Below are positions 1 through 64,000 of a stretch of DNA of 64,000 nt, one piece after another. The stretch spans positions 14,498 to 78,497 of the forward strand of contig DASXNK010000194.1 of the NCBI GenBank assembly GCA_036495095.1. The letters are read 5' to 3'. The notes below the pieces were generated by a model. That model saw nothing but the letters and a program-made list of their open reading frames with translations, ran no database searches and had not been told where the DNA came from. The stretch's first letter is position 1. Every line of letters starts with the position of its first letter. Source of the stretch: Candidatus Dormiibacterota bacterium (GTDB taxonomy: Bacteria > Chloroflexota > Dormibacteria > Aeolococcales > Aeolococcaceae). The translations under genes were made by a program, and so were the position numbers.

Positions 1-594
1 CTCGGCAGCCTGGGCCAGGGCACGGTGGTCACAGTTGTGTCCCACGGTGGCCAGAACAACACCTGGTACCAGGTCAAGGGCGAGACCCAGACCGGGTGGA
101 TCACCGACAACCCCCAGTTCACCAGCCCGCGGCACTTCGAGCTCTACCAGTCCGACGCCCGCGGCTTCACCGCCCTCTACCTCAACACCTGGTCGTTCAC
201 CGAGGCCGCCGGGCCGGTGATCTTCCGTCCCCAGAGCGGCGGCTATCCGCAGATCGCCGTCGCCACCGGCGCCAACCAGGCGGCACTCGGGGCCCCGGGC
301 ATCGAGGGCTACTCGACCGTCCAGGTCGGCGCCGCCGAGGTGTTCGGCATCACCGGGGTGCTCAAGCTCTACGCGCGCAGCGGCGCCGCGCCGCCACCGA
401 CCCCGGGGCAGCCGCCGATGCCACCGCTGCTCGCCGAGCTTCGGGTCACCCTCGACGCCAACCGGGCGATGCGCCTCGACTTCCTCTACCCGACGGCCGA
501 CGACCTGCGCACCTTCCGAGACTTCTATGGGTCGATCATCGTGCCCCAGCCGGCCTCGCCGGGTGCCGTCCCGGCGACTCCGAAGCCGGCCTGA
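1..594 (+). CDS. hypothetical protein, 5' end truncated by the window edge; N-terminal segment resembles a bacterial SH3 fold
   Basis: Frame-1 ORF open from nt 1 to TGA 592-594. 'TWYQVKGETQTGWI' pattern. No confident family assignment. Confidence 0.4.
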   Translation, partial: LGSLGQGTVVTVVSHGGQNNTWYQVKGETQTGWITDNPQFTSPRHFELYQSDARGFTALYLNTWSFTEAAGPVIFRPQSGGYPQIAVATGANQAALGAPGIEGYSTVQVGAAEVFGITGVLKLYARSGAAPPPTPGQPPMPPLLAELRVTLDANRAMRLDFLYPTADDLRTFRDFYGSIIVPQPASPGAVPATPKPA

Positions 595-596
595 CC

Positions 597-1001
597 GTGC
601 TCGAGCGCGACCTCCTCGTCGACACCTCGCGGCGCCGCGTCGTCGACGTCACCGACCAGGCGGCGGCGCTGGCGCGCGAGGGCGGCGGCGACGGACTGCT
701 CAACGTGTTCGTCCCCCACGCCACCGCGGGGGTGGCGATCATGGAGACCGGCAGCGGTTCCGAGCCCGACCTCGTCGACGCGCTCGAGCGCCTGCTCCCC
801 CGCGACGACCGGTACCGCCACAGCCACGGCTCCGAGGGGCACGGCGCCGACCACCTGCTGCCGGTGCTGGTGTCGCCCTCGGTCACGGTGCCGGTGCGGC
901 GGGGGAGGCTCGGCCTCGGCACCTGGCAGCGGATCGTGGTCGTCGACCTCAACCGCGACAATCCCGAGCGCACCCTGCGCCTCTCCTTCCTCGCCGGGTG
1001 A
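597..1001 (+). CDS. yjbQ: YjbQ/UPF0047 family protein
   Basis: Translation 'LLNVFVPHATAGVAIMETGSG...HSHGSEGHGADHLLPVLVSPSVTVPV..GRLGLGTWQRIVVVDLNRD' matches the conserved YjbQ core. Start uncertain (GTG 597 or CTG 591) because the longer track ORF begins in the upstream gene. Confidence 0.6.
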   Translation: MLERDLLVDTSRRRVVDVTDQAAALAREGGGDGLLNVFVPHATAGVAIMETGSGSEPDLVDALERLLPRDDRYRHSHGSEGHGADHLLPVLVSPSVTVPVRRGRLGLGTWQRIVVVDLNRDNPERTLRLSFLAG

Positions 1002-1080
1002 CCACGAGAGTCGCCCGGCTGCTGTCGTGACGCCGCTGTCGGTGTTGTCCGCAGGGGGACGTGCTGACTAGAGTGGTCGC

Positions 1081-1722
1081 ATGAGAGGGCGTCATTCGGC
1101 CGCCGCCGCGAGCGGTGCGCTGCTCGCGATCGTCAGCCTGGCCGGTGGGGGTGAGGCCGCCGGCATCGGTGGAGGCTCCGGCATCGGTGGAGGCGCGGGC
1201 ATCGGCGTGGGCTCCGGCATCGGCGTGGGCCCGTCCGCGCTGGGATCGAGCCTCAGCTCCCCGGGCACCATCGGCCACCACACCTTCGGCGTCAGCACGC
1301 TGGTCCCGCCCCCCGCGCCGGTGCTCGACCTCCGCGGCCTCGGCACCCCGACCGGGGGAACCATCCCGCCGCCGGCGCCGCTCCACGCCGTCGGCGTGAC
1401 CGTGACCCAGAACGGGCCGACCACGCCCGCGCCGTTCACGACCTTCGACCTCGGCGGCCGCCAGACCATCCGGCCGGGAACGAGCGGCGGGACGAGCATC
1501 ACGAGCTCCTCGACCGCGAGCCAGCGCAACCAGGTCACCCTGAACCCCACCGTCCTCGGCGGCGGCAACGTCCCCGGCACCCGCGTGACCGTCGGGTTCG
1601 ACCCCGCCTCGCTGACCGGAGGCGGCGGCGCCGGCACCAGCGGAGGCGGCACGATGACCATCGGCGGCGCGTCGGGCGGCACGGCGGGCGGTGCCGGCGG
1701 CGCGGTGACCATCGCCGGATAG
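1081..1722 (+). CDS. secreted glycine-rich low-complexity protein (signal peptide plus GIGGGSGIGGGAGIGVGSGIGVG repeats)
   Basis: ATG at 1081 preceded by 'agagtgg'. N-terminus 'MRGRHSAAAASGALLAIVSLAGG' is signal-like. Long Gly/Thr/Ser tracts. The antisense Pro-rich ORF 1092-1712 is its mirror image. Confidence 0.45.
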   Translation: MRGRHSAAAASGALLAIVSLAGGGEAAGIGGGSGIGGGAGIGVGSGIGVGPSALGSSLSSPGTIGHHTFGVSTLVPPPAPVLDLRGLGTPTGGTIPPPAPLHAVGVTVTQNGPTTPAPFTTFDLGGRQTIRPGTSGGTSITSSSTASQRNQVTLNPTVLGGGNVPGTRVTVGFDPASLTGGGGAGTSGGGTMTIGGASGGTAGGAGGAVTIAG

Positions 1723-1864
1723 CTCTCCGGCGCCCGCGGTGGGGCGGGGAGGGTCCGGCCCGGCGGGTGACACCTGCCGATGCGAGTTGGCCCCGAGCCT
1801 CCGCGCGCGTATGCTCGGCGGCCGCAACGGGGCGCCGCGGGCGAGTCCGGTCACGAGGCGGACG

Positions 1865-2704
1865 ATGCCGAGATACATCCTGGACCAGACCTGGGAGCGC
1901 GAGGCCGAGCGCCTCGACGCGCTGGAGCGCTGCGGCGATCCGCTCACCGTCGACCACCTGCGCCGCACCGGCGTCGGCACCGGCTGGGACTGCCTCGAGG
2001 TGGGTGCGGGCCGGGGCTCGATCGCCCGCTGGCTCGCCGACCGGGTCGGCGACCGGGGCACGGTGCTGGCGGTGGATCTCGACACCACCCTGCTCGAGGA
2101 GGAGCGGCGCCCCAACCTCGAGGTGCGCCGCCTCGACATCCTCAGCGACCCGCTCCCCGCCGCGGCCTTCGACCTGGTCCACGCCCGCCACGTCATCGGC
2201 CATCTTCCGGACCGCGCCCGCGCGCTGCACCGCCTCGCCGCCAGCCTGCGCCCGGGCGGGTGGTTGCTCGTCGAGGACTTCGACTTCCGCTGGGCCGAGC
2301 TCGGCGACTGGCCCTGCGACCCGGTCGACGCCGGCCCCGTGTTCGGCCGGGTCTGGTCGGCGACCCTGGAGGTGATGCGCACCGGCACCTACGACGGCGG
2401 CTGGTCCTGGCGGGCGGCGGCCGGCCTGCGCGCGGTGGGGCTCGCCGAGGTGGCGGGCGAGGCGAGGGCGCCGATCGGCGACCGCGCCTTCACCGAGATG
2501 ATGCACCTCACGATGCTGCGGTTCCGCGAGCCGGTGATCGCCGGCGGCATCCCCGAGGCCGACATCGACCGCTGCCTCGCCATGCTCGCCGACCCTGGCA
2601 GCTGCGTCACCGCGGCGCCGCTGGTGTCGGTCTGGGGGCGGCGGCCGCCCCCGGACCGAACACCTCAGCGCGCCGCCCGGAGCGCGGCGACGAACCACTC
2701 GTAG
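1865..2704 (+). CDS. class I SAM-dependent methyltransferase
   Basis: Motif I 'LEVGAGRGSIARWLADRVG..GTVLAVDLD' and 'LRPGGWLLVEDF'. ATG 1865 with GAGG 7 nt upstream. The longer track ORF from 1739 is probably leader. Confidence 0.65.
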   Translation: MPRYILDQTWEREAERLDALERCGDPLTVDHLRRTGVGTGWDCLEVGAGRGSIARWLADRVGDRGTVLAVDLDTTLLEEERRPNLEVRRLDILSDPLPAAAFDLVHARHVIGHLPDRARALHRLAASLRPGGWLLVEDFDFRWAELGDWPCDPVDAGPVFGRVWSATLEVMRTGTYDGGWSWRAAAGLRAVGLAEVAGEARAPIGDRAFTEMMHLTMLRFREPVIAGGIPEADIDRCLAMLADPGSCVTAAPLVSVWGRRPPPDRTPQRAARSAATNHS

Positions 2705-3591
2705 GCGGGCGTCAGCGAGGGCCCCTGCGGCCAGCCGTTGATGACGCCGATCAGGTTCCAGTAGCGCTCCACCCGCTGGTCGCTGAAGGTCTCGAGCATC
2801 CAGACCAGCTCGGCGCGATACGCGGCGTCGTCGCTCCGGTGGGCGGCGGTCGCGAACAGCCCGACCAGCTCGTCGGCGATCGCCGCCGCCCCCTCCGACT
2901 CCGGCGCGACCCCGGCGGCGATCGCCGCCTGGCCACGCTCCACCACCGCCCGCCCGGCCTCCGCGGTGGGCTTGTCGTCGTGGCTGATGCCGGAGCCGGC
3001 CCGCAGCCGGGCCCCCTCGGTGACCATCCGCCGCACCCGGGCACGGAAGTCGGCGTCGCCGACCATTCCGGCGAGCTCGACCCAGGCGTCGATCTGGGCG
3101 TCGGACGGGTCCTCCGGCAGCGTGGGCAGGCCGCTGCGCATCACCGTGGCGAAGGGGTCGTCGGGATGGTCGGCGAAGACGGAGGCGATGAAGTCCTCCA
3201 TGATCCGTCCGGCCTCATCGGCGGACGTGCGGGCGAACGCGGTCATGCGATGTACCTCCTCGGGCCGGGAGTCGCGGCGGGCGATGGCCCGCAGCAGCGT
3301 CCGGCGCAGGGTGAGCTGACGGATGTGCAGGTCGATGGCGTCGGCGTGGGCGCTGGCCACCTCGGCGAGCCCGGCCCGGCGGTCGAGGACCTGGCGGATC
3401 GTCGCCAGGTCGAACCCCAGGTCGCGGAGGGTGCGGACCAGCTCGAGCCGGGCCAGCCCGGCCTGGTCGTAGCGGCGATAGCCGGACGGGCTGCGCTCGG
3501 CCTCGGGGGCGAGCCCGATGTCCGAGTAGTAGCGGACGGTCTTCACCGGGAGCCCGGTGAGCCGCGCCATCTGGCCGATCGAGATGTCCAT
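2665..3591 (-). CDS. MerR family transcriptional regulator with ~200 aa C-terminal effector-binding domain (TipA-like architecture)
   Basis: N-terminal HTH 'IGQMARLTGLPVKTVRYYSDIGL...SGYRRYDQAGLARLELVRTLRDLGFDL' is canonical MerR, followed by a coiled-coil and C-terminal domain. Confidence 0.8.
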   Translation of the reverse strand: MDISIGQMARLTGLPVKTVRYYSDIGLAPEAERSPSGYRRYDQAGLARLELVRTLRDLGFDLATIRQVLDRRAGLAEVASAHADAIDLHIRQLTLRRTLLRAIARRDSRPEEVHRMTAFARTSADEAGRIMEDFIASVFADHPDDPFATVMRSGLPTLPEDPSDAQIDAWVELAGMVGDADFRARVRRMVTEGARLRAGSGISHDDKPTAEAGRAVVERGQAAIAAGVAPESEGAAAIADELVGLFATAAHRSDDAAYRAELVWMLETFSDQRVERYWNLIGVINGWPQGPSLTPAYEWFVAALRAAR

Positions 3592-3691
3592 GCCCCGACC
3601 CTGAGGCCTCCAGTGGCTGGAGAGTCAAGGCCGTCACCGCGCCGTGACAGCGAGAGGGGGGCCGCGCCGGGGGCCCTTCCCGGAAGCCTAC

Positions 3692-3723
3692 ATACTCATG
3701 AGAATGCATATTCTCATGAGTAT
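3692..3723. promoter_or_regulatory. perfect inverted repeat ATACTCATGAGAAT-GCAT-ATTCTCATGAGTAT (14 bp arms, 4 bp spacer); candidate MerR operator in the divergent promoter
   Basis: Read directly from the sequence, ~100 nt upstream of the MerR start (3591), in an intergenic region. Unusually AT-rich for this genome. Confidence 0.6.
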
Positions 3724-3829
3724 CTGGTGCAAGGATGCCCTTACGGGGCATCTGTCCGCAACCGTGCACTCCCGGGATCCGCCCCGCTCGGATCTGGACC
3801 CGATGGAGTTCGCAGGTGCGGCCAGTCCA

Positions 3830-4069
3830 CTAGTAGTAGTAGGCGTCGACGTCACCGGCCGGCGCCCCGACCTGCCGGGCACCGTGGTCGACGGCCTCGG
3901 CGGGGATCTCGGATCGGCGCCGGGGGAACCGGCCCCGTTGGATGTAGAACTTGAGCAGCAGGGCAAACCCCATCCGGTTCTCGCCCCGCTTGGCCTGGAT
4001 GAGCGCCTGCTCGTCCGGAAGGACGGTCCAGTGCTCGATCAGCTCATCTGGATCGAGCTCTCGGCGCAC
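3830..4069 (-). pseudogene. tnpA: Tn3-family transposase TnpA N-terminal (DUF4158) fragment, truncated after 79 codons
   Basis: 'DELIEHWTVLPDEQALIQAKRGENRMGFALLLKFYIQRGRFPRRRSEIPAEAVDHGARQVG' matches the Tn3 TnpA N-terminal domain. It then hits a stop, and no downstream transposase frames follow. Confidence 0.6.
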
Positions 4070-4217
4070 CAGCCCTGCTTCGCCGGCAAAGTTCCGAGAA
4101 TGCTCGGAGGCGGAACTCGGGAGCCCAGGCCTTGGGGGCGGACAATTCTCTGGAAGGCGGGCTGTCGAATCGCGAGACGAGGACCCTAGCCTCCACGGCT
4201 CACGGGGTGATCAGCAC

Positions 4218-4679
4218 ATGTGGCCACTCTTGATCCTTCTGCTGGCGAGCATGGCGGCGCTCGGTGCGTACCTAGCCGCCCATGGGTTCAGGGACGGCCG
4301 CTGGGGTGGCTACGTCGTGCTCTATGCCGCGGGCGTCGCCGGCGCGGCGACATGGGGTCAGTGGTCCGGCCTCACCCAGTCGATCCGGCTCGAGCTGGTC
4401 TTCGGCTTCGTTTTGGTAGGTGTTGCGCTCTGGGGGATGGCCCTATTCGACGTCGTTTCGCGGGCCGACGCATCACTTGGTAGTCGAGTGGGGTACATCA
4501 TTTTTCTGCTACTGATCCCGCCGTACGGGGTGATCGATTGGGCTATCGATCGCACGGACGGCAGGTTGCGGGCGGAGGTCATCAGTTTGACGATTGCGAC
4601 AACCGCCACTCTACTGGGATCGTTCGCCGTAAACGCTTGGTGTAGCATGCATGGGCTTCGTGCGCTCCCTCCTTTGTGA
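4218..4679 (+). CDS. hypothetical polytopic membrane protein (lower-GC passenger gene)
   Basis: ATG 4218. 4-5 predicted TM helices ('LLILLLASMAALGAYLAA', 'LVFGFVLVGVALWGMALF', 'GYIIFLLLIPPYGVI'). Codon usage is less GC-rich than in neighbouring genes. Confidence 0.4.
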   Translation: MWPLLILLLASMAALGAYLAAHGFRDGRWGGYVVLYAAGVAGAATWGQWSGLTQSIRLELVFGFVLVGVALWGMALFDVVSRADASLGSRVGYIIFLLLIPPYGVIDWAIDRTDGRLRAEVISLTIATTATLLGSFAVNAWCSMHGLRALPPL

Positions 4680-4779
4680 TCCGAAGGCGACTCGTCGGGC
4701 CTCGTGGGCGTTCGGACAGCCATCGGGGTCTCGGTGCTCTCCGGTCTCCCCGCAGCTCTGGCGATCGAGTCCAGAGTGT

Positions 4780-4912
4780 GGGCAACCTGGCCGCCAGCGC
4801 GATCGCGGGCGTCCTCTGGTCCGCGATCTCGCCCGTGGTCGCCTTCGGCTACCTCGCCGGCTGGATGGCGCTTGCGCTCGGTGCTCTGGTCACCATCCGT
4901 CGCCGCACCTGA
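4780..4912 (+). pseudogene. C-terminal ~40 codons of an MFS transporter (remnant of the gene disrupted by the transposon)
   Basis: 'VGNLAASAIAGVLWSAISPVVAFGYLAGWMALALGALVTIRRR' is a typical MFS last TM helix. No upstream MFS body is present in any frame. Confidence 0.45.
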
Positions 4913-4960
4913 TCCGAGATCCGACCCCGAATCTCATATCCGTTGGTTTTTCGGCCATTG

Positions 4961-5452
4961 CTACCGGGCCCCCCCCTCGGCCGCGGCCTTGATCCGCGCC
5001 AATGTCGCCTCCATGCCGCGGCGGTTGTGGGCGGCGCGGTCGCCCACCCCGGTGGCGACCCTGCCGAGCGCCCGGATCACCCCGCCGCGGGAGTCGGTCC
5101 AGGTCTCGCTGATCCGGCAGCCGCCGGGGATGGCGGTCACCGTGTAGCGCCACTCCGCGACCGGCAGCCCCATCGAGGCGACCCGGAAGGCGAAGCTCCG
5201 GCCCGGGTCGGCCGACACCACCGTCGAGACCGTCGACCAGCGTCGCAGGCCGATGCGGTTGTGCCCGCGGAAGCGCGCCCCCACCGCGGCACCGCCGGCG
5301 CCGCCCATCCACTCGCAGCGCACGCACTCGGGGCTCCACTCCCCCATCCGGCGCACGTCCGAGACCAGCGCGTAGACCGCCTCGGCGGGAGCGGCGACGT
5401 CGACGCTCACCTCCACCGGCGGCGGCCCCGGCTCCCGGTTCACCCCGCCCAT
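4961..5452 (-). CDS. SRPBCC (Bet v1/START-like, polyketide cyclase-dehydrase fold) family protein
   Basis: 'VDVAAPAEAVYALVSDVRRMGEWSPE' N-terminal signature of the SRPBCC superfamily; 163 aa. Confidence 0.6.
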   Translation of the reverse strand: MGGVNREPGPPPVEVSVDVAAPAEAVYALVSDVRRMGEWSPECVRCEWMGGAGGAAVGARFRGHNRIGLRRWSTVSTVVSADPGRSFAFRVASMGLPVAEWRYTVTAIPGGCRISETWTDSRGGVIRALGRVATGVGDRAAHNRRGMEATLARIKAAAEGGAR

Positions 5453-5494
5453 CGCCCGTCCTCCGTCACGCCGCAGATCGTAGTGGGGAGCGGA

Positions 5495-5953
5495 TCAGCG
5501 GGGCAGCTGCTCGCGCCAGACGTTGCCGAGGACCCGCACCGGCCCGGCCAGCCCCTCGCGACAGCAGGCCAGGACCTCGGGGCCGATGGGCGGGTACATC
5601 TCCAGGGTGGCGAGATCCTCCACCGGCTCCCAGGCGACGCCGACGAGGCGGCCGTCCATGCCCGCGCGGAGGCTGCCGCCGCGGATGCTCCCGGCGTAGA
5701 CCAGGTTCACGAGATGGCGGCCGAGCGGCGCCACCGACTCGCAGAGCAGCAGCAGGCGGCCGACGTCGACCTCGTAGCCGGTCTCCTCACGAAGCTCGCG
5801 CTCGGCGGCGGCGGCCAGGGTCTCCCCCACCTCGACGCCACCGCCGGGCAGCAGCCGGTAGCGGCGGCCGTTCTTCAGGTGCTGGACCAGCAGGACCCGA
5901 TCGCCGTCCTGGATGAGCACCGCCACGCGGATCCGGATCTCGCGCGCGTGCAT
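5495..5953 (-). CDS. NUDIX hydrolase (MutT-like)
   Basis: Nudix box 'LPGGGVEVGETLAAAAERELREETG'. ATG at 5953-5951 chosen over the upstream track start (6079) because the extra 42 aa are low-complexity. Confidence 0.7.
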   Translation of the reverse strand: MHAREIRIRVAVLIQDGDRVLLVQHLKNGRRYRLLPGGGVEVGETLAAAAERELREETGYEVDVGRLLLLCESVAPLGRHLVNLVYAGSIRGGSLRAGMDGRLVGVAWEPVEDLATLEMYPPIGPEVLACCREGLAGPVRVLGNVWREQLPR

Positions 5954-6001
5954 CGGCGGATCATCCCACGCCCACCGCCGGTCGGGTTTCTCCCACACCT
6001 G

Positions 6002-6030
6002 TTGACTCCGAACGCCTGTTCGTGTACGCT
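6002..6030 (+). promoter_or_regulatory. sigma-A-type promoter of the LysM gene: -35 TTGACT (6002-6007), 17 nt spacer, -10 TACGCT (6025-6030)
   Basis: Hexamers and spacing read directly from the sequence. LexA box 1 lies inside the spacer. Confidence 0.5.
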
Positions 6031-6052
6031 CGCCATGCGAACAGGCGTTCGT
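6009..6052. promoter_or_regulatory. two LexA (SOS) boxes: CGAACGCCTGTTCG (6009-6022) and CGAACAGGCGTTCG (6039-6052); the whole 44 bp forms a larger inverted repeat
   Basis: Both match the Gram-positive/actinobacterial SOS box consensus (T)CGAAC-N4-GTTCG(A) perfectly in the core. Located between divergent NUDIX and LysM genes. Confidence 0.7.
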
Positions 6053-6090
6053 GAGCAGAGACGACCCCCCATCGACCACCCACCCACGAC

Positions 6091-6414
6091 ATGACCAACC
6101 TCCTCCACGACTTCGCCCCCGCCAACGCCCGCCGGCGCCGGCGCCGCATGCGCGCCATCGAACGGCGCATCCTGCTCGCGCTCGCCGGGGCGCTGATCCT
6201 CCTCGTGCTCCTCGGGAACGTGGTCTACGGCGGCAGCAGCGGTGGCACCCAGGTGGTCACCGTGGGCCCCGGTGACACGGTCTGGAGCATCGCCTCCGCG
6301 CACTACCCCGACGACGGCGACCTGCGTCAGCGGGTCGACGACATCCTGTCCATCAACCACCTCAGTGGCGGGACGCTGGTGCCGGGCCAGGCGCTGACGA
6401 TCCCGCCGCCATAG
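6091..6414 (+). CDS. chiZ: LysM-domain membrane protein, ChiZ (Rv2719c)-like SOS-induced cell-wall/division protein
   Basis: Arg-rich N-terminus, one TM helix ('ILLALAGALILLVLLGNVV'), C-terminal LysM 'VVTVGPGDTVWSIASAHY...VDDILSINHLSGGTLVPGQALTIP'. Immediately downstream of dual LexA boxes. Confidence 0.65.
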   Translation: MTNLLHDFAPANARRRRRRMRAIERRILLALAGALILLVLLGNVVYGGSSGGTQVVTVGPGDTVWSIASAHYPDDGDLRQRVDDILSINHLSGGTLVPGQALTIPPP

Positions 6415-6527
6415 GCAGGGGAGGAAGCGCCCGGCGCTGACCCACGCGCGCGATCGGACCCACCTCCCTCTCCGCTCTCGCGCCGCGGCCCCTCCCCTGC
6501 TCCGGTGGTGCTGCCTCCGACGAGCGG

Positions 6528-7451
6528 CTATGGGGCGCCCAGCAGCTGCCGCAGCGCAGGCTCGAGGTCCGGATACCGGACGGCATAGCCGAGACCGAGC
6601 AGGCGCCCGGCCGACACCCGCTGCCCGGTGGTGACCATCGACGCCATCTCGCCGTAGAGGAGGCGCAGCGCCAGCGCGGGGACGGGCGTCACCGCGGGAC
6701 GGCGGAGCACGGCGCCCAGGGTTCTCGACAGCTCGGCGTTGGTGACCGGGGTGGGCGCGACCACGTTGACCGGTCCCGCCGCCCCGGCATCGTCGACGCA
6801 GTGCAGGAGCGCGCCGGCGACGTCGTCGAGGTGCACCCAGCTGACCCACTGGCGCCCGCCGGCGACCGGCCCTCCGGCGCCGAGACGGAAGGGCGGGAGC
6901 ATCTTGGCGAGCGCCCCGCCCTCCGGCGAGAGCACCACCCCGGTGCGCGCGACGACCACCCGCAGGCCCGAGGCATCGGCCGCCGCGAGGGCCTCGCGCT
7001 CCCAGGCGACGACCACTCCGGCGAGGAAGTCGGCGCCCGCCGGCGACCGCTCGTCGAGCCATTCGTCGCCGTGAGGGCCGTAGAAGCCGGTCGCCGACTG
7101 CGACACCAGCGTCCGCGGCCTCCGATCCTCCGGCAGCCCGGCGATGGCGGCGACCAGCGAACGGGTGGAGAGCACCCGGGAGTCGGAGATCTCGCGCCTG
7201 GCGCTCTCGGTCCAGCGCTGCGCCACCGGCTCGCCGAGCAGGTGGACGACGGCGTCCGCGCCGGCGAGCGCGGCCTCGGGCGGCGGGGCCGACGCCGGGC
7301 GGGGCCACGCGTGGAGCTCCACGCCCGAGAGCCCTCGGTGGGCACGGTCTGGGTCCCGGGTCAGGGCCACGACCTCGTCGCCGCGGCGCTGCAGGGCGGC
7401 GGCCACCGCGGTGCCGATCGTCCCGGTGGCTCCGGTGAGCACCACGCGCAT
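6528..7451 (-). CDS. TIGR01777/YfcH family NAD-dependent epimerase-dehydratase-like oxidoreductase (with DUF1731 C-terminus)
   Basis: 'MRVVLTGATGTIGTAVAAAL' Rossmann motif; 307 aa; overall YfcH-like pattern. Confidence 0.6.
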   Translation of the reverse strand: MRVVLTGATGTIGTAVAAALQRRGDEVVALTRDPDRAHRGLSGVELHAWPRPASAPPPEAALAGADAVVHLLGEPVAQRWTESARREISDSRVLSTRSLVAAIAGLPEDRRPRTLVSQSATGFYGPHGDEWLDERSPAGADFLAGVVVAWEREALAAADASGLRVVVARTGVVLSPEGGALAKMLPPFRLGAGGPVAGGRQWVSWVHLDDVAGALLHCVDDAGAAGPVNVVAPTPVTNAELSRTLGAVLRRPAVTPVPALALRLLYGEMASMVTTGQRVSAGRLLGLGYAVRYPDLEPALRQLLGAP

Positions 7452-7567
7452 CGCTCTCCTCCTCGAATCCCCCGCAACCGACCCGCGACCCCGACCGTGC
7501 TGGGTGCGAGGCCGTCACCCTGTACTGCGGCGGCGACGGCGCTGCGGATCAGTCGGAGGGCCGCAGC

Positions 7568-8488
7568 TCAGCGACGGACGACGGTGGCGGGACGGCGCGG
7601 CGCCGGCGGCTCGTCCCGCAGCCGGGGGCGGTCGAGCAGGCCGAGCCAGGCGGGGGCACCGGGACGCACCGGCAGCGGGGCATCGCGACCGTCGCCGCCG
7701 CCGCTGTCGTCGTCGGCGTCACCGTCGGCGCCGCCGGGCTCGAGCATCCGCCAGAGCACCACGCTGAAGGCGGCGAAGAGGGCGAGCTTGCTGAGCAGCG
7801 CCATGCACGCGCCGGCCAGCTGCTGATCGGTGAGCGGGTTGACCCCGAGGCTGCGCGCGGCGTCCGCGTAGTCGGTGTAGAAGGCGCGGTGGGCGAGCGC
7901 GAAGAGCAGCCCGGCGAAGGTCTGGGGGATGGTGGCCAGGAGAATGTAGCCGAGCTTGCCGAGCGAGCCCATGCACCACCGCCCGCACCCACCGGGCTTG
8001 ACGATCGGCCACCAGAAGGCGAGCGAGACGGCGAGCAGGCTGACCTGCTGGAGCGAGTACAGCTCCGGGTGCCGGAGGCAGGCGCGGTAGAGGGGGCCGG
8101 CGTGCCAGCCGAAGAAGACCACGTTCACGAGCACGATGGCGAGCGCCGGGTGGGCGAGCCACTCCAGCCGCCGCCCCCAGCGCGACCGCATCCCCGCGGC
8201 GGGGTCGAGACCGAGGAGCAGCAGCGGGGGGACGAAGCCCATCACCAGCGTCACCTGGATGAGGTGGGCGGTGAGCAGGTAGTGGGCGGCGAGGGTCGCC
8301 AGCGGGGAGACGTAGGCGATGGCGAGGAGGATCAGGGCGAGCATCGCGCACCAGGGCCGCAGGCCGAACAGCGACTCGCGCCGCCGCCGGCCGGAGATCA
8401 GGGCCGCGACCACCACGACGGCGACCACGGCGAGCGCAGCCAGCAGCACCGGGCTGAGGGTCGGGTCGGTCGGAGCGGGCCTGGCCAT
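7568..8488 (-). CDS. CtaG/CopD-like polytopic membrane protein (cytochrome oxidase assembly family), weak call
   Basis: ~8 TM helices; 'LLTAHLIQVTLVMGFVPPLLLLG' resembles the AH(M/L)xQ motif region of Caa3-type CtaG; Asp/Gly-rich C-terminal tail. Confidence 0.35.
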   Translation of the reverse strand: MARPAPTDPTLSPVLLAALAVVAVVVVAALISGRRRRESLFGLRPWCAMLALILLAIAYVSPLATLAAHYLLTAHLIQVTLVMGFVPPLLLLGLDPAAGMRSRWGRRLEWLAHPALAIVLVNVVFFGWHAGPLYRACLRHPELYSLQQVSLLAVSLAFWWPIVKPGGCGRWCMGSLGKLGYILLATIPQTFAGLLFALAHRAFYTDYADAARSLGVNPLTDQQLAGACMALLSKLALFAAFSVVLWRMLEPGGADGDADDDSGGGDGRDAPLPVRPGAPAWLGLLDRPRLRDEPPAPRRPATVVRR

Positions 8489-8684
8489 CCGGTCTCCTCA
8501 GGACGCTGACGCGCCCACTGCCCGGAAACCGTAGCAGGCCGCGCCCCGGCAGGCCAGCGGGCGACGGGCACCCGCATCCCGGCCGGCCGGGGGGGCGCTC
8601 CGCACATCCGCGCTCCCTTCGGTCAGGATAGGCGACCGTGAACGGGCTGCTCCTGGGTGACCGCCCCCGCGGCTGGAGAGGCGT

Positions 8685-9245
8685 GTGACCGCCGGCCGCG
8701 GCCGGCGGGAGCCGACCATCCCCTACCACGTGTCGCGGCGCACCAGCCGCCCCCCGGAGCGGGTGCTCGCCGACATCGCCCGGCTCGAGGTCCCCCGGGC
8801 CAGCGTGGTCGCGCGCGGCTCCACCCACCTCGTGCTCGCCCCCGGCCGGTCACCGCGCTACGGCGCCGGCGCCGCGGTGACCGTGGGCATCGCGGTGGTC
8901 TTCGGAGTGCTCATCGCCTCGGCGTCGTCGGTGGCGCTGATCGCCCTGCTCCCCGCTGCGCTGCTCCCGGGGGTGCCGCTCCTGCTCCGCCACGACCCGC
9001 GGGTCGGCGTCGGTGCGGTCGAGGACGCGGGCGCCACCACGGTCACGGTCAGCGGCGACATGTGGAGCGCGCTCGCCGTCGCCCTGCACAGCTACCTGGC
9101 CGGGCTGCCCACACCCACCACCGGCGACGGCGCATCCCCGCCGCCGGAGACGGACCCGCCCGCCGCGCCCGTCGGTCCCACCGCCGTCAGCGCCACTCCG
9201 GCGTCGGCGCCGGTCGCGTCACCCGACGACTCCGCCGCGCCCTGA
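8685..9245 (+). CDS. hypothetical membrane protein
   Basis: GTG 8685 with GGAGAGG upstream. Central hydrophobic segment 'VGIAVVFGVLIASASSVALIALLPAALLPGVPLLL'. Pro/Ala-rich tail. Confidence 0.4.
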   Translation: MTAGRGRREPTIPYHVSRRTSRPPERVLADIARLEVPRASVVARGSTHLVLAPGRSPRYGAGAAVTVGIAVVFGVLIASASSVALIALLPAALLPGVPLLLRHDPRVGVGAVEDAGATTVTVSGDMWSALAVALHSYLAGLPTPTTGDGASPPPETDPPAAPVGPTAVSATPASAPVASPDDSAAP

Positions 9246-9274
9246 TCTGCGGCGGCGGATGCGGCTAGCGGGGG

Positions 9275-9904
9275 CTAGCGGAGGACGCGCACCACCGCGA
9301 CCACCACACCCTCGAGGTGGAGGTCGCGGACGTAGATGGGCTCGAGCGCGCGGTTCTCGGGCTGCAGCCGGATGCGCCCCGCCTCGCGGAAGAAGCGCTT
9401 CACGGTGACCTCGTGCTCCCCGGTCTGCTCGTTCTCGATGCGCGCCACCACGATCTGGCCGTTGCTGGCGTCGCTCTGGGGGCGGACGACCACCATGTCG
9501 CCATCGTGGATGCCGCACTCGATCATGCTGTCGCCGCGGACGTGCAGCGCGAAGGCGTCGTCGCCGCCGGCGATCTCCGGCCCGAGCACGATGCGGTCCT
9601 CGATGTTCTCCTCGGCGAGGATGGGACCACCGGCGGCCACCCGACCGACCAGCGGGACCGAGAAGCTCCGCGGGACCGCCACCGGCTCGTCGCCGACCAC
9701 CTCGACCGTGCGGGACTTGGTGGGGTCGCGACGGATGTGACCCTTCTGCTCCAACGCATTCAGGTGGTTCTGCACCGTCGACGAGGAGCTGAGCCCGACC
9801 GCCTGCCCGATCTCTCGGACGGTGGGCGGGTATGCGTGATTGCGGGCGTGATTCCTGAGGAATTCCAGGATTTCCCGCTGCCGCGGATTGAGGCCCTCGA
9901 CCAT
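9275..9904 (-). CDS. lexA: LexA repressor
   Basis: N-terminal wHTH 'LNPRQREILEFLRNHARNHAYPPTVREIGQAVGLSSSSTVQNHLNALEQKG'. C-terminal S24 peptidase with 'AAGGPILAEE' cleavage region and 'VRGDSMIECGIHDGD...VKRF' Ser/Lys dyad. Confidence 0.95.
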   Translation of the reverse strand: MVEGLNPRQREILEFLRNHARNHAYPPTVREIGQAVGLSSSSTVQNHLNALEQKGHIRRDPTKSRTVEVVGDEPVAVPRSFSVPLVGRVAAGGPILAEENIEDRIVLGPEIAGGDDAFALHVRGDSMIECGIHDGDMVVVRPQSDASNGQIVVARIENEQTGEHEVTVKRFFREAGRIRLQPENRALEPIYVRDLHLEGVVVAVVRVLR

Positions 9905-9962
9905 GAAAATGTCCTCTTCGGCTGGCGCGTCGCGGAATGTAGCACGGGCGGCGGGGGAAATG

Positions 9963-9975
9963 CAAACGTTTGTTC
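9963..9975. promoter_or_regulatory. degenerate LexA box CAAACGTTTGTTC upstream of lexA (autoregulation)
   Basis: One half-site mismatch versus GAAC-N4-GTTC. Followed on the lexA strand by TACATT (-10-like) ~21 nt downstream and a GAAGAGGA RBS. Confidence 0.5.
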
Positions 9976-10024
9976 CCGGGCACTCGCGGAGTGTGTGGGG
10001 GCCCCTCCGGGACGTGCGTTCCGG

Positions 10025-11205
10025 TCAGCCGCCGAGGGCGCGGATGCGCCGGCAGGCCTCGTCAATCCGGTCCTCGGGAGCGGTCAGCGACACCCGGAAG
10101 AACCCCTCGCCGCCGGGCCCGAAGGCGACTCCGGGGGTGACGCTGACAGCGGCGCGGTCGAGCAGCCGGGCGGCGAAGGCGCGACTGTCGCCGTCCCCGG
10201 GCACCGGCGCCCAGAGGTAGAAGGTGGCGCGGCTGCGGGGGATCTCGACGCCGACGGCGGCAAATGCCGCGCAGAGCCGGGTCTGCCGGCCGGCGATCAG
10301 CGCATTGCGCGCCGCCAGCGCCTCCGGGGGCTCGTCGAGCGCCGCCAGCGCGGCCCGCTGCACCACCGCGAAGATGCCGCTGTCGACATTGCTCTTCACC
10401 CGGGCGAGCAGTCGGATCGCCGCGGCGCTGCCCACCGCCATCCCCACCCGCCAGCCGGTCATGTTGTAGGTCTTGCTCAGCGAGTGGAACTCGACGCCCA
10501 CCTCGAGCGCCCCCGGCGACTGGAGCAGGCTGGGGGCCCGGTAGCCGTCGAAGGTGATCTCGCTGTACGGCGCGTCGTGGGCGCAGAGGATGCCGCGCTC
10601 GGCGCAGAAGGCCACCGCCCCGTCGAGGAACTCCGAGGGCGCCACCGCCGCGGTGGGGTTGTTCGGGTAGTTCAGCCAGAGCAGCCGGGCCCGCGCCGCC
10701 ACCGCGTCGGGCACGGCGCCGAGGTCGGGGAGGAAGCCCCGCTCCGGTCGCAGTCGGAGGCGGTGGGGCTCGCCCCCGGCCATCAGCGCCCCGCTGGCGT
10801 ACACCGCGTACCCGGGGTCGGGCACCAGCACCACGTCTCCGGGGTCGACCACCGCGAGGGGGAGGTGGGCGATGCCCTCCTTGCTGCCCAGCAGCGGCAG
10901 CACCTGGGTGTCGGGGTCGAGCTCGACGCCGAAGCGCCGCCGGTACCACGCGGCGATGGCGGCGCGCAGCTCGTCGAGCCCGGCGTAGGCCGGGTAGCGG
11001 TGGTTGCCGGGGTCGCGCAGCGCGGCCTCGGCGCGCTCGACGATCGCCGGCGGCGTCGGCAGGTCGGGGTCGCCGACGTCGAGCCCGATCACGTCGACGC
11101 CCTCGGCGCGGAGCTGCGCCACCCGCTCCCGGATGCCGGCGAAGAAGTACTCGGGGATCCCTGCCAGCCGGGCGGCGGCGCTCACCGGCGGCCTTCTCAC
11201 CGCGC

Positions 11206-11209
<4 letters not shown>
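10025..11209 (-). CDS. dapC: class I/II PLP-dependent aminotransferase, DapC-like
   Basis: 'SLSKTYNMTGWRVG' PLP-lysine motif and 'NYPNNPT'. GTG start at 11209 overlaps the dapF stop (GTGA); 394 aa. Location next to dapF suggests a DAP-pathway role. Confidence 0.7.
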
Positions 11210-12027
<818 letters not shown>

Positions 12028-12930
12028 CGATGACCTCGGCGGCGAGCCCGTCCACGGATCCGGCGTCGCGCTCCAGCCAGAGGATCCGGGGATCGCGCCG
12101 GAACCAGGTGCGCTGCGCCTTCGCGTACCTCAGGGTACGACGCACCAGCGAGTCGACCGCGCCGTCGACGTCGCAGACGCCGTCGAGCACCGCCAGCGCC
12201 TCGCGGTAGCCGATCCCGGCGGCGTCCAGCGCGGGCCGGGCGACACCCCGCGCCAGCGCCTGCTCGACCTCGGCGAGCAGCCCGCCGCCTTCGAGGAGGC
12301 GGCGGCTGCGCTCCTCGACGAGGCGGCGGTGCAGCTCCGGCGCCACCGTCAGCGCCACCTGGGTGGCGGGCAGCGCACCGCTGCGCCCGCGCACCGCCAG
12401 GGTGCCGCGGCCGTCGAGGATCTCGAGGGCGCGCACCACCCGCCGCGGGTTGCGCAGGTCGACCCCGGCGGCCCCGTCGGGGTCGCGCAGGACCAGCTCG
12501 GCGGCGAGCTCGGCGAGACCCTCGGGCCGCTCCCCCAGGGCGAAGCGCCGCTCCCGGGTGGCGGCGTCGGGCTCGACGTCGGCCAGGTCGAGTCCGTCCA
12601 CCAGGGCGCCGACGAAGAAGCCGGTGCCGCCGACCACGACCGGGACGGCGCCGCGCCCGTGGATCTCGGCGACGGCGCGGCGAGCGAGGTGGAGCCAGGC
12701 CGCCACCGTGAAGGGCTCGCCGGGGTCGCGCACCCCGAGCAGGTGGCAGGGCACGCCGCGCAGCTCAGCGGCGGTGGGCGCGCAGGTGCCCACGGTGAGG
12801 CCGCGGATCACCTGCCGGGAGTCGGCGTTCACCAGCTCGGCGGCGCCGAGGCGCTCGGCCACGGCGACGGCGAGCGGGGTCTTGCCGGTCGCGGTCGGCC
12901 CGGCGACCACCAGCAGATGCGGGGCCGGGG

Positions 12931-14742
12931 TCACGGACGGCGGAAGGCGCGTCGCAGGGCGGCGTCGTCGAGGAGCACCGCGGTCGGCCGCCCGTGGGGA
13001 CAGGTGGTGCCCCCCGGCGTGCTGACGAGCCGGTCGAGCAGCCGCTGCTGCTCCTCGGCGCCGAGCGCGTCGCCGAAGCGCACCGCGCTGTGGCAGGCGA
13101 GCAGCGCGGCGACGCGGTGACGCCGCTCCGCCTCCGGGCCGCCCCCGGGGTCGCCGTCGAGGGTGTCGAGGAGCTCGAGCAGCAGCCGGGTCACGTCGGC
13201 GCCGGCGCAGGCGGCGGGGACGGCGGCGCAGCGCAGCGTCCGCGGGCCGAACTCGTCGATGGCGAAGCCGAGGGCGGCGATGGCGCCGGCGTGCTCGGCC
13301 CGGCGCGCCATCGCGGTGGCGTCGACCTCGACCAGCACCGGCAGCAGCAGCAGCTGGGAGGCGCCCGCCGGGCCCGGTCGCGGCGACCCCGCCCCGGGCT
13401 CCCAGGCGGCCAGCAGCTCCGCGTAGAGCACCTTCTCGTGGGCGGCGTGGGGGTCGACGAGCACCACCCCGAGCGGCGACTCCGCGACCATCCAGGTGGT
13501 CCCCGCCTGGCCGAGGCTGCGCAGCGGGGAGAGGGCGGCGATCCCCCCGGGCGGAGCGGTGCCGCCGGCGAGCGCCTCCGCGGGCGGGCTGGCGGGCTCG
13601 ACCGCGGCGGCGCCGCCACCGGGGTGCGGCGGCCACGCCCCGGCCCCGCTGCGCCGGTAGGGGTGGGGCCCGGCGGAGTCGTGGAGGGCGAGTGCCGCCA
13701 TCGGCCGGGCGCCGTCGCCGAGCATCCCGTCCCAGTGCATCGCCGCGCTGTGGGGGCGCCCCTGCTGCTGGACCACCGCCCAGCAGGCGCGCTGCACCGC
13801 GGCGAACACCCTCCCCTCCTCGCGGAACCGCACCTCGCGCTTCGCCGGATGCACGTTGACGTCCACGGCGGAGGGGTCGAGCGCCACCGTGACCACGCCG
13901 AAGGGATGGCGACCGGCGGGCAGCAGGCCGCGGTACGCCTCCTCCACGGCGACGCCCAGCGCGCGGTTGTGCACCCGCCGGCGGTTGACCACGAGCACCA
14001 CCCCGCCCCGGCCGGCGCGGTGCGCCCGGGGCTCGGAGACGGCGCCGCCGACCTCGATCTCGCCCTCGGCGGCGATCTCGATGAGCTGGCCGGCGGCCTC
14101 GGCGCCGAGCACCCCGCGGAGCGCGTCGAGGAGCACCCCGCCGGGGGTGCGGAGCGCGCTGCGACCGTCGAGGCGGCAGCTGAACGCGACCTCGGGACGG
14201 CAGAGGGCGAGATCGGCGACCGCGCGCACGCAGGCGGCCCCCTCGCCCCGGCGGGTGCGCAGGAAGCGGAGCCGGGCGGGCGTGGTCGCGAAGAGATCGC
14301 GGACCTCCACCGTCGTTCCCGGTGCGTGGGCGGCGGGGCCATGCTCGAGGGTCTCCGAGCCGCGCACCCGCAGCCGCGCCCCGGCCGCGGCGTCGCGGCG
14401 GCGCGAGGCGAGCACCACCTCGGCGACCGCGGCGATGCTCGCCAGCGCCTCCCCGCGGAAGCCGAGGCTGCCCACCCGCTCGAGGTCGCCGACCCCGCCG
14501 ATCTTCGACGTGGCGTGGCGGGCCACCGCGAGGGGGAGCTCGGCGGCGGCGATGCCCTCGCCGTCGTCGCTGACCCGGATCCGCACCAGGCCACCATCCT
14601 CGACCTCGACGTCGACCCGGGCCGCGCCGGCGTCGACCGCGTTCTCGCAGAGCTCCTTCACCACCGACGCGGGGCGCTCGACCACCTCTCCGGCGGCGAT
14701 GGCGTCGGCGACCGCGGGAGGCAGCAGCCGGATCGGGCTCAC
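12931..14742 (-). CDS. mutL: DNA mismatch repair protein MutL
   Basis: GHKL ATPase N-terminus 'IRLLPPAVADAIAAGEVVERPASVVKELCENAVDAGA', 'VSDDGEGI'. GTG 14742 overlaps the mutS stop. Confidence 0.9.
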   Translation of the reverse strand: MSPIRLLPPAVADAIAAGEVVERPASVVKELCENAVDAGAARVDVEVEDGGLVRIRVSDDGEGIAAAELPLAVARHATSKIGGVGDLERVGSLGFRGEALASIAAVAEVVLASRRRDAAAGARLRVRGSETLEHGPAAHAPGTTVEVRDLFATTPARLRFLRTRRGEGAACVRAVADLALCRPEVAFSCRLDGRSALRTPGGVLLDALRGVLGAEAAGQLIEIAAEGEIEVGGAVSEPRAHRAGRGGVVLVVNRRRVHNRALGVAVEEAYRGLLPAGRHPFGVVTVALDPSAVDVNVHPAKREVRFREEGRVFAAVQRACWAVVQQQGRPHSAAMHWDGMLGDGARPMAALALHDSAGPHPYRRSGAGAWPPHPGGGAAAVEPASPPAEALAGGTAPPGGIAALSPLRSLGQAGTTWMVAESPLGVVLVDPHAAHEKVLYAELLAAWEPGAGSPRPGPAGASQLLLLPVLVEVDATAMARRAEHAGAIAALGFAIDEFGPRTLRCAAVPAACAGADVTRLLLELLDTLDGDPGGGPEAERRHRVAALLACHSAVRFGDALGAEEQQRLLDRLVSTPGGTTCPHGRPTAVLLDDAALRRAFRRP

Positions 14743-17333
14743 GTCGCGGACTCGGCGGTGCCCACCCGGTGCCGCCACTCGGCGAGCTTGTTCAGCGCCG
14801 CCAGCGGGGTGAGCCCGTCGAGGTCGAGCCGCCCCAGCTCCTCGACCACGGGGTGGGTGGCGGCGGGCAGGGGCAGGCTCAGCTGGGCGCTGGGGGCGGT
14901 GCGGGGCCCCAGCGGCCGCGCGCTCTCGAGCTCGGCCAGCAGCTCCCGCGCCCGGGCCACCACCCCGGCGGGGATGCCGGCGAGGCGGGCGACGTGGATG
15001 CCGTAGGAGCGGTCGGCGCCGCCCTCGACGATGCGGTGGAGGAAGGTGACGCTGTCGCCGTCCTCGACCACCTCGACCCGCGCGTTGCGCACCCGCGGCA
15101 GCTGCCCGGCGAGCGCGGTGAGCTCGTGGTAGTGGGTCGCGAAGAGGGTGCGGCAGCGCAGCTGCGGGGCCTCGGCGAGGTGCTCGACCACCGCCTGGGC
15201 GATGCTCATCCCGTCGTAGGTGGAGGTGCCCCGCCCGATCTCGTCGAGGATCACCAGGCTGCGTGGGGTCGCGGTGTTGAGGATGGCCGCGGTCTCGGTC
15301 ATCTCCACCATGAAGGTGGAGAGCCCGGCGGCGAGGTCGTCGTGGGCGCCCACCCGGGTGAAGATGCGGTCGCAGACGCCGATCCGGGCCCGGCGCGCGG
15401 GCACGAAGCAGCCCACCTGGGCGAGCAGGGTGATCAGCGCCACCTGCCGCAGGTAGGTCGACTTGCCCGCCATGTTCGGGCCGGTGAGGATGACGATCGG
15501 CGCCGCGCCGCCGTCGAGGACGCAGTCGTTGGCGACGAAGGCGCCCGCCGGCAGGCTGTGCTCGACCAGCGGATGGCGTCCCGCCTCGACCTCCAGCACG
15601 GTGGAGGCGTCGACGGTCGGACGCGTCCAGCCGAGCTCGTCCGAGATCTCCGCGAACGCCCGGGTGACGTCGAGCTCGGCGACGCAGCCGGCGGCGGCGA
15701 GCAGCGCCCCGGCGTGGCTCGCGACCAGCGCGGTGCAGGCCTCGAGCACCTCGAGCTCGCGGGCGACGGCGCGCTCGCGGACCCCGAGGACCACCGTCTC
15801 CTGCTCCTTGAGCGCCGGGGTGATGTAGCGCTCGGCGCCGACCAGGGTCTGCTTGCGGACGTAGTCGGCGGGCACCGCGTCGCGGTGGGCGTTGGGGATC
15901 TCGAGGTAGTACCCGAAGATGCGGTTGTAGCTCACCCGGAGCGAGCGGATGCCGGTGCGGCGCCGCTCCTCCTCCTCGAGCCCGGCGATGTAGACGCGCG
16001 CCCCCTCCCCCGCCGCCAGCAGCGAGTCGAGCTCGGCGTCGGCGCCGGGACGTACCGCGCCGCCCTCGCGGGCGTGGGCGGGCGGGTCGTCGACGAGCAC
16101 CTCGGCCAGCCGGCCGGCGAGCCCCTCGGGGGCGGTGCAGCCGGCGGCGGCGGCGACGAGCAGTGCCCCTCCCCCGCCGGGGACGGTGGCGGCGACCAGC
16201 GGCATCGCCTCGCAGGCGGCGCGCACCCCGGCGAGGTCGCGGGGCGAGGCCAGCCGCTGGACGCAGCGGCCCACCAGCCGCTCCAGGTCGCGCACCCCGG
16301 CGAGCGCCTCGCCGAGCCGCTGGCGGGCGGCGCGGCCGGCGACCAGCGCCTCGACCGCGTCGAGGCGGGCGCGGATCGGCTCCACCTCGACCAGCGGCTC
16401 CTGGAGGCGGCCGCGCAGCATCCGCGCCCCCATCGGGGTGCGGGTGCGGTCGAGCAGCTGGAGCAGCCCCGGGCCGGCACCGCCGAGGGGGCCGAGCAGC
16501 TCGAGGTTGCGGCGCGCCGGCGGGTCGAGGCGCATCACCTCCCCCAGCGCCCGGGGGCGCACCCGCAGCCAGCCGCCGCCGGTGGCGATGCGGGAGCGCT
16601 CACAGTAGGCGAGGGCGGCGCCACCGGCGGCGATGGCGGCGCCCAGCCCCTCGACCCCGAGCCCGCGCAGGCTGGCGGTGCCGGTGGCCTCGCGAAGCCG
16701 CTCGCCGGCGCGCACCGGGTCGAAGAGCGACCCCGGCAGGGTGGTGCGGACCGCCCGCGGCGCCAGCGTCGCCGGCGCCTCGCACCCCTCGGGGAGGAGC
16801 AGCTCGGCCGCGGCCAGGCGCTCGCACTCCTCGGCAAGCGCGGCGGAGTCGAGGCCGCCGGCGACCTCGCAGAGCTGGAGGTCGCCGGTGCTCGCCTCCA
16901 GCGCCGCCAGCCCGACCCGCCCGGGCAGCGGGGCCAGGACGACGCAGCGCACCGCCCGGGCGGGCTCGAGGAACGCGTCCTCGAGCACCATCCCGGCGCT
17001 GAGCACCCGGGTGACCTCGCGGCGCACCAGGCCACGCCCGGTGGCCTCCTCGACCTGGTCCCAGAGCACCACCCGCAGCCCCGCCTCGAGCAGCCGGCGC
17101 AGGTAGCCGGTGAGCGCGTGCACCGGCACCCCGCACATGGCAAGCCGCCCGGCGCTGCCATAGGCACGGCTGGTCAGCGCCACCCCGAGGATCGGCGCGG
17201 CGCGCTCCGCATCCGCGCCGAGCATCTCGAAGAAGTCGCCGAGGCGGGCGAGCACGATCGCGTCGGGGTGCCGCTCCTTGACGGCGCGGTACTCGCGCAG
17301 GATCGGGGTCTCGCCGGCGTCGTCGAGGGTCAC
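14739..17333 (-). CDS. mutS: DNA mismatch repair protein MutS
   Basis: 'TPILREYRAVKERHPDAIVLARLGDFFEMLG' mismatch-binding N-terminus and Walker A 'LTGPNMAGKSTYLRQ'. GTG 17333 chosen. The 1310-aa track ORF includes upstream out-of-gene sequence. Confidence 0.85.
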   Translation of the reverse strand: MTLDDAGETPILREYRAVKERHPDAIVLARLGDFFEMLGADAERAAPILGVALTSRAYGSAGRLAMCGVPVHALTGYLRRLLEAGLRVVLWDQVEEATGRGLVRREVTRVLSAGMVLEDAFLEPARAVRCVVLAPLPGRVGLAALEASTGDLQLCEVAGGLDSAALAEECERLAAAELLLPEGCEAPATLAPRAVRTTLPGSLFDPVRAGERLREATGTASLRGLGVEGLGAAIAAGGAALAYCERSRIATGGGWLRVRPRALGEVMRLDPPARRNLELLGPLGGAGPGLLQLLDRTRTPMGARMLRGRLQEPLVEVEPIRARLDAVEALVAGRAARQRLGEALAGVRDLERLVGRCVQRLASPRDLAGVRAACEAMPLVAATVPGGGGALLVAAAAGCTAPEGLAGRLAEVLVDDPPAHAREGGAVRPGADAELDSLLAAGEGARVYIAGLEEEERRRTGIRSLRVSYNRIFGYYLEIPNAHRDAVPADYVRKQTLVGAERYITPALKEQETVVLGVRERAVARELEVLEACTALVASHAGALLAAAGCVAELDVTRAFAEISDELGWTRPTVDASTVLEVEAGRHPLVEHSLPAGAFVANDCVLDGGAAPIVILTGPNMAGKSTYLRQVALITLLAQVGCFVPARRARIGVCDRIFTRVGAHDDLAAGLSTFMVEMTETAAILNTATPRSLVILDEIGRGTSTYDGMSIAQAVVEHLAEAPQLRCRTLFATHYHELTALAGQLPRVRNARVEVVEDGDSVTFLHRIVEGGADRSYGIHVARLAGIPAGVVARARELLAELESARPLGPRTAPSAQLSLPLPAATHPVVEELGRLDLDGLTPLAALNKLAEWRHRVGTAESAT

Positions 17334-17401
17334 CGTCGACCGCGGCGAGGGGCTCTCTCCGGCCGCCGCGGCGTGCGGCGCCCCGCCGCGGCGTCGGCGG
17401 G

Positions 17402-18787
<1,386 letters not shown>

Positions 18788-18877
18788 GACCGGGAAGTCT
18801 AGGGGCTCACTCGGTGGTCGACGCCATCCAGGGCAGCATAGCGAACATCCGTACGGAAGACCAGCGCCGGACCAGGC

Positions 18878-19138
18878 TCAGCGCGACTCCACCAACAGCC
18901 GGATCCCGGTCCTCTCCTCTCCGTCGATGCTGATGTCGATGAAGGACGGGATGCAGATGAGGTCGATCCCGCCGGGGGCGACGTAGCCTCGGGAGATGGC
19001 GATCGCCTTGATCGCCTGGTTGATGGCGCCGGCCCCGATGGCCTGGACCTCCACCTTCTGAGAGCTGCGGATCACACCCGCGATCGCTCCCGCCACGGCA
19101 ACGGGCTTCGAGGTGGCCGAGACCTTGAGGATTTCCAC
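18878..19138 (-). CDS. spoVS: stage V sporulation protein S homolog
   Basis: 86 aa 'MEILKVSATSKPVAVAGAIAGVIR...QAIGAGAINQAIKAIAISRGYVAPGGIDLICIPSFIDISIDGEERTGIRLLVE' is near-colinear with B. subtilis SpoVS. AGGAA RBS. Confidence 0.9.
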   Translation of the reverse strand: MEILKVSATSKPVAVAGAIAGVIRSSQKVEVQAIGAGAINQAIKAIAISRGYVAPGGIDLICIPSFIDISIDGEERTGIRLLVESR

Positions 19139-19257
19139 GGCGGGTTCCTACGACGTTGCGAGAACGGCTTGCGGACGTGCCGGGCCGAGAACGGCCGGGC
19201 CGGAGAGGAGTGGTGCGAGCGGATTCTCTGAAGCGGGAGCAGGAAAGTCAATTGCGG

Positions 19258-20787
19258 TCACTTGGCGTACTCGACGGAGCGGGTCTCGCGGAGCACCGTC
19301 ACCTTGATCTGACCGGGGTAGGTGAGCTCGGTCTCGATGCGCTTGGCGATGTCGCGGGCCATGACCACGGCGGTGTCGTCGTCGACGCGCTCGGGCCGGA
19401 CCATGACCCGGATCTCCCGGCCGGCCTGGATGGCGAAGGTGCGCTCGACCCCCGGCATCTCGTTGGCGATCGCCTCCAGCCGCTCCAGGCGCTTGATGTA
19501 GGAGGCGAGGGTCTCGCGACGCGCCCCCGGCCGTCCCGCGGAGATCGCGTCGGCGGTGAGCAGCACGAAGGCTCCGATGGTCCTCGGCTCCTCGTCGTAG
19601 TGGTGGGCGCGGACCGCGTGGACCACGTTGGCGGGCCGTCCCAGCCGGGAGAGGATCTCGGCGCCGATGACGGCGTGCGACCCCTCGATCTCGTGGTCGA
19701 CCGCCCGGCCGATGTCGTGGAAGAGGGCGACCTCCCGGGCCTCGTCCTCGTCGGCCCCGATCTCGGCGGCGATCATCCCCGCGAGGGCGGCCACCTCGGT
19801 GCTGTGGACGAGCACGTTCTGGCCGTACGAGGTGCGGAAGCGCAGGGTGCCCAGCAACTTGACCAGCTCGGGATGCACGCCCTGGATGCCCGCCGCGAAG
19901 CAGGCCTTCTCCCCCTCCTCCTTGATCAGCAGCTGGATGTCCGAGCGGCTCTTGGTGACCATCTCCTCGATCCGGGCGGGGTGGATGCGACCGTCGGTGA
20001 GGAGCTTCTCGAGGGTCATCCGGGCGACCTCGCGGCGCACCGGGTCGAAGCCGCTGAGCACCACCGCCTCGGGGGTGTCGTCGATGATCAGGTCGACCCC
20101 GGTGGCCGCCTCGAGGGCGCGGATGTTCCGGCCCTCGCGGCCGATGATGCGGCCCTTCATCTCGTCGCTGGGAAGCTGGACCACCGTCACCGAGGTCTCG
20201 CCCGACTGGTCGGCGGCGTGCCGCTGCATCGCCGCGATGAGGATCTCGCGGCTGCGCTGGTCGGCCTCCTCGCGGACCCGGTCGGAGGCGGCGCGGATGC
20301 GGGCGGCGATCTCCGGGGTCAGCTCCGCCTCGACCCGGGTGATGATCTCGTCGCGCGCCTCGCCCTGGGTGAGGGCGGCCACCCGTTCCAGCTCGGTGGT
20401 GATCCCGGCGCGCTCGGCGTCGATGCCGCCGCGCACCTCCTCGAGCTCCAGCTCGCGGCGGCCGAGCCGCTCCTCCCGGGAGTCCATCTCCTGGGCCCGG
20501 CGCTCCATCGCCTCCTCGCGCTGGGCGCCGCGCTGCTCGAGGCGGGCCAGCTCGGCGCGGCGCTCCCGGTTCTCCGTCTCCACCTCGGAGCGGAGCTTCA
20601 GCGCCTCCTCCTTGGCGGCGAGCATCATCTGCTTGCGCTGCTGGTCGAGCTCGGCGAGGGTCTCGCGGTGGCGCTCCTCGTCGGCGGCGCGGGTGGCCCG
20701 CTCCTTCTCCAGCTGCTGTCGGGTGTAGAGGATGGCGCCGGCCAGGGCGACCGCGGCCACGGCCAGCAGGATCAGGGCTACCAGCAT
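19258..20787 (-). CDS. rny: ribonuclease Y (N-terminal TM, KH, HD domains)
   Basis: '[21 protein letters not shown]' TM anchor, coiled-coil, KH '[17 protein letters not shown]', HD '[17 protein letters not shown]...HDIGRAVD'. ATG 20787. Confidence 0.9.
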
Positions 20788-21016
20788 CGGGAGGGGGGAC
20801 CTCGTTGATGGAGCGGGTCGTGAGGTGCTCGCCACCTCGCGAGGACGACTGCGTTCCCAGGGGTGTTGGGGCGGTGTGCGGGGCGGGGACGCAGAGGTCC
20901 GGTGCTCCGTCGGCTGGGTGTGCCGACGCCTCCCTCCGGGTAAGCCCCGACATTGTACGAACGCGTAAAGGGGGTAGGCGTGGCGGGGTGTGTTGGGCGG
21001 GCGGTGAGCGGCGGGG

Positions 21017-22372
21017 TTGTACCCTTGCCGGGTGCCCAGCACCCTGCGACAGGACGGCGCCGCGGGGTCGCCGCCGGCGCGGCCCGGGGCGTCTCCGCCG
21101 CCGCGCCCCGGTGCGGAGCCCGGTCGCGTGGCGGCGCTGACCGCCCGCAGCGGCATCGAGCTGGGCGCCCTGCTCGCCGGCTGCGCCCTGCTCCGGGTGG
21201 GCGCCGCCGGGGCCGGCCAGGCGGTGCAGCTCGACCTCGTCGACCTCGGCGGGGGCCGTGCCAGCCACATCACCGTGGGCCTGGTGGGCGCCGCTCAGGC
21301 GGTGCCGGAGATGCTGCTGGCCTTCGGCCTCGCCCGCCTCGCGGACCGGTTCGGCCGCCGCCGCTTCCTCATCGGCGGCCCGCTCCTGGGGATGCTCGCC
21401 GTGCTCCTGCTCGCCGGCGCCGTGCACCCCGCGCAGATCGGCATCGCCCGGCTCTTCGAGGGGGTGGGCGCCGCCGCCTTCGTGCCCACCGCGCTCGGCA
21501 CCATCGCCGCCGCGACCTCCTCCGACCGGGCGGTCAGGGCGCGGGCGAGCGGCGCCTTCGAGGGCGCCACGCTGGTGGGCTACGCCGGCGGCTTCCTGGT
21601 GGGCCCGCTCTTCTATCACCTGCTCGGCAGGGGATGCTTCCTCGTCCTCGCCGCCTTCTACCTCGCCGCCGCGCTGGTCTCGCTGCGCTTCGTCCCCTGG
21701 ATCCCGCCGCTGCAGACCAGCCCGGTGGGGGTGATCATGCGGGCGATCACCGGGCCGGGTCCGATCCGGGTCTTCATCCCCGCCTGGCTGGCGGTGAACA
21801 CCCTGGTGGGCGGCTGGTACTTCAACCTCGCCTCGCTGCTCCGGCAGTCGCGCGACCCCTCCCAGACGCTGGTCCACGGCTTCGACAACCGGGTGATCTC
21901 CGCGATCCTGCTCGGCTGGGTGGTGCTGCTCATCCTCGGCATCCTCATCTGGACACCGGTGCTGCGCCGGATCGGCGGCCCGGCCACGATGCGCCGAGCC
22001 ATCCCCGGGGTCTACCTGATCGGCATCGGCACCCTGCTGATGAATCACCTGCCGCTGGCCTGGGCCCCGGCGCTGCTCCCGATCGCCGCCGTCGGGGTGA
22101 TGACCATCGGAGGGTTCGGACCCGCCGCGGTGGCCTACCTCGCCGACTGCTCGGAGAGCCTGGCCGCCGACCGTGCGGCGCTGATGGCCTTCTACACCAT
22201 CACCCTCGCAGGTGGCGGCGCACTCGGATCACTGCTCGGCGGCCTCCTGGCGAAGTGGCTGCTCCTCGACGGCCTGGTGCTGCTCGGCGTGCTCTGCGCC
22301 ACCGTCGCCCTGGTCTCGCTGAGCGCGGTGGTGCGCTACGAGCGGGGGCGCGAGGTGGTGCCGGAGCCCTGA
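21017..22372 (+). CDS. MFS transporter
   Basis: 12-TM pattern with MFS motif A '[15 protein letters not shown]'. Start uncertain (GTG 21017 from the track). Confidence 0.7.
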
Positions 22373-22376
22373 AGCT

Positions 22377-23450
22377 CTACCCCCCGGTGGCCGGCGCTGC
22401 CGCGGACCCGTTTGCGGACGGCGTCGCCGGCGTCGCCGGGACGTCGGCGGCGGGGGCCGGGGCGGGGAGCAGGCTGGCCCGGACCCGCTGGGCGATCTCG
22501 CCGAGCAGGTCGGGGTTCTGGCGCAGGAAGTCGCGGACGTTCTCGCGCCCCTGGCCGAGGCGCATGTCGCCGTAGCTGAACCAGGCGCCGCTCTTCTCGA
22601 CGATGCGGCTCTCCAGGGCGACGTCGAGGACGCTGCCCGCGTAGGAGATGCCCTCGTCGTAGAGGATGTCGAACTCGGCCGCGCGGAAGGGCGGGGCCAC
22701 CTTGTTCTTCACCACCTTGACCTTGACCCGGCTGCCGACCACGTCGAGGCCCTGCTTGATGGAGTCGATCTTGCGGATGTCCATGCGCACCGAGGCGTAG
22801 AACTTCAGCGCCCGGCCGCCGGTGGTGACCTCGGGGTTCCCGAACATCACCCCGACCTTCTCGCGCAGCTGGTTGATGAAGATCACGCTGGCGTTGGAGC
22901 GGCTGATGGCAGCGGTGAGCTTGCGCATCGCCTGGGACATCAGCCGGGCCTGGAGGCCGACGTGAGTGTCGCCCATCTCGCCGTCGATCTCCGCCTTGGG
23001 GACCAGCGCGGCGACGGAGTCGATGACGATCACGTCGACCGCACCGCTGCGCACCAGCACCTCGACGATCTCCAGGGCCTGCTCCCCGGTGTCGGGCTGG
23101 GAGATGAGCAGCTCCTCGGTGCGCACCCCGATGCGCGCGGCGTACTGGGGGTCGAGGGCGTGCTCGGCGTCGATGAAGGCGGCCACGCCCCCCCGCTTCT
23201 GGGCCTCGGCGATGATGTGGAGGGTGAGCGTGGTCTTGCCCGACGACTCCGGCCCGTAGATCTCGACCACCCGGCCGCGGGGCACGCCGCCGACGCCGAG
23301 GGCGATGTCGAGGGTCAGCGCCCCGGTGGGGATGGCGTCGACGTTGCGCTGCGCGTCGGCTGCCCCCAGCCGCATGATCGCGCCCTTTCCGTAGGAGCGC
23401 TCGATCTGGCCCAGCGCTGTGCTCAGCGCGCGTTCTCGCTCGGTGGACAC
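22377..23450 (-). CDS. recA: recombinase RecA
   Basis: '[26 protein letters not shown]', Walker A 'GPESSGKTT'. GTG 23450 preceded by AAGGAG. The 438-aa track ORF overextends upstream. Confidence 0.9.
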
Positions 23451-23604
23451 CGGCTCGGTCTCCTTGGGGGCGGCGCCACGCCGCCCGCTGCCTGCGGTGC
23501 TCCGGAGTGTCCCACTTTCCAGTGTGTTTGTCAATGCTTCAACTCCGGGGGTGGTCGGACCGAACATATGTATGGTAGCCGGACCCGCAGGGGGGCTGCA
23601 GGGA

Positions 23605-24261
23605 TCACCCCCCGGCGACCCGACCCCGTCCCCGGGCCGCCCGCCGGGCGGCCTCGGTGCAGAGACCCAGCGCCGCCCGCACCGCCACGCCACGGTTGGC
23701 CTCCCGCCCGTGGTCGCCCTCCAGGCGCACCGCCCGGCGCCGGCCGTCGGGGCCGGCGACCGCCACCCAGATGAGCCCCGGCGGCTTCTCCGAGCCGGCG
23801 GCGCCGGGGCCGGCGACGCCGGTGATCCCGAGGCCGATGTCGGCGTGGAGCCGGCGGCGCGCCCCGGCCGCCATCGCCAGCGCCACCGCCTCGCTCACCG
23901 CCCCGTGGGCCTCGATGAGCTCGGCGGGCACCAGGAGGAGGTCGATCTTCACCTCGTCGGCGTACGCGACCACCCCGCCGAGCATGTAGCGCGACGAGCC
24001 CGGCAGGGCGGTGATCACCGCCCCGAGCAGGCCGCCGGTGCACGACTCGGCGGTGGCCACGGTGAGGCCGGCGGCGAGCAGCGCCGCCGCGGACGCCGCC
24101 GACTCCGGGTAGAGCTCGGCCAGCAGCGGCTCCGCCGAGGGATCGCGGCGGGCGCGGCGCCGGACCAGCCCCCGGGCGGCCGCGCCGACGCCGACCCCGA
24201 TCGCCCCGGCCCCGGCGCCGATCAGCACCGAGATCGCCGCCCCCCGACCCTCGTCCGCCAT
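23605..24261 (-). CDS. cinA: CinA C-terminal domain protein / NMN amidohydrolase PncC-like
   Basis: '[25 protein letters not shown]...[40 protein letters not shown]'. The N-terminal 40 aa are hydrophobic, so the start is uncertain. Confidence 0.75.
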
Positions 24262-24303
24262 CGCCCCGATGATACGGCCCGCCCGGCGGCTCCCACCCGG
24301 ACC

Positions 24304-24846
24304 TCAGACGACGAAGCGCCGGTACCGCCAGAGGTAGTCGAGCCCGCTGAGGACGGTGGCGGTGACCGCCAGGGCGACCGAGGCGATCGCGACCCCGTGG
24401 AGCACCGGGAACGGACGCTGCAGGATCAGCAGCTCGAGCATGAGGTTCTGGGTCAGGGTCTTCGACTTCCCCCACGGGGTCGAGCCGATCACCACGCCCT
24501 GGGAGGCGGCGAGCAGCCGCAGGCCGGTGATCAGGAACTCGCGGGAGACCACCACCAGCGCCACCCACGCCGGGATCACCGACGCGCTGACCATGATCAC
24601 CAGCACGGTGATCACCAGCAGCTTGTCGGCGAGCGGGTCGAGGAACTTGCCCAGCTCGGTCACCAGCCGCCGGCGGCGGGCGATCTCGCCGTCGAGGGTG
24701 TCGGTGGCGGCCGCGGTGGCGTAGACGGCGGCGCCGACCTGGTCGTGGTACGGGAACGACGCCGAGATCGAGTAGCCGACCACGGGGATCAGCGCCAGGC
24801 GCAGCAGGGTCAGCTGGGTGGGCAGGTTGAGCCGCGAGCGGATCAA
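24304..24846 (-). CDS. pgsA: CDP-diacylglycerol--glycerol-3-phosphate 3-phosphatidyltransferase
   Basis: CDP-alcohol phosphatidyltransferase motif 'DTLDGEIARRRRLVTELGKFLDPLADK'. TTG start overlaps the rimO stop (TTGA). Confidence 0.8.
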   Translation of the reverse strand: MIRSRLNLPTQLTLLRLALIPVVGYSISASFPYHDQVGAAVYATAAATDTLDGEIARRRRLVTELGKFLDPLADKLLVITVLVIMVSASVIPAWVALVVVSREFLITGLRLLAASQGVVIGSTPWGKSKTLTQNLMLELLILQRPFPVLHGVAIASVALAVTATVLSGLDYLWRYRRFVV

Positions 24847-26210
24847 CCCTCGACCGTCGCGGGGACGCCGGCCACCTGGTAGGTGCCCGCGGCGGTGATC
24901 CGCACGGTCAGGAAGCGGTCGAGGAGGGCGGCGGGGTCGTCGAGGCCGCGCACCACCACCCGGCCGTCGACCTCGGGCGCCTCGCGCTCGGACCGTCCCA
25001 GCAGCACCGGGGGACGGCCGCCCCGCCCCGGGGCCACCGCCTCGCCGAGGACGAGCAGGTCGCGGCCGACCACCCGCCGGTTGCGCGCCCGCGAGGCCGG
25101 AGCCTGGGCGGCGTACACGGCGCGGCGCCGCTCCTCCCGGAGCTCGGGCGCCACCTGGCCGGTCATCCGGGCGGCGACGGTGCCGTCCTCCTCCGAGTAG
25201 GCGAAGGCGGTGACCCAGTCGAGCTCGGCCTCGCCGAGGAAGTCGAGGAGGAACTGGAACTCAGCCTCGGTCTCCCCGGGGAAGCCGACCACGAAGGTGC
25301 TGCGCAGCGCCAGGTCGGGCATCGCGGCCCGGAGCCGGGCGAGGACGTGCATCGCCCGGTCGGCGCTGTACGGCCGCTTCATCCGCCGGAGCACGTCGGG
25401 GTGGACGTGCTGGAGCGGCATGTCGAGGTAGCGGGCCACGCAGGGGGTGGTCGCGATCGTCTCGATCAGCTCCTCGGAGACCCCCTCGAGGGTGGCGTAC
25501 ATCATCCGGATCCAGGTCGGCGCCGGCTCCAGGGCCGCCAGCCGGCGCAGCAGCTCGGAGAGCGAGCTGCGCTCGGGGAGGTCCTTCCCGTAGCCGGTGA
25601 GGTCCTGGGCGACCAGCACCAGCTCCTCGACCCCGCGGTCGAGGGCGGCGGCGGCCTCGGCGGCGATCACCTCCACCGGCTTGCTGCGCAGGTTGCCGGT
25701 GAACGACGGGATCGTGCAGAAGGCGCAGCGGAAGTTGCAGCCGTCGCTGAGCTTGAGGTACGTGGTCGCCGGCGCGGTGGGACGGAAGGGCAGCTGCGAG
25801 TAGTCCACCGGGCGCAGCTCCTCCACCCGCACCACCGGGCGTCCGATCCGGGGGCCGGCGAGCTCGTCGGGGAGCGCAGGCCAGTCGCGGGTGCCGATCA
25901 CCAGGTCGAGCTCGGGCATCGATTCCGCAAGGTCGGCGCCGTGACGCTGGGCGAGGCAGCCGCTCGCCACCAGCCGCATCCCGGGGTTGCGCCGCTTCAC
26001 CTCGCCGAGCTCGAGCAGGGTGTCGACCGACTCCTGGGCGGCGGCCTCGATGAATCCGCAGGTGTGCACGATGGCGACGTCGGCCTGCTCGGGGGAGGCC
26101 GCGGGCTCGTACCCCCGACCCTCCATCAGGCCCTCGAGGTAGCCGCCGTCCACCTGGTTCTTCGGGCAGCCGAGGACCCGCAGGTGGTAGGTCGGCGGCG
26201 TGCCGGCCAT
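24843..26210 (-). CDS. rimO: ribosomal protein S12 methylthiotransferase RimO (radical SAM, TRAM)
   Basis: 'YHLRVLGCPKNQVD', 'CNFRCAFCTIP', C-terminal TRAM. ATG 26210. The 635-aa track ORF includes 180 aa of out-of-frame yajQ region. Confidence 0.85.
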   Translation of the reverse strand: MAGTPPTYHLRVLGCPKNQVDGGYLEGLMEGRGYEPAASPEQADVAIVHTCGFIEAAAQESVDTLLELGEVKRRNPGMRLVASGCLAQRHGADLAESMPELDLVIGTRDWPALPDELAGPRIGRPVVRVEELRPVDYSQLPFRPTAPATTYLKLSDGCNFRCAFCTIPSFTGNLRSKPVEVIAAEAAAALDRGVEELVLVAQDLTGYGKDLPERSSLSELLRRLAALEPAPTWIRMMYATLEGVSEELIETIATTPCVARYLDMPLQHVHPDVLRRMKRPYSADRAMHVLARLRAAMPDLALRSTFVVGFPGETEAEFQFLLDFLGEAELDWVTAFAYSEEDGTVAARMTGQVAPELREERRRAVYAAQAPASRARNRRVVGRDLLVLGEAVAPGRGGRPPVLLGRSEREAPEVDGRVVVRGLDDPAALLDRFLTVRITAAGTYQVAGVPATVEG

Positions 26211-26212
26211 CG

Positions 26213-26704
26213 TCAGCGGTAGTTGGTGAACTGCAGGGGGACGTCGAGCTCGAGCTCGCGGAGGTCCTTGATCACACCCTGCAGCGTGTCCTTCTCCTTC
26301 GACGAGACCCGCAGCTTGTCGCCCTCGATGCGCACCTGCACCTTGGGATGCGCGGCGCGGATCCTCTTGTTGAGATCCCGGCCGAGATCGTCCGAGATGC
26401 CCTTTTTGAGCTTGACCACCTGGCGGAGGTTCCCCCTGGCGGCGTCCTCGGGCTTCTGGGGGTCGAGGATCTTGAGATCGATCCCACGGCGGTGCAGCTT
26501 GCTCTGGAGCACGTCGAGCATCGCCTTCAGATGCATGTCCGAGTCGCTCAGGAAGACCAGCTCGTCCTTCTCCTGGGTGATCTCGGCGGTCACGTTCTTG
26601 AAGTCGTAGCGGGTCGTGATCTCCCGCCGCGCCTGGTCGAGCGCGTTCACCAGCTCCTGCTGGTCGTAGTCGCTGACGACGTCGAAGCTGTGGTCTGTTG
26701 CCAT
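26213..26704 (-). CDS. yajQ: YajQ family (UPF0234) nucleotide/cyclic-di-GMP-binding protein
   Basis: 163 aa 'MATDHSFDVVSDYDQQELVNALDQARREITTRYDFKNVTAEI...' colinear with YajQ. Confidence 0.85.
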   Translation of the reverse strand: MATDHSFDVVSDYDQQELVNALDQARREITTRYDFKNVTAEITQEKDELVFLSDSDMHLKAMLDVLQSKLHRRGIDLKILDPQKPEDAARGNLRQVVKLKKGISDDLGRDLNKRIRAAHPKVQVRIEGDKLRVSSKEKDTLQGVIKDLRELELDVPLQFTNYR

Positions 26705-26731
26705 GGCGTAGCAGAGGATACTGAGCCAGCC

Positions 26732-27151
26732 ATGTCCACCGGTCCCCCACGCCCCGGAGCTCGCTCCGGATCGCCCTTCGAGGAGGCCTTCGGCTTCCGC
26801 CGCGCGGTGGCCGTCGACGGCCGGGTGGTGGTGTCCGGGACGGCGCCGATCGAGCCGGACGGCGGCTGCGCCGAGGGCGCCGGGGCCCAGGCGCGGCGGT
26901 GCCTGGCGATCATCGCCGAAGCGCTGCGGGAGCTCGGGGCGGCACCCGCCGACGTGGTCCGCACCCGGATGTACATCGTCGACCCCGAGGACGCCGAGGC
27001 GGTCGGCCGCGCCCATCTCGACGCCTTCGGCGAGGCCCGGCCGGCGGCGACGATGGTGGTGGTTGCCGGCCTCCTCGACCCCCGATGGCGGGTGGAGATC
27101 GAGGCCGAGGCCGAGGTCAGCCGGCCCGGAGCCGCCGCGCCACCAGGCTGA
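26732..27151 (+). CDS. RidA/YjgF/RutC family protein
   Basis: 'FGFRRAVAVDGRVVVSGT...RMYIVDPEDAEAVGRAHLDAFGEARPAATMVVVAGLLDPRWRVEIEAEA' matches the RidA fold pattern. Confidence 0.7.
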   Translation: MSTGPPRPGARSGSPFEEAFGFRRAVAVDGRVVVSGTAPIEPDGGCAEGAGAQARRCLAIIAEALRELGAAPADVVRTRMYIVDPEDAEAVGRAHLDAFGEARPAATMVVVAGLLDPRWRVEIEAEAEVSRPGAAAPPG

Positions 27152-27740
27152 GGTCGTCGACCAGGCGGGCCATCTCGAGGTGGCGCTGGCCGGGGTCGTC
27201 GACCCGCAGGACCGACGAGGGGTGCACGGTGACGTACGCCTCCCGGCCCCCCTCCAGGTCGAGGCACTCGCCGCGCTGGCGGGTCAGCCGCACCCCCGGC
27301 CCGAGCAGCGCCCGCACCGCGGTGGCTCCCATGGCGACGACGATGCGGGGGTTCACCGCCTCCAGCTCGGCGTCGAGCCACCGATGGCAGGCGTTGATCT
27401 CGCTGACCAGCGGGGTCTGGTGGATCCGCCGTGACCCTCGCCGCACCCACCTGAAGTGCTTCACCGCGTTGGTCACGTAGGCGGCGCCCCGGTCGATGCC
27501 CGCCTCGGCGAGCGCCCGGTCGAGGATCTGCCCGGCGGGACCGACGAAGGGACGGCCCTCCCGGTCCTCGCGATCGCCGGGCTGCTCGCCGACCAGCATG
27601 AGCGGGGCGGGCACCGGCCCCTCCCCGAACACCGTCCGGGTGGCGTGCTGGTGGAGCGAGCAGGCCGTGCACCGCGCCGCCCCGGCGCGCAGCGCCTCGA
27701 ACGCGGCGACCGGCGCCGCCACGACCTCGCCCCGTGCCAA
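27117..27740 (-). CDS. udgX: family 4 uracil-DNA glycosylase paralog with UdgX-type motifs
   Basis: 'CTAC' Fe-S ligands, 'GEGP', R-loop 'HFRWVRRGSRRIHQTP' (RRIH), motif B 'HPSSVLR'. TTG start with GGGGGTGAGG RBS. Confidence 0.65.
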   Translation of the reverse strand: MARGEVVAAPVAAFEALRAGAARCTACSLHQHATRTVFGEGPVPAPLMLVGEQPGDREDREGRPFVGPAGQILDRALAEAGIDRGAAYVTNAVKHFRWVRRGSRRIHQTPLVSEINACHRWLDAELEAVNPRIVVAMGATAVRALLGPGVRLTRQRGECLDLEGGREAYVTVHPSSVLRVDDPGQRHLEMARLVDDLSLVARRLRAG

Positions 27741-27888
27741 GCCTCACCCCCGTGCTTCATTTTCACAATACGATATATCCACTGCATCATAACTAGAGGT
27801 AACGCAGCGGTGGGGGTTCGAAGGGGAGTGTGGCCTCCCCCCCGGAGAAACCGGCCCGCCGCGAAACCCGTCACTGATATCCGAAGTG

Positions 27889-28221
27889 TCAGGTTATCCC
27901 CGACTTGTCCCCACTGTCCCCAGCCAGCTCGCGGAGCCGGTCGGACCAGAAACGGTGGCGGCCGTCGAGCCGGCTCTCCTCGGCGACGAGGATGACCAGG
28001 TCGTTGTCGAGCTCGGCGCGGGCGGCGTCGGCGCCCTTCCCGAGCCTGCTGGCCAGCTCGCTGATCAGCGCGCGCTTGAACTCGAGGAGCTCCGCGTACA
28101 CCGCCGTCCAGTGGGCGGCGTCCCGGGGGTCGGTGGACCGGAGGTCCCGGTCCTCGCCCGGGAGCCGGCGCTCCGGGTCCACCGCCCGCATGGCGGCGCG
28201 TCGGAGGTCGTCGTCGTCCAT
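27889..28221 (-). CDS. hypothetical acidic protein
   Basis: 110 aa, Asp/Arg-rich, predicted helical. No recognisable family. Confidence 0.35.
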   Translation of the reverse strand: MDDDDLRRAAMRAVDPERRLPGEDRDLRSTDPRDAAHWTAVYAELLEFKRALISELASRLGKGADAARAELDNDLVILVAEESRLDGRHRFWSDRLRELAGDSGDKSGIT

Positions 28222-28312
28222 GCGGGCGCCATCCTAGGCGCTGCCGTGCCGCTCCTGCCGCCCGGGACGGGGAGGGCCGGCCCCGGGCCGGCCCTCCCGC
28301 CCGCTCACGGGG

Positions 28313-28957
28313 TCAGAGACCCGCGCACTGCCCGGTCTCGGCGCCGGACACGGTGTTCGGGGGGCCGAACGTGAAGGGTGGGCTCGCATTGCCGCTGCAC
28401 GCCAGCGAGCCACGGATGGTGTTCCCCCCGATGAGGAGCGGGTTCCCGGTGTTGCTGGCCACCGCCACCCCACCGGAGATCTGGTTGCCGTCCAGAACGA
28501 CGGAGGAGTGGTTGCCCGCGAGGGTCACCCCACCCAGCAGGGTGTTCGGGCGGCAGGGAGTGTCCTCCTGCTGCAGGAGCTGAGCGAGATCGGGTCCGCC
28601 GAGGAGGAGGAAGCCGGTCGCGCCCCGCATCGTCACCGCGCCCTTGACCGTGCTCCCGCACATCGTCACCGAGGTGGCGCCGTCGCCGCTGACACCGCCC
28701 TTCACCGTCGCCCCGTCCATGAACAGGGTGCCCCCGGGCCGGACGATCACCGCGCCCGGCACGGTGACGTTGATCAGGCAGACGGTCTGCCCGGGACCCA
28801 CGATCACCGGCGACCCGCTCGGGTTGGTGGTGCAGCCGGTGGGCGGGGTGCAGGCGGTGAGCCCGAGCCCTCCCAGCACCGGGCCGATCACCGCCGCCGC
28901 CATCTGCGCGGCGCGCCGGCGCGACCGGCCACGCGGGCGCGTCTCGCTGCTTGCCAT
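28313..28957 (-). CDS. lipoprotein with glycine-rich parallel beta-helix-like repeats
   Basis: Tat/lipobox-like N-terminus 'RRRAAQMAAAVIGPVLGGLGLTAC'. Repeated 'GxTVxGGV..G' units. Confidence 0.45.
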   Translation of the reverse strand: MASSETRPRGRSRRRAAQMAAAVIGPVLGGLGLTACTPPTGCTTNPSGSPVIVGPGQTVCLINVTVPGAVIVRPGGTLFMDGATVKGGVSGDGATSVTMCGSTVKGAVTMRGATGFLLLGGPDLAQLLQQEDTPCRPNTLLGGVTLAGNHSSVVLDGNQISGGVAVASNTGNPLLIGGNTIRGSLACSGNASPPFTFGPPNTVSGAETGQCAGL

Positions 28958-29056
28958 GTCCCTGTCCCCCTCCCGTGGGTGGCCCGAACGATGCGGACCG
29001 ACTCCCTGTTGCCCTCCTTCAGTCGTCCGGCGGCCGCGGAACCCTGCGGTCCCCGG

Positions 29057-31417
29057 TCATTCCTCGCCCTGCTCGGCGAGGAACTCGTCGACCTGGATGA
29101 CGTCCATCAGCACCTCGCGCGACTTGCTGCCCTCGTAGGGGCCCACCACCCGGGCCTCGGCGAGCTGGTCGACGAGACGGGCGGCGCGGGTGTAGCCGAC
29201 GTTGAGCTTGCGCTGGAGCAGGGAGGCGGCGGCGCGGCCCTCGGCGGCGACGGTGTGGGCCGCCTTGGCGAAGAGCGGGTCGCGCTTGGTGGCGTCCCTC
29301 GCCCAGGACACCGTGGCCTCGACCTGGAAGATCTCCTCCTGGTAGTCGGGGCGCCCCTGCGCCTTCCAGCTGTCGATCAGGCGGTCGAGCTCGCGGTCGC
29401 TGACGTAGGCGCCCTGGAGGCGGCGCGCCTTGCCCTGGTCGATGGGCAGGTAGAGCATGTCGCCGCGGCCGAGCAGCTTCTCGGCGCCCATCTCGTCGAG
29501 AATGACCCGGGAGTCGACGCCGCTGGAGACCGCGAAGGCGATGCGGCTGGGGATGTTGGCCTTGATCAGGCCGGTGATGATGTCCGCCGAGGGGCGCTGG
29601 GTGGCGACGATCAGGTGGATGCCGACGGCGCGGGCGAGCTGGGCGATGCGGCAGATCAGGTCCTCGATCTCGCCGGCGGCGACCATCATCAGGTCGGCGA
29701 GCTCGTCGATGACCACCACGATGTTGGGCAGGGGGTTCAGCCCCAGCTGGGGCACGCGCTCGTTGAACGCGGCGATGTTGCGGGCCCCGTGGGAGGCGAA
29801 GAGCTTGTAGCGCTCCTCCATCTCCCGCACCGCCCAGCGCAGCGAGGCGACGGCGGCGTCGGGCTCGACCACCACCGGGACCAGCAGGTGGGGGATGTCC
29901 GCGAACCCGCTGAGCTCGACCCGCTTGGGGTCGATCAGGATCAGCTTCAGCTGCGCCGGGGTGGCCTGGAGGAGGAACCCGGCGAGCACCGCGTTGATGC
30001 AGACCGACTTGCCGCTGCCGGTGGCGCCGGCGATCAGCAGGTGGGGCATCCGGGCCAGGTCGCCGACCACCGGGTGGCCGCTGACGTCGGCGCCCAGCGC
30101 CACCCCCAGCCGGCTCCGGACGTCACCGAAGGCGCCGGAGTTGACGACGTCCTTGAGGGTGACCAGCTGGGCCGCCTTGTTCGGCACCTCGATGCCGATC
30201 GCCGCCTTGCCGGGGATCGGGGCCTGGATGCGGATCGGCGCCGCCAGCGCCAGGGACAGATCGGTCTGGTGGCTGACGATCTTCCGCACCGGCACGCCGA
30301 CGGCGGGCTGGAGCTCGTACTGGGTGACCGTCGGTCCGCTGTTGACGCCCCGCACCCGGGCCTCGATCCCGAAGGCGAGCAGGGTGGACTCGATGGTTCC
30401 GCGGGTGGTGCGGATCTCCGCCTCCAGCCGCTCGCGCTTGCCGGTCACGGTGTCGAGCAGCTCCATCGACGGCACCGTCCAGATCCGCTCCGGCTCGGGC
30501 TCGTCGGTGGCCAGCTCGACCGCGTGCAGCGGCACCTCGGCGGTGCCGAGGACGGCGGGCTCGGGCTCGGGCACCGGCTCCATCGGCAGCCCCTCGAACT
30601 CGCGGGCGAAGGGGATGATTGGCGACGGGGCCTCGTCGGGAGCCGGCTCCTCGGCGGGCGGGGACCCGAGGTCGGCCCCGTCGGGGATGAACAGGGGGAG
30701 CGAGACCGCCTCGGCGGAGGCCCCCCGGCGGCGGCGGCCGGTGGCGGCGGGCTCGGGCGGCCCCGGAAGCGGGGGCGGCGCGGCAGGCGCCTGCACCGGA
30801 GCCTCCGCGTCCGCCAGCCGCACCTCGGCCCACCAGGCGCGGAGCGCCGCCGCCACCCGGCCGACCCGGAGCTCCACGGCGAGCACCAGGCCCAGGGAGG
30901 CGAAGACCAGCCAGGCGGTGCCCGCGGCGGCGCCGCCGAGGCGGTTGCCGAGCCCGGGGCCGAGGCGCTGCCCCACCCGCCCCGCGGTCCCGGGATCGAC
31001 CAGCCCGAGGAAGCCGAGCAGCGCCACCGCGGTGAGGAGGCTGCCGGCGGCGCCCTGGATGCCGCCGCTCCAGCCCCGCACGCCGATCATGCGGACGCCC
31101 GCGACCAGGGGCGCCGCCGCCACCAGCCACGCGCCGACGCCGAGCCAGGTGAAGAGAGCATCGTGGATCGGCGCCGCCACCGAGCCGCCGCCGGGGAGGG
31201 CGAGGACCGCGGCGAGCACCACCCCGGCGCCGATGCCGCCGACGCCGCAGAGCTCGCGCCGCTGGTCGGGGGTGAGCAGCGGCGTCCGCGGGGTCGACAC
31301 CGTGCGCGGGGTGCGCGGCCGGCGGGCGCGCGGCGCCGCCGTACGGGATCGCGATCGGGCGGGGCGGCGGACCCGGGAGCGGGCCGATGCCGGACCGGCA
31401 CCCTTGGTGCGGGCCAT
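29057..31417 (-). CDS. ftsK: DNA translocase FtsK/SpoIIIE
   Basis: N-terminal TM helices, Pro-rich linker, motor 'LLIAGATGSGKSVCINAVLAGFL...IDPKRVELS', C-terminal gamma domain. ATG 31417 with AGAGAGG RBS. Confidence 0.9.
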   Translation of the reverse strand: MARTKGAGPASARSRVRRPARSRSRTAAPRARRPRTPRTVSTPRTPLLTPDQRRELCGVGGIGAGVVLAAVLALPGGGSVAAPIHDALFTWLGVGAWLVAAAPLVAGVRMIGVRGWSGGIQGAAGSLLTAVALLGFLGLVDPGTAGRVGQRLGPGLGNRLGGAAAGTAWLVFASLGLVLAVELRVGRVAAALRAWWAEVRLADAEAPVQAPAAPPPLPGPPEPAATGRRRRGASAEAVSLPLFIPDGADLGSPPAEEPAPDEAPSPIIPFAREFEGLPMEPVPEPEPAVLGTAEVPLHAVELATDEPEPERIWTVPSMELLDTVTGKRERLEAEIRTTRGTIESTLLAFGIEARVRGVNSGPTVTQYELQPAVGVPVRKIVSHQTDLSLALAAPIRIQAPIPGKAAIGIEVPNKAAQLVTLKDVVNSGAFGDVRSRLGVALGADVSGHPVVGDLARMPHLLIAGATGSGKSVCINAVLAGFLLQATPAQLKLILIDPKRVELSGFADIPHLLVPVVVEPDAAVASLRWAVREMEERYKLFASHGARNIAAFNERVPQLGLNPLPNIVVVIDELADLMMVAAGEIEDLICRIAQLARAVGIHLIVATQRPSADIITGLIKANIPSRIAFAVSSGVDSRVILDEMGAEKLLGRGDMLYLPIDQGKARRLQGAYVSDRELDRLIDSWKAQGRPDYQEEIFQVEATVSWARDATKRDPLFAKAAHTVAAEGRAAASLLQRKLNVGYTRAARLVDQLAEARVVGPYEGSKSREVLMDVIQVDEFLAEQGEE

Positions 31418-31663
31418 CGGGATGGCAGCCTCTCTGAGTGGGACGTGGAGCTGAGCGGCGACGGGCTGCGAGTTCCGTCGAACGGATGCGCCGCCGATGG
31501 TAGCAGTCCTCGTGCTACTGTGGACCACGGCCCCCACTGATGGGGCCTGCCAACTTGGTGAGATCCCTCTCCCCGCCCTCCTTCCGCGGCGGTGTCCTCA
31601 AGTCAGCGGCATCACGCATCCCGAGGGGGAGCCCGGGCTCCACGGAGCCCCAGAAAGGATCCC

Positions 31664-32956
31664 ATGGCCACCTTTGCCGATCTCGGCGTGCGCTCGCGCA
31701 CCGCCGACGCCCTGAGCCGCGGTGCGATCAACGAGCCGCTGCCGGTGCAACGCGACGCCATCCCCCCGCTGCTGGCCCGCCGCGACGTCGTCGTCGAGGC
31801 TCCCACCGGCTCGGGGAAGACGCTCGCGTTCCTCGTCCCCATGGTCGAGCGGCTGTCCGGTCACCGCTCCGGCGGCGCCCGCGCCCTCGTCGTCGTCCCC
31901 ACCCGTGAGCTCGCCAGCCAGGTGGCCTCGGTGCTCCGCACCGTCGACCCGGCGCTGCGGGTCGCGCTCGTCGTCGGAGGCGTCGGCTACGGCGGGCAGC
32001 TCTCGCTGCTCCGCAACTCGCCCGACGTCATCGTCGGCTGCCCGGGGCGGCTGCTCGACCTCGCCGCCCGCGGCGCCGCCCGGCTCGACCGGATCGAGTA
32101 CCTGGTGCTCGACGAGGCCGACGAGATGCTCGACCAGGGCTTCGCCCCCGACGTCGAGCGGATCATGGCGATGACCCCGCAGAACCAGCCCGGCCGCATC
32201 CTCCGCCAGACCGTCCTCGCCTCGGCGACGATGCCCGCCTGGGTGCGCACCATGATCGACCGCCACCTGGTCGACCCGGTGCGCCTCGCGGTGTCGACCG
32301 AGCAGGTGCCCCTGCTCGAGCAGGGGCTGCTGCGGGTGCGCCGCGACCAGCGGGTCGCCACCCTCTCCGCGCTGCTGCGCCAGTTCGACGGCTCCGCGCT
32401 CGTCTTCCACCGCACCAAGCACGGCGCCAAGCGGCTGGCCTCCGATCTGCACCGGCTCGGCCACCGCGCCGACGAGCTCCAGGGCAACCTCTCCCAGAAC
32501 GCCAGGGACCGCGCCATCGCCGGCTTCCGCGCCCGCAGCACCGACGTGCTCGTGGCCACCAACGTGGCCGCGCGCGGGCTCGACATCGACCACGTCTCGC
32601 TGGTGGTGAACTACGAGCTGCCCGACAGCCCGCAGTGGCTGACCCACCGGGCCGGGCGCACCGCCCGCAACGGCGCCGAGGGCACCGCGGTCACCTTCCT
32701 CTCCGACGACGACATGGAGCAGTGGAGCAAGCTGCGACGCCTCGGCGGCCCCGCGCTGCGCTGGGCGGACGGTGACGCGCTGCTCGGCGAGGGTGAGCTG
32801 CGGCTGCTGGAGACGCCGCCCCCCGGTGAGCCCAACGGCCGCCCGGCACCCCGGCGTCCCGTCCCGCTGCGCGGCTACGGCCGCGGCCGCGGCGCCGGCA
32901 ACGGCGCCGGACGCCCCCGGGCCGCGGAGGGACGGCGCGCGCCTAGACCTCGGTGA
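31664..32956 (+). CDS. DEAD-box ATP-dependent RNA helicase
   Basis: Q motif, 'APTGSGKT', 'LDEADEML', 'ASAT', 'HRAGRTAR'. ATG 31664 with AAAGGA RBS. Confidence 0.9.
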   Translation: MATFADLGVRSRTADALSRGAINEPLPVQRDAIPPLLARRDVVVEAPTGSGKTLAFLVPMVERLSGHRSGGARALVVVPTRELASQVASVLRTVDPALRVALVVGGVGYGGQLSLLRNSPDVIVGCPGRLLDLAARGAARLDRIEYLVLDEADEMLDQGFAPDVERIMAMTPQNQPGRILRQTVLASATMPAWVRTMIDRHLVDPVRLAVSTEQVPLLEQGLLRVRRDQRVATLSALLRQFDGSALVFHRTKHGAKRLASDLHRLGHRADELQGNLSQNARDRAIAGFRARSTDVLVATNVAARGLDIDHVSLVVNYELPDSPQWLTHRAGRTARNGAEGTAVTFLSDDDMEQWSKLRRLGGPALRWADGDALLGEGELRLLETPPPGEPNGRPAPRRPVPLRGYGRGRGAGNGAGRPRAAEGRRAPRPR

Positions 32957-34631
32957 TCACCGGGAGGATCATCGGCCGGCGACGGGTGCGGCGGTAGAGG
33001 AAGCGGGCCAGTCCCTCGTGGATCGCCGACTGCCACACCGACCACTCGGAGTCGGGGCGCAGCTTCGACACCAGCTGGAGGATGTGGGCGCGCGCCTCGT
33101 CGAAGAGCGACTCGGTCGAGGACTCGTCGACGAAGCCGCGTGACACCAGGTCGGGGCCGCCCACCACCATCCCGGTGGAGCGCTCGACGGTGAGCACCAC
33201 GATGAGCACGCCGTCCTGGGCGAGGGCGCGGCGGTCGCGCAGCACCACGTCGCCGGCCTCCTCGATCTCCAGACCGTCGACGTACACGTAGCCCGCGGGG
33301 GCGCGCAGGGTGGTGCGGCGGATTCCCGCGGCGTCGATCTCGATGATGGTGCCGTTGTCGATCGGCAGCACCCGCTCGGCGGGGATGCCCACCGCCCGGG
33401 CGAGCTCGGAGTGGATCGCGAGGTGGCGGTACTCGCCGTGCACCGGCACGAAGTAGCGCGGCCGCACCAGGGTCATCAGCAGCTTGAGCTCCTCGCGGCT
33501 GGCGTGGCCCGAGGCGTGCACCCGGTGACGTGACGAGTGGAAGACGCGGCTGCCCTGCCGGTAGAGGTTGTTGATGGTGCGATGCACCAGCTCCTCGTTG
33601 CCGGGGATGGGGTTGGCGCTGATGATGACGGTGTCGCCGCGCTGCAGCTGGACGATCGGGTGCTCGCCGGCGGCGATCCGGGTGAGCGCCGACAGCGGCT
33701 CGCCCTGGGCGCCGGTGCAGACGATCAGCACCCGGTCGGCACTCAGCCCGTCGAGCTGGCGGGGCCAGAGCAGCGACCCCGGCGCCACCTTGAGGAACCC
33801 CAGCTCCTGCGCGGTCGCGACGTTGTTGAGCATCGACCGTCCCACCACGAGCGAGCGGCGGTTGTGCTCCTCGGCGCAGTCGAAGGCCTGCTGCAGCCGC
33901 GAGATGTTGGAGGCGAAGGTGGCCATCAGGATGCGCCCGGGCGAGGTCGCGAAGATCGGCGACAGCCCCTCCCCCACCTGGCGCTCGCTCGGCGTTGTGC
34001 CCTCGGACTCGGCGTTGGTGCTGTCGCTGAGCAGCAGCAGCACGCCCTCGTCGCCGATCCTGGCGAGCCGGGCGAGGTCGGGCGGCTCGCCGTTGATCGG
34101 GGTGTGGTCGAGCTTGAAGTCGCCACTGTGCACGATGGTGCCGAGCGCGGTGCGGATCGCCAGCGCGCAGGCGTCGGGGATGCTGTGGGTGGTGTGGATC
34201 CACTCCACCGCGATGCCGCCCAGCTCGACGGTGTCGCCGGCGCGCACCACCTGGGTCTCGGTGGAGTCGAGCAGCCCGTGCTCCTTCAGCTTGGAGCGCA
34301 GGAACCCGAGGGTGAGGCTGGTGCCGTAGACCGGCACCGGCAGCCGCGGCAGGATGTACGGAAGCCCGCCGATGTGGTCCTCGTGCCCATGGGTGAGCAC
34401 GATGCCGCGGACCCGCTGGGCGCGCTCGAGCAGCCAGGAGATGTCGGGGATCACCAGGTCGATGCCGAGCATCTCCTGCTCCGGGAACATCAGCCCGCCG
34501 TCCACGACCACGATGTCGTCGTTGCACTCGATCGCCATCAGGTTGCGGCCGATCTCGCCGAGGCCGCCCAGGGGCACGAGCGACAGCCGCCCCCCTCCCA
34601 CCGCCGGTGGGGCGTGCAGGACGTCGGTCAT
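32943..34631 (-). CDS. rnj: ribonuclease J
   Basis: 'LVPLGGLGEIGRNLMAIE...VLTHGHEDHIGGLPYIL' metallo-beta-lactamase/beta-CASP; 562 aa. Confidence 0.9.
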   Translation of the reverse strand: MTDVLHAPPAVGGGRLSLVPLGGLGEIGRNLMAIECNDDIVVVDGGLMFPEQEMLGIDLVIPDISWLLERAQRVRGIVLTHGHEDHIGGLPYILPRLPVPVYGTSLTLGFLRSKLKEHGLLDSTETQVVRAGDTVELGGIAVEWIHTTHSIPDACALAIRTALGTIVHSGDFKLDHTPINGEPPDLARLARIGDEGVLLLLSDSTNAESEGTTPSERQVGEGLSPIFATSPGRILMATFASNISRLQQAFDCAEEHNRRSLVVGRSMLNNVATAQELGFLKVAPGSLLWPRQLDGLSADRVLIVCTGAQGEPLSALTRIAAGEHPIVQLQRGDTVIISANPIPGNEELVHRTINNLYRQGSRVFHSSRHRVHASGHASREELKLLMTLVRPRYFVPVHGEYRHLAIHSELARAVGIPAERVLPIDNGTIIEIDAAGIRRTTLRAPAGYVYVDGLEIEEAGDVVLRDRRALAQDGVLIVVLTVERSTGMVVGGPDLVSRGFVDESSTESLFDEARAHILQLVSKLRPDSEWSVWQSAIHEGLARFLYRRTRRRPMILPVITEV

Positions 34632-35341
34632 CAGAAGAGGGTGAGCTGCTCGTCGGCGGCGCGGACCGCGACGGCGCGCGCGGCCTCCTCCGCCAGCTCA
34701 CGCTGCCGGCGCTCCCGCTCCGCCCGGGCCTCGTCGAGGTAGCCGCGCACCTTCTGCATGTCCTCCTCCAGGGTGCGCAGCAGCGAGGCGTTGTAGAGCG
34801 CGGCCGCGGGATGGAGGAGGGGCACGTAGAGACGGTCGCCGCGGCGCACCCGCTGTCCGTGGATGCGGCTGATGCCGGGCATGCCCGGGAGCAGACGTCC
34901 CACGGCGTGACGGCCCAGCAGCAGGATGACGTCGGGGCGGATCAGTGCCACCTGGTCGTCGAGGAAGTGCGCGCACGAGCTCACCTCGGCGGGCTCGGGG
35001 TCGCGGTTGCCCGGCGGGCGGCACTTCAGGACGTTGCCGATGTAGATGTCCTGGCGGTCCAGCCCGATCGACTGGAGCAGCCGGGTGAGCAGCTGGCCGG
35101 CGGCGCCGACGAAGGGCCGGCCGGTGCGGTCCTCCTTCTCGCCCGGAGCCTCGCCGACGGCCATGATCCGCGCCGTCACCGGCCCGTCGCCGGGCACCGC
35201 GCGGGTGCGGGTGGCGTGAAGCGGGCAGGCGGTGCAGGACTCGATGGAGCGGTGGAGCGCGAGCAGCGCCTCGGCGCCGGCGGCGCCGGCCCCGGGCACG
35301 GCCGGGACGGTGCTGCCGAAGGGGATGTGCCCGAGGCTCAC
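34631..35341 (-). CDS. udg: uracil-DNA glycosylase, family 4 (canonical)
   Basis: 'CTACPLH', 'GEAPGEKEDRTGRPFVGAAG', 'NVLKCRPP', 'HPAA'. GTG start overlaps the dapA stop. Confidence 0.8.
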   Translation of the reverse strand: MSLGHIPFGSTVPAVPGAGAAGAEALLALHRSIESCTACPLHATRTRAVPGDGPVTARIMAVGEAPGEKEDRTGRPFVGAAGQLLTRLLQSIGLDRQDIYIGNVLKCRPPGNRDPEPAEVSSCAHFLDDQVALIRPDVILLLGRHAVGRLLPGMPGISRIHGQRVRRGDRLYVPLLHPAAALYNASLLRTLEEDMQKVRGYLDEARAERERRQRELAEEAARAVAVRAADEQLTLF

Positions 35342-36270
35342 GCGCTGCGGACCGCGCGAGGGGGGGCTGCGGCATGGCCGGGGGCGAGCCCGACGAGGTC
35401 GCCGCAGGCGTCGAGCAGGGCGCCGAGGGTGGCGCGCCGGACCGGGTCGAGGGGCACCAGCGGCAGCCGCACGCCGCCCACGTCGACGCCGAGGTGCTGG
35501 AGCGCCGCCTTGACCGGGATCGGGTTCGAGGTCACGAACAGGCCGTGGAAGAGCGGCAGCAGCCGCACGTGCAGCCCGGCGGCGGCGGCGGTGTCGCCGG
35601 CCACCTGGGCCTCGATCATCCGGCGCACCGCGGCCCCGCAGACGTGGGACACGACGCTCACCACGCCGAAGGCGCCGACACTCATGAAGGGCAGGATGAG
35701 GCCGTCGTCGCCGCTCCAGACCCGGAAGCCCGGCGGCGCGCCGGCGACGATCTGCGCCACCTGGTCGGCGTCGCCCGCCGCCTCCTTGGTGCCGCAGATG
35801 TGGGGATGCCGGGCGAGGGTCAGCGTCGTCTCGACGGTGAGGTTCACGCCGGTGCGCCCGGGGATGTTGTAGAGGATGACCGGAAGGCCGACGTCCGCGA
35901 CCGCCTCGAAGTGGGCCACCAGCCCCTCCTGGGGCGGCTTGTTGTAGTACGGCGCCACCACCAGCGCGGCGTCCGCCCCCGCGTCCTTCGCCTCCAGGGT
36001 GGCGAGCTCGGTCGCGGCGGTGCTGTTCGAGCCCGTCCCCATCACCACGGCGTGGTCGGGGATGGCCCGGCGCACCGCCCCGAGCAGGCCGAGGCGCTCG
36101 GGGTGGGTGAGGGTGGGCGACTCCCCGGTGGTGCCGTTCACCACCACCCCGTCGCTGCCGGAGGCGACGAGCGCGCGGGCGAGGCGCGCCGCCACGTCGA
36201 GGTCGACGGCGCCGGCGGCATCGAAGGGCGTCACCATGGCGGTGAGCAACCGGCCCAGGCTCGCCTGCAT
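35338..36270 (-). CDS. dapA: 4-hydroxy-tetrahydrodipicolinate synthase
   Basis: 'MVTPFDAAGAVD', 'VVNGTTGESPTLT', 'YNIPGRTG'. ATG 36270. TACAAT 9 nt upstream suggests a leaderless or short-leader transcript. Confidence 0.9.
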   Translation of the reverse strand: MQASLGRLLTAMVTPFDAAGAVDLDVAARLARALVASGSDGVVVNGTTGESPTLTHPERLGLLGAVRRAIPDHAVVMGTGSNSTAATELATLEAKDAGADAALVVAPYYNKPPQEGLVAHFEAVADVGLPVILYNIPGRTGVNLTVETTLTLARHPHICGTKEAAGDADQVAQIVAGAPPGFRVWSGDDGLILPFMSVGAFGVVSVVSHVCGAAVRRMIEAQVAGDTAAAAGLHVRLLPLFHGLFVTSNPIPVKAALQHLGVDVGGVRLPLVPLDPVRRATLGALLDACGDLVGLAPGHAAAPPRAVRSA

Positions 36271-36440
36271 GGGGCCAGATTGTACGTGCCGGTCACCGGG
36301 GGACGAGCAGAGGATGAGACTGATCCCGTCGCCGCGGCAGCCTGACGGGCGGCGGGCGCCGGCGCCGCCGCCGCGCAGGGAAGCCCCCGCTCGGCCGTTG
36401 ATCACGAAGAGGGCGGTGACGCCCAGGAGGGGGACGACGC

Positions 36441-36962
36441 ATGGTCACGCCGACGGTGGAGGGGCTCCGGGCCCGTTCCGCCGAGCTCGTCGCCGGGCTC
36501 CGCGCCCGGATCCGCCGGTCGAGCTGGGGTGAGCGCGCCCTGGTGGGCGGCTCCGCGGCGGTGCTCTTCGCGCTGCTCTTCCTCCCCTGGCTCACCACCA
36601 GTTGCGACGCCGACTGCAACGGCTTCGGCCTCGACGCGAGGACCATCGACGGGGTCCACGGCTGGGGACTGCTGACCATGCTCGGGCTGCTGGCCGTGGT
36701 CGGCCTCTGGGCGGTGCGCTGCTATCCCGACCGGGTGAGGCTGCCGGCGCTGCCGCTGCGCGATCCCCAGGTCTACATGGTCGCCGGTGCCCTGGAGCTG
36801 GTCGGGGTGGTGCTCTTCTGGTTCGAGTTCCATGCCAGCGTGGCCTCCTTCGTCAGCGTCGGGGTGCGGCCCACGCTGGGCTGGTTCCTCGCCCTCGCCG
36901 GGGCCACCGCCACCCTGCTGGGCGGCTGGCTGCTGCAGTCGGAGCGACTCTCCCCGGGTTGA
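36441..36962 (+). CDS. hypothetical membrane protein
   Basis: ATG with GGAGGGGG RBS; 4 predicted TM helices. Confidence 0.45.
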   Translation: MVTPTVEGLRARSAELVAGLRARIRRSSWGERALVGGSAAVLFALLFLPWLTTSCDADCNGFGLDARTIDGVHGWGLLTMLGLLAVVGLWAVRCYPDRVRLPALPLRDPQVYMVAGALELVGVVLFWFEFHASVASFVSVGVRPTLGWFLALAGATATLLGGWLLQSERLSPG

Positions 36963-37036
36963 CATCAACCCGCGTAGGAAGCCGGCGCCCCCGCGCGTCA
37001 TAGGGCCGGCCATCCACCTCTGGGGAGAGGAACCAC

Positions 37037-37381
37037 ATGAACGACCCGCGAACCGTCCGCGGCGCGCGCCCTGCGCCCGCCGGTCACGCCACCCTCACCG
37101 GCCACCGGTCGCCCTGGCGACCCGCGCCGCCGGCCGAGACCATCCCGTCCGCGGCCGACGCGCCGCCGCTGCCCTTCGTGCAGGCGCGCATCCGCGCCGG
37201 CCGCGAGGCCTCCGACCAGGGTCACGCGATCGGGCAGTGGGCGCCGGGCACCGTCTATCCGGGGGGCGAGCAGGACTGGTGGGCGACCTGCCAGCGCTGC
37301 GCCTGCCTGATCTGGGTGGTGTGCCGCAGCGACCGGATGGCGACCGTGCAGCACGTGCCGGGCCGCTGCCGGCCGGGCTGA
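37037..37381 (+). CDS. hypothetical protein with Cys-rich C-terminus (CQRCAC..C..C)
   Basis: ATG with GAGAGGAA RBS. C-terminal cysteine cluster could be a zinc ribbon. Confidence 0.4.
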   Translation: MNDPRTVRGARPAPAGHATLTGHRSPWRPAPPAETIPSAADAPPLPFVQARIRAGREASDQGHAIGQWAPGTVYPGGEQDWWATCQRCACLIWVVCRSDRMATVQHVPGRCRPG

Positions 37382-37394
37382 TCTGAGGAGTGCC

Positions 37395-38420
37395 TTACGC
37401 CCCGCGGGAGGCGAGCAGCTCGCCGACCTGGACCGCGTTGGTGGCGGCGCCCTTGCGCAGGTTGTCGACGCTGAGGAAGAGGGCGAGCGCACCCGGCCGG
37501 CCGATGTCGGCGCGGATCCGGCCGACGAGCACGTCGTCCTGGCCGGCGGCGTCCCGTGGGGTGGGATAGCGCTGCTGGGCGGGGTCGTCGACGACCCGCA
37601 CCCCGGCGGCGCCGGCGAGCAGCTCGCGGGCGGCGTCGGGGCGCACCGGCTCGGCGAACTCCGCCCAGACCGCGGCGCTGTGGCCGGTGGCGACGGGGAC
37701 CCGCACGGTGGTGACGCTCACCGGCAGCTCGGCGAGGCCGAGCACCCGGCGGGTCTCGGCGATCACCTTCAGCTCCTCGTCGGTGTCGTCCCCATGCATC
37801 GTCCAGCCGCCGGGGACCACGTTGCCGTGGAGTACGTGGGGGTACACGGCGTGGGAGGGGGCCTCGCCGGCGGCGTCGGCCCGCGCCTGCTCGTGCAGCT
37901 CGCCGGCGAGGGCGCGGCCGCCACCGCTGGCCGCCTGGTAGGTGGCCACGGTGATGCGCAGCAGCCCGAAGGCCCGGTGCAGCGGCGCCAGCGCCACCGT
38001 CAGCGGGATGGCGACGCAGTTGGGGTTGGCGACGATGCCGTGGTGGCCGTCGAGCTCGACGGCGTTGACCTCGGGCACCACCAGCGGGACGTCCGGGTCC
38101 ATCCGGTAGGCGCTCGACTTGTCGATGGCGACGCCGCCGTTGCGGGCGACCACCGGGGCGTAGCGGCGCGCCGTCCCCGAGCCGGCGGCGAAGAAGACGA
38201 CGTCCAGGCCCTCGATGGCCTCGTCGCTCACCTCGACGACCTCGAGGTCGCGGCCGCCGAAGCGCACCGTGGTCCCGGCACTGCGGGCGCTGGCCATGCA
38301 GCGCAGCTCGGCGAGCGGGAAGCCCCGCTCCTCCAGGATGCGCAGCACCGTGCTCCCGGCGGCGCCGGTGGCGCCGACCAGCCCAACCCGGGGCGCTCCG
38401 CGATCTCCGTTCCGGCTCAT
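37395..38420 (-). CDS. asd: aspartate-semialdehyde dehydrogenase
   Basis: 'RVGLVGATGAAGSTVLRILEER', active-site 'ANPNCVAIP', 'SGGG'. ATG 38420. The track ORF overextends into dapB. Confidence 0.9.
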   Translation of the reverse strand: MSRNGDRGAPRVGLVGATGAAGSTVLRILEERGFPLAELRCMASARSAGTTVRFGGRDLEVVEVSDEAIEGLDVVFFAAGSGTARRYAPVVARNGGVAIDKSSAYRMDPDVPLVVPEVNAVELDGHHGIVANPNCVAIPLTVALAPLHRAFGLLRITVATYQAASGGGRALAGELHEQARADAAGEAPSHAVYPHVLHGNVVPGGWTMHGDDTDEELKVIAETRRVLGLAELPVSVTTVRVPVATGHSAAVWAEFAEPVRPDAARELLAGAAGVRVVDDPAQQRYPTPRDAAGQDDVLVGRIRADIGRPGALALFLSVDNLRKGAATNAVQVGELLASRGA

Positions 38421-39244
38421 CAGGTCTCCGATGATGCCATGGCCCGGGTGACCGTGGCCGCGGGGGGCAGGCCGAGCACCTCCTCGAGGCTGGTGGAGAA
38501 ACGCTCGGTCGCGGTGACCGCCCGGGCGGCGGCGAGCACCCCCGGGGCGAAGGCGGCGCGCGAGGTGGTGCGGTGCTCGAGGGTCAGGGTCTGGCCGGGG
38601 GCGCCGAAGATCACCGACTGGTCGGCGATCGGCCCCTGGAGCCGCAGGCTGTGGACGCCGGCGCCGCCGAGGCTGCCCCCGCGGGTGCCCGGCAGCGTCT
38701 CGGTGCGGGGCTCGGTGTGCTCGAAGGGACGCCCCCCGCGGGCGGCGAGCAGTCGCTCGGCGGTGCGCAGGGCGGTGCCGCTGGGCGCGTCGAGCTTGCC
38801 GGGATGGTGGCTCTCGATGATCTCGCAACTCTCGAAGTGGCCGGCGCAGACCTCGGCGAGCCACATCATCAGCGCGGCGCCGAGGGCGAAGTTGGGGATC
38901 ACGCAGCCGCCGAGGCCGGCGGCGGCGCAGCGGTCGCGCAGCTCCTCGACGGCGGCGTCGCCGAGCCCGGTGGTGCCGACCACCGGACGCACCCCGTGGT
39001 CCACCGCGGTGAGCGCGTTGCCGAGCGCCGCGGTGGGGACGGAGAAGTCGACCAGCACCTGCGCCCCAGCTCCGGCGAGGGCGGCGGCGAGGTCGTCGCC
39101 GACGTCGACCGCCGCCGCGCACTCGAAACCGGGATCGGCCTCGAGCGCGGCGACGATCTCGCGACCCACCCGTCCCCGCGCGCCGCTCACGGCGACGCGC
39201 AGGGGGGGCGCCGGGGGGGAGTCCCCCCCCGACAGACCGGTCAC
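38420..39244 (-). CDS. dapB: 4-hydroxy-tetrahydrodipicolinate reductase
   Basis: 'LRVAVSGARGRVGREIVAAL', 'EIIESHHPGKLDAPSGTA'. GTG overlaps the pnp stop. Confidence 0.9.
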   Translation of the reverse strand: MTGLSGGDSPPAPPLRVAVSGARGRVGREIVAALEADPGFECAAAVDVGDDLAAALAGAGAQVLVDFSVPTAALGNALTAVDHGVRPVVGTTGLGDAAVEELRDRCAAAGLGGCVIPNFALGAALMMWLAEVCAGHFESCEIIESHHPGKLDAPSGTALRTAERLLAARGGRPFEHTEPRTETLPGTRGGSLGGAGVHSLRLQGPIADQSVIFGAPGQTLTLEHRTTSRAAFAPGVLAAARAVTATERFSTSLEEVLGLPPAATVTRAMASSET

Positions 39245-41379
39245 GCCGGGCTTGCCGTCCCGGCGCCGGCGGCCTGCGCCTGCTTGCCCGCCAGCTCGCT
39301 GATCGCCAGCTTGCGGGAGAGGTTGACGCGGCCCTTGTCGTCGATCTCGATGACCTTGACCATGATCTCGTCACCGATGTTGACCACGTCCTCGACCTTG
39401 TTGACGCGGTGGTCGGCGAGCTGGGAGATGTGGACCAGCCCGTCCTTCTTCGGCAGGATCTCGACGAAGGCGCCGAAGTTCATGATCCGGACCACCTTGC
39501 CCTTGTAGATCTTGCCCACCTCCACGTCCTCGGTGAGGTCGCGGATCATGGCGATCGCCTGCTGCATCGCGGCGCCGTCGTTCGAGGCGATCGACACCCG
39601 GCCGTCGTCCTCGACGTCGATCTGGACGCCGGTCTCCTCGACGATCCGGCGGATGGTCTTGCCACCCGGGCCGATGACGTCGCGGATCTTGTCGGGGTTG
39701 ATCTGGATGGTCTCGATGCGTGGCGCCCACATCGACATCTCCTCCCGCGGCGCGGGCAGGGTCTCGGTCATCTTGCCGAGGATGTGCAGCCGGCCCACCC
39801 GGGCCTGCTCCAGCGCCTGCTCCATCAGCTCCCAGCGGAGCCCCTTGATCTTCATGTCCATCTGCAGGGCGGTGATGCCCGTCTCGGTGCCGGCGACCTT
39901 GAAGTCCATGTCGCCGAGGGCGTCCTCCATCCCCTGGATGTCGCTGAGGATGGCCGCCCTGTCACTGTTCTCGTCGGTGATCAGCCCCATGGCGATGCCC
40001 GCCACCGGCGCCTTCAGCGGCACCCCGGCGTCCATCAGCGCCATCGTCGAGCCGCACACCGAGGCCATCGAGGTGGAGCCGTTGCTGCTCAGGATCTCGC
40101 TGACGATGCGGACCACGTACGGGAAGTCCTCGTCGGAGGGCATCACGTTGTGCACCGCGCGCTCGGCGAGCGCGCCGTGACCGATCTCCCGCCGGCCCGC
40201 GGAGCGCAGCGGGCGCGCCTCCCCGACCGAGTAGGGCGGGAAGTTGTAGTGGTGCATGAAGCGCTTGAACTCCTCGAGACCGAGGCCGTCCAGCTTCTGC
40301 TGATCCTGGCCGGAACCGAGGGTGACGACGCTCAGCGCCTGGGTCTGGCCGCGGGTGAAGAGGGCGCTGCCGTGGGTGCGGGGAAGCAGACCGACCTGCG
40401 ACCAGATGTGCCGGATCTCGTCGGTGCGGCGGCCGTCAGGACGGATGCCCTCGTCGAGGATGGCGGCGCGCACGGCGCGCTTGACCTCGCCCTCGAACGC
40501 CTTCTTGATCTCGGCCTCGCGATCGACGAAGCGCGGCGCCAGCTGCTCGACGGTCTGCTTCTTGAGCTCGTCGAGGGCCCGCTCCCGGGCCGCCTTGTCG
40601 GCGTTGCGGGCGGCCTCGCCGATGCTGCCGGCGATCGCCTCGGCCACCGCGGCCTTGACCTCGGGGTCGACCGCGTTGGAGGGATAGGTCATCGGCGCCT
40701 TGCCGACCTTCGCCTTGATCTCGTTCTGGAAGGCGACCAGGCGGCGGATCTCGTCGTGGGCGAGGTGGAGCGCCTGGAGCATGACCGCCTCGGGCACCTG
40801 CATGGCCCCCGCCTCGACCATGCCGATGGCGTCGTCGGTGCCGGCCACGATCAGGTCGAGGTCGGACTCCTGGAGTTCCTGCAGGGTGGGATTCAGCACC
40901 AGCCGGCCGTCGATGAGGCCGACCCGGACGCAGCCCACCGGGCCCGCGTGGGGGACGTCGCTGATCGCCAGGGCGAGCGATGCGCCGGTGACAGCGAGCG
41001 TGACCGGGTCGTTCTCCTGGTCGGCGCTGACCACGGTGGCGACCACCTGGACGTCGTTGCGGAAGTCCTTGGGGAAGAGCGGCCGCAGCGGCCGGTCCAT
41101 CAGCCGGCAGGCGAGCGTCGCCGCCTCGGTGGGACGGCCCTCACGGCGGGGGAAGCTGCCGGGGATGCGACCCGCGGCGTAGAGCTTCTCCTCGTAGTCG
41201 CAGGTGAGCGGGAAGAAGTCGATGCCCTCTCGGGGCTGGTGCGCGCCCACCGCGGTGACCAGCACCATGGTGTCGCCGGAGCGGATGAGCACGGCGCCGC
41301 TGGCCTGCTCTGCGATGTGGCCGGTCTCGACGGTGAGCTTTCGGCCGGTGTAGTCCATTTCGAATTTCTGGTAGGGCAT
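39241..41379 (-). CDS. pnp: polyribonucleotide nucleotidyltransferase (PNPase)
   Basis: Two RNase PH domains, KH, S1 '[21 protein letters not shown]'. ATG 41379 with GAGG RBS. ~310 nt leader after rpsO. Confidence 0.95.
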
Positions 41380-41637
41380 GGGAACCTCGGATGTCGGGTG
41401 ATGATCCCGGTCCGGGTATCTCCGCCACGGGCACCTGCGCCACCGAGGGTGAGGTGTTGGGGATGAGAGAGCGACGGTGCGGTCGCGCCGTTGGGCAGCG
41501 GTCCGTTGCCGATCTCCGATCGCCAACGTCTCACCGCGTCGGCCGCGCAGCGCGTCCTGTGAAGGGACACCCGCGACCGGGTGGGACGTGGACGGTGTGG
41601 GTTACAAAGTGTTGTAGTGGTGATGCCCACGCATCAG

Positions 41638-41667
41638 CGGGGCGAAACGCCCTCCCCGAGGAGGGCG
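41638..41667 (-). terminator. GC-rich hairpin(s) (GGGCGaaaCGCCC / GCCCTCCccgaGGAGGGC) directly after rpsO; likely a partial terminator/attenuator before pnp
   Basis: Perfect 7-bp stem and adjacent 5-bp stem read from the sequence. Followed on the coding strand by only a short GTTTCG tract, so read-through is likely. Confidence 0.45.
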
Positions 41668-41689
41668 GCGGCCATTGAGCGCTGGCAGC

Positions 41690-41956
41690 TCAGCGGCGCA
41701 GTCCCAGGCGGGCGATGATGGCACGGTAGCGCGACACATCGGTCCGGGTCAGGTAGTCGAGCATCCGCCGGCGGCGTCCGACCAGCTTCAGCAGACCGCG
41801 CCGGGAGGCGTGATCCTGCGGGTGCTCGCGCAGATGCTCGGTGAGCATCCTGATGCGCTCGCTGAGGATCGCGATCTGCACCTCCGCCGAGCCGGTGTCG
41901 GTCTCGTGCTGGCGGTGCTCGGCGATGATCTCGGACTTCTCGCGGATGTCGGGCAC
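41690..41956 (-). CDS. rpsO: 30S ribosomal protein S15
   Basis: 88 aa '[59 protein letters not shown]'. Confidence 0.95.
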
Positions 41957-42102
41957 TGGGTTCTCCTGGGGCCCTGGAGCGGGCAGTCACCGTGCGGAGG
42001 GCCGTTCGCCGCGCATCGCTGGACGCGTCACCACGGCGGGGGCTCCCCGCAGGTCGTGAGGGAGTGTACAGGAAGGCGGGGGTCGGCACCCGGCGCCGGG
42101 CC

Positions 42103-43020
42103 TCAGCCGGGGGCGCAGAGGCGGACCGCCCCGGGCAGGATCTCCAGCGTGGCCGGCGCCGGGCCCACCTCCTCCCCCTCCATCTCGAAGCAGAGCGGCG
42201 GCTGCTCGAGGGGGGTCACCCGCACCCTGCGGCCGTGGAGGAGGCGGATGCCGGGCTGCCCGATGTGGGTCCCCGCGTAGATGCGGCGGATCCCGGTGAG
42301 CGAGCGCAGCCGGGGCAGGTCGCCGAAGAGCACCACGTCGAAGAGACCGTCGGCGGGATCCGCGCCCGGGGCGACGCACATGCCGCCGCCGAAGTAGCGG
42401 CCGTTGGCGATCACCACGTTCTGGTAGCGGCCCTCCTCGGCGACGCCGTCGATCTCCACCCGCGCCGCCCTCGGCCGGTAGCTGAGCAGCGAGGCCAGCG
42501 AGTGCCAGAGGAACGTCGCCGTGCCCCCGGCCCGCTTGCTGCTGCGGTTGACCCGGCCGACCACCTCGCCGCCGATGCCGCAGTCGGCGATGTTGATGAA
42601 ATGCCGGGGCGCGGCGCCGTCGAGGGTGATCCGGCCCACGTCGACGGGCCGGCTGGCGCCGGCGGCGAGCACCGCGGCGGCGCCGGCCGCGCTCGCGGGG
42701 ATCCCGGCGGTGCGGCGGAAGTCGCCGCCGGTGCCGCTGGGGAGCAGCCCGAGCACCGCCAGCGGGGCGATCGCGCTCCCGTCGGCGTCGAGGAACCCGT
42801 TGACCACCTCGTTCAGGGTGCCGTCGCCGCCCACCGCCACCACCCGCTCGCAGCCCTCGCGCAGCGCCGCGCGGGTCAGCTCGGTGGCCTCCCGCGGGGC
42901 GGTGGTGAGACGCTCCTCGACCTCCACCCCGGCGGCGGCGAGCACCCGGCGCGTCTCCGGCCAGCTCCGGCCGGTGCGCCCGGCGCAGCTCGCGGGGTTG
43001 ACGACGGCGACGGTGGTCAC
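42103..43020 (-). CDS. diacylglycerol kinase catalytic-domain (DAGK/YegS/BmrU family) lipid kinase
   Basis: 'VAVVNPASCAGRTG', 'VVAVGGDGTLNEV', 'LGLLPSGTGGDF'. GTG 43020 overlaps the upstream stop (GTGA). Confidence 0.75.
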   Translation of the reverse strand: MTTVAVVNPASCAGRTGRSWPETRRVLAAAGVEVEERLTTAPREATELTRAALREGCERVVAVGGDGTLNEVVNGFLDADGSAIAPLAVLGLLPSGTGGDFRRTAGIPASAAGAAAVLAAGASRPVDVGRITLDGAAPRHFINIADCGIGGEVVGRVNRSSKRAGGTATFLWHSLASLLSYRPRAARVEIDGVAEEGRYQNVVIANGRYFGGGMCVAPGADPADGLFDVVLFGDLPRLRSLTGIRRIYAGTHIGQPGIRLLHGRRVRVTPLEQPPLCFEMEGEEVGPAPATLEILPGAVRLCAPG

Positions 43021-44201
43021 CGCGGCGCCTCCGCCGTGCCGAGGTGGGCGGCAACCGCCTCGGCCAGCTCGAGCACCGGCACCGTCGCCGCCCCCTCGAG
43101 CCGGGCGGCGCAGCGCGCACAACCGGTGACCACCGCGCTGGCGCCGGCCGCGGCCGCGGCGGCGACCTCGGCGGCGAGGCGGTCGCGGTACCCGCCCGCG
43201 ATCGTCGGGTGGGTGAGTGGCAGCCCGCCGCCGCCTCCGGAGCAGGCGGTGGTGGCGCCCCGGCCGCGCAGCTCGACGACCTCGAGCCCGAGGCCGCTCA
43301 GCACGGCCCGCGGCGGGGCGGTGCAGTCGAGGTGGCGGGCGAGGAAGCAGGGGTCGTGGTAGGCGACCCGGCCGGTGGCCCCGGCGGGGCGGCCGGCGAG
43401 CGCCGCGCCGAGAACGGCGGCGAGCGGCTCGACGGTCAGGCCGGCGCCGAGCTGCGCCGCCCGGGTCGCCAGCAGGTGGGCGCACGACGGCGACTGCACC
43501 GCCACCCGGCGCGCCCCGGTGGCGGCGACGGCGGCGCACAGCCGCTCCAGCATCGCGGTGAGCGCCCCGGTGTCGCCGAAGCTGCGCGCCGGCGCGCCGC
43601 AGCAGCGGTGCTCGTCGAGCACGGTGAAGGCGACGCCGAGGGCGTGGAGCGCCCGCCCCGCGGCCAGCGCCGCCGCCGGACGCAGGCCGAGGGCCCCGCA
43701 GCCGGGGAGCAGCAGCATCCCGGCACCGGGGGTGGCGAGGCGGCGGAGCCCGGCGAGCGTCCCCGCCGGGTCGGTCCAGGCCGGCGTGCCCGTCTCGGCG
43801 GCGGGAACCCGGCCGGCGGCGGCCTCGGCCACCGCGCGCAGCCCCACCGGCGGGGTGGCCCCGGCGGCGAAGACGGCGGCACGCACCGCCCAGCTCAGCT
43901 CCGGGGTCTCCACCCCGTCCACCCGGCAGGGTGGCGTGCAGGCGCCGCAGGTGGCGCAGGCGAACGCGGCCTCGGCGGTGGCCGGCGCGGCGAATCCGCC
44001 GGGGGTGCGCAGCGCCGCGAGCACGCTGCGGGCGTGGCCCCAGGGCTGGTGGCGCTCGTTGGCGGTCACCGCCAGGGTGGGGCAGGCACTGCGGCACATC
44101 TTCGGACAGGCGGCGCAGCGCCCGGCGGCGATCGCCTGCGCCTCCGGCAGGGGGAGGGCGGTCATCGCGCCGGCGATGAGCGGCCGGGGGGAGTCCCCCA
44201 C
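43017..44201 (-). CDS. Fe-S oxidoreductase with two cysteine-rich CCG domains (GlcF/GlpC-like)
   Basis: 'CAACPKMCRSACPT' ferredoxin-type motif plus 'HDPCFLARHLDC' CCG motif. Confidence 0.7.
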   Translation of the reverse strand: MGDSPRPLIAGAMTALPLPEAQAIAAGRCAACPKMCRSACPTLAVTANERHQPWGHARSVLAALRTPGGFAAPATAEAAFACATCGACTPPCRVDGVETPELSWAVRAAVFAAGATPPVGLRAVAEAAAGRVPAAETGTPAWTDPAGTLAGLRRLATPGAGMLLLPGCGALGLRPAAALAAGRALHALGVAFTVLDEHRCCGAPARSFGDTGALTAMLERLCAAVAATGARRVAVQSPSCAHLLATRAAQLGAGLTVEPLAAVLGAALAGRPAGATGRVAYHDPCFLARHLDCTAPPRAVLSGLGLEVVELRGRGATTACSGGGGGLPLTHPTIAGGYRDRLAAEVAAAAAAGASAVVTGCARCAARLEGAATVPVLELAEAVAAHLGTAEAPR

Positions 44202-44214
44202 GACAGGCCCGCGC

Positions 44215-45645
44215 TCACAGCCCCCACTTCCCCGGGTTGGCGACCCCGCCGGGGTCGAGCGCCAGCTTCAGCCGGCGGAGCACCTCGAGCCCGCCCTCCC
44301 CCAGCTCCGCGGCCATGTGGGGAGCCCGGGCGAGGCCGGCGCCGTGATGGTGGCCGATGCTCGCCCCGGTCTCGGCGGCGGCCGCCATCACCTCCTCCCA
44401 GAGCCGCTCGTGGAGGGGGACCGCCGCCTCCTCCTCGGCGGCGACGCCGGCGAAGCTGAAGTACAGGCAGGCCCCGTCGGGGTAGCCGTGGCTGAGGTGG
44501 CAGAGCACGATCAGCCGTCCCCCCAGCCGACGGCGCACCGCCTCGTGGAGGGCCACCAGCCGCGACCAGGGAGCGGCGAGCTCGACGGTGTCGATCACCG
44601 CGCCGGGCAGGGGCAGGTAGCGCGCCTGGGCGAAGCCGATGTCGTCGCGGCGCGCGTACCAGGCGGCGACCGCGCCGGGGTCGCAGGCACGGGCGCCGTG
44701 GGCGGCGCAGATCGCGGCGAGCTCGGCGGCCTCGGCCCCGGCGACCCCGGCGCGGCCCTCGCAGGAGGTGAGCAGGAGCGCATCATCGTCCAGCCCCTCC
44801 CCCGCCCCCGCACCCACCCCCAGCTCGGCGGCCTGGAGGGCGGTGTCGGCGGGGTCGTAGAGGCGGAGCAGCGAGGGCCGCAGCCCGGCCTGGAGGAGCT
44901 CGCGCACCGCCGCCACCCCGGCCGCGAAGGTGGCGAACACGGCGGCGTGGTCGACCCGCCGCTCCGGCAGCGGACGGAGCCGGAGGGTCACCTCGACCAC
45001 CACTCCGAAGCCGCCCTCGCTGCCCAGGAACAGGCGGCGCAGATCGGGACCGGCGCCGCTCGCGGGCTGGGCGCGGAGGGAGACGGCGGTGCCGTCGGGG
45101 AGCACCGCCTCGAGGCCGGCGACGAGGTCGTCGATGCGCCCGTAGCGGGTGCTCAGCTGCCCCGCCGAACGGGTGGCCACGAAGCCGCCGACGGTGGACA
45201 GCGCCAGCGAGGAGGGGTGGTGGCCGGTGGTGCGGCCACGCTCGCGGCAGGCGTCCTCGAGGCGGCTGCCGAGCACCCCGGGCTCGACCACGACCCAGCC
45301 GCTCTCCAGATCCCAGTCGAGGATGCGGTCGAGCCGCTTGAGGTCGAGCACCACCCCGCCCCGGACCGGGACCGCGGCGCCGCACACCCCGGTGCCGGCG
45401 CCGAAGGGCGTGAAGGGCACCCCGGCACGGTGGCAGGTGGCGCAGACGGCTGCGACCTGTTCGCGGTCGGCGGGCCAGACCACTGCGTCGGGGCCGGGCA
45501 GGGGGTGGCCGCCGCGCTCGGCGATCAGCGCCCGCGGCCAGAGGTCGTGGGCGACGGCGTCGCGGTCGGCGGGCTCGGTGCTGAGCCCGCGGTCGCCGAC
45601 GGCCTCGCGGAGCTCGTCGAGAAACCCCGCAGGCAGAGCGCTCAC
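44215..45645 (-). CDS. FAD-linked oxidase (PCMH/GlcD family; FAD_binding_4 plus FAD-oxidase_C)
   Basis: 'PFTPFGAGTGVCGAAVP', 'GHHPSSLALSTVGGFVATRSAG'. GTG 45645 overlaps the upstream stop. The track ORF overextends. Confidence 0.7.
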   Translation of the reverse strand: MSALPAGFLDELREAVGDRGLSTEPADRDAVAHDLWPRALIAERGGHPLPGPDAVVWPADREQVAAVCATCHRAGVPFTPFGAGTGVCGAAVPVRGGVVLDLKRLDRILDWDLESGWVVVEPGVLGSRLEDACRERGRTTGHHPSSLALSTVGGFVATRSAGQLSTRYGRIDDLVAGLEAVLPDGTAVSLRAQPASGAGPDLRRLFLGSEGGFGVVVEVTLRLRPLPERRVDHAAVFATFAAGVAAVRELLQAGLRPSLLRLYDPADTALQAAELGVGAGAGEGLDDDALLLTSCEGRAGVAGAEAAELAAICAAHGARACDPGAVAAWYARRDDIGFAQARYLPLPGAVIDTVELAAPWSRLVALHEAVRRRLGGRLIVLCHLSHGYPDGACLYFSFAGVAAEEEAAVPLHERLWEEVMAAAAETGASIGHHHGAGLARAPHMAAELGEGGLEVLRRLKLALDPGGVANPGKWGL

Positions 45646-46937
45646 GCCGCCGCGACGCCGCGCAGGCGCGCCGCGGCCCGGCCGGCGCGCGCCCCCGTCC
45701 AGGCGGCGACGCCGAGGCCGCCGCCGCGCAGGGTGGTGTCGAGGCCACCGAGCAGAGCCCCGCAGGCGAGGAGGTTGTCGAGCACCGGGGCGCCGAAGCC
45801 GTCGACGGGGCGGCCCTCGGCGTCGGTGCGCACCCCGGCGGCGAGAAACGGCTGGGGCGTGAAGCGGGTTCGCTCGACCAGGTCGCGCGGGCTCTGCGCC
45901 TCGAGGGCGAGACCGCCGGCGAAGAGGGGCAGCCCGAGCAGCGGCTCGCGCGGCCGGGGCTCGCCGGTCAGCCCTCCACCGAGGAACTTCCCGGTGGCGA
46001 GGATCAGCACCTGGCAGCTCAGGGTGTCGCCGTCGGCGGCCACGACCGCGGTGACCCGGCGCCCGCCGCGGTGCACCCCCGTCACCGTGCCGGTGATCAC
46101 CTCCACCCCGGCGCGGCGGGCCATCGCCTCGGCGGCGCGGGCGAGCCGCCATCCCGGCGCCGACGGCGGCGGGCTGAGCAGCTCGGCGACCCGCACCCCG
46201 GCGGCCGCCTCGACCCGGGCGCGGACCCCGTCGGCGTCCTCGAGGCCGAGCACGGCGGGGAGCAGCGCCAGCTCCACGTCGCCGTCGCCGAGCCCGGCGC
46301 GGAGTGCCGCGCCCAGCGCCTCGGCCCCGCCCGGGCCCTCGACGGCGCGGGCGACGGTGGCGTCGTCGAGGTCTCCGGCGAGGCTCTCGTCGATGCCCGG
46401 AAGCTCCGGGTCGAGGGTGACGGCGCGGGCGGAGACGGCGTCGCCGAGGCGCTCGGCGATGGCCGCCGCGACCGCCGGGGCGTCGACGCGCAGCAGCCCG
46501 CGGATGCCGGCGACCGCGACCCGCCCGCCGCCGTCGAGGTCGCCTGCGCCAATGGTCTCGAGCACCACCCCCGCCCGGCGCAGCTGGCCGGTCACCGCGG
46601 CGAGCAGGGCCGGCCGGTCCAGGCCCACCCGCAGCCGGAGGCCGGCCCCGCCGAGCTCGGCGGCGAGGCGGCGGGCCTCGGCCTCGAGCTCGAACCGCGG
46701 GGGCGGCGCGGCGCCGCCGGCGACGTAGGGGTGGTCGGGCGCGTCGCGGGCGAGGCGGCCGAGCCAGCCTCCGGGGTCGGCGGCCTCGGCCGGAGGGACG
46801 AGGTCGAGGGCACCGGAGGAGACCGCAGTCGCAGCCGGGCCGCGCCGGACCAGGACGACCTGGAGCCCGGCACGGGCGGCGGTCACCGCCGCCCAGGCGC
46901 CCGCGAGTCCCCCGCCGACAACGACGACCTCCGGCAT
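45642..46937 (-). CDS. FAD-dependent oxidoreductase (GlpB-like Rossmann flavoprotein)
   Basis: 'VVVVGGGLAGAWAAVTAARAGLQVVLV' dinucleotide-binding motif; 431 aa. ATG 46937. Confidence 0.6.
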   Translation of the reverse strand: MPEVVVVGGGLAGAWAAVTAARAGLQVVLVRRGPAATAVSSGALDLVPPAEAADPGGWLGRLARDAPDHPYVAGGAAPPPRFELEAEARRLAAELGGAGLRLRVGLDRPALLAAVTGQLRRAGVVLETIGAGDLDGGGRVAVAGIRGLLRVDAPAVAAAIAERLGDAVSARAVTLDPELPGIDESLAGDLDDATVARAVEGPGGAEALGAALRAGLGDGDVELALLPAVLGLEDADGVRARVEAAAGVRVAELLSPPPSAPGWRLARAAEAMARRAGVEVITGTVTGVHRGGRRVTAVVAADGDTLSCQVLILATGKFLGGGLTGEPRPREPLLGLPLFAGGLALEAQSPRDLVERTRFTPQPFLAAGVRTDAEGRPVDGFGAPVLDNLLACGALLGGLDTTLRGGGLGVAAWTGARAGRAAARLRGVAAA

Positions 46938-46995
46938 GTCGCGGATGCTACCGGGCGCCGGCCCTCGGGCGGCCGCTCCGGCTGGGTGTGATCCG

Positions 46996-47946
46996 CTACC
47001 CGAGCTCGGCGGGCGCGCTCCCCGGACGCAGCCGCAGCCGGGTCTCCACCACATCCCGCCGCATCTGCTCGCTCAGCGCCTCCGGCGTGGCATAGCGGAC
47101 GTCGTCCCGCAGCCGCGACATGAACGCCACCCGCACCGGCTGGTGGTAGATGTCGCCGGAGAAGTCGAGCAGGTGGGGCTCGACGGTCAGCTTCGTCCCC
47201 CCGAAGGTGGGGCGGTAGCCGACGTAGGTCGCCGCCGCGTGCCACTCCCCGCGCACCCTCACCCAGGTGGCGTAGATGCCCCGCGGCGGCAGGCACTTGC
47301 CCGGGGTGATCGCCAGGTTGGCGGTCGGAAAGCCGAGCCCGGTGCCGATCCTCTCGCCGTGCTCGACCCGGGAGTCGACGAAGTAGGGGTGTCCGAGCAC
47401 GCGGTTGGCGCTGTCGAGGTCGCCGTGGGAGAGGGCGGCGCGCACCAGCGAGCTGGAGAACACCTCTCCCCCCTCGCGCTCGGCGTCGACCACGTCGACG
47501 TCGAAGCCCCGGGTGGCGCCCCAGGAGCGCAGGAAGGGGATGTCGCCGCTGCGGCGGTGGCCGAGGGCGAAGTCGTGGCCCACCACCATTCGGCGCAGGT
47601 TGAAGCCCTGGCTGAGCCGCTCCAGGAACTGCTCGGCGGTCCAGCGGCTGAGCTCGTGGGTGAACTCGAGCACCACCAGCCGGTCGAGCCCGGCGGCGGT
47701 GAGCAGGTCGGCCTTCTCGTCGAGGGTGGTCAGCCGCGGCGGGCAGTGATCGGGGTCGAGCACGCAGCGCGGATGGGGGTCGAAGGTGACCAGCACCGAC
47801 TCGCCGCCGTGCTCGGGAGCGGCGGACACCATCCGGTCGACGATGCGGCGGTGACCCCGGTGAACCCCGTCGAAGTTGCCGATGGTGACGAACGCGAGCG
47901 GGTCGCCCTCGCCGGCGCCGTCGGGCAGCCCGAACTCGGTCCTCAC
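46996..47946 (-). CDS. ribF: bifunctional riboflavin kinase / FMN adenylyltransferase
   Basis: 'VTIGNFDGVHRGHRRI', 'PTANL', flavokinase C-domain. Confidence 0.9.
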   Translation of the reverse strand: MRTEFGLPDGAGEGDPLAFVTIGNFDGVHRGHRRIVDRMVSAAPEHGGESVLVTFDPHPRCVLDPDHCPPRLTTLDEKADLLTAAGLDRLVVLEFTHELSRWTAEQFLERLSQGFNLRRMVVGHDFALGHRRSGDIPFLRSWGATRGFDVDVVDAEREGGEVFSSSLVRAALSHGDLDSANRVLGHPYFVDSRVEHGERIGTGLGFPTANLAITPGKCLPPRGIYATWVRVRGEWHAAATYVGYRPTFGGTKLTVEPHLLDFSGDIYHQPVRVAFMSRLRDDVRYATPEALSEQMRRDVVETRLRLRPGSAPAELG

Positions 47947-47947
47947 C

Positions 47948-48889
47948 TCAGCACCCGGCCAGCACCTTGGTGGGGCGGTAGAGATTGCCGGTGAGCTCGC
48001 CGACGGCGAGCAGCTCGCCGAGCGCGCTGTGGGCGCGGCAGGCCCCGCGGGGACGCGGATCGGGCAGCTTCGGCACCCACACCGACTGCCCGCGCTGCAC
48101 CTGGAGCGCCTGGGCGGGGCCGAGGTCGAGCCGGGGGAGGAAGGCGACGGCGAGGTCGAGCGGGCGGAGTGCGGCGGCGGGGTCGTCCATCGCCTCCAGC
48201 TCCGCGACGGTGATCGAGTCGGCGACGGTCATCGGGCCGTAGGCGGTGCGCTCGAGCCAGGCGAGCAGCCCGCCGGTTCCGAGGGCGTCGCCCACGTCGG
48301 AGGCGAGCACGCGCATGTAGGTGCCCTTGCCGCAGAGAACGTCGACCTCGGCCTCGGCGACCTCGCCGGGGCGGAACTCGAGCAGCCGTGCCTCGAGGAT
48401 CGTGACCGGGCGCGGCTGCCGCTCCACCTCCACCCCCTGGCGGGCGAGCTCGTAGAGGTGGCGCCCGTCGTGGCGCACCGCCGAGTGCATCGGCGGCACC
48501 TGCTCGATGTCGCCGACGAAGCGCGCCAGCGCCGCACGCACCGCGTCGGCGTCGACCGCGCTCGCATCGCCGGTGCGGGTGACCTCGCCCTCGAGGTCCA
48601 TGGTGGTGCTGCGCTCGCCGAGGCGGAGCACGCAGTGATAGCGCTTGGGCTGCTGGTGCAGGTAGTCGACCAGCCGGGTGGCCTGGCCGACACAGATCGG
48701 GAGCAGCCCGGTGGCGGCAGGATCGAGCGTCCCGGCGTGCCCCACGCGGCGCTCGCCGAGGATGCGGCGCACGTCGCGCACCGCCTGGAACGAGGTCACC
48801 CCCCGCGCCTTGTTGAGCGGCACGATGCCGTGATGGCGCGCGGGTGGGCGCCCCCGCCGGGTGGGGGCCGCCGTGACCGTCTCGTTCAC
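47948..48889 (-). CDS. truB: tRNA pseudouridine(55) synthase
   Basis: 'GIVPLNKARGVTSFQAVRDVRRILGERRVGHAGTLDPAATGLLPICVGQATRL'. GTG 48889 overlaps the nrnA stop. Confidence 0.9.
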   Translation of the reverse strand: MNETVTAAPTRRGRPPARHHGIVPLNKARGVTSFQAVRDVRRILGERRVGHAGTLDPAATGLLPICVGQATRLVDYLHQQPKRYHCVLRLGERSTTMDLEGEVTRTGDASAVDADAVRAALARFVGDIEQVPPMHSAVRHDGRHLYELARQGVEVERQPRPVTILEARLLEFRPGEVAEAEVDVLCGKGTYMRVLASDVGDALGTGGLLAWLERTAYGPMTVADSITVAELEAMDDPAAALRPLDLAVAFLPRLDLGPAQALQVQRGQSVWVPKLPDPRPRGACRAHSALGELLAVGELTGNLYRPTKVLAGC

Positions 48890-49884
48890 GGCGCGCTCAG
48901 CAGCTCGCGAGCGAGCTGCAGCACCCGCTCCTGGGCGGCCGCCAGCGGCAGCTGCAGCTCCGCGCCGGCGGCGCGGCGGTGGCCGCCACCCCCGAAGGGG
49001 GTGCAGAGGTCGGTGGCGTCGGCGTCGCCGCGGGAGCGCACGCTGATCTTGGTCAGCTCGGGCTGGAGCTCCTTGAAGAGCACCGCCAGGGTCATCGTGC
49101 TCACCGACTGGAGGACGTCGATGACGCCGTCGGTCTCCTGCCAGGTGCCGCCGGCCTCCGCCAGCATGTCCCGGGTCACCTCGGTCCAGACCAGCCGGCC
49201 GTCGAGCTCGCTGTGCATGCGGGCGACCGCGAGCGCCTCGAGGCGCAGGGTGCTCACGGCGCGGGACTTGTAGCTCTTCAGCGCGATCCACGCCGGATCG
49301 GCGCCGAGCTGCACCAGGTCGGCGCCGAGACGCAGCGCCGCCTCGGTGGTGTTCTCGTGACGGAAGCCGCCGGTGTCGGTGAGCAGCGCCGCGTAGAGGT
49401 TGGTCGCCGCCTCCGGCGGGATCGGCAGGTCGAGCTCGCGCAGCAGCCGGAAGACCACCTGGCCGGTGGCGCTGGCGTCGGCCTGGACCAGGTTCACCGA
49501 GCCGTAGGCGGTGTTGCTCACGTGGTGGTCGATGTTCACCACCGGGTGGGCGCCGGATTCGAGCAGGCTGCGCTTCTCGCCGAAACGGCCGGTGGTGGCG
49601 CAGTCGAAGGTGAAGATGGCATCGATCTGCTGCGGCTCCTGCTCCAGGGTCTCGAACCCGGGCAGGTAGTCGAGGGTGAACGGCACCGGGTCGGGGACCA
49701 CGGTGTGGGGCTCCTTGCCGATCGCACGCAGCGCCGCGGCGAAGGCGAGGGCGGAGCCGAGGCTGTCGGCGTCGGCGTCCTTGTGGGCCATGCAGACGAT
49801 GTGGTGACTGCTGTCGATGATCCTGCGGACGTCGCCGGCGACGTCGGACAGCGAGGGCCATGTGACAGCGGTGGTGGCCGTCAT
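48886..49884 (-). CDS. nrnA: DHH-DHHA1 phosphoesterase (NrnA-like nanoRNase / pAp phosphatase)
   Basis: 'IVCMAHKDADADSLGSAL', 'NIDHHVSN', 'GGGH'. Own ATG 49884 with AGGAGA RBS 7 nt upstream. Lies in the same open frame as rbfA. Confidence 0.8.
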   Translation of the reverse strand: MTATTAVTWPSLSDVAGDVRRIIDSSHHIVCMAHKDADADSLGSALAFAAALRAIGKEPHTVVPDPVPFTLDYLPGFETLEQEPQQIDAIFTFDCATTGRFGEKRSLLESGAHPVVNIDHHVSNTAYGSVNLVQADASATGQVVFRLLRELDLPIPPEAATNLYAALLTDTGGFRHENTTEAALRLGADLVQLGADPAWIALKSYKSRAVSTLRLEALAVARMHSELDGRLVWTEVTRDMLAEAGGTWQETDGVIDVLQSVSTMTLAVLFKELQPELTKISVRSRGDADATDLCTPFGGGGHRRAAGAELQLPLAAAQERVLQLARELLSAP

Positions 49885-50286
49885 GCCGGTGTCTCCTGAG
49901 GGGTGCGGCGGCCGCGCGACGGCCGGCGGGGTGGGGGGGGCGGGCGGGCTGTGGGGGGTGTCGTCGAGCCCGCGCAGCATCGCGCTGACCCGCACCGCGT
50001 AGGCGATGGAGTCGTCGAGCACGAAGTGCAGCCGCGGGATGTTCTTGAGGTTCTCGAGCCGGTCGCCGAGGGTCGAGCGCAGGAAGCCCTCGGCGTGGCG
50101 CAACCCGGCCATCACCGCCTCGCGCTCGGCGTCGGTGCCGATCGCGCTGACCTTGACGGTGGCGCTGCGCAGGTCGCGCGAGGGGCGCACCTCGGTGACC
50201 GAGGCCATCCGGATGCGCGGATCCTTCATCTCCGTGAGCATGAGCATCGACAGCTCCTCACGGAGCTGCTTGGCGACGCGCAGCAT
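49885..50286 (-). CDS. rbfA: ribosome-binding factor A; as sequenced it has no in-frame stop and reads through a Pro-rich linker into nrnA
   Basis: 'MLRVAKQLREELSMLMLTEMKDPRIRMASVTEVRPSRDLRSATV' is canonical RbfA. A +1 frame would terminate at a TGA overlapping the nrnA ATG (ATGA). Confidence 0.7.
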
Positions 50287-50345
50287 CCGCTGCGGCCCAC
50301 CGCCGCCGCGGCCGGCCGGGGCGGTGGCGTCTCCCGGTCTCCAGG

Positions 50346-52121
50346 TCACAGGTTCTGCTGCTCGACCACGTACGCCTCGAGGATGTCCCTCTCCTGGAAG
50401 TCGGAGAAGTCCTCGAGCGTGATGCCGCACTCGTAGCCCTGGGCCACCTCGCGCACGTCGTCGCGGAAGCGCCGCAGCTGGGCCATGCGTCCCTTGGCCA
50501 CCTCCCTGCCGTCGCGCAGCACCCGGACGATGGCGTTGCGGGTGATCCTGCCCTCGGTGACGTAGGAGCCGGCGATCGAGGCGCGGCCGTCGACGGTGAA
50601 GACCTTGCGGACCTCGGCGCGGCCCTGGAGGACCTCGACGAAGGTTGGCTCGTAGAGACCCCGGATCGCCTTCACGATGTCGTCGGTCACCTGGTAGATG
50701 ACGTCGTAGTAGCGCACGTCGACGCCCTGCGACTCCGCCGCCGCGCGGGCGGCCACGTCGGGCTTGACGTTGAAGCCGATCACGATCGAGTCGCTCACCG
50801 CGGCGAGGTTCACGTCGGACTCGCCGACCTCACCGACGCTGTCGGCGACGATCTTGATGCGGACGGTCGGGTCCGAGATCTGGAGGATCTGCCCCTTCAG
50901 CGCCTCGAGCGAGCCGTTCGCCTCCGCCTTGATGATCAGGTTGAGGGTCTTGAGACCGCCCTCGTTGATCTGGCTGGCGAGGTCCGCGAGGGTGATCCGG
51001 CGCACCGGCTGGGCCCTCTGCTTGTCCGCCTGGAAGCCACGCTGCTCGGCGAGGTTCCTCGCCGCGCGCTCGGTGTCCATCACCTGGAAGATCTCGCCGG
51101 CGACGACCACATCGGAGAGGCCGGTGACCACCACGGGAAGGCTCGGTCCCGCCTCCTTGACCCGCTTGCCGGTGTCGTCGATGAGTGCGCGGACCTTGCC
51201 GAAGACCGAGCCGGCGACGATGTTGTCGCCGATCCGCAGGGTGCCGTTCTGCACCAGCGCGGTGGCGATCGGGCCGCGGCCGCGCTCGAGGTGGGCGTCG
51301 ATCACCGTGCCCACCGCCGGACCGTTCGGGTTGGCCTTGGGATCCTCGATCTCGGTGAGCAGCAGGATCATCTCGAGCAGGTCGTCGATGCCCTGGCCGG
51401 TGCGCGCGCTGGTGCGCACCACCGGGGTGGTGCCGCCGTACTCCTCGGGGATCAGGTCGCGCTCGGCGAGCTGCTGGAGCACCCGCTCCGGGTTGGCGTT
51501 GTCGCGGTCGATCTTGTTGAGGGCGATCAGGATCGGCACCCCGGCGGTGCGGACGTGCTGGATCGCCTCCTCGGTCTGGGGCATGACGCCGTCGTCGGCG
51601 GCGACCACGAGGACGGCGACGTCGGTGACGTCGGCCCCTCGGGCGCGCATCGCGGTGAAGGCGGCATGGCCCGGGGTGTCGATGAAGGTGATCTTCCGGC
51701 CGTTCTTCTCGATCTGATACGCGCCGATGCGCTGGGTGATCCCGCCCGCCTCACCTGCGGCCACCTTGGTCTGGCGGATGGCGTCGAGCAGCGACGTCTT
51801 GCCGTGGTCGACATGGCCCAGCACGGCGACGACCGGCGGGCGCGGGACCAGCGACGCGGGGTCCGCCTTCGAGAGGTCGAGGAGGGGATGGCGCACCCGG
51901 CGCCCCTCGGCCGGGGCTGCAGCCGGGGCCGCATCCTCGTTCTCCGCCTCGAACCCGAAGTGGTCGGCGGCCAGGGCCATGGTGTCGAAGTCCAGGGCCT
52001 GGTTGACGTTCGCCATCACCCCGTTGCCCATCAGGTACTTGATGAGCTGGGGGCCGGAGACCGAGAGACGGTCGGACAGCTCCTTCACCGTGAGCGTCGC
52101 GGGCAGGGTCAGCTTCTTCAC
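50346..52121 (-). CDS. infB: translation initiation factor IF-2 (short form)
   Basis: '[16 protein letters not shown]', 'DTPGH', 'NKID'. GTG start overlaps the ylxR stop. Confidence 0.95.
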
Positions 52122-52435
52122 CGTGGCGATGTCAGTACCTCCTGAGTGACCGTGTCCAGGCCGCCGGCGAGGCTGTCCCAGTCGATGCGGTCGGATGTTG
52201 TGCGCAGGGCGCGGACGAGCGCATGACGGCGCCTCGCCTGCGCCAGACAGGTTGTACCCCGATCACGGCACAGGTATGCACCGCGGCCGTTCCGCTTCCC
52301 GGTCGGATCGAGGGCGGCCGGACCCTCGGCGGGGAGGACGATGCGCAGCAGCTCGCGCTTGGGCCGCACCGTGCGGCAGCCGATGCAGGTGCGCTCGGGG
52401 CGGCTGGGGGCGGCGGCGAGGGGAGCGTCACTCAT
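52118..52435 (-). CDS. ylxR: YlxR/DUF448 family RNA-binding protein
   Basis: '[17 protein letters not shown]...[14 protein letters not shown]'. Confidence 0.85.
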
Positions 52436-53406
52436 GACTGCTCCAGGTCGTCGCTGCGGATGTCGATGCGCCAGCCGGTGAGCCGGGCGGCGAGCCGGGC
52501 GTTCTCTCCCGAGCGGCCGATGGCCAGGGAGAGCTGCCCGGCGGCGACGGTGATGTGGGCGGTGCGGGTGGTCTCGTCGAGCTCGACGGCGACCACCTCG
52601 GCGGGGGCGAGCGCCCGGGCGCAGAAGACCGCCGGGTCGGCCGACCAGCCCACGATGTGGAGCTGCTCGCCGGCCAGCTCGGCGACCACGGCGCGGTGGC
52701 GGACGCCGCGCGGCCCGATGCAGGCGCCCTCGGCGTCGAGGGTGCCGCCGGCCGCGTAGACGGCGACCTTGGTGCGCCGCCCCGGCTCGCGGGCGATGGC
52801 GCGGATGGCGATCTGCCCCGAGGCCATCTCCGGCACCTCCTGCTCGAGCAGGCGGCGGACCAGGTTGGGGTGGGAGCGCGAGACCACCACGGCGGCGTCA
52901 CGGCCGCGGCGGCGGACGTCGACCACCACCACCTTCAGGTGGCGGTTGCGCTCCGGGATCTCGCCGGGGATCTGCTCCTCGATGGGCAGCAGCGCTGGGA
53001 AGCGGTCGTTGCGCAGCCACCAGGCGTCGCCGTCGGGGCGCTCGACGATGGTGTCGATCAGCTCGCCCCGCCGGGCCGACCCCTCGCGGAGCACACGGTC
53101 GCGCTCGGCCTCGCGCAGCCAGCCGCCGACGGCGCCGCGGACGGCGAGCGCCGCCTGGCGGGAGAAGTCGGGCCCGGGGTCGTCGACTCGCTCGCGGCCG
53201 CCGCTCCGGGTGGGCCGGAAGAGCTCGACGGCCCCGGAGCCGAGGTCGACGTGGGCGCGCACCTCCGCGTCGGTCGGGGCCACCCGGTGGTAGGCCTCGG
53301 TGACCGCGCGCTCCATCACCGCGAGCAGCTCGGCCTCGCCGACCTCGGCGGTGGAGCCCAGCTCGGCGAGGGCGGAACGCAGCTCGCTCACCACCGAATC
53401 GGCCAC
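52432..53406 (-). CDS. nusA: transcription termination/antitermination factor NusA (no C-terminal AR repeats)
   Basis: S1 and KH domains; 'GPRGVRHRAVVAELAGEQLHIV', 'IGRSGENARLAARLTGWRIDI'. Confidence 0.9.
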   Translation of the reverse strand: MADSVVSELRSALAELGSTAEVGEAELLAVMERAVTEAYHRVAPTDAEVRAHVDLGSGAVELFRPTRSGGRERVDDPGPDFSRQAALAVRGAVGGWLREAERDRVLREGSARRGELIDTIVERPDGDAWWLRNDRFPALLPIEEQIPGEIPERNRHLKVVVVDVRRRGRDAAVVVSRSHPNLVRRLLEQEVPEMASGQIAIRAIAREPGRRTKVAVYAAGGTLDAEGACIGPRGVRHRAVVAELAGEQLHIVGWSADPAVFCARALAPAEVVAVELDETTRTAHITVAAGQLSLAIGRSGENARLAARLTGWRIDIRSDDLEQS

Positions 53407-53407
53407 A

Positions 53408-53965
53408 TCAGATCTCCACCGCGAGGCGGCCGGCGAGGAGGTCGGCGAAGGCCACGTGCACCGTGCCGGGATTGCGCTTCACCCGCACCTCGACGTCCAT
53501 GCCGTCGTCGGAGACGGCGAGCAGGCGGCCCTCGACGACGGTGTCGGCGTCGCCGTTGCGGAAGCGCACGTTCACCCGCGAGCCCACCGCGCCGAGCCAG
53601 TGCTCGTGCTCGTGGAGCGGACGCTCGGCGCCCGGCGAGGAGACCTCGAGGGTGTATTTCGAGCTGATCGGGTCGTTCGCGTCGAGGACGGCGGCGACCG
53701 CGTGGGAGACGTGCGCGCAGTCGTCGAGGTTCACCCCGCCCGGCTTCTCGATCAGCAGGCGAAGCGTCGGGGGCGTGTGCTGACCGTCCCACTCGGCTCC
53801 GTACAGCTCGACGCCGCAGAGCGCCAGGGAGGGCAGGACCAGCTCGGTGATGCGCGCAAGCGCGTCGTTCGACACTTCAGGACGCTGTGGTGGAGCGGGT
53901 GGAGGCCCGTTCCGGGGGTTGGGTCGGGTGCTGCGGCACCCCGACACCGCCGGCGGCAGGAGCAC
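53408..53965 (-). CDS. rimP: ribosome maturation factor RimP
   Basis: 'LRLLIEKPGGVNLDDCAHVSHAVAAVLDANDPISSKYTLEVSSPG'. Start uncertain (track GTG 53965 or an internal GTG near 53875). Confidence 0.8.
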   Translation of the reverse strand: MLLPPAVSGCRSTRPNPRNGPPPAPPQRPEVSNDALARITELVLPSLALCGVELYGAEWDGQHTPPTLRLLIEKPGGVNLDDCAHVSHAVAAVLDANDPISSKYTLEVSSPGAERPLHEHEHWLGAVGSRVNVRFRNGDADTVVEGRLLAVSDDGMDVEVRVKRNPGTVHVAFADLLAGRLAVEI

Positions 53966-54065
53966 GGTGGTGGGCAGCCCCTGAGTATAACGCGAACACC
54001 TGCTCGCCGCAGGAGCCCCTTTCCCGAGCGGGCGCGGGGGAGGCGTCGCCCTCTCCCGCGCGGCG

Positions 54066-56567
54066 TCAGGAAGCCGCCCGCTTCGCCTGCACCCGGCGCA
54101 CGCCCGGGCCGGTGGTCTGCGACGGCCGCTCCCGGTCGATCGACTGCCAGGCGATCAGCAGGGTGCTGGCGTTGAAGATCGAGCTGAACGTCCCGGTCAC
54201 GATGCCGATGAGCAGTGCGAGCACGAACCCGCGGATCGTCGAGCCGCCGAAGAGCACCAGCGCGAAGAGCACGAAGGCGACGGTGAGCGCGGTGTTCAGC
54301 GAGCGGGTCATGGTCTGCACCGTGGACAGGTTCACGATCTGGTCGAAGGTGAGCCGGGGGCCGCTGCGCAGGTTCTCGCGGATGCGGTCGAAGACCACGA
54401 TGGTGTCGTGGATGGAGAACGAGACCGAGGTGAGGATGGCGGTGACGAAGAGGGTGTCGACCTCGGCGACGGTGCTGAAGTGCCCGAGGATCGCCCAGAT
54501 GCCGGCGAGCACGAACACGTCGTGGAGCAGCTTGAACAGGGTGGCGACGCTGAACCGCCAGCGCGAGATCGTCTGGGTGCGGAAGCGGACCGCGAGGTAG
54601 ACGGAGATCAGCACCGACGAGAGGACGACGAGCAGGATCGCCTTGCGCACCAGGTCGGTGGCGATGGTCGGGCCCACCGTCTGGGTCTGGACGATCGGGG
54701 CGCCCTTCGAGTCCTTGACGTAGCCGAAGTCCTTGCCCAGCTTGTCGACGATCAGCTGCTCCTGCTCGAGCGACGTCGGCAGGGTGCGGATCGAGAAGCG
54801 GTTGCCCGACTCCGACTGGATGCTGGGCTGCAGGGTGGAGGCCACGCTGGTCACCGACTTCTCCACCTGGGCCTGGGTGGCGGGGGTCGCCAGGGTGGCG
54901 TCGATGCGGTTGCCGCCGGCGAAGTCGAGGCCGAGGCGGAATCCCCAGAAGAGGATCGCCAGGATGCCGGGGACGATGATCACCAGCGAGCCGAGGAAGT
55001 ACCAGTTCCGGGTCTTGACGATGTCGAAGCGGCCCTTCGGCGGCGACGCCTCGTACTCCTCGTGGATCTCGGTGTACAGCTTGGGATTGCGCGCCCGGCG
55101 CCAGCTGAGCACGCCGACGAAGAGCGACTGGGTGATGAGGATGGCGCTGAACATCGACACCGCCACGCCGAGCCCGAGGGTGAGCGCGAATCCCTTCACC
55201 ACGTCGGTGCCGAAGATCCACAGCACCACGCAGGCGATCATCGTGGAGATGTTGCTGTCGCGGATCGCCGGCCAGGCGCGGCGGAAGCCCGCCTCGACGG
55301 CGAGAGGCGCGCTGCGCCCGTGGCGCAGCTCGTCACGTGTTCGTTCGAAGATGAGCACAATGGCGTCGACCGCCATGCCCACGCTGAGCACGAAGCCCGC
55401 CAGGCCGGCCAGGGTCACGGTGACCGGGATCAGCTTGTAGAGGGCGAGGACGATCGCCGCATAGCAGAGCAGGGCGACGCTGGCGAGCAGGCCGGGGAAG
55501 CGGTAGTACCCGACCATGAACAGCACCACGATCACCAGCCCCACGAGGCCGGCGATCAGGCTCTTGCGGACCGTGTCCTGGCCGAGGGTGGCGCTCACCT
55601 CGTTGGCCTGGACGGTGGCGATCTCGGCGGGGAGGGCGCCGGCGGTGATCGAGCTGGCCAGCCGGGTGGCTCCGTCGGCGGTGAAGTTGCCGGTGATCTC
55701 GGTGGTGTTGCTCGAGGGTGAGCGGACGCTGGGTGCGCTGATGATGGAGTCGTCCAGGAAGATCGCGATCCGGTTGGGCGGGGTGTCCTGGGTCGCCGCG
55801 AAGGCCTGGTTCGTGATCCGCGACCACTCGGCGGCGCCATGACCGTTGAAGGTGATGTCGACGGCGTACTGGTTCGACTGGGTGCTGAACCCCGCGTCGG
55901 CCTTGGAGACGTCGGTGGCGAGGATGTTGTCGTCGATCTTCCAGTGGTAGCCCGGCGGATACAGGCTGGTGTCCCCGAGCTGTTTGAGGTCGTAGTGCCG
56001 CTCCTGATCGCGGATGAACGCCGGATCGGCCGGGTTGGCCGGCCCCGGCACCGACGTGGCGAAATGGAGGCGCGCGGTGGTGCCGATGACCTCCTGCGCC
56101 TTGGCGAGGTCGACGCCGGGGATCTGGACCAGGATCTGGTCGCTGCCCTGCGCCTGCACGCTCGCCTCGGCGACACCGAGGCTGTTCACGCGCTGGCTGA
56201 GGACGGTGATGGTGGCGTTCTGCACGTCGCCGAGGTTGGCGCCCTTCGGCGGACCGTTCCGGCAGCTCGTCCCCGGCGGATCGTTGAACCCCTTGCAGAT
56301 GGCGATGGTCAGCTCGGTGCCACCGCTGAGGTCCAGACCCTTGTGGATGAAGACGGGGAGGCCGCCGATGTGGGGGTCGCTGCTGAGCGTGGCGCCCAGC
56401 GGCTTGCGCTCCACGAGGAAGCGGTAGGTGTACCCATAGGTGTCGATGAACAGGGCGGCGAGGATGATGAACAGGACCCCGCCCATCATCCAGCGGTTGA
56501 GGCGGATCACGGCCGGGGAGTGTAGCGGAGGCCGGCGGGTCGAGGACTGCCGGCCCCGCGCCGGCAT
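54066..56567 (-). CDS. secDF: fused protein translocase subunit SecDF
   Basis: SecD periplasmic domain, TM bundle, then SecF-like second half ('FDIVKTRNWYFLGSLVIIVPG...') in one frame. Start ATG 56567 or ATGATG 56489. Confidence 0.85.
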   Translation of the reverse strand: MPARGRQSSTRRPPLHSPAVIRLNRWMMGGVLFIILAALFIDTYGYTYRFLVERKPLGATLSSDPHIGGLPVFIHKGLDLSGGTELTIAICKGFNDPPGTSCRNGPPKGANLGDVQNATITVLSQRVNSLGVAEASVQAQGSDQILVQIPGVDLAKAQEVIGTTARLHFATSVPGPANPADPAFIRDQERHYDLKQLGDTSLYPPGYHWKIDDNILATDVSKADAGFSTQSNQYAVDITFNGHGAAEWSRITNQAFAATQDTPPNRIAIFLDDSIISAPSVRSPSSNTTEITGNFTADGATRLASSITAGALPAEIATVQANEVSATLGQDTVRKSLIAGLVGLVIVVLFMVGYYRFPGLLASVALLCYAAIVLALYKLIPVTVTLAGLAGFVLSVGMAVDAIVLIFERTRDELRHGRSAPLAVEAGFRRAWPAIRDSNISTMIACVVLWIFGTDVVKGFALTLGLGVAVSMFSAILITQSLFVGVLSWRRARNPKLYTEIHEEYEASPPKGRFDIVKTRNWYFLGSLVIIVPGILAILFWGFRLGLDFAGGNRIDATLATPATQAQVEKSVTSVASTLQPSIQSESGNRFSIRTLPTSLEQEQLIVDKLGKDFGYVKDSKGAPIVQTQTVGPTIATDLVRKAILLVVLSSVLISVYLAVRFRTQTISRWRFSVATLFKLLHDVFVLAGIWAILGHFSTVAEVDTLFVTAILTSVSFSIHDTIVVFDRIRENLRSGPRLTFDQIVNLSTVQTMTRSLNTALTVAFVLFALVLFGGSTIRGFVLALLIGIVTGTFSSIFNASTLLIAWQSIDRERPSQTTGPGVRRVQAKRAAS

Positions 56568-56574
56568 CGGCCGG

Positions 56575-56982
56575 TCAGTTGCAGATCGGGTCGTGGAAGC
56601 GATCCTTCCAGGTCCACGGGCCCTCGGTGCCTCCCTTGCCGCCGATGTACGACGCCCGATAGGTGCGGTTCCGGGCGTCGCGGTAGCTCCAGCCGTAGAT
56701 GTACAGCCAGTCCTCATAGGACCCCGACGGGTTGCTGCGGAAGTTCACACAGGCGGGGTCGCAGCACGCCTGGCCCAGGTCGATCACACCTCGGTCCTCG
56801 AAATGGGTGCATGGACCAGGGATGTTCTGCCACGGGCAGTCCGGGCATGGTGCCGGTGCCTGGGCGCCGGGCGGACAGTCGCTCCGGGCGGCGCGGGCCA
56901 TCTCGGACCCCACCGCGAGGCTGGCGGCGACCGCGAATGTGGCGCTGGCGAGCACCCGGGCCGCCGTCTGCAGAGCTCTCAC
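56575..56982 (-). CDS. secreted cysteine-rich hypothetical protein (8 Cys)
   Basis: Signal peptide 'MRALQTAARVLASATFAVAASLAVG'. 'CPPGAQAPAPCPDCPW...CTHF...CCDPAC...PICN'. No family assignment. Confidence 0.45.
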   Translation of the reverse strand: MRALQTAARVLASATFAVAASLAVGSEMARAARSDCPPGAQAPAPCPDCPWQNIPGPCTHFEDRGVIDLGQACCDPACVNFRSNPSGSYEDWLYIYGWSYRDARNRTYRASYIGGKGGTEGPWTWKDRFHDPICN

Positions 56983-57120
56983 GGGGACGTTCCTCCCAGC
57001 GGGATCCGGCGGATGCCGGTTCCCTTGGACATTCCTCGATGAGACGACCGACCGGACGGAAAACCTACGCGGAAACCGCGACTTGAATGACCCACACGCG
57101 CCAGACGAGGCGAGGCGTTC

Positions 57121-58302
57121 CTACTCCGGACCGGTGCCGCAGACCACCGCGGCGCTCCGCCTCGCCTCGGCCACCGCCGCTGCCTCGGAGTCGATCCCCC
57201 CGGCCAGCCCGGCCAGCACCACCCTCCGGTACTCGGCGAGGCGCCCCCCGGCGATCGCGGCCCGGGCACCCTCCATCAGCAGGCCGAGGTGGGTGAGGTT
57301 GTGGAGCGAGAGCAGCCGGTGGGCGAGGATCTCGCCCGCGGCGAAGAGGTGGCGGAGGTAGGCCCGGCTGAACCCCCCGGCGCAGGCCGGGCAGGGGCAG
57401 CCCTCCTCGAGCGGGCGGAGGTCGTCGCGGTGGGCGGAGCGGCGCAGCGGCAGCCGGCCGCCGCAGGTGAGCGCGGTGCCGTTCCGGGCCAGCCGGGTGG
57501 GGAGCACGCAGTCGAACATGTCGACGCCGGCGGCGACCATGGCGAGGAGCTCGGCGTCGGTCCCGAGCCCCATCACGTAGCGGGGCAGTTCCTCGGGGAG
57601 CCGCTCCAGCGCCGCCGCCGCCATCGCCTCCATCACCGGCGGGGGCTCGCCGAGGGCGAGGCCGCCGATGGCGACGCCGTCGAAGTCGAGACCGGCGATC
57701 AGCTCCGCCGAGCGCCGCCGCGCCGCCGGGTCGAACCCGCCCTGGACGATGCCGAAGAGGAGGTGACGGTCGCGGCCGGGATGGGCGCGGCGGCAGCGCT
57801 CCGCCCAGCGGTGGGTGCGGGCGGTGGCCTCGGCGGCGGCCGCCTCGGGGGCCCCGTAGGCGACCGGGTGGTCGAGGCACATGATCACGTCGGCGCCGAG
57901 CCGGGCCTGGAGCGCGACCGCGTCCTCGGGGGTCACCCGGAGCCGGCTGCCGTCGTAGGGGGAGACGAAGGTCGCGCCGTCGTCGTCCAGCGACGCCACC
58001 CCCTCGAGGCTGACCAGCTGGTAGCCGCCGCTGTCGGTGAGGATCGGTCCGTCCCAGCGCATCAGCTCCTGCAGCCCGCCGAGCCGCTCGACCAGCTCGA
58101 CGCCGGGGCGCAGGGCCAGGTGGTAGGCGTTGCAGAGCAGGATGTCGGCCCCGCAGGCGCGCACCTCGGCGGGATGGACCGCCTTGACCGCGGCGTGGGT
58201 GCCCACCGGCATGAAGGCGGGCAGCCGCACCTCGCCGTGGGCGGTGCGCAGCATGCCGGTGCGGGCGGCGCCGTCGCGGCCGGTGATGGTGAGCGCGCTC
58301 AT
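57121..58302 (-). CDS. tgt: queuine tRNA-ribosyltransferase
   Basis: 'LPAFMPVGTHAAVKAV', 'LTDSGGYQ', Zn site 'CPCPACAG...H'. ATG 58302 overlaps the queA stop. Confidence 0.9.
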   Translation of the reverse strand: MSALTITGRDGAARTGMLRTAHGEVRLPAFMPVGTHAAVKAVHPAEVRACGADILLCNAYHLALRPGVELVERLGGLQELMRWDGPILTDSGGYQLVSLEGVASLDDDGATFVSPYDGSRLRVTPEDAVALQARLGADVIMCLDHPVAYGAPEAAAAEATARTHRWAERCRRAHPGRDRHLLFGIVQGGFDPAARRRSAELIAGLDFDGVAIGGLALGEPPPVMEAMAAAALERLPEELPRYVMGLGTDAELLAMVAAGVDMFDCVLPTRLARNGTALTCGGRLPLRRSAHRDDLRPLEEGCPCPACAGGFSRAYLRHLFAAGEILAHRLLSLHNLTHLGLLMEGARAAIAGGRLAEYRRVVLAGLAGGIDSEAAAVAEARRSAAVVCGTGPE

Positions 58303-59375
58303 GGGCCCGGGCTGCGCCAGCAGAGCATGCAGTCGCCGAACGAGAGGAAGCGGTAGCCGGCGCCGAGGGCGTGATCGTAGGCGGCGCGCCACCGCTCGGT
58401 GCCGATCAGCGCGGCGAGGAGCACCAGCAGGCTGGAGCGCGGCTGGTGGAAGTTGGTGAGCAGCCCGTCGACCACCCGCACCGGCACCCCCGGGCGCAGG
58501 TAGAGGCGGGTCGTCCCCTCCCCCGCCTCGACGGTGCCGTCGTCGTGGGCGCGGCTCTCCAGCACCCGGACCGCGGTGGTGCCGACGGCGATCACCCTGC
58601 CGCCGCGAGCCCGGGCGGCGGCGACCGCGGCGGCCGCGGCGGCGGGCAGCGCGTAGCGCTCCTCGTGCATGGGGTGCTCGTCGACCCGCTCGTGGCGGAT
58701 CGGCGCGAAGGTGGCCAGCCCGACCTCGAGCCGCACCTGGGTGCGCTCGACCCCGGCGGCGTCGAGGGCGGCGAGCACCGCCGGGGTGAAGTGGAGGCCG
58801 GCGGTGGGCGCCGCCGCCGAGGCCGGGCCGCCCGCGGCGTAGACGGTCTGGTAGCGGCCGGGATCGTCGAGGGTGGCGCGGATGTAGGGCGGCAGCGGCA
58901 CCCGGCCGGCCGCCTCGATGGCCGCGTCGACGTCGCCCCCGGCGGCCTCGAGCCGCACCGAGCGCGCCCCGGGGTGACCCGGCACCCGGCCGCCCATCAC
59001 CGCCTCCAGCCGCGGCCGGATGGTCAGCCGGGTGCCCTCCGGGAGCCGCCGGGCGGGACGGACGAGGCACGCGTACCCCCCCTCCGCGAGGGGATGGAGC
59101 ACGAGCAGCTCGGCGGCGCCGCCCCCGGGCCGCCGGGCGGCCAGCCGGGCGGCGCGCACCCGGGTGTCGTTGACCACCAGCAGGTCGCCGCGGCGGAGCA
59201 GGGCGGGCAGCTCGCGGAAGCCGCGATCCTCGGGAGGGCCCTGGAGCGGGAGGTGGAGCAGCCGGGAGGCATCGCGTTCGGCGAGCGGCCGCTGGGCGAT
59301 GCGCTCCGGCGCCAGCGGGTAGTCGAAGGCGGCGGTGGCCGTCTCCGCCGCGGTCCCGGCCGCGTCCGTGCTCAG
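58299..59375 (-). CDS. queA: S-adenosylmethionine:tRNA ribosyltransferase-isomerase; the conserved N-terminus lies upstream of the first ATG/GTG, so the start is non-canonical
   Basis: In-frame '[27 protein letters not shown]...[10 protein letters not shown]' matches the QueA N-terminus but precedes the track start (GTG 59177). No ATG/GTG/TTG upstream. Candidate CTG overlaps the ruvB stop. Confidence 0.6.
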
Positions 59376-60418
59376 AGCAGCTCCGGCTGCACCGCGACGG
59401 CGCCGGGCGCCCCGGGGGGCACGGGCAGGCCGAGGTGGCGGTAGGCGCCGGCGGTGGCCAGCCGCCCGGAGGGGGTACGGGCGATGTAGCCGAGGCGGAT
59501 GAGGTAGGGCTCGACCACGTCCTCGACGGTGTCGCTGTCCTCCTGGACGCTGACGGCGAGGGTCTGCAGCCCCACCGGCCGGCCCGAGTAGGCGCCACAG
59601 AGCACCCCGAGCACCCGACGGTCCATCTCGTCGAGACCGCCCGCGTCGACCCCGAGCACGCGCAGCGCCCGCTCGGCGACGGCGGCGTCGATGTGGCCCG
59701 CGGCGCGCACCTGAGCGTAGTCGCGGGCCCGGCGCAGCAGCCGGTTGGCGATCCGCGGGGTGCCCCGGGCGCGAGCCGCGAGAAGGAGTGCGCCGTCGCC
59801 GTCGATCTCGATCCCGAGCAGCCCGGCGGAGCGGCGGATGATCGCGCAGAGCTCGGCGACCTCGTAGAAGTCGAGCCGGATGGTGATGCCGAAGCGGTCG
59901 CGGAGGGGGCCTCCGAGCGCCCCCGCCCGGGTGGTGGCCCCGACCACGGTGAACCGCTGCAGGCTGAGGCGCATCGCCTGGGCGCCGGCGCCCTTGCCCG
60001 CCACCCAGTCGAAGGCGAAGTCCTCCATCGCCGGGTACAGGGCCTCCTCGACGGTGCGACTGAGGCGGTGGATCTCGTCGACGAAGAAGACGTCGTTGGC
60101 CTCCAGGTTGGTGAGGATCGACGCCAGGGTGCCCTGGTGCTCGATCGCCGGCCCGCTGGTGGTGCGCAGCCGCACCCCCATCTCGGCCGCGATGATCTGG
60201 GCGAGGGTGGTCTTGCCCAGCCCCGGAGGGCCGTGGAGGAGCACGTGGTCGAGCGCCTCCCCCCTCCCCCGCGCCGCCTCGAGGAGGATGCCGAGCTGCT
60301 CGCGTACCGCCGGCTGGCCGACGAAGTCGGCGATCCGCCTGGGGCGGAGCGCGGACTCCTCGGCGCGATCCTCCTCCACCTCGGCCGGAGCTACCACCCG
60401 GGGGTCGGGATCGGTCAC
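59372..60418 (-). CDS. ruvB: Holliday junction branch migration helicase RuvB
   Basis: '[12 protein letters not shown]', '[14 protein letters not shown]', 'DEIHRL'. GTG 60418 overlaps the ruvA stop. Confidence 0.9.
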
Positions 60419-61029
60419 GTCGGCACCCGGTCGAGGCGGCGCAGGGCGGCGGCGACCAGGGCGCCGACGGCGACCTCGGTGCCGCTCTCGGCCACCCCCG
60501 CGGCCACCGCGGCGCGGGCCTCGGGCTCGCGGAAGCCGAGCGCCACCAGGCCCTCGACCGCCGCCGCCACGGTGCGCTGCTCGGGAGCGGTGGCGGTGGC
60601 GTCGCCGGGCAGGGCCATGTCGTCGAGCCGGTCGCGGAGCTCGAGCACGATCCGCTCGGCGGTCTTGCGACCGATCCCCGGCACGGTGGCGAGGAGGGCG
60701 ACGTCGCCGCTGCGCAGCGCCCGCACCAGGGTGGGCAGGTCGGCGCGGCCGAGGATGCCGAGCGCCGCCTTGGGCCCGATCCGCTCCACGCCGAGGAGCA
60801 GCCGGAACAGCCGCAGCTCGGCGGCGCCGAGGAAGCCGTAGAGGCGGATGGCGTCGGCGCTCACCGAGGTGTGGATGTGGAGGGTGACCGGCACCTCGCC
60901 CACCGACCACTCGTGGAGGGCGGCGACGGTGCGCAGGTGGCAGCCCACCTCGTAGCCGACCCCGCCGGTGTCGATGATCGCGGTCGAGCCGTCGAGCGCG
61001 GCGACCCGGCCGCTGAGCAGCGCGATCAT
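60415..61029 (-). CDS. ruvA: Holliday junction DNA helicase RuvA
   Basis: 'MIALLSGRV...GGVGYEV', '[13 protein letters not shown]'; 204 aa. Confidence 0.9.
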
Positions 61030-61613
61030 TTTCGGGGGGCCTCCCCCCACCCCCCCGGCGCCGCCCCCGCCCGGGCCACGGCGGCGGCGAGACCGGCGGT
61101 CATCCCCGCCCCGGTCACCGCCGGCGCCCGAGCGGCGCCGGAGAGCCGGGCGCGGTGGTGGTGGCAGACCGCCACCGCGCAGGCGTCGGCGACGTCGTCG
61201 GGGCCCTCGACGGCGGCACCGCCGAGCAGGGTGCGCACCATCCGGGCCACCTGCGGCTTCGGCGCCGCCCCCCAGCCGGCCACCGCCTCCTTGACCTGCA
61301 GCGGGGTGTACTCGGCGACCGCGAGGCCGGCGCGGGCGAGCCCGCAGAGGATCACCCCCCGCGCCTCGCCGACCCGCATCGCGGTGCGGCGGTTGGTCGA
61401 GAAGAAGAGCTGCTCGACCGCGGCCGCCTCGGGGCGCTCCCGGGCGATCAGCAGCTCGAGAGCGCCGAGCAGGAGGGCGAGCCGGTCGGGGTCGGGGGTG
61501 CCCGCGGGGGTCTCGATGCACCCGGCGTGGCGGAGGCGGAGCCGGCCCGGCGAGCCCTCGACCACGGCGACGCCGGTGCGGGCCAGGCCGGGGTCCACCC
61601 CCAGCACGATCAT
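61026..61613 (-). CDS. ruvC: crossover junction endodeoxyribonuclease RuvC
   Basis: '[19 protein letters not shown]', catalytic D/E residues. Confidence 0.9.
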
Positions 61614-61628
61614 CTCGGAGCGGTCACC

Positions 61629-62387
61629 TCAGCCAACCGACTCGAGGACCTCGTCGGGGATCTCCACGTTGGCGTAGACCTGCTGGACGTCGTCGTGCTC
61701 CTCGAGCGAGTCGAGCAGCCGCAGCACCGCCGGCGCCTGCTTGGCGTCGACCGCCACCGAGGTGCTCGGGGCCATCGTGACCTCGGCGTTCTCGATGGTG
61801 TAGCCACGGTCCTCGAGGGTGCGGCGGACCTCCTCGAAGCGGGTCGGCGCGACCGTGACCTGGACCGAGCCGCCGTCGACGGCGACGTCGCCCTCCTCAC
61901 CCACGTCGACGGCGTCGAGCACCTCGAGGGCGAGCTCCTCGGGGTCGGCCGCGCCGGCGTCGAGGCGGAGCACGCCCTCCTGGCGGAACATCCAGGCGAC
62001 GGTGTTGCTCTCTCCCAGCGACCCGCCGGAGCGGGTGAACATGTTCCGCAGCGCCGCCACGGTGCGATTGCGGTTGTCGGTGAGCACATCGACCATGACC
62101 GCCACGCCGTGGGGCCCGTAGCCCTCGTAGCGGATGTCCTCGAGCTGGGCGCCCTCCTTGCCACCGACGCCGCGCTGGATGGCGCGCTCGATGTTGTCGG
62201 CGGGCATGTTCACCTCACGCGCCTTCTGGATGGCGAGGCGGAGCCGGAAGTTGCCGTCGACGTCGTTGCCGCCCTCACGGACCGCGACGGTGATCTCGCG
62301 GGCGACCTTGGTGAAGACCTGTCCGCGCTTGGCGTCGACGATCGCCTTCTTGTGCTTGATCCCCGCCCATTTGCTGTGACCGGACAT
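61629..62387 (-). CDS. yebC: YebC/PmpR family DNA-binding transcriptional regulator
   Basis: 'MSGHSKWAGIKHKKAIVDAKRGQVFTKVAREITVAVREGG'. Confidence 0.9.
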   Translation of the reverse strand: MSGHSKWAGIKHKKAIVDAKRGQVFTKVAREITVAVREGGNDVDGNFRLRLAIQKAREVNMPADNIERAIQRGVGGKEGAQLEDIRYEGYGPHGVAVMVDVLTDNRNRTVAALRNMFTRSGGSLGESNTVAWMFRQEGVLRLDAGAADPEELALEVLDAVDVGEEGDVAVDGGSVQVTVAPTRFEEVRRTLEDRGYTIENAEVTMAPSTSVAVDAKQAPAVLRLLDSLEEHDDVQQVYANVEIPDEVLESVG

Positions 62388-62419
62388 GTGGTCCTCCCCG
62401 CGCCGCCCTCCGCCCCCCG

Positions 62420-62444
62420 GTTCGGCGCGCCGAACAGACGTTCC
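62420..62444. promoter_or_regulatory. LexA box CGAACAGACGTTCC (62431-62444) overlapping a 16-bp perfect palindrome GTTCGGCGCGCCGAAC (62420-62435), upstream of yebC-ruvCAB and adjacent to a TAGAAT -10-like hexamer
   Basis: Perfect GAAC-N4-GTTC core. On the coding strand TAGAAT immediately precedes the box. Confidence 0.6.
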
Positions 62445-62508
62445 GAAATTCTAGCCTCTCCTGCCATCGACAGTGTACTGAGACGCCGGTCGCGCGCCCC
62501 CTTGCGAC

Positions 62509-63792
62509 TCAGCCGGCGACGCACCGGACGAAGGTCTTCCTGCCGAGCTGGAGCACCGCCCCCGGCCGCACCGTCACCCCACCCTCCCCGACCACCACCC
62601 GGGGCTCCGAATCGCCGTTGGCGGCGAACCGGATCGGCGTCTTCGGATCGGTGAGGAGGTGGCGCAGGCCGGCGGGCCGGTCGTGGAGGGAGACGCCGTT
62701 CTGGGCGAACGTGCGCCGCAGGTCGCTGTTCGAACGGCCTCCCTCCCCGGCGGCCCGGAGCGCGTCGGCGACGAACGCGACGGCGTCGCGGTCGCCCTCG
62801 CCGGTGGGCAGCGCCGCCTCCGGCATCTCCTCGGGGAGGCCGCCGCCCGCGTGGACCCGTCGGAACGCCGCCTCGGCCGCCTCCGCGGCGGCGTCGCCGT
62901 GGAACTGGGCGACGATCGCCCGGGCCAGCCGGGCCTTGGCGTCGCGGGGATTCACCTCCGCGGCGGCGAGCTCGCGGGCGATCTCCTCCACCTCGGGCGC
63001 GGGCACGTCGGTGGCCAGGGTCAGCCAGCGGACGATGAGCCCGTCGGGGATCGACATCGCCTTGCCGTACTGGTCCTCGGCGGGCTCGGCGACCCCGATG
63101 TAGTTGCCCAGGCTCTTGCTCATCTTCCGGACCCCGTCGGTGCCCTCGAGGATCGGGAAGGTGGCCACGTCCTGGACCGGCCTCCCGTACCAGCGCTGCA
63201 CATCCCGGGCGGCGAGCAGGTTGAAGAGCTGGTCGGTGCCGCCGATCTCGAGGTCGGCGTCGACGGCCACGGAGTCGTATCCCTGGAGCAGCGGGTAGAG
63301 CAGCTCGTGGACGCCGATCGGCCGCTCCGCCGCCATCCGCTCGGAGAAGTCGGCGCGCTGGAGCAGCTGGCCGACGGTGCGCCCGGCGCAGAGGCGGAGG
63401 ATCTCGGAGAGCCCGATGCCGTCGAACCACTCGCTCTGGAAGCGCACCTCGGTGCGCTCCCGGTCGAGGATCGAGAAGAGCTGGTCGAGGTAGGTCTGGG
63501 CGTTGGCCGCCACCGTCTCCGGGGTCAGCGGTGGACGCGTCTCCGAGCGTCCGGTGGGATCGCCGATCCGCGCCGTCCAGTCACCGATGATGATCACCGG
63601 CAGGTGGCCCGCCTCCTGCCACGCCCGCAGCCGCCGCATCGGCACGGTGTGCCCGAGGTGGATATCCGGAGCGGTGGGGTCGACCCCGAACTTGATCCGC
63701 AGCCGATCACCCCGGTCGAGCCGCGCCGCGAGGTGGGCCCGGTCCTCCAGGTGCTCGGTCCCCCGCGCGAACTCGTCGATGCTCTGACCCAT
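62509..63792 (-). CDS. tyrS: tyrosine--tRNA ligase
   Basis: 'PDIHLGH', 'KMSKS', C-terminal S4-like domain. Confidence 0.9.
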   Translation of the reverse strand: MGQSIDEFARGTEHLEDRAHLAARLDRGDRLRIKFGVDPTAPDIHLGHTVPMRRLRAWQEAGHLPVIIIGDWTARIGDPTGRSETRPPLTPETVAANAQTYLDQLFSILDRERTEVRFQSEWFDGIGLSEILRLCAGRTVGQLLQRADFSERMAAERPIGVHELLYPLLQGYDSVAVDADLEIGGTDQLFNLLAARDVQRWYGRPVQDVATFPILEGTDGVRKMSKSLGNYIGVAEPAEDQYGKAMSIPDGLIVRWLTLATDVPAPEVEEIARELAAAEVNPRDAKARLARAIVAQFHGDAAAEAAEAAFRRVHAGGGLPEEMPEAALPTGEGDRDAVAFVADALRAAGEGGRSNSDLRRTFAQNGVSLHDRPAGLRHLLTDPKTPIRFAANGDSEPRVVVGEGGVTVRPGAVLQLGRKTFVRCVAG

Positions 63793-63852
63793 GGCGGACG
63801 AACTCTACAGGCTGGCCGCATCCACCGAGACCGTGGCCGCCGTTGCAGAGAA

Positions 63853-63879
63853 GGGACCGGCCCCACGATGGGCCGGTCC
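63853..63879 (-). promoter_or_regulatory. perfect 11-bp stem hairpin GGGACCGGCCC-acgat-GGGCCGGTCCC in the tyrS 5' leader, followed by UUCUCU on the mRNA strand (terminator/attenuator-like)
   Basis: Read directly. Lies ~60-85 nt upstream of the tyrS ATG. The leader continues beyond the window end. Confidence 0.45.
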
Positions 63880-64000
63880 CCCGGTGCCGAGTACCTCGGC
63901 GCCCGACCTGACGGCCGGGCTGGTCGCCGCCCCCGAAGGGGCAACGGAGGGTGCGGAGCCCACTGGTCGACGTCGGGCGATGCTGCGCCGGCGCTCCCCG

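Follow-up and report, generated by a model that had tools for sequence, protein, structure and literature searches.

A reading frame that passes without a stop from an rbfA-like into an nrnA-like sequence raises the question of whether the two genes are truly fused, or whether neighbouring genes have been joined by a sequencing error or a variable homopolymer tract. Such a frame lies in the window, by which we mean the whole 64,000-nt stretch of DNA analysed here, where the ORF list gives an uninterrupted ORF of 514 aa (50430..48886, minus strand) encoding, in order, an RbfA domain, a linker and a DHH/DHHA1 enzyme. A sequence-only reading of this DNA had described rbfA and nrnA as sharing one continuous frame, and the ORF list together with the Pfam RBFA, DHH and DHHA1 matches confirms this; its statements on the sequence hold, although it left the strand, which is minus, unstated. 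At 74% GC a 26-codon stretch is free of stops about two-thirds of the time and adjacent genes share a frame in one-third of cases, so that continuity of the ORF alone does not exceed chance and its significance has to come from conservation in relatives. Weighing that conservation, we consider the locus to be an evolutionarily fixed fusion of neighbouring genes that arose through a one-frame shift and most likely gives two products, a reading to which we assign a probability of roughly 0.9.

The fused gene is located directly downstream of infB (50346-52121, minus strand) in the nusA-infB operon, the synteny expected of rbfA, with the gene order nusA-infB-rbfA-nrnA-truB-ribF and overlaps with both neighbours (Table 1). 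No second copy of rbfA or nrnA was found within the window. A start at ATG 50286-50284, as called by JGI, gives 466 aa, and a 466-aa protein in the JGI collection (P0001) is 100% identical to the window protein. The true start is more probably the GTG at 50349, since the Met at 50286 is replaced by Leu in four fused relatives (P0020, P0021, P0025 and P0026) whilst the additional N-terminal residues gained by starting at the GTG are conserved among relatives, which begin there with M/V-T-F/S-R. The predicted mass of the fusion product is ~52 kDa.

Table 1. Positions of the features of the fused locus, numbered along the window.
Feature	Position	Strand	Remarks
Fused rbfA::nrnA ORF	48886..50349	-	487 aa from GTG 50349-50347; stop TGA 48888-48886
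infB stop/fused-gene start overlap, GTGA	50346..50349	-	TGA 50348-50346, GTG 50349-50347
RbfA domain (ribosome-binding factor A, KH-like fold)	49975..50289	-	PF02033
Pro/Ala-rich linker, 26 aa, DTPHSPPAPPTPPAVARPPHPSGDTG	49885..49962	-	followed by ATG 49884-49882
18-nt tandem duplication, 2.1 copies	49921..49958		TRF period 18; adds 6 codons
C tract, 6 nt	49953-49958
C tract, 8 nt	49933-49940
SD-like AGGAGA, codons TCA-GGA-GAC	49892..49897	-	7 nt upstream of internal ATG
ATGA	49881..49884	-	in-frame ATG 49884-49882 (putative former nrnA start) and out-of-frame TGA 49883-49881 (putative former rbfA stop)
NrnA-type DHH/DHHA1 phosphoesterase moiety, 332 aa	48886..49884	-	DHH 49387-49803, DHHA1 48895-49158
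Fused-gene stop/truB start overlap, GTGA	48886..48889	-	truB GTG 48889-48887; JGI calls overlap by 4 nt

The N-terminal half is predicted to be a 30S-maturation factor. Pfam RBFA (PF02033) matches aa 48-152 of the 514-aa ORF over its entire length (1-105 of 105 positions; 101 bits, cut-off 34.7), and the TIGR00082 equivalog model scores 85.1 bits against a cut-off of 51.15. In the AF2 model the RbfA part adopts an alpha-beta-beta-alpha-alpha-beta fold followed by a C-terminal helix (H2-18, E28-35, E41-48, H52-64, H66-76, E85-90 and H93-108, with pLDDT values of ~80-94), and this is the type-II KH-like order of elements. RbfA structures matched in the PDB were 6YE5, 8BXA and 7AFL, with a further sequence match to 1KKG, the NMR structure of E. 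coli RbfA, from which the expected KH-like fold order was drawn. The C-terminal half is predicted to be an enzyme of the nanoRNase/pAp-phosphatase type with its catalytic motifs intact. Pfam DHH (PF01368) matches aa 210-348 of the 514-aa ORF (61.6 bits, cut-off 28.1) and DHHA1 (PF02272) aa 425-512 (33.2 bits, cut-off 25.9); DHH motifs I-IV are all present (HKDADAD, that is H-x3-D-x-D, then FDCA, DHH and TDTG) in invariant or near-invariant columns, and the DHHA1 motif GGGH occurs as GGGGH in an invariant column. A phmmer search of the PDB placed TM1595, MSMEG_2630 (4LS9) and Rv2837c (5JJU) nearest, at E values of 1e-34 to 1e-35, and B. subtilis NrnA further off at 1e-19. The equivalog model for B. 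subtilis-type NrnA (NF053633, cut-off 350) gives 66.4 bits, and the protein should not be annotated as a strict orthologue of B. subtilis NrnA; its closest structures and its infB-rbfA synteny are those of the NrnA' clade as delimited by Srivastav et al. (2014).

The RbfA-DHH-DHHA1 architecture is conserved as a single uninterrupted ORF in related genomes. The same in-frame junction occurs at 12 DNA loci, the window and 11 others (L001-L006, L011 and L017-L020) that are independent MAGs or metagenome contigs with 84-97% protein identity, the closest relatives being L001 (97%) and L017 (94%). At the protein level ~28 fused clusters at 90% identity were recovered from JGI, ENA, NCBI and Logan, with identities of 79-100%. 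A neighbour-joining tree built on the NrnA moiety groups all 28 fused tips in a single clade into which no unfused tip falls; identity is at least 79% within the fused set and at most 75% between fused and unfused proteins. One apparent unfused member of the clade, P0030 (332 aa, 80% identity), was discarded, its contigs ending 32-40 nt upstream of the ATG with the upstream frame open, so that it represents a truncated fused gene. The scan of metagenome contigs contributed 5 loci, among them L021, a distant unfused locus. At the level of sequence, the fusion is genuine and has a single origin in this monophyletic group of Candidatus Dormibacterota. That no revertants occur need not mean that the fusion is under selection, as too little time may have passed.

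Between the two domains, residues 110-139 of the AF2 model have pLDDT values below 50, indicating a disordered linker between two confidently predicted domains; the tryptic peptide that would span the junction of the fused chain is PPHPSGDTGMTATTAVTWPSLSDVAGDVR. The Pro-rich linker and poly-C tracts of the sequence-only reading are both present, the latter as runs of 6 and 8 C, whereas the 134 aa that it gave for the RbfA core, counted from ATG 50286, comprise core plus linker. It had also held that a 1-nt indel would switch the locus between fused and separate genes, which is so for a deletion, whereby the frame stops at the ATGA, but not for an insertion, which leads into a long out-of-frame tail. 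Over the 12 fused loci the linker varies in sequence and length, through substitutions and in-frame indels only (3, 18 and 27 nt; at least 4 indel events in the fused clade). In a codon alignment the window linker is exactly 18 nt longer than those of L001 and L017, and in most of the 11 other fused loci C runs do not exceed 5 nt. Both C tracts result from an 18-nt tandem duplication specific to the window. GC3 over the linker is 0.89 in the fused frame, against 0.79 and 0.86 in the others, the frames being only weakly separated over so short a stretch.

Separate rbfA and nrnA genes were found in more distant Dormibacterota, 65-75% identical (L007-L010, L012, L013, L027 and L028), so that comparison of orthologues gives the separate genes foreseen for a spurious fusion solely at this distance whilst close relatives are fused. 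Separate genes in these distant lineages show this to be the ancestral state. These loci resemble the window in their operon, in a variable RbfA tail and in a GGAG-type SD in the 3' end of rbfA, but encode two polypeptides where the window has one ORF. In all eight overlapping unfused loci examined the genes meet in (A/G)TGA, whose TGA terminates rbfA, one frame off from nrnA, and in one further locus (L028) the rbfA stop lies 5 nt before the nrnA start without overlap. At the position of the linker the unfused relatives have a variable RbfA tail of 15-30 aa that ends in NTGA, and the closest of them, L027, reads ...PPAETTE* with GGAGA-N7-ATGA, matching the +1 frame of the fused clade, which in the window reads ...PQETPA* with the TGA of the ATGA as its stop. 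That this TGA overlaps the ATG had been noted from the sequence and is confirmed; such a remnant fits ancestrally separate genes.

Because the distant relatives have the NTGA overlap, the fusion is best explained by a net shift of one frame within the RbfA tail, which is variable, and the linker is probably this former C-terminal tail translated in another frame. Ancestrally, rbfA would have ended in an NTGA overlap with the nrnA start, with translational coupling of the two genes, until the net shift in the disordered tail, upstream of the nrnA SD, removed the TGA from the rbfA frame. Ribosomes would now read from RbfA through a flexible, Pro-rich linker of ~26 aa into NrnA as one chain, whilst the ancestral SD and ATG, kept inside the ORF, most likely still serve to make a second product, so that a tethered RbfA-NrnA and a free NrnA would coexist and the tether would carry the nuclease to 30S subunits during maturation. 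Comparison with L007 and L013 had suggested a 1-nt insertion between SD and start, but L027, the closest unfused locus, likewise has a spacer of 7 nt, and comparison with it favours a shift that occurred before the SD.

The internal start is itself conserved. The ribosome-binding site AGGAGA attributed to the nrnA ATG from the sequence was found at its place, and conservation extends to the nucleotide level: AGGAGA is invariant in all 12 fused loci, and in 9 loci with 87-97% nucleotide identity the entire 23-nt run CCTCAGGAGACACCGGCATGACG (SD AGGAGA, 7-nt spacer and ATG) is invariant, although just 53% of third positions are invariant among these 9 loci. This run ties for the second longest invariant run in the gene, alongside the catalytic motifs. 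It is encoded by codons that are very rare in the window, where TCA makes up 2.1% of Ser codons, GGA accounts for 5.0% of Gly codons and third-position A amounts to 1.4%, in a genome whose GC3 is 96%. The N-termini of NrnA are not conserved as protein in unfused relatives, in which a GGAG-type motif occurs at the same place. Since SD and ATG are invariant and encoded by very rare A-ending codons, the internal start most likely still yields free NrnA (332 aa, with the N-terminus MTATTAVTWPSLSDVAGDVR if started at the internal ATG) in addition to the fusion; some of this conservation could stem from another constraint on the protein or the RNA. We infer that the fused polypeptide would accumulate and that internal initiation would be used. 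In-frame internal initiation giving two isoforms is known from E. coli infB (IF2-alpha/beta), cheA (long and short forms) and clpB, where an SD and start codon likewise lie inside a longer ORF and yield a long and an N-terminally shorter product; the isoforms are established experimentally in those genes, whereas here they are deduced from nucleotide conservation and rare codons.

Proteins with RBFA, DHH and DHHA1 domains occur elsewhere in ~38 further clusters at 50% identity, at 26-41% identity, and their genes occupy the corresponding place in the operon, with infB (with or without DUF503) on one side and truB-ribF on the other. Fusions from Limnochordaceae (MBE3582958.1), Ca. Hydrogenedentota (MBI2421993.1) and a large high-GC group (P0279-P0301, including P0290, and L022) share the three-domain architecture but have unrelated linkers, and in most of them the junction contains neither an internal Met nor an SD. 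Each of these groups has unfused proteins as its nearest relatives, so the origins are independent, and the architecture is recurrent and viable outside the Dormibacterota.

An error of sequencing or assembly in the 6-C or 8-C tract, joining genes that are really separate at the ATGA, would fit the presence of homopolymers and the stop restored there by a 1-nt deletion, and the sole identical copy found offers little independent check, as L014 (JGI contig Ga0376677_0000141), which matches the window without a difference for 4.4 kb, is probably of the same source and does not independently confirm the tract lengths. The 11 other loci and ~28 clusters, however, come from different projects and assemblers and have the same frame relation, and the window differs from L001 and L017 by a clean 18-nt duplication and reads in the same frame as its relatives before and after the tract, which an additional ±1 error would have prevented. 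Of the two possibilities raised by the sequence-only reading, the genuine fusion is therefore supported and the homopolymer error refuted, the latter being in our judgement extremely improbable. Much the same observations bear on a phase-variable contingency tract, in which poly-C slippage would toggle between the fused protein and separate RbfA and NrnA: the 8-C run is long enough for slipped-strand mispairing and a -1 change would lead back to the ancestral two-gene state, both states being viable, yet the tract is confined to the window as a by-product of the duplication rather than conserved, the relatives include no ±1 length variant, and the fused clade has no unfused member. We also know of nothing that ties these ribosome-assembly housekeeping genes to phase variation, which counts against a contingency locus, and we hold this explanation to be very unlikely.

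Two further alternatives accept the frame as it stands. Programmed recoding, with a usual +1 shift in the C-rich linker ending RbfA at the TGA of the ATGA and the fusion a minor product, could draw on that available stop and on C-rich, Pro-rich codons that can be slippery, but there is no conserved slippery motif, the linker nucleotides vary, most clade members lack C tracts, and SD and ATG are the only conserved element; we give it hardly any credence. Functionally the locus might still encode two proteins, the read-through chain being neutral or slightly deleterious, for example cleaved in the linker or unstable. Essentially all active NrnA would then come from internal initiation, and RbfA function would reside in the N-terminal domain, to which the rest is a dispensable appendage. 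The strict conservation of SD and ATG and the exposure of a disordered linker to proteases speak for this possibility, as does the ease with which NTGA-overlapping genes become fused, a single indel that may drift to fixation. Against it, ribosomes translating from rbfA make the fused chain in any case, the fusion persists without reversion or a new stop down to 79% identity, and the fusions of other phyla without an internal Met at the junction imply that there the fused protein must supply the NrnA activity. We regard this two-protein explanation as doubtful, though plausible enough to deserve serious consideration, and prefer the fixed fusion with two products.

For annotation, the fixed fusion means one rbfA::nrnA ORF of 487 aa with no frameshift 'correction'. 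The locus also illustrates cleanly, in nature, the conversion of a 4-nt NTGA overlap into a fusion by one frame shift in a disordered tail, with retention of the internal start signal. Fusions of operon neighbours are common, and what stands out here is the independent recurrence across phyla at the same junction. Such recurrence might be a Rosetta-stone signal that NrnA' nanoRNases act at the maturing 30S subunit, for example in removing or trimming short fragments from 17S/pre-16S rRNA ends where RbfA binds, with the two-isoform Dormibacterota gene as an additional element; we offer this as a speculation that is rather unlikely to hold in full. If true, the rbfA-nrnA' synteny, including that of M. 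tuberculosis CnpB/Rv2837c, would gain a concrete, testable function.

The architecture is already in the databases, unremarked, under labels such as '30S ribosome-binding factor RbfA' at NCBI and RecJ-like or NrnA at JGI. Our literature search found no paper on an RbfA-NrnA fusion and one on the synteny (PMC4081065), which describes infB-rbfA-nrnA' in Actinobacteria (M. smegmatis MSMEG_2628-2630; M. tuberculosis Rv2839c-Rv2837c/CnpB) without mentioning fusions (Srivastav et al., 2014). The synteny of the nanoRNase with infB-rbfA, noted in 2014, was never explained, and the fusion now links the enzyme to a 30S maturation factor. The mycobacterial operon has the order infB, rbfA and DHH/DHHA1 enzyme as in the window, but there rbfA and nrnA' are separate ORFs followed by MATE/dinF, whereas in the window they form one ORF followed by truB-ribF. 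In M. smegmatis infB-rbfA-nrnA' are co-transcribed, the N-terminal 21 residues of MSMEG_2630 are disordered and its dimer interface is not N-terminal, and the enzyme is active with an N-terminal His10-Smt3 tag (PMC4081065).

Both rbfA and nrnA are covered by a single minus-strand ORF running from 50430 to 48886, bearing out the sequence-only reading that the two lie in one continuous frame; the product carries RBFA, DHH and DHHA1 domains (see table) and also passes the NCBIfam RbfA equivalog cut-off (TIGR00082). The ATG at 50286 proposed by that reading as the start is a Leu codon in four fused relatives, and a 21-residue N-terminal extension, whose GTG or ATG start overlaps the infB stop, is conserved, so that the GTG at 50349 is the likelier start and the fused protein is most likely 487 aa long. 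The operon order is rimP-nusA-ylxR-infB-rbfA::nrnA-truB-ribF and, since GTGA overlaps flank the fused gene on both sides and neither start has a recognisable SD, termination-reinitiation coupling appears to be relied on across the operon. The sole strong SD among the starts of the fused gene and its neighbours is the internal one, before the nrnA ATG. At a GC content of 74% a 26-codon stretch is stop-free by chance about two times in three; continuity of the ORF is by itself unremarkable and the weight must rest on relatives. Elsewhere (43375-47054) both strands of the window hold very long overlapping ORFs of up to 1117 aa, of the spurious antisense kind usual at a genomic GC content of 74%, which shows that nothing can be concluded here from the length of an ORF alone.

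Features of the rbfA::nrnA gene and its junction (window positions, or residues of the 50430-48886 ORF)
Feature	Position	Strand	Basis or remark
RBFA domain, complete	aa 48-152	minus	Pfam, above curated cut-off
DHH domain	aa 210-348	minus	Pfam, above curated cut-off
DHHA1 domain	aa 425-512	minus	Pfam, above curated cut-off
infB stop / rbfA::nrnA start overlap, GTGA	50349-50346	minus	start without recognisable SD
C tract, 6 nt	49953-49958		
C tract, 8 nt	49933-49940		
18-nt tandem duplication, 2.1 copies	49921-49958		Tandem Repeats Finder; + strand consensus GGCCGGCGGGCTGGGGGG
SD AGGAGA	49897-49892	minus	7 nt upstream of internal ATG
Internal ATG of nrnA	49884-49882	minus	sequence
TGA of ATGA	49883-49881	minus	ends +1 frame, which reads PQETPA*
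rbfA::nrnA stop / truB start overlap, GTGA	48889-48886	minus	truB start without recognisable SD

The junction reads ...AMLRGLD-DTPHSPPAPPTPPAVARPPHPSGDTG-MTATTAVTWP..., and the internal ATG with its own AGGAGA, the overlapping +1-frame TGA and the poly-C tracts of the linker were all recovered as first described. Used as a protein query, the 466-aa product matched an identical JGI protein and ~28 further 90%-identity clusters (444-482 aa, 78-90% identical to the query), all with the three Pfam domains, from JGI, ENA, NCBI and Logan assemblies named as Candidatus Dormibacteraeota or 'Chloroflexi' MAGs; on alignment of the fused proteins the domains are conserved and the linker varies in sequence and length. 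A DNA scan of GTDB species representatives and JGI metagenomes found rbfA and nrnA in a common, stop-free frame in L001-L006, L011 and L017-L020 (84-97% protein identity), and in a codon alignment the linkers of the 12 fused loci differ by substitutions and by 3-, 18- and 27-nt indels, none of them out of frame. With this common frame in 12 loci and ~28 clusters of relatives, we put the probability of a natural RbfA-NrnA fusion at about 0.9. One clade member, P0033 (350 aa, NCBI/ENA, contig of 32,959 nt), has a normal RbfA-linker-DHH start and becomes Arg/Pro-rich nonsense past ~aa 310, which points to a frameshift in nrnA, whether through an assembly error or because its MAG carries a pseudogene.

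The alternative first raised, that a sequencing error in the linker homopolymers joins two separate genes, draws on the C tracts of the window, whose lengths are supported by frame consistency with relatives and not by independent reads, the sole identical sequence (L014) probably coming from the same sample. However, the tracts are part of the 18-nt duplication and are window-specific among the 12 fused loci aligned, and assemblies lacking the homopolymers show the same rbfA/nrnA frame relation, so that such an error cannot account for the fusion. Phase variation at the poly-C tract and a recoding event are likewise very unlikely. The duplication corresponds exactly to the 6 codons that the window has in excess of L001 and L017, its nearest relatives, in the codon alignment, and shows that the linker evolves through in-frame slippage. 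As for orthologues, whose occurrence as separate genes had been held to count against a fusion, they are fused in close relatives, favouring the fusion, and separate only at 65-75% identity (L007-L010, L012, L013, L027 and L028).

In these unfused Dormibacterota loci rbfA is always one frame off nrnA, and in eight of nine unfused loci its TGA and the nrnA start form an (A/G)TGA overlap, L028 having a 5-nt gap instead; in the distant locus L021 the genes also overlap unfused. A neighbour-joining tree of NrnA moieties groups the 28 fused sequences in a single clade that includes no unfused sequence; identity is at least 79% among the fused set and at most 75% between fused and unfused sequences. 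An apparent exception, P0030, is a fused gene truncated where its contig ends. Because the fused sequences are monophyletic and their unfused relatives have the NTGA overlap one frame off, the fusion arose once in the clade: from an ancestor in which the rbfA stop overlapped the nrnA start, a net shift by one frame within RbfA's variable tail created the single ORF. Comparison of the rbfA end in L027, the closest unfused locus (...CCG GCG GAG ACG ACG GAA TGA, with GGAGA-N7-ATG), with the +1 frame of the fused clade (CCT CAG GAG ACA CCG GCA TGA) places this shift somewhere upstream of the SD, and does not bear out an insertion between the SD and the start codon.

A 23-nt run, CCTCAGGAGACACCGGCATGACG, does not vary among nine full-length fused genes whose pairwise nucleotide identity is 87-97% and in which only 53% of third positions are invariant. 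Although situated where the protein varies most, it is the tied second-longest invariant stretch in the 1.4-kb gene, comparable only to those encoding catalytic motifs I and II. The SD is encoded by TCA-GGA (GCA-GGA in L006), in window genes where TCA makes up 2.1% of Ser, GGA 5.0% of Gly and GCA 1.5% of Ala codons and A-ending codons 1.4% overall; the NrnA N-termini of unfused relatives show no conservation at the protein level, and other operon starts, with a weaker SD or no SD, depend on NTGA coupling. Constraint at the nucleotide level thus acts on the internal SD and ATG, and on this evidence we lean slightly towards initiation at ATG 49884 still being in use, giving free NrnA (332 aa) beside the fusion. 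Retention of the nrnA SD and ATG would imply two products, a mechanistic addition to the original proposal.

With 42 aligned fused proteins as input, AlphaFold2 predicted two confident domains (RbfA, residues 1-109; NrnA, 140-466) joined by residues 110-139, whose pLDDT is < 50; the model (pTM 0.57) describes a flexible tether without fixed inter-domain packing. None of the DHH/DHHA1 catalytic motifs is disrupted. Among solved structures the nearest are Thermotoga maritima TM1595, Mycobacterium smegmatis MSMEG_2630 and Mycobacterium tuberculosis Rv2837c, B. subtilis NrnA being more distant, and the ORF scores 66 bits against the cut-off of 350 for the B. subtilis-type NCBIfam equivalog, so the enzyme belongs to the NrnA' group (Srivastav et al., 2014). 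In MSMEG_2630 the 21 N-terminal residues show disorder, dimer contacts are made by the first DHHA1 helix together with the inter-domain linker and the end of DHH, and the enzyme is active with an N-terminal His10-Smt3 tag (PMC4081065), so an N-terminal partner is tolerated.

The infB-rbfA-nrnA' synteny and co-transcription are already published (PMC4081065); no description of an RbfA-NrnA fusion was found in our search, of incomplete coverage, for RbfA with NrnA, DHH or fusion. The fusion is a new clade-fixed case of an architecture already in databases, unremarked, and recurrent in other phyla. It is chiefly of use for annotating the gene correctly and as a Rosetta-stone hint at a functional tie between NrnA'-type nanoRNases and RbfA with 30S maturation.

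When 1.84 billion representative proteins were searched with a junction-spanning query, it matched ~38 further 50%-identity clusters (430-510 aa, both halves matched at 30-41% identity; RBFA, DHH and DHHA1 by Pfam in 9/9 tested), and a profile search added ~30 more fused proteins. Two of these, MBE3582958.1 (Limnochordaceae MAG) and MBI2421993.1 (Candidatus Hydrogenedentota MAG), are named '30S ribosome-binding factor RbfA' at NCBI. The junction Met is absent from most of these fusions, in which the functional form must therefore be the fused one. Since the nearest relatives of both the Dormibacterota clade and the Limnochordaceae protein are unfused, fusions would by parsimony have arisen independently several times. 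An unrelated high-GC lineage (L022, 4001-5329) keeps an in-frame 'CCG ATG ACG' (ATGA) at the junction, at ~aa 105-115, which suggests the same route, NTGA overlap then frame shift, taken independently. All three other-lineage genes inspected lie between infB and truB-ribF, a small DUF503 gene, absent from the Dormibacterota window, intervening after infB in L022/L023 (3688-3987) and L026 (3720-4001). The junction-spanning query also returned P0193 (593 aa, another lineage), a single chain in which the C-terminal domain of IF-2 is combined with RBFA and the beginning of DHH; it may be an infB-rbfA-nrnA triple fusion, an artefact or a truncated call.

Follow-up and report, generated by a model that had tools for sequence, protein, structure and literature searches.

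Loss of the ancestral queA start codon in a Dormibacterota lineage and possible translation from a CTG overlapping the ruvB stop codon

Results

The ruvB-queA junction

The DNA analysed here (the window) is a stretch of 64,000 nucleotides, with a GC content of 74%, from the metagenome-assembled genome of an uncultured soil bacterium of the Dormibacterota. It carries yebC-ruvC-ruvA-ruvB-queA-tgt in an order common to the orthologous loci of this phylum; the features around queA are listed in Table 1. Direct reading of the minus strand showed that ruvB ends with ...CAG CCG GAG CTG CTC TGA and that, as the preliminary description had reported, a CTG in the frame of queA is embedded in CTGA, overlapping the TGA of ruvB. 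The GGAG within the same ruvB codons precedes the CTG by 5 nt and the lost queA start (see below) by 17 nt. In the queA frame, there is no ATG, GTG or TTG upstream of the GTG at 59177, which encodes the first V of LLVVNDTRV; reading of the frame also bore out the earlier statement that none occurs back into ruvB, where the frame remains open past 59699. No RNA structure was found at the ruvB-queA junction (fold z-score 0.47), and an Rfam search of the whole window gave no match.

Table 1. Positions of queA, its neighbours and the sequence elements at the ruvB-queA junction, numbered from the first nucleotide of the window
Feature	Position	Strand	Remarks
queA coding region (NCBI annotation)	58299..59375	-	358 codons + stop, CTG start
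In-frame CTG, candidate near-cognate start of queA	59373..59375	-	CTGA overlap with ruvB stop
ruvB stop TGA	59372..59374	-	also in the JGI gene call on near-identical contig L082
8-nt stretch from ruvB stop to ancestral queA start	59364..59371	-	length fixed, sequence variable in the clade
GCG codon at the ancestral queA ATG/GTG position	59361..59363	-	T-to-C at 59362, from the junction alignment
Shine-Dalgarno-like GGAG within ruvB Pro-Glu codons	59381..59384	-	junction reading and alignment
First codons (F-D-Y) of the conserved QueA N-terminal motif	59319..59327	-	translation, profile and structure matches
First canonical in-frame queA start, GTG	59175..59177	-	292-aa product, ORF 58299..59177
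ruvB	59372..60418	-	348 codons + stop, GTG start in GTGA overlap with ruvA
tgt	57121..58302	-	393 codons + stop; start overlaps queA stop as ATGA (58299-58302)

Stop-start overlaps were indeed present at other junctions of the operon, namely ATGA at ruvC/ruvA, GTGA at ruvA/ruvB and ATGA at queA/tgt. Among about 17 close same-strand junctions of the window, surveyed roughly and with gene ends picked by hand, 8 showed canonical NTGA overlaps, and all except ruvB/queA had a canonical start in the interval from -60 to +150 nt relative to the upstream stop. At the ruvB/queA junctions of more distant Dormibacterota, we found GTGA (L048, L049 and L051) or TTGA (L045). Based on these junctions and the 8 NTGA overlaps in the window, the overlap is a normal position for a start in this phylum. 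CTG starts as a habit of the genome were considered and rejected: the two other CTGA contexts in the window have an ATG at +2 or +5. With the CTG taken as the start of queA, the two genes would overlap by 4 nt, whereas in the orthologs they are separated by a gap of +8 nt.

Identity of the product and position of its N-terminus

Residues 15-351 of the protein translated from the CTG matched positions 2-321/322 of the Pfam profile PF02547 (Queuosine_synth) with an E-value of 2.8e-106, and the solved QueA structures 1wdi, 1vky and 1yy3 were aligned from residue 15 or 16 to residue 351 (E-values of 1e-75 to 1e-79). The 358-aa form scored above the cut-offs of both NCBIfam equivalogs, NF001140 (365.4 vs 324; profile positions 3-343) and TIGR00113 (285.4 vs 267.45; profile positions 4-343). 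The gene for the preceding step of the pathway, tgt (PF01702), directly adjoins queA. By equivalog assignment, structural homology and association with tgt, the product is QueA, the tRNA preQ1(34) S-adenosylmethionine ribosyltransferase-isomerase, with its activity predicted. The Pfam and structure matches place the conserved QueA N-terminus upstream of any canonical start, in agreement with the preliminary description.

The NCBI protein (HEY2705871.1, P0001 in our set) is identical to the CTG-started 358 aa and begins with M-STDAAG; a look-up of P0001 in the contig index gave no match. The JGI gene caller instead used the internal GTG, in P0128 (on contig L082) and in P0122. Apart from these predictions, which concern two start-less contigs, none of the listed ortholog starts is at the internal GTG; the orthologs start upstream, contrary to a possibility that the preliminary description had raised. 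The 292-aa form lacks profile positions 1-57 and falls below both QueA cut-offs. On these grounds, we rejected GTG 59177 as the true start. P0011 (336 aa, starting with VDERIAQ) is no precedent for an internal start either: it reflects a gene-caller choice, and its twin L002 has an upstream GTG.

A single substitution at the ancestral start codon

We aligned the ruvB-queA junctions of 10 related lineages. All read CCGGAGCTGCT-CTGA, followed by 8 nt and then, in the relatives, by ATG (L003, L037 and L088) or GTG (L001, L084, L085, L002, L086 and L087). With identical spacing, these codons align with GCG in the window, and the same GCG is found in L082 and L083. Because the start codons of the relatives fall exactly on this GCG, the alignment shows that the ancestral GTG start of queA was lost via a T-to-C transition at 59362, with no indel. 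Of the explanations offered in the preliminary description, a point mutation in the start was thus borne out, and a hidden indel was rejected: between the ruvB stop and the FDY motif, the window is base-for-base alignable with L001, L083, L088 and L003. The loss is an ordinary kind of event, and the CTG start has already been annotated by GenBank.

Contig L082 (JGI metagenome 3300036845; 45 kb) was assembled separately and is identical to positions 55299-62177 of the window at 6876 of 6879 bases (99.96%). It has the same GCG, and its 3 differences in 6.9 kb are ordinary SNPs. Since a second assembly carries the same base, a sequencing or assembly error at 59362 is unlikely.

The in-frame CTG itself is present in all 12 related junction sequences, in which ruvB ends with CTC TGA. 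As this follows from the Leu(CTC)-TGA ending of ruvB, the conservation of the CTG is no evidence of selection for a start, and we attach no statistical claim to it; likewise, conservation of the GGAG is explained by the RuvB protein ending in QPELL*. The orthologs use an ATG or GTG 12 nt downstream rather than the CTG, which, judging from the alignment, is not the ancestral start of queA. The 8-nt gap showed 9 different sequences in 10 lineages and no change in length. By a rough guess, a neutral stretch of 8 nt on so small a tree would be expected to acquire at most about one indel, so the lack of indels is not significant and was not used as evidence for reading in the CTG frame. A synonymous change of the last ruvB codon from CTC to CTG, which would give a strong GTGA start and so compensate for the loss, is absent in both start-less lineages.

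Recurrence of the loss in a sister lineage

L083 (JGI 3300086672), the other contig with GCG at the start position and the CTGA overlap, shows 96% protein identity to P0123, P0125 and P0130. In a neighbour-joining tree, it nests inside a clade with canonical starts. Because it has GCG in spite of this position, the queA start appears from the tree to have been lost twice independently, once in the lineage of the window and L082 and once in L083. Recombination was rejected as the source of the L083 allele: the flanks of L083 resemble those of L088 and L001, not those of the window.

Selection on queA

Pairs containing the window and pairs of canonical-start orthologs gave the same range of pairwise dN/dS for queA, 0.26-0.31. 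On the individual branches, synonymous/nonsynonymous changes numbered 24/15 for the window (dN/dS ~0.26) and 15/3 for L083. Neither the window lineage nor L083 has a frameshift or stop in queA, though chance alone can keep frames open at 74% GC. By these measures, queA looks functional, being intact and apparently still evolving like a functional QueA gene. Beside the lost start, we found no relaxed selection or further lesions that would mark a pseudogene, a comparison of low power if the loss is recent: after a very recent loss a dead gene would also look intact and constrained, and dN/dS cannot date the loss.

Discussion

Proposed translation from the CTG

We consider it most likely, with a probability of roughly 55%, that after the loss of its start QueA continues to be produced, in reduced amounts, from the CTG at 59375-59373; both CTG use and coupling are inferred here. 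At this junction, no canonical start fits the conserved N-terminus, and a near-cognate codon stands in overlap with a stop, at 5 nt from a GGAG. The CTG, twelve bases upstream of the lost start and sharing three bases with the ruvB stop, would serve as a weak start. A ribosome ending ruvB would sit directly on it, with GGAG five bases upstream, and could re-initiate there, as at many ATGA, GTGA and TTGA overlaps in the same genome. Starting there, QueA would be 358 aa long and would extend four residues beyond the orthologs at its N-terminus. Initiation at the CTG, suggested in the preliminary description and annotated by NCBI, thus stands as the most plausible route of expression, as judged from the DNA; of that description's overall interpretation, the point mutation is upheld and the indel is not.

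Initiation from all codons has been measured, and in E. coli CUG initiates at ~1-2% of the AUG level, with a range of 0.02-3% depending on the construct (bioRxiv 10.1101/063800). Termination-reinitiation requires overlaps or very short distances (PMC10666635). In M. tuberculosis, another high-GC organism, CUG is rarely used as a start, and changing AUG to CUG in the start of a uORF led by a Shine-Dalgarno sequence has served as a knock-out, with severely reduced expression (PMC11260477). We regard as doubtful the stronger proposition that CUG re-initiation in a CUGA overlap is so efficient that queA can do without its downstream GTG/ATG start. Such efficiency would explain why the same GTG-to-GCG loss occurred twice, why purifying selection is seen in both lineages and why the in-frame 8-nt gap is constant in length but free to vary in sequence. 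If true, the junction would exemplify, in an uncultured phylum, naturally occurring CUG initiation coupled to termination.

Alternative readings

The main rival to CTG initiation is that queA was freshly silenced: the GTG-to-GCG change would have abolished translation and halted queuosine synthesis at preQ1-tRNA, with no further damage to the gene as yet. We think this somewhat unlikely, although several observations agree with it. No canonical start is left, and neither lineage has a compensatory change that provides one; CUG initiates very poorly in E. coli, and in M. tuberculosis it is regarded as a non-start. The allele may be young, given that no more than 3 SNPs separate the window from L082 over 6.9 kb. 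To our knowledge, QueA is non-essential in the bacteria studied so far; null alleles could therefore arise repeatedly, and the same loss twice in a small clade is as expected of a dispensable gene. Against silencing, dN/dS on the window and L083 branches shows no relaxation relative to the orthologs, the reading frame is undamaged in both lineages and the protein scores above the equivalog cut-offs. In addition, the start of tgt lies within the ATGA that it shares with the queA stop and lacks an obvious Shine-Dalgarno sequence, so that an untranslated queA would probably lower the expression of tgt too.

Use of another start is improbable. In-frame ACG codons, which are near-cognate, occur upstream of the FDY motif (59369-59367 and 59342-59340), but neither overlaps a stop or stands at a suitable distance from a Shine-Dalgarno sequence. 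The internal GTG was called by JGI in P0128 and P0122, yet the 292-aa form lacks the most conserved N-terminal motif, fails both cut-offs and is matched by no listed ortholog start outside those two contigs.

In a window taken from a metagenome-assembled genome, the C at 59362 could in principle have arisen during assembly or consensus calling, or could represent a minor strain in a population that really has GTG. We regard this as highly improbable: L082 differs from the window at 3 unrelated sites and therefore is not a copied consensus, a different lineage (L083) has the same codon, and the 90% protein cluster, with 13 members, contains no window-type sequence that has a canonical start. 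A RuvB-QueA fusion made by -1 ribosomal frameshifting at the ruvB stop can practically be dismissed. The queA frame, which lies at -1 relative to that of ruvB, does have no stop across the 3' end of ruvB, but long open alternative frames are expected at 74% GC. No slippery heptamer of the X XXY YYZ type occurs at the site (G CTG CTC TGA), and orthologs that share this ruvB ending possess an ATG or GTG start of their own.

Significance and comparison with known systems

For annotation, the comparative data explain why the same queA is a 292-aa gene at JGI and a CTG-started 358-aa gene at NCBI. The locus presents the loss of a start codon with a near-cognate fallback available in the stop-start overlap; together with the second loss, which a sister lineage underwent independently, it offers a small natural experiment on whether NTGA reinitiation tolerates CUG. 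If CTG use is confirmed, gene finders for high-GC uncultured genomes could accept CTGA overlaps as starts where homology demands it. Nothing changes in the knowledge of QueA or of queuosine biology.

Near-cognate starts in bacteria include CUG, AUU, AUC and AUA, and E. coli infC and pcnB use AUU. Like such genes, queA of the window has its N-terminus upstream of the canonical starts, a near-cognate codon with a well-spaced GGAG and an NCBI annotation from that codon. Established near-cognate starts, however, are conserved, have a regulatory role and have been proven by experiment, whereas the candidate CTG of queA is a by-product of the last codons of ruvB, and the orthologs use a different, canonical start. 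In the NUGA pairs known for termination-reinitiation (Huber et al., PMC10666635; M. tuberculosis, PMC11260477), as at ruvB-queA, two genes lie on the same strand and the stop and (candidate) start share 3 bases; the known pairs have AUG, GUG or UUG in the overlap, whereas queA has CUG. Of the orthologous Dormibacterota junctions (L001, L003, L002 and L084-L088; also L045, L048, L049 and L051), those of the closest clade share the CCGGAGCTGCTCTGA ending of ruvB and the 8-nt gap with the window; all differ in having a canonical ATG, GTG or TTG, where the window (with L082) and L083 have GCG and are left with only the CTG at the overlap. As in pseudogenes that arise by start loss, one substitution removed the only canonical start of queA; unlike them, queA has no second lesion and shows no measurable relaxation of selection.

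The ruvB-queA junction and the N-terminus of QueA

The absence of a canonical start codon from queA is real and was correctly described in the preliminary description, and its cause is ordinary: a point mutation in the start codon. A plausible fallback, the CTG in the stop-start overlap with ruvB, is already annotated in the public record. In the window (74% G+C), ruvB ends with CAG CCG GAG CTG CTC TGA, and GGAG lies 5 nt upstream of the CTG that overlaps this TGA. Read from that CTG, the queA frame reaches ...LLVVNDTRV; upstream of the internal GTG it stays open past 59699 and contains no canonical start.

Coordinates of features discussed in the text
Sequence	Feature	Position	Strand	Remark
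Window	queA from CTG	58299..59375	-	start as annotated by NCBI
Window	queA from its earliest ATG/GTG/TTG	58299..59177	-	GTG 59177; 292 aa
Window	CTG codon, queA frame	59375-59373	-	one base upstream of ruvB TGA
Window	ruvB TGA	59374-59372	-	
Window	8-nt stretch, ruvB stop to queA start position	59364-59371		
Window	GCG at start position	59363-59361		T-to-C at 59362
Window	FDY codons of QueA motif	59319..59327	-	
Window	QueA variable loop	~59010-59050		residues ~109-122
Window	stretch compared with L082	55299-62177		
Window	70-aa ORF called by JGI	56575-56787	-	between tgt and secDF, the usual place of yajC
L083	region	1095-1133		
L088	queA	401-1543		P0125
L003	ruvB in two frames	1447-2453		VBHE01000207.1, MAG CF_96
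L006, L041	region of queA start	2501		

That the conserved N-terminus of QueA lies upstream of any canonical start, as had been claimed, held in every detail. The Pfam Queuosine_synth profile (positions 2-321/322) matched residues 15-351 of the CTG-started protein, three solved QueA structures aligned starting at residue 15 or 16, and the alignment to the NCBIfam QueA equivalogs began at residue 14. The 358-aa form scored above both equivalog cut-offs (365.4 vs. 324; 285.4 vs. 267.45); the 292-aa form, in which profile positions 1-57 are missing, fell below both (305.2 and 247.2). The top database match, HEY2705871.1 ("MAG TPA: ... QueA [Candidatus Dorm..."; 358 aa), is identical to the window translation except for M in place of the CTG codon; the CTG start is therefore already in the NCBI annotation. 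On a near-identical contig, the JGI pipeline instead took the internal GTG as the start, and its call P0128 is 292 aa long; the NCBIfam scores account for the discrepancy.

QueA also varies elsewhere. In the variable loop, L001-type proteins read SCGGGLEAVVGG, and ~19 aa (TIRPLTRPLAGGLPPAAPLCGGG...) are inserted in the homologues P0002 and P0007. In one sub-lineage (P0125, P0123 and P0130) QueA is 380 aa long, with a C-terminal extension of ~26 aa (...GTGGRLSSTKETMAWGSPPNIQRVSVERRE), and its gene still overlaps the tgt call by 4 nt. A Pfam search relaxed to E<=1 gave no match for the 70-aa ORF beyond tgt.

Loss of the start codon

Junction DNA came from genomes of species representatives, from metagenome contigs and from contigs that encode close homologues. 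The clade nearest to the window is represented by 12 sequences of 10 lineages (QueA identity 80-91%), all of which share the pattern ...GAGCTGCT CTGA, 8 nt and the start-codon position (GAGCTCCT in L002), preceded by CAGCCG, except for CAGGCC in L087. At the start position, GTG stands in L001, L084, L085, L002, L086 and L087, ATG in L003, L037 and L088, and GCG in the window, L082 and L083. From the ruvB stop to the FDY codons, the window, L001, L083, L088 and L003 align without a gap; the window GCG is thus what the ancestral start codon became after a T-to-C change. Of the three explanations offered beforehand, this establishes a point mutation, the GCG being aligned to the GTG or ATG of relatives at the same spacing, and leaves no room for a hidden indel.

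The 8-nt stretch occurs in nine variants among the 10 lineages (window, L001, L002, L003 and L084-L088 compared) at constant length, so that the overlap CTG stays in frame with the canonical start, although its sequence is close to random. The constancy fits re-initiation at the CUG; we did not count it as evidence, because, on a rough estimate of ours, chance would produce no more than about one indel.

The same GCG was found in L082 (JGI contig Ga0376677_0000141, metagenome 3300036845, 45 kb), which matched the window at 6876 of 6879 positions. Judged by the flanking codons, the three mismatches are SNPs at other places in the operon, two of them synonymous and one nonsynonymous; rather than a copy, L082 thus represents a consensus of its own, derived from a slightly different strain or sample. 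Among the 13 proteins clustered at 90% identity, no window-type sequence had a canonical start. The loss is very probably genuine.

Two relatives differ upstream of queA. In L003, ruvB changes reading frame near residue 170 (by tblastn, residues 1-169 in frame 1 and 173-348 in frame 3); since the gene is intact in L037 and L038, two nearly identical metagenome contigs, the split is a frameshift or assembly error of that MAG. In the more distant L006 and L041, queA starts in a GTGA overlap (GTGAGCACG...) and the upstream gene ends in ...LCGILRVP*, unlike RuvB; a different gene may precede queA there.

A second loss in L083

L083 (JGI 3300086672, Ga0683756_0030047, 3.3 kb) represents a different lineage. 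It has GCG at the start position, retains the CTGA overlap and contains no other canonical queA start; JGI called a shortened QueA of 291 aa (P0122). The core of its QueA shares 96% identity with P0123, P0125 and P0130, 95% with L001 and only 90% with the window, and a neighbour-joining tree placed it inside a group whose remaining members all carry ATG or GTG. Its junction flanks (CTGAGCACGACC ... GCCGGCGTC) agree with L088 and L001, not with the window, which speaks against a recombination tract. Parsimony therefore points to two independent GTG-to-GCG changes and disfavours a single loss followed by several regains, L083 being nested among canonical-start relatives. This recurrence is the only mildly surprising element of the case.

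Selection on queA and alternative explanations

The 358-codon frame is uninterrupted in both start-less lineages; at 74% G+C, an open frame alone is weak evidence of a live gene. Pairwise dN/dS of queA was 0.26-0.31 for pairs with the window and 0.21-0.32 for pairs without it; ruvA, ruvB and tgt were tighter (0.08-0.24). When changes were assigned to single branches with L002 and L003 as outgroups, synonymous/nonsynonymous counts were 24/15 for the window, 15/3 for L083 and 11/1 for L001. With our own rough estimate of ~2.4 nonsynonymous sites per synonymous site, dN/dS on the window branch is ~0.26, which equals the average of the family and lies well away from neutrality. These values argue against long-standing decay of queA and are compatible with a loss too recent for decay to have begun.

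That queA has been freshly silenced is the main rival reading, less likely than continued expression from the CTG. QueA is not known to be essential in the bacteria studied to date, so repeated null alleles could arise. CUG is a rare start codon in high-GC M. tuberculosis, where an AUG-to-CUG change served to abolish translation of a uORF (PMC11260477). Against silencing stand the intact frames, the window-branch dN/dS and the tgt start, which overlaps the queA stop (ATGA) and has no evident Shine-Dalgarno sequence; a wholly untranslated queA would probably lower tgt expression too, which favours continued translation.

The little probability left beyond silencing and CTG use falls to other start codons or an artefact, the latter opposed by the L082 consensus. 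The junction contains no slippery heptamer that would support a RuvB-QueA frameshift fusion and no unusual RNA structure (z-score 0.47), and an Rfam search of the window gave no matches.

Proposed initiation at the CTG

The adjoining ruvC/ruvA, ruvA/ruvB and queA/tgt junctions are, as had been pointed out, ATGA, GTGA and ATGA overlaps. In a rough survey, the NTGA overlap was the commonest close-junction arrangement in the window (two ATGA, five GTGA, one TTGA); these eight canonical overlaps suggest heavy translational coupling in this genome. TGA was the upstream stop codon at all 18 minus-strand junctions listed in the survey. The two other CTGA contexts at junctions of the window have ATG at +2 or +5; initiation at CTG is therefore no general habit here. 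In more distant Dormibacterota, queA starts within the ruvB-stop overlap itself, as GTGA (L048, L049, L051) or TTGA (L045).

Stop-start overlaps mediate termination-reinitiation, and coupling falls steeply with distance (PMC10666635). The orthologous GTG/ATG 8 nt past the ruvB stop has no convincing Shine-Dalgarno sequence, the conserved GGAG being 17 nt away; queA translation in the clade probably relies on ribosomes coming from ruvB. For such a ribosome, the nearest usable codon in the window would be the CTG, whose TG also begins the stop codon, and low-level initiation there would yield QueA with four additional N-terminal residues. Some points weigh against this. CTG and GGAG are present in every relative as a mere consequence of the RuvB ending ...PELL*, encoded with CTC-TGA, so neither of them is a sign of adaptation; a synonymous CTC-to-CTG change in ruvB, which would create a strong GTGA start, is absent from both start-less lineages. 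We put the probability of continued queA expression from the CTG at roughly 0.55.

Low-level initiation coupled to ruvB is our preferred explanation, proposed because of the overlap position, the GGAG spacing and the measurable activity of CUG. The recurrence in a second lineage may be a testable hint that CUG is tolerated at NTGA reinitiation sites. In E. coli, CUG is one of four near-cognate codons that initiate measurably, at 1-2% of AUG and at 0.02-3% across constructs (bioRxiv 10.1101/063800).
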